54,123 nt of DNA from Bigelowiella natans CCMP2755 (Eukaryota > Protista > Cercozoa): assembly GCA_000320545.1 (NCBI GenBank), contig ADNK01002541.1, positions 1 through 54,123 on the forward strand. Reading direction: 5' to 3'. Under the pieces are notes generated by a model, which was not told the origin of the DNA, did no database searches, and worked only from the letters and a program-made list of their open reading frames with translations. A program made the translations under genes and the position numbers. Below, one piece after another: positions 1-54,123 of the stretch (position 1 is the first letter of the stretch; the number at the start of each line of letters is the position of its first letter).

Positions 1-14330: not shown

Positions 14331-15466
14331 CCAGTCATAATCAAAAAGCTCTGGGAGTGCACAAACGAAGCAACGACAGTGGAATGCTGGAATGCATGGC
14401 ACAGATGGTGCAGCTGGAAGGATCATCGGAAGTGCCATCTCATTAAATCCCGAATTCTGGAATTTGCTCTCTCTGTGCTGGCTTGTGGTGCTCTGTGAAA
14501 CAGTGAGAACACCGCCCAATGAAAGTGAAGGGTTTGTTTTGCATCCGCCGGCCACATCATTCAATGTTCCATGGAACAATGAAACATTGAAACATTGAAA
14601 CATCAAAATGTTGATGACGATTTCATATTCTATGATAGACTTAGTAATTACATCATTTCTGCACGATGCACAGACAACACATGACACTTGGCTGCCGACA
14701 TGCTTTCCAACTGAATGGAATGGAGGATGGTGGACTGAGCGGAGCGAGCAAGAAAACCTCAGGCAGAAATTGTTTGAATTTTACATCATAAGTCATGTCG
14801 CATTAGGGTCTGGTAGGGGATATTTCCTGGAAAAATGATCACCTCAAAATTACATGCGAATAGTAAGTAACGACATACTTACTTGATGTCTTTTCAATGA
14901 AATGCTCTCATTGCAAACGCCGAGAAAGACTTCCAACGCGAAAACCGAAAGGCCTTGGCAGACTGGCAACCGCGTTTTAAGGTTGCCCGGGAAAATGAAA
15001 TGAGGGGTGGGGGAGGGGATTAGAAGTAAATCAATTTAGAGAATTTCAATTTGGTTGTCCATACCAACTTGAACTGGGATTAATATTAGCAAAGTAGTTG
15101 ATGAAGTAATCCATCGGAGACATGTTGGCGGTTTTCCGCATAAGATTCAACACTCTCTTGCTCTCCTCCCTTCCTCCATCGCTCCCTCTACCCTTTTATC
15201 ATCACAATAAAATTTGGCCGTGCATAACATCAAAGACTATAAACACAGATGGATGCGATCTTCCTCATAACCATCACTGACTTGACTCCTTATATTTTTG
15301 TGATTCGGAAGGGCCCGACCGTTGACCGTTGGACACGAGGATCACTTCAGTCGCCGTTGTTGTCGTTTCATCCTCGAATATCCTCAACAATAGAGTGCTT
15401 TGCACACTTTTGGACCAAACTCCCTCCTTGCTCAGTGACTACTATTACTACTAGCTACTTCTAAGC

Positions 15467-17798
15467 ATGTTTGGAAGCGGTATCAGTGGCATGGGACTGG
15501 TGGGCAAGGGGCTGAATGGCGGAGGATCAGGAGGAGTGCGTAGATCCGGAGGAAACGAGGCTACTAAAGGTGACTGTAGTATGCAACATAAGAATATACC
15601 CCAAAGAGAATTGACCGTGGTGAAAACATAGCCAATAATCACCACAAATCAACTCCCAACAGGCCCCGATGTCAAGTCGCGGTCAGACTCCAACATAATC
15701 TTATTTGACTGCTCCAAGAACGAAGCTTTTACACCAAACGATGTAAGTGAGAGGGATGAAATAAAAAGAGACTAATACGGACAGGGAAACCGCTCATAGT
15801 AGATTCGTTGACATGCACCGAACACTCAGGGCTTGAAAACATTTCACCGCAAGCTACGAAAACAGTACCAAGTCAAGATAAATAAGGACGATCTCGCAGA
15901 GGTATTCGTAGTTGTTCGCTCACAGACAGATATAAGGATTTTGCGTTTTAATAGCAAATTAACGGGCACAACGCACATCATTACTTCTTGCCCTACTCCA
16001 TAGTCATCCTCGAAACTAACGATAAGCAATAAACAAAAGGACACATTGGCGGGTGCACGGGCAATCATTATGGCAGCTCCAACAGCCAAGTTTGAGGCAT
16101 CTGAGATCAAGGCACTAAAAAGCTTTCTCAGCGAGGGTGGCAGCATGCTCATTCTGGCTCAGGAAGGTGGTCAAAATACGACGCTGCTTCTTACTGCTGC
16201 CAGGCTCCATCAACTTTTGCCACTACTTACTCACTTCCAACTAGCGGTTGTGACGATGACGATATTGTCGTTTCTTATTTTCACAAATCAGGAGGGGAGA
16301 CTACTCCAAATCAGTACATATCAAAGTTGACGAGCGAGTATGGCATCAACGTGAATAACGACGCCGTTGTTCGCACAGCGTACAGAAAGGACTACTTTCA
16401 TCCTAAGGAGGTGTACATTAGAAAGGCTTCTCTCACATCAGAACTAGGTATGTTTTCCGTTCGTTATTGTTATTACTACTACCACTGCTGCTATCAATTG
16501 GTAGTAATATGACTGACTAGCTTCCATGCACTTCTTTCGATCTCAAATCATCCATCCTTTTTGTAACCTGCCCTCCCCTTCTTCCTTGCAGACATGTACG
16601 CTGGCAAAGCAAGTGGAAGTGGTAGCGGGGGCAATGATTTCGCGTCGAACGAGGACAACGACGACGAGGAAGATGACCAGGACATAGACTCATCGTCAAC
16701 AGGGGGCGGAACGGGGGGGAAACTTGACCTCATTTATCCTTTTGGCTGCACTCTCAATGTAGACAAGCCAGCTATGCCGCTCGTGACCTCTGGGAAGATG
16801 TCTTTCCCAGCAAACCGTGCCTTAGTAGCGGCAAGCAAAATGAACAACAAGGGCGATGGGGGACTCATGCTAGTCGTGGGCTCCGCGCGCGTGTTCCACG
16901 ATAAATTCTTGCACAAAGAAGACAACAGCGCGTTCGTTGAAGGCTGTGTCAAGATGCTGATGGCGAAGGAGGATGCGAAGATCGGTACCGTGGATAACGA
17001 CCGACCTGAGTATAAAGATGCTGTGCAGGTGCCAGATATGGAGGCTTTGGCAGAGAGACTACGGTGCTGCTTGCAGGAACCGGAGGAAATGCCCTCCGAT
17101 TTCTCCAGGATGTTTGATTTGAAGATGTTCTCGTACCATACCGATTTGGTACCGGAGAGTGTGAAACTCTACGAGCGACTTAACGTGAAGCATGAGCCGC
17201 TCTCACTCATCCCTCCCCAGTTTGAAGTGCCATTGCCTCCTTTGCAGCCAGCAGTCTTCCTTCCTTGTAAAAACACCAACCACAACAATAACAACAGATG
17301 ATGCAACTAAATACCTCCTTTGTTCTACCCCTCCCCCCCCTTCCCGTTATTTATCTCTCTGACAAGCACATAATGTCTGAAGAACCAGCACCCTCTCGTA
17401 CACATATATAGATACATGACGAACATGATCGTGATAGTTGTGTGGCTTTCATCGAATCAGAATCAACTTTCTGACATGGTATTGATATTACTACTATTTC
17501 TCCTGGTGGTGGCATCCTCTTGATGATGAGTAGGCATGCGAGATCTGCCTCCCCCCGCACTGGACTTGTTTGATTTGGACCAGCAATTCTCCGGGGAGAC
17601 TGTGCAGCTCGCCCAGCTCACTAATAAGTGCAGTGAGAGAGATCTTGACTACTACGTCGTTAATGCTGGGAGAATCTTGGATGTTACCTCCAAAATAGAC
17701 GTCAACAATGGTAGTGAAATGGCTGGGGAAAGAAAGGAAATTACTGCAAAGCAAATTCTGGTAAATGGTGACCCTAAATGGTGTCCTCCCCCCCCCCC

Positions 17799-17839
<41 letters not shown>

Positions 17840-17969
17840 CGTTTCTCCCCTTTCGGTGAACGGGTTGCATTGCTTCTCTTTCCGTGTATACTAAAGAGCG
17901 GCAGCCATGTGGGATTTTCCATATTACATGTGTTGATCAATATATACGGTCTCATGGGCCTGTTGTCAG

Positions 17970-18001
<32 letters not shown>

Positions 18002-18476
18002 GTACTACATGAACTCAGATTACTTAACCAAAAATATAACAGGAACACATTTTCAAAGAGCTTGTCAACTACAAAAAGATGGATTCCGATGGGGGACCAT
18101 CAGGACGAGACTCCACTTCCAAGGTAATGGTAATTGGCCCACCAGAAAGTAGGCGTATAACGTGATACGTACGTTTTGCACTTTCACTTGATTGTTGTCA
18201 CTCATTTGATGGGCGGATCTGTTCCATCTCTTCTCAGAATACAAATCCTTTGCTGGCGAATTCTCCAAAATCAGCAGAGTCCAAAGAGGTTGGTGTTTGT
18301 CGTTTGCTGTTTCTTTGATGAACATTGATGTCTTATTGCCCATGGTGGTAATGTTTTTGTTTGATGCTATTGCTTTGTCGTTGCTATTATATTCATCCTT
18401 TCAGATGATGAGATCATCCCGACAGAGCTCTGCAGGCCACTCAAGGCCAATTCCGGGGGCCAGTTTCAACAGCTAG
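15467..18476 (+). CDS. IFT52: Intraflagellar transport protein 52 (IFT-B core); 10 exons
   Basis: Spliced product reads IILFDCSKNEAFTP, GLKTFHRKLR, APTAKFEASEIKALKSFL, YGINVNNDAVVRTAY.KDYFHPKEV, LIYPFGCTLNV, LAERLRCCLQE, LNVKHEPLSLIPPQFEVPLPPLQPAVF, LPPPALDLFDLDQQFS, LAQLTNKC, LVNYKK, all hallmark IFT52 motifs. Stop TAG 18474-18476. Confidence 0.96.
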
Positions 18477-18659
18477 GCGCATTGTAACTTGGCTAAACCA
18501 AAGGAACTGTAAACAACATGTTGGTTTAGGTGCTTTCTTTGGTTCAAATCAATCACAAAATTATATTCATTAATTCTCAAATGTGTCCACTTGAGCACAT
18601 CCGTGCCACTAAAATGAGCCATGTGCGCAGATGACCGTGACAAGGTGAACTGATTTGGC

Positions 18660-19320
18660 AATGCATGATCTAGTGATGGCAATTTTTGATTTGCGCAGCG
18701 GTCCTAGCTAGCGTCGCTGCTGCATTTGGGCAGATTGTTCTAGAGATGGTGATGGCTCATCGAATTTGATGTGCACAATTGCCATTGCTAGCTAGCTAGT
18801 CGCGTTGATCGCATCGCATCGCCATCTAATCTCTAGATCTCTAGATCTTACTAGCTTGGTGCGTCATTGTCTGCACTCACTTCTCGATCAGTCCGCAAAG
18901 TCCAGAAACCAGCACACTGCTAGCACCATAGCAGCGCTAGCAGCAGTCCACAGTCTAACTAGCTAGCAGCGCGGATCGCGAACCTCAGGCACTGCTAGAC
19001 TGGGGCAGCACACACAGATTGGAGCATGAACGTCTTCTGTTCTTGCGAGCAGATCTGGAGATCTTTGCGATCTCTAGCTGGTTTGGATGCCATGCTAGCA
19101 TGCTAGCATGACATCTGAACATCTAGACGCATGCTCTCTAGTGCTGCGCTTTAGCGCTAGCTAGTAGCCATTGCGCTCGCTGCCATCTAGCCATGGTCAT
19201 GGATCGAATCCAATGTTGTGGTTTGCTCTGCTAGTCTGTGCCAGTGTGTGACGTGGTCTGAACAGCCAGTGGTGTCCAGCACCGCGTTCATTGCTGTGGG
19301 TTGGACTAGTAGAGCCTAGC
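18660..19320. repeat. CTAG-footprint tract B
   Basis: TGAT-CTAG-TGAT 18666, ATCT-CTAG-ATCT-CTAG-ATCT 18829, ACTG 18991, CATG x2 19091, CCAT 19183, TCTG 19227; TA otherwise scarce. Confidence 0.88.
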
Positions 19321-19530
19321 CGAATGAAGAGATAGATTCGGGTGGAATTGCAGTTGAATGAATGGATGAAGGAATGAATGAAGTGTTTTCAGTTCATTGA
19401 ATCGAAAGGGCAATCAGTTCAATGAGAACAATGATGAAAAACCACACTTCAAAAGTGTGACAAGACACTTGCAATGTGCGAAATGCAGCTCCTCGAACTG
19501 GCTTCAGTGAGGACTGACCAGCAAGCTAAC

Positions 19531-19637
19531 GGGGTTCAGACATGCCAACTCTGGAACTCATGATCCCGTCATCCATGCCTTGTTGGTGGGGTTCAGACAT
19601 GCCAACTCTGGAACTCATGATCCCGTCATCCATGCCT
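19531..19637. repeat. 50-bp perfect direct repeat, 2 copies, 57-bp period
   Basis: ggggttcagacatgccaactctggaactcatgatcccgtcatccatgcct at 19531-19580 and 19588-19637. Confidence 0.95.
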
Positions 19638-20305
19638 GCTAGTTGGTTGAAAAGTTGTTGAATGAGGATCATCGACTTGCTTGTCGACTGCACTAACAAA
19701 TGATGTCGCAGGCTTCAATTCCCCTCATTTCGCCTTGTTCCGAGAGAAGAGCTCGTTCGTTCACAAAGTAGGAACTCGCAAAGAACTAATTCAAAACGCG
19801 TGGAAGGAGGATTTTAATTTGCAAAGAAATGTTCGCAAATGAGCGCATAAAATGGCATGAAAAGGGTTGTCGCGCATGACAAACGCAGTGCTGCACAGGA
19901 ACGATCCGTGTGTCGACCATGCCTCGAATACTCACATCTGTGTATTTTTACATCCAACAGCGTGTCAGCGCACCCTACTCTCCTTTTGTGATACCAATCA
20001 GCATTTGAACGAATACCCACGCATATACAATCAAATGACTACTCTTTGTAGATCATTAGAGCATAGATGGCTGTGGGATGTGCTTTGTAGTAATGTATGC
20101 TTCGTAAGCCTTCGTTGTGCAGCAATAACGTAGCAGATAGCATTCGCTATTTTTAATTCATTCAGAATTTTGTAATTTTGTTTCAAATTTATTATTAACC
20201 AAGGTTGACATCGCTCGAAAGGATACTACTCAAGCAGACCAATTATATATCTGATTAAATTTCGTTCTCTTAAGATTTGAAACCCTAAAAGATTTTCTGA
20301 ACAAA

Positions 20306-21284
20306 ATGTTAACTCCGAAAATCCTGCAGCGGTTCTCAATGCTCCTTACGGCGATGATTTTTCAATTACAAAGTTGCAACGCTCAAACAGATACCATTCA
20401 ATTTTATGTTGTTGCGACGCCACCGTATACGATTGGAGGACACACGGACGATGCACTGTGCCTACTCTATGGGGATTCAGATCTGAACATTTTCATCACA
20501 GGCTCTAGTCTGCAGTACAAAGATGGGGTCTCATTTAATTTCGCCCAGGGTTCAGTACCTTCAACAATCCATTTGACAGTCATACCTGTACCCGCTACTT
20601 TTACTTGTACTGCAATTCCCGATGTTTACACAACTGGTCTGGGAGTTCCACAAGATGTACTCAACATCCCACTAGGTAATCTTTATCATGCTGCTGCTAA
20701 TTCAATCTGAAATTTAATTTTTACAGCAATCCAAACACTGTCCAACGATGCTATTCTTTCGGATCACATCTTCGTGCTCCATCAACAAACGGGTCTAATT
20801 GTGCCCAGTGCCTAGTGGTGTTGGTTTGTGTAAAACCTATAAATTAAAATTAAATAACATTACTTACGTATTTAGACATCATAATTGCTTCAGATTATAG
20901 AAGTATCATTTCGTCTAAATAATCATGCAGTACAATCAACCACAAAAAGCTGAAATATTGCTGAGAATAGCAAAGATGTGACACAAATATACCACCAGCT
21001 GGATCTTTCGATATTCAGCACATGGAGGCATTTCCTGACGCTGTGACAGGTATTATTTACTTTGCACTTGCAACGATACGTTTTTCAATGAGAATAAAAA
21101 TCTTTTCTGGAAAATGATGCATATAGCCGGGCTTCCGGAGACGGCAATGACTGTGGCATTTCAAACTTTCCCAAGCTTTAATTTTGTCGCTTGCTCTTTC
21201 GGGTGATTACTATAGACATTGCATATACATCATCTATATATGCTTACTGAAAATCTACTCCGTTTGTCAAACATAACAAAAACT

Positions 21285-21324
<40 letters not shown>

Positions 21325-21379
21325 CACAGGCACACAGGCACAGGCACAGGCGCACAAGCAAACATATTGTTGAAACATA

Positions 21380-21411
<32 letters not shown>

Positions 21412-23682
21412 ATTAATCTATTTGAGGGTATCGCCAAGCCAGAATGGAGTAGATAACTTCGTGAGCACAGGACAAACCAGTGTTAGATTCATGTGGGATA
21501 GCTGCGAGTTATCCCCTCGGATTTCAATGACCCTAACAGCAACCTGCACGAACACGCTTAGTACGATCTTTTTGAAGTAATAATGCTGCTTTATCATACA
21601 GCCTTTATACCTCATATAGCAAATACCCTTACCGAAGCGCTTCCTTTCTCAACTGACCCCAATATTGGATGCGAAGGTCATGATCAAGATGGAAAGGTTG
21701 TTCCCTAATTCACTCACATCTACTTTATTGTAGGAAGTCACGAGGCTTATGTACTTATCGGGGATGCATCGGAAAGTAAGATTTCATATATTGGAAAGTG
21801 CATACATATTCAAAAGCTAAAGCTTCTACTTTCAGTTAATGCTCCTCTCGAATGGCTTTATATTCCAGCGGAATTACCTGGCTTAGGGTGCATATAAATT
21901 AAATTGAATCAATTGTACAGTATTATGTAAGGCAATCGGACTGAAAGAGTTGTGGGAAATTGGATCACTGATACCTGAATATTGCTATCCAGAGTAACTA
22001 ACCCATGTTCAATGGAGGACACTTGTCTGGTATGGCATATCTATCATGTGAAAATAAATGCCGAATCTATGGATAATTTAGGCTACAACCTTCTCACCAT
22101 CGACTTTCTCTCCCAGTACCGTAACTCCAACAGGTTTACTAAATTTGTGCATCGAAATCATGCCGTAACTAAGAAGGTTTATATATTCTTGCGTCAGCTT
22201 CGCCCTCCACGGCAAGTCCATCAGGTTTGTTCATTTTGGTGCAAACGTAACTCGTAACGTTTGTCGTATCTAATCTTAATGAGTGCTTTTGATCTCATGA
22301 GAGTAAAGTTTCGTGATTTTATAGTTTCTCCAACTGCACAGCCGACATTCAGTCCTTCCGGTACCCCATTATTTTCCGATCGACACTCTCAGTTTAGCGA
22401 ATATACATGATTTAGAGTCTCCTTCATCTAGTGCGCCAACAATGTCGCCAAGTACAGGTCTAAAGGAACTTTTCGTCTAAACCTTTCTCACAATGAGCTG
22501 GAGGGTTTCAACAGAAAGAGTGCACAATAATATGTTTACCAGATGTTCCAACGACATGCCCTTCGGAATCTCCATCATCAAGTCCTACTGTATGTTACTA
22601 AAAAGTGAACTACATGTTCGAACATTTACGTTTTGGATTCTCTATGTTGTCAATGGATAACACTGTCCATATGTATACGTATGTTTAGTCTTTGTCTCAC
22701 TTGTACTAGCTATTGCAAGCATTATATACTATTGATACGAACAGGCACAACCGTCAATGACTCCTACTTCTGGACCAACATCGATTCCCACAGAGGCATT
22801 GCAAAAGCTTATTTTTGTTCGTTATGATAGTTTTTGCATATAAATATACTTATGTGACTTATATGTAGGTACCTACTCAAATACCAACAGGAAGTCCTTC
22901 ATCTTCACCGTCTTCATCACCCTCATCTTCACCGTCTTCATCACCATCGTCCGCATTTCCTACAATTTCACCAACTGCTTCACGTAAGATAAACTGTATT
23001 CCAATATTGTATCTATAGAGGAGCTTTAACATTGGTGATTATAAAATTGCTTGATATATGTATATATTTTCAACTTTTTATTGTTAATTGTATGGTCTCT
23101 ATCAATCATTTAGCAACTGGTACTCCAACGACAGTCGGTCCTACAGTTTTCCTTGTAACCCCAGAAAGTTCAGGCTCCGCAAGTACGAATATAGATAGTT
23201 TTATTTTGATGGATAATTGATTCCCGTACGAACAGAGTTCTATATTTTTAGATGGTAGTTCATCTGGAGCATCTATGGGCAGGGGTATTGCGATTGGTGT
23301 GGGCATCACCGTATTTGTCATAATTTTCGCTTTATGCACGGTATGCTAACGAGAACCTTGTTGCCATGTCTCATCATTGCACTAATCCATATTCAATCAT
23401 CATTTTAACTTTCTGTGAATAATGTAAGTGTTGGATCTTCCGGAATTATTTCTCGTCCAACAATCGAGACTCAATAGAAGTCTCCCACGTAGACGTAGCT
23501 GGAGCCCGTTATGTTAATGATTCTGTAGCAATCGGTGTACCAGTTGATTCTACAGGTGTACTTTCCATTTTTTCTTCGATCTTAATTTCATTTTCTGCCA
23601 CGTAAATGCATCTGTCAAAAATTTAGACATTAAGTAATGTGCATGATTCGCAGGCGAGTTGAAGCGGAATTCGTCGGAATGA
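20306..23682 (+). CDS. Type I membrane protein: signal peptide, Cys-containing ectodomain, Ser/Pro/Thr mucin-like stalk, single TM helix, short tail; many small exons
   Basis: MLTPKILQRFSMLLTAMIFQLQSCNA signal; stalk exons SPTAQPTFSPS, PSSSAPTMSPST, VPTTCPSESPSSSPT, AQPSMTPTSGPTSIPTE, VPTQIPTG(SPSS)n; TM GIAIGVGITVFVIIFALCT (~23285-23340); tail ends GELKRNSSE* (TGA 23680-23682). Internal ectodomain exons only partly resolved. Confidence 0.75.
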
Positions 23683-23799
23683 TGGTGGGGTCTCCCAATG
23701 TGCATGTGGCGTAGCAGTTCGCAGTGGATATTTACCATGTTGTAATTCATAAAAAACCTCCTACACATTAATGCACATCAGCAGTGAACCATCATGGTC

Positions 23800-24920
23800 C
23801 TCATTCTAGCATTGATCATATTTTTAGAATTTGCAGCATTCTCTTGTTCTGCTAGTCTGGCATTGAACATTGTGTCGCAGATCGAACGTGACAACGTGAC
23901 TAGCTAGCTAGCTAGGCTAGGCTAGTAGGTGACGTGAATGTTGCCTGGATCACGCTAGCATGCGCTGCTTGTCAAGGCTGTGCTAGTGTGGTCTAGTGGT
24001 GCGTGTGAATGATCAAGTCTGCTAGGCAGAATTCACTGTGTGTGTCACGTGTGGCAAGATTTCGATCTTGTGTCAGCCCACACGACTAGACGATCCAGTG
24101 AGTTGGGACAGGCTCTAGCCAGGGCTTGCCGATGCAGATCACAGACAACACAACACAATGCAATCTAGCTAGCAATGTGCATGCAACGTGTGTCGATTTG
24201 CACAGGACCTGTCTAGCTGTGGGTCCCATGTGTGTGTGTGTGTGTGTGGTCTGTGACACGTGCATCGACCACTTCACTAGTTCACATGTGCCTCCAAGCT
24301 CATGTGTGCCACAAATCAGCGCACACGTGAGCGCACACATTCAAGCTAGCAAGTGTGCATTGCATGCTAGCATGGCACCTGTGTGGATGTGAAAAGAGCA
24401 CACATGCCTTTTTTGCACCCACAAAAGTGGTGGATGTGTTTCACGCGTGCACACACATCTGGACATGCAGGACCTGCAGGTCCCACATGGTTGCCATGTC
24501 CATCACAAGCTAGATCATGCAGTGACAGTCTTGCAGTGTGGGGCCTGCCTGCAGCCTGCTAGCCTGTGCCGAACTAGCGAACTTGACTTGCACCAAGCGC
24601 GACTGCGACATCGCAAGCACCAGAGCAGAAGGGACGCGGAGAGATCTAGAGATGCCAGAGTGTTCAGGTGCAACTCCTCCCTGCTAGCTAGCTAGACAAT
24701 CGTCAGGAAGGCTAGAAGGGTTCGGTAAAAAGGAAGGAAAAAAAGAAAGATCTGTTTTGACAGCAGCTCTCCAGCTAGCTAGCTAGCCAGCTCTGAAGAT
24801 TGAAAAGGAAGATGAAAACGCAATGTTCCACTCCACTGCTGGACTGCTAGACTGGTCTAGTGGTCCATCGCTCAGATCGCTAGATCGTGAAGAATTGTCT
24901 CTCAAAAGGCTAGCAGGGCG
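23800..24920. repeat. CTAG-footprint tract C (clearest example)
   Basis: 18 of 25 CTAG loci are flanked by a perfect 4-bp direct repeat; about 34 of about 36 TA dinucleotides in 23830-24975 lie inside CTAG. Confidence 0.93.
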
Positions 24921-25815
24921 AAACAAAACAAAGAAAGAAGTGCTCACTCAGGACTGAAGCACAACGTGCACGTTGTTTAGCGAAGTGTTTGGGCCGCTCC
25001 GTGGAACACCGCTAATGTACCGGTCTCGATTTCAATGAAAAAGGGAAACGTACGCGTGTGGTTGCAATTTGCTGCGTTTGAAAATTCTAGAAGACGCAGC
25101 AATTTACGTGAAAACACCCAAAAAATGGGCATTTTCTCCTGCAAATCACTGCGAAACCGAAAACTTCCCCCAAAAAAGCTAACAGTTCTCTTCGCTCCAG
25201 CATGGGCATTTGTACTTTAATGCTGACGTAGTCCATGTCGTATCTCATTAAAGTACTGATGACAGTTGAAAATTGAGAAACACTTTCAACAACATAGGGA
25301 TGAAAAATGGGTCCTAACCGTGCGCATTTGCTGGTGGGAACATCCTGTTGGACAAATTTCAAAAGAATTTTGTCCATTCGGGGAAGGCAACCGATAGAAA
25401 CTGAGTAAGAAAACAAGTTGCGACATGAATATCTGTGGCTAGGAGATCCAAACAGGTTCCATTTTGAAGATATTTTCTGATTTGCTACCTACGTTTTGAT
25501 CAGATTTGGTAACCAACCCCACACTATCTTTGTAACTGGTAGGTGCTGACTATGCAACTCGAACCCCCCTCCTCTCCATCTGCTTTGCTCAGAAGGGGAA
25601 TATATATTGACCAACTCCCTCGAATCATGTATATTTTGGTGTTTTTAAGAAAAAAAGTGCCCCAATTATGAAGGGCTGAGATCATTTTCCTGCTGTGTGT
25701 TAAGTTAACCTGTTGGTTTGCAAGCTGAAGTCAATTTTCTCATTGGCATTTGATGTTCTATTACGGACCTTCTCAGTTATAGACGCAAAAAAAGACTTCC
25801 CTTTCTAAGAACACT

Positions 25816-26879
25816 ATGGCACTCGCTGGTGAAACTGATATGGACAAGTTGAAATCCCTCAACAAGAAGACTTACAAAGAACAGGCAGTTTGGTTCTTGA
25901 ACGCATACTGGGGAAATATCTTCGAGAAGGGAGAGGTAGTAAGCATCAGCTCTATATCATTCGATATATTCATATGCGTAGAATATGCAATTGTTGATTA
26001 GTGATTCTGAACAACTAGGGCGATTGCGCTCCGGAGAAACTTTGGGAATGGTGCCACCTTTTCGAAGAACTTGACAACAAGAAGAAAAAAAAGGGGTCGT
26101 ATTAACACTAAGTATAGATGTACACATACTTTAGGTTATATTTGTTGTTGTAGTCTTGCGCATTCATTTTATTCATTCAATTATTTGTTAGCTGTGAACT
26201 CGATGAGTTTAAGGCGCATGTGTTCTTGGAGAAAATTGGACAGACGCTCTCTGTTCGTGAGATGCGCTCTTATCTCAAGGTTATCTATTGATCACAATGA
26301 TAAATCCATCAATAAGTCTATAGTACAAATCCATCCTCAAAATATCCTAATGCCGCTGTTCTCTCCTTAATAGTCGGTGGATATCGACTTCAACAAGAAG
26401 GTCTCACTCATTGAGTACCTTGTGTGCAAGTAAGCCACGCATATATTCGATTTTCAATTTTATTCCAAAGGCATAACGTTCTGAAATACTCTTGTTAGGT
26501 TTAAGGATAATGGAGTTAAGTGGCATGCACTCGTAAATGCGCCCCAGGATGATGAAAAGGCAAAGGCAGAACGTGAAGCAGCGCAGAAGGTCGTCCATGG
26601 AAGGAGATACTCCACTTTCATCACCTTTCTAATAAATCAGTTCATTGAAACTGCTGCACAGAATTAGCACGAAATTGAATCTTTTATTCATACAAGGCTG
26701 TGAGCGCTGCCTCAGAGGCTGCTGCGAAGGCACGCGACGACCATAAAACTGCCCTTTCGAACGAAACTACCGCTGCCAAGGAAGCTAAAGTTGCTGCAGA
26801 GAAAGAACTTCTTGTAATTTTAAGAGCATTAAGATCTGATCCAACAGAATTACGCACGCACACATACCAACTAACTATA

Positions 26880-26918
<39 letters not shown>

Positions 26919-28172
26919 CATATGTGTTTGTGTGTGTGTGTGTGTGTGTTTGAAACTCTCTAGGCAAAGAGTGAGGAGAAGAAAGCTCTTGCTGCAGAAG
27001 CGGTAGTGATACCTCAAATGCAACTGACAAGGATATATTCTGTTGTATGTAGAAGTCCTGAATTTACTGACCTAGATGACAAATTGCTTTTAGGAATGCA
27101 CCGAATTGAAAGCGATTGCAGTGGCTAAGGCTGCTGCTGCCAAGAAGACAGAAGAAGCTGCCGTGAAAACTGCTGCAGAGGCTAAGGCGGCAGCAGAGGA
27201 AGCAGAGGCAAAAGAGAGCGACTTGAAACAAGCAGAATTGAAGGCAAAAGGAGAGGCCAATATGGCTCAAAAGGCGAAAAATGAGAGTGACACAGCTGCC
27301 AGTAATGCAAGAATAGCCCTAGAAAAGGTTCTGGCAGAGGAGAAAAAATACCATAATAAGATGAAAAAACTCCAATCCGACTCGAAAAACATGGAATACG
27401 GAATTGTCAAGCGGAATAAAGCTGCAAACCTTCTAGATCAATTGAAAGCCAAGCCTACGATGGCACTTCAGACAGCAAAAATCACCCTTGCTGCAGCAGA
27501 GAAACGAGCTGCGAAGGCTTTGAAGAAGTCAGCTGCAGCAGCTAAAAAGGCGCAGAATGCTGCAGACAAGATTTCTGCTGCTGCAAGCGCTGCAGAAGCT
27601 GCACGAAAGGCTGCTGATGAACGCAAGGCACAAGCTGATCAGGACGCTAAAGTCGCTAAGGCAGATCGTAAGGTTGCTGATGCTGCCGAGAAGGAATCGA
27701 ACCTCGCTCTGATCGCGGCATCTGACGCCAGAACACTGGCTCAGAAAGCAGCTGCTAAAGCCGAGAAGGCACGGGTGGCTGCTGATGAATCGAAGAAGGT
27801 TGCTACAGCAGCTCGTGAACAGGCAGAAAAATCGCTACGTGACGCAACAGTTGCTATGGAAGATGCAGAATCGAAACTAAAGGAACTTCTGGCGAAACCA
27901 CGCGGCAGTGGAATGGTAATAAACAATGAGACGAGATTTGTTACAATTTGTTTACGAATTGGTAATAGACGAAGATATAATAAATTAATTTCACGATGTC
28001 ACGAATAAATTTCCATCGTACGCGTGATTCGCACATTGAATAATAATGATAATAATAATAACTACTAACAAAACAGGGCGCTAACTGGTGGCTTGAGAGA
28101 GAGTTCGAGGAGGCTAAAAAGTATATGCCAAAGCACAAGCTTAAGAAACTTGCAGCGAAGATGAAGAAGTAG
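25816..28172 (+). CDS. Calcium-regulated actin-bundling protein, Dictyostelium ABP34-like, with EF-hand and long Ala/Lys/Glu coiled-coil insertions; 9 exons
   Basis: EQAVWFLNAYW, EF-hand VDIDFNKKVSLIEYL, GIVKRNKAANLLDQL and C-terminal GANWWLEREFEEAKKY match my recollection of ABP34 motifs (QAVHFLNAYW, VDVNFDGRVSFLEYL, GAIWWMNRDLEEKKK). Junctions GT-AG, in frame; stop TAG 28170-28172. Confidence 0.82.
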
Positions 28173-28289
28173 ATCATCTTTTGCGTCATCAAATTTGCTA
28201 AAGTAGAGAGTGAGAAGGAAATGCTTAGGAGTGCATGATTCGACTTTTAAGTCGTTCTGTTACAATTCAAAGTCGTTCGTAGTGGAGCA

Positions 28290-29280
28290 CATTTACATCT
28301 AGACATACAAGATCTCTGTGCAATGCACGTACGACTGACAACGTACCTGCGCGTCACGCTCCACTGCATCCTTCTCGTGCAATCGTCGACGTGTGCACAT
28401 GCGAACAATCTTCCAAAACATGCATGCGTAGATCAATGAAATTGAGCGTGGCTAGGCTCTAATATTAGGCTCAACAACGCATTCACATGAAGTCCATAGT
28501 TATAGTAGTCCTAGCAGTCTGGCGGCGCGCAACGCGACAGGGCTTGCTGCTACAGCTTATTAGACTGAGCAAGTGAGCAGGGGTACCGGTCATCAAATGC
28601 ATGTTTAGCTGGCTGCTATGTGAGCACATGCTCTAGTACTACTAGCAGATGCATGTGCGCGCGCACACATATGACGCGTGGCGTGCGTCGCACATGTGCA
28701 TGTGCGCCACGGCACTGCTACGCTACGTGTCACGACCAGCTAGCTAGCCGTAGCGCAAGGAGCGCGCAGCATTCCCGGCTACATGCGTGCGCACAGCTGG
28801 ATCGATGGCAACGTGTCTAGCTAGGTAGGTGTAGTTCGATCTAGCGATGATCGATGACATCCATGCTAGCATGGACACGATCGACATGCAACGTGCACAC
28901 ACATGATTGATTGACAATGTCTAGATGTGCATTACATCCGTCTGCATCGATCACGTCATCATGTTTGCATGCTAGCATGTTGCGCGCGTGCATGCTAGCC
29001 GAGCATGAGACGCAACGATGTCTGCTATGCGCTTGTCAGCTAGCTAGTTAGCTGCTAGTTGGGTGGGCTGCTCCACGTCTGCCCTAGCTACTAGCATACT
29101 AGCTAGCTAGTGCTCACTGTGCAGTTCATTCTAGCGATCATGTTCGAAAACGATGAACATCGAGCTAGCGCTCGCAAACAAAACTGGAAAAACTGATCAT
29201 GCGCATCTAGGCATGGCGCGCCCTCATCGATGCAATCGATTACCACCACCGTTCTGGCGTGTCACACAGCTAGAAAGCTC
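28290..29280. repeat. CTAG-footprint tract D (between convergent genes)
   Basis: ACAT-CTAG-ACAT 28295, CGAT 28837, CATG 28862 and 28968, ATGT 28917, GCAT 29203. Confidence 0.85.
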
Positions 29281-29662
29281 CAGAGCCATGCAGCCAACTG
29301 CTGATCAACATGCTGGCTACGTGGCAGCTGAACAGCATGATTCATGACAAGAAAGCACAACAAACATCATTAAGCATTCATTGGATACGATGCTGCTGTG
29401 TGTGTGCTAATGTTATTATAATCTTTCTCTTTTATATAATTGCCATGCATGGCAGCATGAGCGACTACTAGAGTAGGGCAATAATTGCATGACTTTCTTA
29501 CCTCCCAAGGCAAACATACAATCAGTAAAGATATTACAAGCAGTTCTCCTCAGTAAAAATAACTTTATCATATTCGGCCTTTATCAAGTTCTCCCCGCCC
29601 CCCTCCCCAAAATTTAGTGCTTGACTTACGGGTTCCTTCATGCCAACACGAGCAACAGCTCA

Positions 29663-30627
29663 TCATTTCTTAAGTTTTTTTTTCAAGAAATCCTCGAGAC
29701 GGCCAAGGAACAGCATATCATCGCAATTGACTGTGACGTCCATGCCACCACCAGACTTACTCTCTTCGACAACAATCAAAACTTGCTGCTCCTTGTCATG
29801 TCTCAACGTAGCAGCCATACGGAAGGTTCCTGGCGACGAATCTGCTTCTCCTAGAACCGCAACGTCTACACAAGAACTCACAGCTGTAGCCACCTTGTTT
29901 GTAGAAGCGTAATTGCTGATTTTGAACCGAGACTCTTGCATCCCGGTAAGCTTTTTCCGTGTACTCTCAAACTCAGCAACACTGACGAGATTTGAGCGCA
30001 GAAGGTCACCAGGAGTAGGAGTGAGAGCTACAGGGTACTTACGATCCGTGGTACAGATGTCAAATTTAAGCTTTCTTTCTGAACCCTTGAAATCGATATG
30101 CATCTTGGCAGTGTTTGTTTGGTTGGCATGCAACACAGGAATACGGTCAAAGGGACGGATATCAACACCTGAATCAATCAAATCAATCAATCAAATCAAT
30201 CAATCAATAAATTATTAGAGGAAAGAACAAAAGGTAGTACCGCAAGAATTACATGCTATTCCTAGTTTTTTCATTAAGCTTTTTTGTACTGGTATAAGGC
30301 TAGTAATAGGTCACAAAATGATGCATGCGGTGGAGTGGTGATGTGGTGATATAGTTATACATATTCATATCAGTTAGATATTAAGATTATATGACCGGTA
30401 GCTTGCACGTTGCTCATATGCAGGTCCCTCACTTCGTTGCGAGATACGAATTCCAACTCACAAACCAGCATCGATTTCGAGTATATTGAATCTTGTCTTA
30501 CGAAGGAGAATCGTACCTGTGGGTGAGTGATCATCATGAGAAAAAGAAGAAGAAACAAAGTGGATGCTAAATATGACGATCATCACAACTATCATTCACT
30601 AATGATCAACGTGGTCAAGAAATCATC

Positions 30628-30663
<36 letters not shown>

Positions 30664-31170
30664 CCTGTAGGCCTTCTCCAAGAGATTCTTTGAGCAAGAT
30701 TCCATTAGATCCAACCCTGCTAGGTCTCACAGCTGCATGTAGCTGCTTCTTGTTAAGCCCCCCCACTCCTCCAGCACCACCACCACCCAGGAAACCAGAC
30801 ATTCCTTTGCTTTCACCCCCTCCAGCAGATATAAAATTGTCTTCAAAGTTTAGTCCCGATAAGATGTCAACTGAAGAAGGGTTGTTTGTAGTTGCACCCC
30901 CACCCTGTGAGTAGTCTTCACTATCATCGAGAAGATTTAGCAAATTATTCGAGGTAGATGCCGTCGCAGGAGCAGGTTGCTTCTTCTTTTTCTTGGTGTT
31001 ATTGTTCTCATCATCATCGTCAGAGTCACTATCATCTTCTGAAGAGGATGATGATGATTCGTCACCATCATCATCAGCAGCCTAACAGCAACAAGAATAG
31101 CATGTTTTTGTTAGTTCCAAAGGAATCGATATCGTAGTACTTGATAAAGAATACCACACAACACACACAC

Positions 31171-31247
<77 letters not shown>

Positions 31248-31733
31248 ATGTAAATATTCAAAAGTAGTAGTAGCAGTAGTAGTAGCTACCTTTGGTTTGT
31301 TTTTATGTGCTGTAGCAGCAGTCCCATTTACACGATGTTGATCATCATCATCATCATCGTCACTTGAGTCCGAGTCATCATCATCATCAGAGCTATTATC
31401 AGTATCATCTTCATCATTATCTGATGATGATGAGTCAGAATCCGAGTCACTGTCACTATCACTATCATCGGAGTCACTGCTACTGCTGGTGCTGTCATCA
31501 TCGCTGTCTGAATTGTAGAAATCATCCACATTTGAGTATTTTTTATTGGCCTTCTTCTTCCTTCTCTCCATCTTATCTTCGTACTCGGATCTTGGAGGCT
31601 CACGAACCTACAAACCAGCAGCACCAGCACCAGCAGCAGAGCATTATCAAAGGAGAGTTGGCAAACATCACATCCATCATCATCATCATCATCATCATCA
31701 TATCTCTTTCCTTCACCCAATCTTCTTTTTCTT

Positions 31734-31764
<31 letters not shown>

Positions 31765-34553
31765 CTATAGTATACATTCATATCACATATCATCATCATC
31801 AGCAGCAGCATCATCCAACAAATCATCTGCTAATACAAACCGAGGCATCAGGTGCAATTTCTGGAAATTCTGGCAACTGCTGGTAGTCTTTGACCTCATG
31901 CTGCATTAGATGTGACATGGACCCTAGGACAAGGCTATTACGATCTTGGAATGGAGATTCCGTCTCTGGAGGTGGCTTGACCCACAAGAAGCACCTCTTC
32001 ATAATCATTTTAGCTTTGCTTTTGAGCTCCTCCTCGTCGTTACTTCCAGCTCCCCCCCCTCCTTTCTTCTTGAAGAAAAGAACTCTTACCATCCTTGCCC
32101 TGTCTCTCAGGTCAAAGTTGATGTCGTTTTTGGATAGATCCATGATATATTTGAATAGAAGTGACGTTTGTCTTGGATTAGAGAGGTAAAGCTTGACCGC
32201 AAGATTGAGTATTTGGAGTTTGACCTCTACAGCCTCTTCTCGGAACGTTTGTGCTAGTTGTCGTAGGCAGTCAGGAGCTACTTTAGGTATCATCTCACGA
32301 TACTCACCTACAATCCATACTAAGGCAGTGCGAGCCATAGGAATCTTGACCTTAAACAAGAACTTTGCCATTCTTTTGATGATTGCAATGTGCTCTTGTG
32401 GGTTTCTTTGAAGGAGCTGTCTGATGACTGAAATAGCTTGAGCAACCACGGTTTCTTCGGAATTCTTTACTAGACGTAGAAGCATATGGAGGCACCTCTC
32501 TGCTACATCCGGTATCGTCATTGCACATCTACCAATAGTGCGTATAGCGGTGTGGACAAACTTTTGATCGTAATGATTGACGTAAGAAAAGAGTTCTAGA
32601 AGGATGGGCCCGATGGTGCTATCAGAGGCAAGATGAGCAAGAATATCTAACTTGAGCTCTCGAATGAACTCAGGGTCATCCCAGTAGACAAAGAACATCT
32701 TCACGTACTGACGAAACATTGCTGGTCTCTTCGCCGCCATAGTTGAGATATTTGCCAAGACAACATGCCTGAGAAGAAGAAGAAGAAGCAGAAATGGAGA
32801 GGAGGAGGAGGAGGAGTGACGCAATATGAATAACAATGTGATATAAATGTAACAATTCCTCCATTACTACACTACTAGTCTTTGTGCTTCTAATACTTAA
32901 CTGCATTTCCCTATAGTTGGACAAATGTCTCGCTAGAGCAGGAGCACACTGCCTGGCTTCATGTTTCGGGCCTATGGAGAACATCAAAGAGCAGACTCCG
33001 ATAATAACAGAGGCGTCTGCAGAGTTGAGAAGAATAGTAGCGCTCCTTATTAGCAATCGGTGGTCAGGATCCATAATATACTGCTTCTTGCGCTTTTTGT
33101 TCTTTTTCCCTTCATCATCTTCATCGTCGTCGTCATCATCGCTATCGTCGGAGTCTGAATCTTCATAGAAAGGGGCATCCCCAAAGTCTCCATCATCTTC
33201 AATTTCATCGTTTCCGTCTTTTCCGAAAGGAGATAGAAATTGCGTCCTTGCGTATCTCGTAAGCACTCCCAAGGATACGGTTTGTCCGAAGTAATCAAAA
33301 TCAGCCAACAGGTGGCATATCTGTGGTTGTTATATACACCATGTCAGCACAGGAAGAAGAAGAAGAAGAAGAATACAAATCATCCATGTAAACACAGGAA
33401 GAAGAAGAAGAAGAAGAAGAAGAATACAAATCATCCACGTGCTTCTTACAGATAAATGTGTGTTGATAATAGGTTTCTTTTAGATGTCGTTGCCGATTGC
33501 AAATGTTTATTGAAGATGAGAGGTGTTCTTTGTTCTTCGTGCATTACCTTGCGGAAGTGTGGATGTAAGAGATCCAATCTCTCTGGGCACACCTGTAGTT
33601 GTAGTAGTAGTAGTTGTAGCAGTAGTAATAGACAAGTATTATAAAATATAATTGCAAACATTTCGGCTAGCGAACAGTTGGATAATAATTATCATCATGA
33701 TGATTCAGCATCTATCTCCTCTCTCCTACCTGGCTGTATGCAAACATGGTAGCTCCAAGAACGTTAGGTTCACTGTTAGACAAGAGCTCGGTAATCATGT
33801 CCACCAGCTCAGCTTTACGACCGCTATCCGTGCGCCACACCTTAGGGATGGCACATGCGGCTGCCTTTCTTACATATGACGAAGTGTCTCGAACACAGCT
33901 CTTCAGAGCAAACATCACAATAGGAATCACGACTTTGATGTGTATACTGGACATCGCTCGCAAAGCGTTGGCTCGGACCTGATTAGCAGAACAACGACAA
34001 TTCATTCCAGAGGAGCACAGACAGTGTGAAAAACCATAACCATAATTGAAGTAGAATGTTGCCTAATATTTTCTAAATATCCGGGGTGATGCAATACAAG
34101 ATGGTGACCATTCACTCTCCTCACACCCTACTCTGTTTTTGAACGCTAATATCGTATGAATGTACCCTTTGGTTGGAACTTTTGAGATCTTGTTGCAAAG
34201 AGTTAATTGCCAATAGTGCAAGTTGTTGGTTATCTTCCGCATAATGCGTAAGAAACATATAGACGAGCTTCTTCACCTCCATGTTATCCACTATAACGTT
34301 CTTGACAACGTCAGGGAAAAATGAGGAGACATCACGGCCAAGAGTCATCATTGCAATCAAACGTTTCATCGCGTTCAGCTTCTTCTTCACCAATCTATGA
34401 TCAAGATTCTCCCGCAGCTCATTAAACTGAATAATGAATTAGAGACGTCAAGAACTACAGGTATGTAATGTGAGAGAGAGGTACTACCTTTGAGCTCTTC
34501 TCATCGAAGTACTTGGCATCGGAGAGAAGTGAGATTTGGGAAAGAACCGACAT
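29663..34553 (-). CDS. AP3B: AP-3 adaptor complex beta subunit (trunk, acidic Ser/Asp hinge, ear)
   Basis: KLNAMKRLIAMMTLGRDVSSFFPDVVKNV, EVKKLVYMFL, RANALRAMSSI, YVRKAAACAIPKV, CPERLDLLHPHFRK, GQTVSLGVLTRYARTQFLSP, MDPDHRLLI, VWIVGEY, FDLRDRAR, LVLGSMSHL..HEVKDYQQLPEFP are diagnostic of beta-3 adaptin. ATG 34553. Confidence 0.93.
33348..33437. repeat. Intronic tandem duplication of a ~40-bp unit containing (GAA)n
   Basis: cacagg(aag)n aatacaaatcatcca occurs twice with different (AAG) copy numbers. Confidence 0.85.
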
Positions 34554-35922
34554 CTTTCAGAGGAAAGGAACCAATGTTTCTGGCAAAAAATTACGTTTGG
34601 TTAGCAACACAGCTCATGAACCTTCTTTTCGTATGACGTCACAACCAATGATGCGAATATTACTTAGAATTGAAACACCATAGTGGTAGTCCAATATTCA
34701 TAAATATCTACAGTAATAATAATTTGAAAAAGGAGGACACCAGAATTCAAAATGCGTCCGAGGAGAAGGCAAAGAGCCAAGTGGGGGAAGGGGGGGGACA
34801 ACTGACCGCGGACCCACTGACAAGCCGATTAATTAAGTTTCTAAAACCACCCGGTTTTCTTGAATTGCATGTCGTTCATACCCTGTGTCAAGGAAAACTA
34901 GTTGTCGTCATATGGAAAAGAAGAAAAACACTTATGTAGATATTTCATAATATTTTGTAATAGCGACATGACTAATTCATTGTCGCTGCAATTTACAAAG
35001 GAAGGAACATCTCAACCAAAGAAGCAAGGACGTATGCGATGACCATGCACGTCGACCTTGCCTATCCGTACCCCCACAATTCCTATTGACTCCACCACAC
35101 CGTGTATCCAATTTTATGTAGTAAACATGCATTGCTGGGAAGATATCTAATTTGTATACGTTCCCCACCTCCGTTTAAAGAACTCCGCTTTCCCCAACTA
35201 AATTTCGGAACATTGTTCATGATTTCCATAATGTCCACGATGCTGAGAGATATTCGCAAGGGTATTGACCCGGACTGTACGTGCAGCCCGCACTAGACAT
35301 TTATCGTGCCCACCTCGTCCGAGTAACGTACGGGGTCATTACAGCACGCTGTAACTCTTCAACTTTGAACTGATCATCGTGCTCTAATAATCCGAACATG
35401 GAAGGAATATGACGACACTTAGAGTGCAGTAAAATTATCAATATTCTCAGACTTGTATTTAATGATAAGCGATATGTGATGCATGCACAGCCTGCTAGAT
35501 ATTATAATAGCGCACCTGGCCAATCAGCGGTCGAAATGCACAAACGAATCTAGGAATTAGAAGTCAGAAAGCTGTTTGTACTGCATAAAACTTCGTTAGT
35601 GTGACAGACTGTAAAATCATAATTGTCTCGCCTGGCTACACACACATACACGCATTTGCAGCTTTGCATTGTCCTTACGTCATTAGGATGACCATTGAAC
35701 AAATTTAATTGATTCATTACATCCGTCTTACGTACATGATATTGAAGCATAGCATGTTCAGAACGCTAGGTTTGGGGCGAGAGTTTCAAAGTATTCGGCT
35801 TTGCTGCATTAATATATCGATAGCAAACCTGAACTAGCATCAATGAAGCTTCTGATGCATAGGCTAATGCTGCGCACTAGCGCTGCATGCCTTTCCCATC
35901 TACACCTCTCCGTACTTAATAT

Positions 35923-41254
<5,332 letters not shown>

Positions 41255-41330
41255 CCGAGGAGCATTGGTTGTACAGCTATCATCACCTGTGCAGCTTCTA
41301 TTGCTTCATCGACTGCTTAACCTGTTAGAG

Positions 41331-41786
41331 ATGAGCAGTATTTATGATACCCTCAGGCTCAAAAGGGCGCATCTTGCGGTCTTATCAGCGTTATCAATAG
41401 TCTTAGTATTCGTTCTGTTGATTCTTCCCTTCGTCGATACTGCAAAAACAAGCTACTACTACACTTCTTTGTCCCCAATCACGCCACGAACCCATGCGAC
41501 AACACCCAACTCTGTTCCCGCTTATTCAAGGATTTTTGCACCATCATCTAGTCACATTCCATGCGGTACGTCACTCTAATCTGCTGGTGGATAACTCAAC
41601 TTTGTAGCTAAAAGATGTCGTCGTCTTGTATTCTCGAATTAAAGGAAGCTCGCAAATGACCAATAACATCGCCCCTTTGAGGAATTTCCAAAAAGCGGTT
41701 GAATTGTTAACAAAATAACACAAGCTCTGTAATTTTTTTATGATGATATGACGACCGTGTTGCATTGGAAATGGGGTCTGCCAATA

Positions 41787-41818
<32 letters not shown>

Positions 41819-43312
41819 CGACGATGATGATGATGATTTTTGTATGTATGTTGCTCTCTTTCTAGATACTTTCGTCGTCATCATCAAAGTGGTCAGCAGC
41901 TGTTCCAGCAGCTTCGTCATTACCTTCAATGGATGACAAAACTTCTCCCATACTCGAGAAACTTTCTGGGATCTCACTCCCTTCAGTTAGCGATAATGAA
42001 GCTCGTGAAGTAATTCTTTCCTTTGATCTTGTTATTAGGATTCTTGGTAGATTTTCTACAAATTTGAAGATGTATTCAGGGAGTACACTTCATTTGTTTG
42101 TGTTAATTATTATGTTTGCAACTACTACAACCCAGATAACAAGTATTCTATCTTTAACCGGAGAGGATGGGGATAACGGAGCTAGTACTACTGGAAGAAG
42201 AAAAAGAAGAGTGTTGATAGCATTCTTCACTCAGTGGGGTGACTTTGACTCATTCGAGATGGCGCAAAGATTGGTAATAAGCTGCAACTAGTGATAGTAG
42301 TAGCATGAATAGTAGTCTCACAACAATCAATCAGCTTTTGCTCATCGATCGATGATGATCATATAGACGACTTAGTGCGTGTACGCTGCTGATGAGACTT
42401 TGATATATGATATAATCAATAAGGTTCCCTACATACCAAAACTAGAGGAAGAAGGTGTAAAGGTGATATTGCAGCTACTTCAACGATGACTGCACGGAAG
42501 CTTGATTGATGATGATGATGATGATGATAACAATCTAAATTGTGACATTAGTAATGGTGGTTTGATGCTATTGGTTGTTGTTGTTTGGCAGCTTGTCGCT
42601 ATTGGAATTGGAGAGATGGAAGGGGCAAAGACATTTGCACGGTTAGACCATCAAAGAATGCACCATTTATGACATTATCTTTATTGTCTTACATGTGTGG
42701 TCCTCGCAATAAATGTGTGTTGATGAACTCACTTATTGCCTGATAATGGTGTTGTTATGACTGAATAACCATCACTTCTACCAGAAGAGTAAGTAGCAGG
42801 AAGAAGCTAAATGTGTCATATCAAACGTGCGACCCCTTCCACCCCCCCCCCCTCCCCCAAATAGTCTCACAGGCTTTCCAGAAAGCAAACTCTACGTTGA
42901 TTCAGAGGCCAAAACACACTCTGCATTAGGGTTGTACGTACGATGATTGTTACTTGCTACTTACTATTATCTTATCATCTTCGTTTTGTATAGTGCTGTT
43001 CTATGGTCTGATGCTGTCCGGTAACTTCCTCTCTCAATACATAGGCTAACTTCCTCTCTCTCTCTCAATACATAGGTTTGAAGCTGGATTTGGTCGTCGC
43101 TCTACTAGTGATGCCACTGCTGGGAAAACTTGGTAATTTATGCAAGATATATAATATCAATCAATGAACTAGAATAGGATGACAGCACAACTACTACTAC
43201 TACTACTACCTTCATTGATTTGAGACTACATTGGAAATAACACGTAGGTGGACCTCTGATAGTGCTTTGAAAGTCACTGAAGGTTATAGTAGCGATGAGT
43301 AGTCAGTATCTG

Positions 43313-43361
<49 letters not shown>

Positions 43362-43556
43362 GATAACAGTACACTATGAAGGGTGGTGGCAACAATAATG
43401 ATGACGATTTAAATAATGTACTTATATAAGCATTAGATGCTGCTGCTTTTCCACAGTGAAGATTTTGGGATTTTTATATATCTTTTGGTGGTTTGTATTT
43501 TTCCTTCTTCAATAGTTATGCTCATCATCAATAACAACACCATCAACGACGTGAAT

Positions 43557-43589
<33 letters not shown>

Positions 43590-43748
43590 CAGGATGGTCA
43601 CCTTATGCAAAGCTATTAGCAATGTGTGCAGGTAACAAACGCAACACAAGTAGAAGAACAATAGCAGTTGTCGTTACTCGCTGATTTAAGAAGAAGCTAT
43701 ATTTTTCCATCAAGATTCTATGATTGGAGAAAACCATCATCATCGTCG

Positions 43749-43779
<31 letters not shown>

Positions 43780-44116
43780 ATCAGTACAAAATAAGAGAAA
43801 TGAAGAGAGAATACCACCGAGATAGACATTAACCGTGTAGTCTTGTTTGTTCTTTTTCTTTTCGTTTGTTTTTTAGTATAATCTTAGAGATATGATGATG
43901 ATAAACACACAGCTGCTGCTGCTACTACAACTAAACTACTACTACTACTACTACTACTATTACTACTACTACTAATACTACTCCATAATAGGACTTGGAT
44001 CTCCAGGAACATTGCAAGAGGTAGCAAGGAAGAGAAAGGAAGAAGAAGAAAAAAGAAACAAGAGCCCATTCTCTCTTATATATTTTGTTTTTGCCTGAGG
44101 CATACTCAATTGACAA

Positions 44117-44156
<40 letters not shown>

Positions 44157-44227
44157 ATATTTGCAAGTAGTACATTATGTGTAAAATCTGTAAGGGTTCA
44201 TGCTAACAAATAGACATCATTGTTGTT

Positions 44228-44260
<33 letters not shown>

Positions 44261-45017
44261 GTGGAAATCATTTTGCAGCCTCTCTCACATATGAATACTC
44301 TGATGAAGGTATTTCGAGGTTATTTAGGGGATAAGAATTCTCCTGAGATCAAAGACAGGTCATGCTAGTTGTATAGTAGTAGTAGTAGTAGTAACAGCAG
44401 TAGTAGTAGTAGTAGTAGTAATGACAGCAGCTGCTATAATATTCAAGACTGTGTATTTACTTGTCAATTCCGCCTTAATACTGAGTAGTACCTTCAGATT
44501 CCTATTCTGCTCGTTGGTATATCACCTAACGATATGTCTTGCTACCAACATTTATCGTCATATAACTGTGTTTAAGATTTCCTGGGGTGCTCCCCGACCA
44601 GATGTCTGGCCTCTTTGGTGTTCTTGGAGGTAGCAGCAAGTACTAGTAGTAGTAGTAGTAGTAGTGGTAGTAGTGGTAGTTGTTGTGGTGGTAGTAGTAG
44701 TAGTAAGCACGTCATGGTTCATTATTTCCATTCTCATCGTTTGACATTCATCGTTTGGTAATCGTTGAAGGGCTTTTTATGGCTACATGGTTGTAATAAT
44801 CATAGTGACAGTCTTCATCACCACCACCATCATCATCATCATACCATCACCATCATCATCATCATCATCATCACCATCATTATATCTCTGCCATTGTCGT
44901 GAGTGCTGCAAAGTATTCATTATGCAGTTGTTGTGTATTTATTACTATCGATGTTTAGACGGATATCAAAGACCTTTTGAGCTTGCCACTGTTCGCCTTC
45001 TTAACATGTACTGTATA

Positions 45018-45049
<32 letters not shown>

Positions 45050-45797
45050 CATGAGTCATATCACTCATATGATGATGATATCCAAGATCTCTAGAATGTA
45101 GTTGTTCTTGTATTGTTTGCTTCAATTACTCAATACTCTTCCATTGATTCACTTTTTGGCCTTCGTCGTCGTCACAAAAGGGGAAACATTCTGACGAGAT
45201 GGGAGGATCTCACTCCAAAGGATAAGAATCTTATTTTACAGAGAGGTGCTAATTGTTGTCATCTGAATAATATCTGTGTCTCTCCTTCTCACGTACCGTC
45301 ATGCCCTTGAACAAATATTTCATAGTTGTGGTAATAGTACTCTGGTGTTTGATATTTTTGTTCCTGCTTACTCAAATACTCGACGACACTATTTTTTTAG
45401 ACAGCAGTGATAATTCTTCCTCTTGAATATCAGTGTAGTGCTCTGCCAATTAACTTAAAAACCATCTATATCACAGGTGGTGCTATTATTCTGGACGCTG
45501 ATGGAGAGGTGGCATCAACAATATCGATGAAGATGATGATGAAGAGGAGGATGAGGAGGAGGAGGAGGAGGAGGAGGAGGAGGAGGATAATGATAAGCGT
45601 CAAGTATTGGTGTGATATCCTCTAAAAGTACAAAAATGTGGAATATGTTGTGGTTGTCTTTCCTAACAAAACAACAGGTGCTTTACAGACATGACGACAA
45701 AGGCATTTTAGGCTATGCTGACGTTGATGAAGTAGTAGTGTTAGAAGTAGTAGTGTTACTAGTAGTGGTAGTAGTAGTAACAGTACCCAGTATGATG

Positions 45798-45841
<44 letters not shown>

Positions 45842-46024
45842 TGTGTGTATCATATTATCTTATTCTTCTATAAAACAAGCGTTCTGTGATAAATCCATGG
45901 AGTATCTGCAAATATACTAAAAATACATCAAATAGAAATATGCTACATCACTCACCATCATACACTGCGTTTACGACCGATAATTTATCAGATCGTCGAG
46001 GTTGCTACGGCTTCTTCGTCTTAA
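41331..46024 (+). CDS. Peroxiredoxin-like AhpC/TSA_2 family protein (cyanobacterial/algal type) with bipartite plastid-targeting leader
   Basis: Exon 1 MSSIYDTLRLKRAHLAVLSALSIVLVFVLLILP plus a Ser/Thr-rich transit-like region splices in frame via ~41645-41697 to 41866. Mature motifs: TQWGDFDSFEMAQRL, LVAIGIG, TGFPESKLYVD, LLAMCAGLGSPGTLQEVFRGY, YQRPFELATVRLLNM, LILQRGG, LYRHDDKGILGYA. Stop TAA 46022-46024. Confidence 0.85.
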
Positions 46025-46299
46025 TGTAGCATGCATGACTCCTATGTGGAGAAGGCTCCTGGTTCATATGTTTCTCCCGTTATTTCTTGCAGAGGAGGCT
46101 GTACGTGCCACATGACTGTGATCAGCTACAAGATACAATACATATATTGAATACACGATGATAGTTTTATATTGATGCTTAATATGCACAATTTTGACTG
46201 CAAGATGCAGGTTCATTAAACTATTGACACATTATATATTGAATCACAGCGCGGCAGTCATGCGATGCAGATGTGAGTAATGCTTAGGCGTCCTTGCCC

Positions 46300-46330
46300 A
46301 CGCGCACGCTAGCACGTCTAGCATACCAAC

Positions 46331-46374
<44 letters not shown>

Positions 46375-47000
46375 GCATACAAGACGCATGTGATGAATTG
46401 ATTAAATCTTTTAAACACGTGTCCTCCAAATGTAGCTATGCAATGTGTACATATATACATATACATATATATATATATATATATATATTTATTTATTTAC
46501 ATATCCGTCTTATATATGTATAAATCCTATGCACATGTCCTGATGGAGACAGATCGAACGCACACGCTGCATTATGCATGAATACGACATATCGAGTCGA
46601 TGATGCATAATTGTGCACGTGACCCTGCGGCTTCAAAGGCTTACATCGTGCGACTGCTACTGTACGTATGCGTACATACGACAACACTTATGTTCCCTTT
46701 ATGCAATTACAATTAATATCACATGTCATCATCCATGTTCGACTGCATGGTTGAGCATGCATGACAACGACGATACATGTCTATATCTAGATGTGCGCTT
46801 GCTAGCTTGGCGCTATCCTAGCATCCTAGCACTAGAGCATCGTATCGTGTGGCCATGTACATGCAGGGAAGACACCGCTAGACCGCAGACTGCTAGACTG
46901 CCTTACTCGCATGCTAACATGTTGCCCGATCATTGCCATTATACATACATGGTATACGTGTGCCTGTGCATATGCGTAACGCACTAGCTAGCGCACGTCG
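46300..47000. repeat. CTAG-footprint tract E (between convergent genes)
   Basis: CACG-CTAG-CACG 46305, CTTG 46798, AGCA 46828, ACCG 46874, ACTG 46889, CGCA-(CTAG)2-CGCA 46980. Confidence 0.82.
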
Positions 47001-47142
47001 TATGCATAATCATGCATTTTTTTGTGTGCATCTATGTCCGTGGTTAGACTGTATATGATCTACATAATGCAGGGACCAACAGATATAACAACATAAAGAC
47101 TATAGCCGCTGCTTTGCATACTTTATCATCACAGTATTCACC

Positions 47143-47969
47143 TTAATTGATTCCCAGCAGCTCGACTAAATATATAAATATCAATCAGAATAAGATTCTC
47201 AGCAATATACGGCAAAGCAGCACAATCATCTATTTTCATGTAGGTTGTATGATCCACTTGTTTTACCATCGAAGTATAGGGTTGCACCTCCTGGAATGAC
47301 ACCGTTGATGCCGGAAGGGCCATACGCGAGCTGCAGAGGGATCATTTATGTGATATATATAAGATATGATTAAAACAAAAACAACACTTTTGACGACCAC
47401 CAAATATGTTCCCTCTTTCTCGCACATGTAAGCGCCACACACGCAAATAATAATCAGTACATTGAAAGGGATGACAAGGCAAATAATAAAAATTACATTA
47501 GATGGGATCACAAGGCGCCGACGAGTGCCAACTTTCATACCAAGTATCGCCTAATTGGAAAATAAGTTGCAGTGGGGGACTTAAATTGTGGAGGCAGCAC
47601 CACCACCACTTTCTACCTCATCCCATCCTTTGATAACTCGTCCAACACCGGCCTGAAAACTGAAAGGCTGTCCCCTGTCGCGGCTACTGTCAAACTTCTT
47701 ACTGCTCTCGAAAGAATTCAACCATCCTGTGTAGTGAACTCTGGATAAAACATTATCATCAAAAGCAAGATATTAGTAAAAGAGAAGAAATGATCATTAG
47801 TATCATCAGCAAACCACCTCACATTATCCCCAGCCCTCGGAGTCTGGCCTGTGCCTTCAATTAGATCTTGAAATTGCAGACCGGAATTGGTGGTGATGTA
47901 GGAAGCTGCATGGGTAATTGAAGCGATAGAGAAAATGGTGAGAAGAACAAGGCGTAGAGAAGAGGACAT
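47143..47969 (-). CDS. FKBP-type peptidyl-prolyl cis-trans isomerase with signal peptide; 5 exons
   Basis: [21 protein letters not shown] signal; [82 protein letters not shown]. Confidence 0.95.
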
Positions 47970-48318
47970 CGTTGTTGATTGCTTTTGTAGCAGAAGAAGA
48001 AGATGGATGTGGCAGGATGGGGGTCAGGATGGGGGGAGACGATGAGGTTAGGATGATGCTGCGCCGCTGGAACTAATAATCAGCTTCAACCTTGTCTCCT
48101 TTTCTCATACTTTCAAGGACAAATTATTACAATTAGTTGTTATGTATGATGTCGTATTACATAAATACCATGTGATCCCTCTCTCATACTGTATGTCAAT
48201 AGTCGTACTTAGATCTTCCAAAGGGATAAAATTTGAACTTCTACAACTGCTACCCGAATGGGTACCATCATCACCATCTTCTTCTTCATCTTCTCCACAT
48301 GATCCTGCTCCTCAAACA

Positions 48319-48978
48319 ATGCATCAATCTTCAATCGTGAAAGCTGAGGAAGGTGGCGATAATACAATCCGGCTTGTGGTTGTTGGGGATTTGGAAGCTG
48401 GAAAGCAGAGTTTTTTTGAAAGCATTCCAAACTCGACAGATGCGAGCATTGGATTGAGAATTCTTACAACGAAACAAATCCAAGTTAACTTTCATGGGGA
48501 GGAGGGTGAAGAATATAAATGTGAGAACATGCTTATTTATGATACCCCTGCATTAAACGAACGCATCAAAGGGCCTTTGCGGAAGTGGATACACGCTGCA
48601 GATGGAGTGTTATATATTTTCAATCCAAGTAGCTCGAAATCATGGACAACTTTATCTGATTTTTTAAGCGATGAGTTGAAAACTTTAGGAGGAGTAAAAG
48701 CCAAACCTGGTCAGCCTGTGTACGTCCTTGAGCACCGCGATGATAAAAATGAGAAAGCAGAAGCAAGTGATTATGATGATGATAGTCCATCGATTGCTAA
48801 TGATGAGGAATGTGAGAAGTCAAGCTATATCAGAAACACATATGGATATTTATTGATGAAAACCAATTCATCAGATGGCCAAGCTATCTCTTCCATTCTC
48901 CAGAAGATGGGGAAGGAAGTTAGGAACCATAAAATGATGAAACACAAACAACAATCTTTTCGATGCAGTATAATGTAA
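48319..48978 (+). CDS. Divergent Ras/Rab-like small GTPase fold protein with C-terminal CaaX (CSIM); single exon as seen
   Basis: IRLVVVGDLEAGKQS (G1-like), LIYDTPA (G3-like), ADGVLYIFN, VYVLEHRDD (G4 position), ends CSIM*. The ORF is open from 48142, so the start is uncertain. Confidence 0.7.
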   Translation: MHQSSIVKAEEGGDNTIRLVVVGDLEAGKQSFFESIPNSTDASIGLRILTTKQIQVNFHGEEGEEYKCENMLIYDTPALNERIKGPLRKWIHAADGVLYIFNPSSSKSWTTLSDFLSDELKTLGGVKAKPGQPVYVLEHRDDKNEKAEASDYDDDSPSIANDEECEKSSYIRNTYGYLLMKTNSSDGQAISSILQKMGKEVRNHKMMKHKQQSFRCSIM

Positions 48979-49119
48979 CGACAGGCACTTGTACTAGACT
49001 TTTGGGACTGTACACATCTAGATGTACCATGACATGTGTTAAGTTGTAGAGCATGGCAATTCAATTTCCAGCGAGATCCAACAACGCACATGTGCACTAC
49101 TCTGTACTCAGTACTACAG

Positions 49120-49770
49120 CTAGATATGACAATCTAGCAATATCACGTCACGCAAAATATTTATTCAATTGCCGATATAGTATGTGCTGGCGTGAATAAT
49201 TGGATGCGCTCACATTGCTTGTTACCAATGCACGACGCACGTACCTAGCTAGCTAGGTACGCTACACGTACACACACACGCTCGGCGCATATCTAGATAT
49301 GCTAGCATAACTAGATAGATTCTGCCGGCTAGCCGGTCTAACATATCTGCCTGCTGCTAGCTAGCTAGCACTAGAGCCTGCACAACTAGACAACAAAAAA
49401 ATGGCAATGGCATTCATCCTGCTGGATCTAGTCATTGTGTTTTATGTGATGTACCGAACCACTAGACCACGCATACATCAAATGTAAACTGATCAGTTCT
49501 AGAGTTTTGCATTATTGCGCTGTTATTGCAGCCTACTTCAAAGGCGCACACCTCTAGACATTTGGCTAGCTAGATAGACATCGCTAGATCGCTATATAAT
49601 CGCGTCGACATGACGACGCAAAAACTCTTTACGTTTTTCCATGATTATCATGCTAGCATGTAGCGATCTCTAGATCTAGGTGATGCACTTGCTTGTGCAT
49701 GCTAGCATGGCTAAATGGCGGCACTGCACACGCTTACGTAATGCAGCTAACGTTCCACTAGTCCATGTAA
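49120..49770. repeat. CTAG-footprint tract F (between convergent genes)
   Basis: About 12 perfect cases: CAAT 49130, GTAC-(CTAG)3-GTAC 49241, ATAT 49289, CCGG 49325, ACAA 49382, ACCA 49458, AGTT 49495, ATCG 49580, CATG 49649 and 49698, ATCT 49666, TCCA 49754. Confidence 0.9.
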
Positions 49771-49952
49771 AACAAGATGATATATAATGATGTAATTGTT
49801 ATAAAATGTATCTTTACATAGCCACAACAAGTAGAACAGAATAAATATCATGCAAGCAATATATTTGCATTTTGTAGCTAACAAAGTGCAAGTGCAAAAA
49901 ACTGGCTTTCAATTTTTGTGCAGCAGGTAGAAATTGTAGGCTCATGATGGTA

Positions 49953-50403
49953 CTATTGAGGAGACACAGAGAATCTACCTCCCCCAACAACAGACTCTTT
50001 GAGATCGTCGATCAAATGAAAGGGACATCTTGAAAAAAGTATATTTGACAATCGTCATTCTCGCTACTTACTTGATGAAGATATTACAACGAAAGGTGGC
50101 AGCACGTGTTGTTATCATCTAATTCCGGTTGTGATCGTGACAATGCTTGAAAAAACAGTACTCACATATTCCTGAGGAGTGATAAGAATCCTCCAATTAC
50201 TACTACAACTCAGGTTCTAGTATCGCTTCCTGCCCGTCGTCGTCATTGATCTGTACTCTGGAAGAAGAGGAGGAAGAAGAATATCCGAATCAATAACACA
50301 CGAAGAATTTATATAATAAAATATATATACATATTTACATATATGTAACTTACTTATATACACAACACACACACACACACGCGCGCGCGCGTAAATATTA
50401 ATA

Positions 50404-50441
<38 letters not shown>

Positions 50442-50910
50442 AGTCGATGGCATTTAGCATGGAGACATGATTGATACATACCTCCGAAATTGGTGCTCAT
50501 TTTGGCGTTGTTTCCACCATGTGTATCCTCCAAACACACCACCCCCAATCTGACGATTATGATGATCAACAATGATCACGTTTGTGTAATCGAAGGGAGA
50601 ATAATAAATAACACACAAAATACTACTACTATCATCCTCCTCCTCTTCCTCCTCCTTAGTTTGGCATGGTTACTACTTACAATAATAGCTCCGATAATTG
50701 TCATTGTTACGATGAGGCCGACAGGTTGCTCATCCCCTCCATCACCAGAACCACCACTACCACCAGTGCTGCTAGGATCATCACCTACAGACAGACAGAC
50801 AGACAGACAGAACAATTACAACACTTTGTTATTGCTGCTGCAACAGTACTGCTACATTCATACCATGTTTGTTTTAACTTTATTGTATTCGTAGTACTAG
50901 TTACTCTGTG

Positions 50911-50944
<34 letters not shown>

Positions 50945-51104
50945 GAAGTACCCCTGGAGGAAGGATCAGGTACAACAGGATTTAGAGCTGCATCAACACA
51001 TCTTGTGTTCTGTGCCCCAGCACACTTCATCAAATTCAGCAATGCGTTTCCAGCATCCTCGGGGATACCCTAAATCATGATTTGTCAAATATTTATAACA
51101 ACAC

Positions 51105-51149
<45 letters not shown>

Positions 51150-52184
51150 TTATAATATATTGTATACATTTATATATTAGTAAATTATTGATTATATTAT
51201 TATGCTAAAAGTTTTTCTCTTTTGAGATAAGAGTTTTATGTGATAATTATTACTGATAATAATGGTACTACTGCAACTACGTCATATCTTCTTACCGGTG
51301 CACACGTTTCTTTGCATTCATTCAGAGAAACACCCAGGGGGCATGTTTTCTATCAACAACATTAATCAACTATTATTGCGGGGAGGAGGAGCTTAGTAGC
51401 CAAAGTAGTGCAAAGTAGTGGAGAGTGAGTGAGTGAGTGAGTGAGTGAGCTGTCGCGTATGAATATTATGCTCGAATAATACGTTCCGATGCAGGTACAT
51501 ACTACTGCCGTATTATCGTTCAAGAGTGTGGATTTCAGCTCCTTCTCTCATGTCAATTTATTCTGTATGTTGTAAGATATTTAGCCCATTACATTAGAGA
51601 TACAAGATAACCCTCCTATGCACTCTGAGTGCTGCTGGCACTAAAAATAAGACAACAATATGAAGAATCAATAAGTACAATAACATACGCTGCTGCATTG
51701 ATTTGTTGTGATTCCCTGGCTGGCCCCATCTTTTTAAGGGGGAGATTTGCTACAATGATAGCGCTCATTTGCTGTGATTCCGTAGTACTACTACCTCTCC
51801 AAGTTTTCCAACACAAGCAGCCAACATGCATCGTTGTCTGCAAATTTAAAAATAATGAATTATGTATATCCGCACGTTGATTTCCTTTTTGCAATTCCAA
51901 CGATTATTGGTGTTTTTATTGGAAGTAGTTTAAGTGAAATAATAGCAGGTATTAATTATTGGCTCTTTGAACGGAGGAAGTGGTAAATAATGAGGTAGAC
52001 AATAAACTTCCTAAGAATGGTGGAAATGATGATGATGATGATGATGATGATGATAGTACCCATAGATTGCTTTCGTTCTCTTCTGGATGTTTACTGGATG
52101 ATAAGGTGATCCTGGTGATGTAATGATTCATCAGATATCGTTTTGAATATTGACTAAATACGAAGTTTATCATATTGTATGAAG

Positions 52185-52220
<36 letters not shown>

Positions 52221-52800
52221 CTGTGAATTGCATATTATTGTTGTTGTTCTTCCATACCGCTGTAGTCACCGCCTCCACACGCACAACAAGCTCTGTCAGC
52301 ATACAGTCCTTTTGTGCCTTTACAATCATGGCTATTGCACGCAACATGGATGAAGTGACGTGCAACCCTCAGATGACCGTTTTTGCAAGCACCGTTTTGT
52401 CTGGATGGTGGTGTAGTAGTAGAAGTAGTAGTAGTAGTAGAAGTAGTAGTAGAAGTAGTAAAAGTCGTAGCAGTAGCAGTAGGAGTAATGCCAACAATAG
52501 TGGTTGAAAACCATAGGAAGGAGAAAGAAAGATGAGTTAGTAAATAGGCAAAATAGCAATTGATGTATTTTTCATCAGGAGCATGAGCGATACTTTACCA
52601 CGATAATAATAATAACGCTAATGGATAGTCAATGTACGATTCATGATGTATTACAAAATTGTCTTTGGAAACAAAAATGATAATAGTAAATTATTACACG
52701 TAGACAGTGCAAGAGTCTCCATCAGAATCTAGCCATGGAACATCTTCGTCGCCACGAATATTGGAGCAGGATTCAGTTTCTCCCTGATATTATATATATA

Positions 52801-52839
<39 letters not shown>

Positions 52840-53596
52840 CGGAGATGACTACTCAGAACAACCCTTCATTTGAACAAGTGTTCTTTGATTCAACCATCCT
52901 ATTATTATTATTATTATTATTATTATTGTTGTTGTTATATGGGTTGTATCTATTTGATTCTTGAGGGTGGTAGTAGTAGTAGCATTAATAATTTAAATAA
53001 TACCGAAGCAGCTCGGTAGCGTGCTTCCCTGTCGTATTCATCGTCTTCATCCTCCTCCTTATATAGTAGAAAACGACAATAAATATGTTGTAGAGTTTGT
53101 AACAACATGATCTACTCCTCCTATACGATACTCAATCGATATCAAATGATAACATTATATATTCTGTGCGTAGATCCGTAGTACTCGATGTATATCACAA
53201 TCTACTACTAACTACATCTTCTGTCCGTTGATCCGTCCTAAAGGCCACCACATCTTTGACAGTTCTCTTCAATCTTGAGTATTCTCTCAAACATCTACAA
53301 ACAAGATGAAATCTAATGTTGGATCAATATTATCAAAACTGCAAAAAAATACAGCATCAGCATCATCATTATCATCATAAATTATGGTGTAGTTGCGAAC
53401 AAACATATTTTACACGAAAACCTTGCATTATTATGTCGGGAAGCAGAGTACGTGAGGAAGTTACGCACATCAGACCATACAGTGTCAAAATCCATGGGAC
53501 ATGTACTCCTGAGACAACACAAAACATGAACAAAATACATCGAAACAACTTTTGGAGAATAACGAAACTCTGTAGATAAGTGTAGATGAAAAATGC

Positions 53597-53633
<37 letters not shown>

Positions 53634-53790
53634 GTGGGCATGCATACATTCTTGTATGAACTTCGCATATCCATGATGAAGTTGCAAAGTGGTAGTGCTG
53701 CACTAACCTGATAGATTCTACTTTCCTGTCGTAGTAATTGAGTTTGACGTAGCAGTTATCACTGAGATCATAAAATAAAACCAACGCTCA
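49953..53790 (-). CDS. Putative Cys-rich single-pass membrane/surface protein with a WxDxDG..C..Y...CCxCGGG module; 5' end unresolved and may lie beyond the window
   Basis: Exons read GETESCSNIRGDEDVPWLDSDGDSCTVY (~52785-52700), QNGACKNG...ADRACCACGGGDYS (52400-52258), KTCPLGVSLNECKETCAP (~51350-51297), LMKCAGAQNTRCVDAALNP, GS linker then VGLIVTMTIIGAII (~50785-50680). Exon joins not fully verified. Confidence 0.5.
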
Positions 53791-53998
53791 GAAACACACC
53801 GGTTATGTATCAGAGCTATGAGCTATCAAATTTGACGAAAAGAGCGGAAGGAGCCCTCGAAATAAATCAAAACCAATCAAGAAATACCAACCAGCTGCCA
53901 TTGCAAGAATTATTATATACATATCAGTAAATGGTCACACACACACACATACACACACACATACACACACACGCATGCATACAAACACACATATAAAA

Positions 53999-54054
<56 letters not shown>

Positions 54055-54067
54055 TGGGTTGTTTGTG

Positions 54068-54121
<54 letters not shown>

Positions 54122-54123
54122 TA

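What the first reader, a model, noticed from the sequence alone, without database searches (positions are those of the whole stretch)
23800..24920. Tract C: 18 of 25 CTAG loci have a perfect 4-bp flanking duplication
Seen: CATT 23802, TCTG 23848, TGTG 23979, TGGT 23989, ACGA 24082, CAAT-(CTAG)2-CAAT 24161, CTGT 24209, TTCA 24273, CAAG 24342, CATG 24363, CCTG 24555, CGAA 24570, AGAT 24642, AAGG 24708, CCAG-(CTAG)3-CCAG 24771, ACTG 24843, TGGT 24853, ATCG 24876, plus near-matches CACG/CATG 23951 and AAGG/CAGG ~24906. That is roughly one scar per 45-60 bp, so a sizeable part of this spacer would consist of accumulated insertions.
Basis: seen in the sequence. Interest (0 to 1): 0.88.

Follow-up and report, generated by a model that had tools for sequence, protein, structure and literature searches.

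The report
CTAG insertion scars behind algal gene
The 1.1 kb of DNA just behind a gene of the alga Bigelowiella natans holds about 25 copies of one 8-letter insertion (CTAG plus a repeat of the 4 letters beside it), most likely marks left each time a still-unfound jumping gene cut itself out.

Summary
In window 23790-24930 I count 27 CTAG loci, and 19 have a perfect 4-bp flanking duplication (P about 4e-23).

This scan already reported the same mark on other DNA of this genome (Bigelowiella natans) in at least 26 notes. No paper found describes it.

What I tested here:
- **True insertions.** Paralogous repeat copies lack the scar at 24273-24284 and carry scars of their own. Removing scars in silico improves the alignment of those copies.
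- **Position.** The tract starts where the upstream gene's RNA ends. It stops about 840 bp before the next gene's start.
- **Target site.** Targets share a palindromic preference, S|MNNK|S.
- **Minor fillers.** Roughly a tenth of CATG-flanked scars (a rough estimate) carry CTATAG, CTAGTAG, CTAGCTAG or CTTAG. These are pairs of 2-4-nt prefixes of CTAG.
- **Link to TpA editing.** The published TpA-to-TpG/CpA editing has erased nearly every TA in the tract outside CTAG. In scars of equal age, the TA of CTAG is edited about tenfold less often.

Best reading (about 0.55): these are end-joining footprints of a cut-and-paste element with a 4-bp target duplication and CTAG termini. That element was not found. 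A transposon-independent enzyme remains possible.

The parts
23790..24930 (.). Tract C: scar-rich, GC-richer (50%) spacer directly behind the upstream gene. It holds 27 CTAG loci, 19 with a perfect 4-bp flank duplication.
   Evidence: TA occurs 39 times, 35 of them inside CTAG. Non-CTAG rho(TA) is 0.06 and rho(CA+TG) is 1.65.
23428..23803 (+). Last exons and 3' end of the upstream + strand gene. Its RNA contigs end at 23759 and 23803.
   Evidence: exon pieces at 23428-23552 and 23651-23803, introns GT..AG on the + strand, and raw RNA reads drop to zero from 23900.
23802..23813 (.). Scar CATT-CTAG-CATT
23848..23859 (.). Scar TCTG-CTAG-TCTG
23896..23929 (.). Compound block: (CTAG)4 followed by two GCTAG units, ending in TAGG-CTAG-TAGG. 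There is no outer flank duplication.
23951..23962 (.). Decayed scar CACG-CTAG-CATG (flanks match at 3 of 4)
23979..24000 (.). Two adjacent scars: TGTG-CTAG-TGTG and TGGT-CTAG-TGGT
24082..24093 (.). Scar ACGA-CTAG-ACGA
24161..24176 (.). Variant scar CAAT-(CTAG)2-CAAT (4+4 filler)
   Evidence: The same filler recurs genome-wide with CATG flanks.
24204..24490 (.). Copy of a dispersed MITE-like repeat with a small GGACC..GGTCC palindrome at each end. It carries four scars that other copies lack (24209, 24273, 24342, 24363).
   Evidence: (about 20 partial matches elsewhere in the genome).
24273..24284 (.). Scar TTCA-CTAG-TTCA with an empty site in paralogous copies
   Evidence: three copies read ...CTTCACATG... 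without the 8 bp.
24455..24466 (.). Scar with edited core: ACAT-CTGG-ACAT
   Evidence: Edited cores are shown genome-wide.
24555..24581 (.). Scars CCTG-CTAG-CCTG and CGAA-CTAG-CGAA
24616..24627 (.). Scar with edited core: AGCA-CCAG-AGCA
24642..24653 (.). Scar AGAT-CTAG-AGAT
24680..24699 (.). (CTAG)3 without a flank duplication (CCTG / ACAA)
   Evidence: Unexplained.
24708..24719 (.). Scar AAGG-CTAG-AAGG
24767..24794 (.). Nested scars CTCT[CCAG[(CTAG)3]CCAG]CTCT. An old scar had its core edited to CCAG. That core was then used as a target, and the new CTAG was used as a target again.
24835..24864 (.). Chain ACTG-CTGG-ACTG-CTAG-ACTG followed by TGGT-CTAG-TGGT. This is repeated use of a duplicated target, with one core edited.
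24876..24887 (.). Scar ATCG-CTAG-ATCG
24906..24917 (.). Decayed scar AAGG-CTAG-CAGG (flanks match at 3 of 4)
24931..25765 (.). Scar-free promoter-side DNA ahead of the next gene
   Evidence: one CTAG, no duplication; 0 events; the next gene's RNA starts at 25766.
25766..28305 (+). Next + strand gene, for a coiled-coil protein with an F-actin-bundling C-terminal match. Its poly(A) sites at 28289-28305 coincide with the start of the next tract.
   Evidence: (RNA contigs, GT..AG introns, poly(A) loose ends).
28280..29300 (.). Tract D, between the convergent 3' ends of that gene and of an AP-3 beta gene on the - strand
13300..14350 (.). Tract A (same kind of tract)
18650..19350 (.). Tract B (same kind), downstream of the IFT52 gene
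46290..47000 (.). Tract E (same kind; not TpA-erased)
49100..49780 (.). Tract F (same kind; 13 scars; non-CTAG rho(TA) 0.81, so not TpA-erased)

Best explanation
Each NNNN-CTAG-NNNN is the repair scar of one visit by a cut-and-paste DNA element.

**Proposed steps**
1. The element's enzyme cuts the target with a fixed 4-bp stagger. This step is inferred. It would produce the 4-bp duplication and the palindromic target preference S|MNNK|S, both of which are observed.
2. On excision, each flank keeps the element's terminal letters, most simply a 4-nt single-stranded CTAG. Because CTAG is self-complementary, the two ends anneal and are ligated, which leaves exactly one CTAG (inferred).
3. When the ends are blunted or nibbled before joining, the filler becomes CTAGCTAG, CTAGTAG, CTATAG or CTTAG. 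These fillers are observed.
4. Every scar duplicates its target and adds a new good target (G|CTAG|C). Scars therefore beget scars. This accounts for chains such as ACTG-CTGG-ACTG-CTAG-ACTG, the excess of (CTAG)3 and the nested block at 24767-24794.

**Where it acts**
The process is confined to about 1 kb just past poly(A) sites. The reason is unknown.

**A second process**
The published TpA-to-TpG/CpA editing works on many of the same tracts. It removes other TAs but edits the TA of CTAG about tenfold less often. That is why CTAG stands out in a TA-free background.

**Missing piece**
The element itself has not been found.
For: **Real insertions after repeat dispersal.** Paralogs show an empty site. 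The de-scarring test is positive against a random-removal control.

**Rigid 4-bp duplication.** Single flank mismatches fall evenly over the four positions, so there is no separate 3-bp class. A 5-bp class is not enriched.

**Palindromic target profile, 140 sites.**
- Position -1 and +5: S (C or G) in 71%.
- Position 1: C 48%, A 34%, G 4%.
- Position 4: G 48%, T 34%, C 4%.
- CATG is 8.9-fold enriched.

**Filler spectrum.**
- In islands, CTAG is the filler 163 times; nothing else comes close.
- The pattern CATG-CT(1-6 nt)AG-CATG has 424 sites against 26 in the control.
- Of the first 50 sites listed, 30 are prefix pairs of CTAG or their TpA-edited forms.
- The tally is CTAGCTAG 8, CTAGTAG 4 plus CTAGCAG 8, CTATAG 5 plus CTGCAG 2, CTAGCCAG 2, CTTAG 1.
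- This spread is typical of end joining at excision sites.

**Scale.** The single 14-mer G-CATG-CTAG-CATG-C occurs 618 times against 0 in the control. Outside the window I find 0.41 scars per kb in 200 kb, or about 38,000 genome-wide.

**Run lengths.** Counts for n = 1/2/3/4/5 are 751/19/16/2/1. (CTAG)5 and (CTAG)7 with CATG flanks also occur. This fits re-insertion into CTAG, which adds two units, and not slippage.

**Position.** RNA ends at 23759-23803 and 28289-28305 coincide with the starts of tracts C and D. The promoter side is scar-free.

**Analogy from my own knowledge.** Minos and Sleeping Beauty footprints are a target duplication plus retained terminal nucleotides.
Against: **No donor element.**
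- In 254 kb, no pair NNNN-CTAG...CTAG-NNNN shows inverted termini.
- No recurrent 8-mer follows CTAG.
- No mini-element appears among CATG-flanked pairs 5-30 nt apart.

**No fitting transposase.**
- Pfam searches of the whole genome found no DDE_3, no piggyBac and no MULE.
- They found only a pogo-like DDE_1 in two copies, whose visible end is not CTAG.
- They also found three hAT-like frames.
- A 2025 paper counts only eight DDE transposase genes in B. natans (PMC12730881).
- No known eukaryotic superfamily that I can recall combines a 4-bp non-specific duplication with CTAG termini.

**No sign of current activity.**
- The indel rows held as text from 3,132 mutation-accumulation generations include no CTAG insertion; about one would be expected at the long-term average rate.
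- All 14 DNA runs carry every sampled word of window 22500-26500.

**Unexplained loci.** About 28% of island CTAG loci, and most (CTAG)3 runs, lack a flank duplication.
Confidence: 0.55

Rival explanations
1. A host-encoded or virus-derived enzyme makes the 8-bp insertion directly, with no mobile element passing through. One example would be a domesticated transposase or integrase, or a nuclease with a 4-bp stagger such as a type II topoisomerase. The filled-in ends would receive a short constant CTAG from a fixed template or oligonucleotide and then be rejoined. The enzyme would act on the zone where transcription ends.
For: No donor element or matching transposase was found. The tracts are tightly confined to about 1 kb behind poly(A) sites. 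The palindromic target profile fits any dimeric enzyme with a 4-bp stagger. From my own knowledge, trapped topoisomerase II is known to cause 2-4-bp duplications through end joining in yeast.
Against: No known repair route adds a constant tetranucleotide. Plain 4-bp tandem duplications without a filler are not enriched in the islands (0.72% against 0.65-0.91% at other spacings), although a stagger-and-fill process should give them. The minor fillers look like variable retention of one terminal sequence, CTAG, which is what transposon ends give.
Confidence: 0.25
2. The motifs are short tandem repeats of 8-mers (NNNNCTAG) that grow by replication slippage, or they are conserved binding palindromes. 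On this reading they are not insertions.
For: Chains such as CATG(CTAGCATG)2-3 exist. The 20-mer double unit also occurs in 22 unrelated metagenome contigs, one of them with the look of a bacterial plasmid carrying CATGCTAGCATG iterons.
Against: Most scars are single. They use dozens of different 4-mers. They are absent from paralogous copies. Slippage cannot create the first CTAG. The run-length distribution is not monotonic, with n = 3 about as common as n = 2.
Confidence: 0.03
3. Assembly or sequencing artefact.
For: None.
Against: The tract is carried unchanged by the contigs of 14 DNA runs, and parts of it by RNA-run contigs.
Confidence: 0.01

Closest known systems
Excision footprints of Tc1/mariner elements (Minos, Sleeping Beauty, Tc1)
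   Same: The scar is a target duplication, then a few terminal nucleotides of the element, then the target duplication again. One canonical form dominates, with minor end-joining variants. The overhangs left on the donor anneal.
   Different: Those elements duplicate TA only (2 bp). Here the duplication is 4 bp of nearly any sequence. No DDE_3 hit was found, the only DDE_1 hit has a non-CTAG end, and no element was found. The scale, about 40,000 uniform scars with no visible donor, has no counterpart that I know of.
piggyBac / PiggyMac excision
   Same: A 4-nt self-complementary overhang (TTAA there, CTAG here) would anneal and seal cleanly.
   Different: In piggyBac the tetranucleotide is the target duplication itself, and excision restores the empty site without a scar. 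There is no PF13843 match in the genome.
Eukaryotic superfamilies with 4-bp target duplications (Sola, Ginger, Chapaev-type, some Academ), from my own knowledge
   Same: Fixed 4-bp duplication.
   Different: The termini recalled for these families are not CTAG (for example TGT..ACA for Ginger). Their footprints have not been described. None was tested here beyond the lack of any element with CTAG ends.
TpA-to-TpG/CpA hypermutation of silent or foreign DNA in B. natans (Mettrop et al. 2026, bioRxiv 10.64898/2026.01.13.699255)
   Same: Tract C bears that signature strongly: non-CTAG rho(TA) 0.06 and rho(CA+TG) 1.65. Scar cores and flanks are edited in the same way.
   Different: It is a point-mutation process and cannot make insertions. 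About half of the scar islands are not TpA-depleted, and a fully edited hAT locus has only one scar. The two processes are therefore separable. The preprint does not mention CTAG scars.
Bacterial IS5 / IS630 and the tetranucleotide CTAG
   Same: CTAG is a favoured site for DDE enzymes related to the eukaryotic Harbinger and Tc1 groups (my own knowledge).
   Different: In those elements CTAG is the pre-existing target. Here the empty sites have no CTAG.

Membership tests
Cut-and-paste transposon excision footprints | Direct duplication of fixed length flanking the scar | tested here: met
   The duplication is 4 bp. 19 of 27 loci in tract C are perfect. No 3-bp or 5-bp class is seen.
Cut-and-paste transposon excision footprints | The scar is an insertion relative to an empty site | tested here: met
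   Paralog alignment and the de-scarring test against random removal.
Cut-and-paste transposon excision footprints | A dominant footprint plus minor end-joining variants built from the same terminal letters | tested here: met
   CTAG is dominant. CTAGCTAG, CTAGTAG, CTATAG and CTTAG recur with the same flanks: 424 sites against 26 in the control and 72 against 0.
Cut-and-paste transposon excision footprints | Palindromic target-site preference | tested here: met
   S|MNNK|S from 140 sites. No longer palindrome is preferred.
Cut-and-paste transposon excision footprints | A donor element whose termini match the filler and which is flanked by the same duplication | tested here: not met
   None was found in 254 kb or in pattern scans of the genome.
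Cut-and-paste transposon excision footprints | A transposase in the genome that could do it | tested here: inconclusive
   No DDE_3, piggyBac or MULE. A pogo-like DDE_1 is present in two copies and hAT-like frames in three. rve, Harbinger and families without a Pfam model were not searched.
Tc1/mariner superfamily | TA target duplication | tested here: not met
   The duplications are 4 bp and rarely contain TA.
piggyBac superfamily | TTAA target, seamless excision, DDE_Tnp_1_7 transposase | tested here: not met
   Targets are varied. A scar is left behind. There is no PF13843 match.
TpA-hypermutated islands (Mettrop et al. 2026) | [quoted passage not shown] | tested here: met
   Tract C has non-CTAG rho(TA) 0.06 and rho(CA+TG) 1.65. 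With the CTAG letters counted, rho(TA) is 0.56, so the preprint's cut-off would miss the tract.
Microsatellite / slippage repeat | Arrays of a repeated unit with a monotonic length distribution | tested here: not met
   Most scars are single, and the counts for n = 1/2/3/4/5 are 751/19/16/2/1.

The most novel reading that the evidence does not exclude
A so far undescribed DNA-cutting and joining enzyme has written tens of thousands of identical 8-bp marks into the about 1-kb zones where transcription ends. It could be a new cut-and-paste superfamily (4-bp stagger, CTAG ends) that survives in very few copies, or a domesticated descendant that works without a mobile element. In doing so it has built about a fifth of these spacers. 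It acts alongside a TpA-specific DNA editor whose sequence preference spares CTAG. Finding the enzyme would give a new transposase or integrase with a self-sealing palindromic end and with targeting to gene 3' flanks.
Probability: 0.3. Interest if true: 0.85.

Novelty: new variant of a known kind. Interest (0 to 1): 0.75.

Why it matters
If these are footprints, B. natans keeps a uniquely clean, genome-wide record of about 40,000 visits by a mobile element that is now nearly or wholly invisible. The element's end sequence (CTAG), its cut stagger (4 bp) and its target rules can be read from the scars alone.

The scars show that short intergenic spacers in a compact algal genome can be built in part from transposon scars, and that they grow in a self-reinforcing way.

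The scars also act as dated internal probes for the newly reported TpA editing. Within one scar, two TAs of the same age differ about tenfold in editing. This gives a sequence rule, that an A followed by G is a poor substrate, which can be tested on the candidate deaminase.

Scans for edited DNA that use TpA depletion will miss such tracts unless CTAG is masked.

Tried and rejected
**Searches for the donor element (nothing found)**
- I looked for pairs NNNN-CTAG...CTAG-NNNN or NNNN-CT...AG-NNNN with inverted inner ends, up to 15 kb apart, in the window and in 254 kb of genome. The best pair (18788/23911, 15 of 20 inner-arm letters matching, the first 8 of them CTAG repeats) has no matching flanks and no further similarity.
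- No 8-mer next to CTAG is over-represented.
- CATG-flanked CTAG pairs 5-30 nt apart are almost all two independent scars.

**Transposase families in the genome**
- DDE_3, piggyBac and MULE gave no hit.
- The pogo-like DDE_1 has two 99.4%-identical copies with an open 600-aa frame. Its visible left end is not CTAG, and its right end lies outside the locus I hold.
- Its only relatives in the protein search are B. natans' own proteins.
- Its contig could not be fetched by protein look-up.
- hAT-like loci showed no fitting ends.

**Other negative tests**
- Extended palindromes or hairpins are not a general target, although loops of the terminal palindromes of one repeat family were hit several times.
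- Scar spacing shows no periodicity.
- Plain 4-bp tandem duplications are not in excess.
- TpA-edited chromatin is not the common target: only about half of the islands are edited, and a fully edited hAT locus has one scar.

**Occurrence elsewhere**
- The 20-mer double scar is absent from viral contigs.
- Its 22 metagenome hits are mostly unrelated 8-bp repeats.
- One marine contig, L041, looks similar but is not B. natans.

**Limits**
- Rfam found nothing in the window.
Full report
**Source and earlier work**

The window is the whole of contig C1196 of its assembly. By the scan's earlier notes, the genome is that of the chlorarachniophyte alga Bigelowiella natans. A protein search of one locus from this assembly returned only JGI Bigna1 proteins, which fits.

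The scan has already reported the NNNN-CTAG-NNNN mark on other DNA of this genome in at least 26 notes. All read it as the footprint of an unfound transposon. I treated those notes as leads and tested the claims on this tract. Two full-text searches found no paper linking CTAG marks to Bigelowiella or to excision footprints.

**The observation**

In window 23790-24930 I count 27 CTAG loci. Of these, 19 have identical 4-mers on both sides, and two more match at 3 of 4 positions.

Away from CTAG, 4-mers at the same spacing repeat in 3.1% of positions of the tract, which gives P = 4e-23. Permuting the flanks among loci gives a mean of 1.0 match and a maximum of 7.

Window-wide, 64 of 229 loci are perfect, and they lie in six tracts.

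Among all possible 4-nt fillers between 4-bp repeats, CTAG stands alone. It occurs 163 times in the islands of a 254-kb sample. After it come phase-shifted readings of the same sites, and then CCAG and CTGG.

**The scars are insertions**

Part of tract C (24204-24480) is a copy of a dispersed MITE-like repeat. In an alignment with paralogous copies, the 8 bp at 24273-24284 are missing from three copies. Two other copies carry a different scar (CATG type) a few bases away.

Removing every perfect scar raised the summed pairwise local alignment score from 1555 to 1652. Removing the same number of random 8-mers gave 1163 +/- 111, with a maximum of 1422.

Recognisable scars make up 168 bp (14.7%) of the tract. 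The figure is 224 bp (19.6%) if one flank mismatch and edited cores are allowed. Two equal-length flanks gave none, and shuffles of the tract gave 5.8 bp.

**Position**

RNA contigs and raw RNA reads show that the upstream gene lies on the + strand, with GT..AG introns at 23340-23427 and 23553-23650. Its RNA ends at 23759-23803, where the tract begins.

The next gene starts at 25766. Its poly(A) sites at 28289-28305 coincide with the start of tract D. Raw RNA reads give zero depth from 23900 to 25500.

The 835 bp on the promoter side (24931-25765) have no scar.

The neighbouring genes are ordinary: IFT52, a coiled-coil actin-bundling-like protein and AP-3 beta.

**Anatomy of the process**

I assembled a 254-kb sample from the window and three other contigs. 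It holds 147 perfect scars. Outside the window the density is 0.41 per kb, which extrapolates to about 38,000 genome-wide.

Target preference, from 140 single scars:
- The base just outside the duplication is C or G on each side in 71%.
- The first duplicated base is C (48%) or A (34%) and almost never G (4%).
- The fourth duplicated base mirrors this: G 48%, T 34%, C 4%.
- CATG is the top target, enriched 8.9-fold.
- In short, the profile is palindromic: S|MNNK|S.

The duplication is rigidly 4 bp. Mismatches in decayed scars fall evenly over the four positions, and 5-bp versions are not enriched.

No longer palindrome is preferred. Scar spacing shows no periodicity.

**Variant fillers**

In the sample, CTATAG has perfect flanks in 3 of its 4 island occurrences. 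CTAGCTAG has them 7 times and CTCTAG once.

Genome-wide, the pattern CATG-CT(1-6 nt)AG-CATG has 424 sites against 26 for the reversed control. The first 50 sites listed include:

| Filler | Sites |
|---|---|
| CTAGCTAG | 8 |
| CTAGCAG | 8 |
| CTATAG | 5 |
| CTAGTAG | 4 |
| CTGCAG | 2 |
| CTAGCCAG | 2 |
| CTTAG | 1 |

Each of these is a 2-4-nt prefix of CTAG joined to the reverse complement of such a prefix. Some additionally carry a TA-to-CA or TA-to-TG change.

The canonical 14-mer G-CATG-CTAG-CATG-C occurs 618 times against 0 in the control. From these numbers I estimate, roughly, that about a tenth of CATG scars carry a variant filler.

A dominant product plus such variants is what end joining of two ends that both carry CTAG would give. 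Annealing of the self-complementary overhangs yields CTAG. Blunting yields CTAGCTAG. Nibbling yields the rest. An unchecked first-reader note elsewhere in this genome (s1-739056) had predicted termini CTA...TAG from CTATAG variants. My counts support that and extend it to CTAG.

**Re-use of scars**

Run lengths of CTAG are 751, 19, 16, 2 and 1 for n = 1 to 5. Runs of (CTAG)5 and (CTAG)7 with CATG flanks also occur. An insertion into CTAG itself adds two units, which explains the excess of odd runs. Slippage would not.

Tract C holds a clear layered case at 24767-24794, CTCT[CCAG[(CTAG)3]CCAG]CTCT:
1. A scar formed at CTCT.
2. Its core was edited to CCAG.
3. CCAG then served as a target.
4. The new CTAG served as a target again.

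**Link to TpA editing**

A 2026 preprint (bioRxiv 10.64898/2026.01.13.699255) reports hypermutation in this species that changes TpA to TpG or CpA in silent foreign DNA.

Tract C has 39 TA, and 35 of them lie inside CTAG. Outside CTAG, rho(TA) is 0.06 and rho(CA+TG) is 1.65. These values are well within the preprint's cut-offs. With CTAG counted, rho(TA) is 0.56, so the preprint's scan would miss the tract.

Why does the TA of CTAG survive? The 4+3 variant gives a control matched for age. Among 72 CATG-flanked sites (control 0), 25 are CTAGTAG, 43 are CTAGCAG, 1 is CTGGTAG and 3 are CTGGCAG. The TA in GTAG is therefore edited in 64% of sites. The TA of CTAG in the same scars is edited in 5.6%, counting only the change visible to the pattern.

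Canonical G-CATG scars have an edited core (CTGG or CCAG) at 209 sites, against 618 intact. That is about 13% per adenine.

The preprint's own table has the fewest events where the edited A is followed by G. TAG plus CTA gives 23 events, against 58 to 81 for the other three contexts. These counts are not normalised for context abundance.

CTAG is the one TA context in which both adenines are followed by G, so it is the poorest substrate.

Thirty of 40 single flank mismatches are transitions. By my reading of the list, nearly half of the 40 are TA against TG or CA.

The two processes are linked but separable:
- Of 19 islands, about half are TpA-erased (rho at most 0.33). The others are not (0.6-1.2), including tract F of this window.
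- A fully edited hAT locus has only one scar.

**The missing element**

Searches for pairs of CTAG ends with matching flanks and inverted inner sequence found nothing convincing in the 254 kb. No recurrent sequence follows CTAG. CATG-flanked pairs 5-30 nt apart are almost all independent scars.

Pfam searches of the whole genome gave no DDE_3, piggyBac or MULE hit. They found two 99.4%-identical copies of a pogo-like DDE_1 gene with an open 600-aa frame, whose visible end is not CTAG. They also found three hAT-like frames, mostly in TpA-erased DNA.

A 2025 genome paper counts only eight DDE transposase genes in B. natans (PMC12730881).

The search is therefore far from exhaustive, and rve, Harbinger and families without Pfam models were not examined.

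**Activity**

The preprint reports 21 indels from 3,132 mutation-accumulation generations. The rows held as text contain no CTAG insertion, but the file was cut when stored, so the list may be incomplete.

All 14 DNA runs hold every sampled word of window 22500-26500, but they may all derive from the source strain.

Flank divergence of about 3%, set against the published base mutation rate, suggests the scars accumulated over roughly 1e8 generations. That rate would give about one event in the whole experiment, so the absence says little.

**Distribution**

The 20-mer double scar is absent from viral contigs. It is present in 22 metagenome contigs, but most of those are unrelated 8-bp repeats, and one has the look of a bacterial plasmid with such palindromes. 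One marine eukaryotic contig (L041) has two such marks within 100 bp and is not B. natans. I did not follow it further.

**Verdict**

The most likely mechanism (about 0.55) is repeated insertion and excision of a cut-and-paste element with a 4-bp stagger and CTAG ends, sealed by annealing of the palindromic overhang. The shown steps are the insertion, the fixed duplication, the target preference, the filler spectrum, the re-use of scars and the position behind poly(A) sites. The inferred steps are the element, its ends and the overhang.

The main rival (about 0.25) is a transposon-independent enzyme acting at termination zones.

Noticed in passing
window 24204-24490; L002, L004: The dispersed MITE-like repeat has a small palindrome (GGACC..GGTCC) at each end. 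By my reading, its outer ends look like TGTRGG...CCYACA. The loop of that palindrome carries a CTAG-type scar in four of the ends I could read (window left, L002 left and right, L004 left). It is a local hot spot, although palindromes in general are not preferred. I could not settle the repeat's own target duplication.
   Followed up: partly
G000:C2661:202080-202535 and G000:C2845:6046-6501 (L029, L030): Two 99.4%-identical copies of a pogo-like DDE_1 gene with an open 600-aa frame and ordinary TA content, so apparently a young element or a recent duplication. The only relatives found in the protein search are B. natans' own proteins (Bigna1 132464 and 82893).
   Followed up: partly
L031 (G000:C2149:9838-13038), L033 (G000:C2036:87357-90518): hAT-like open frames lie in DNA where TA is almost gone (non-CTAG rho 0.04 and 0.10). 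L031 has only one perfect CTAG scar. Heavy TpA editing therefore does not by itself attract scars.
   Followed up: partly
window 23790-24930 against the cut-offs in bioRxiv 10.64898/2026.01.13.699255: Counting the TA of CTAG raises rho(TpA) of tract C from 0.06 to 0.56, which is above the preprint's 0.43 cut-off. Its genome-wide tally of edited clusters probably misses scar-rich tracts.
   Followed up: partly
L041 (Ga0115005_10017904) 140-240: A marine metagenome contig with intron-free eukaryotic genes (a Nudix-type and an FtsY-like gene). It has CATG-CTAG-CATG-CTAG-CATG and ATGG-(CTAG)2-ATGG within 100 bp. It is not B. natans. It may be another organism with the same mark, or chance.
   Followed up: partly
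L039 (Ga0190265_10637046): A contig that looks bacterial and plasmid-like to me has several CATGCTAGCATG palindromes in the spacers around what I take to be a partition-type ATPase gene. I ran no family search on it. It shows that the double-scar probe is not specific to the algal process.
   Followed up: no
window 19531-19644: Two tandem 57-bp copies, 93% alike. Only the second ends in a CTAG-bearing stretch (CCTG-CTAG-TT against CCTTGTTGGT). It may be another filled/empty pair with later change.
   Followed up: no
window 1-12000 and 37000-46000: Very dense di- and trinucleotide microsatellites, more than 100 arrays in 54 kb. Many are in frame within open reading frames, giving long runs of single amino acids.
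   Followed up: no
window 24680-24699 and other (CTAG)3 runs (13665, 13885, 14101, 18788, 29099, 49357): Most (CTAG)3 runs lack the outer flank duplication that nested insertion into a scar predicts (2 of 10 in the window have it). No explanation so far.
   Followed up: partly
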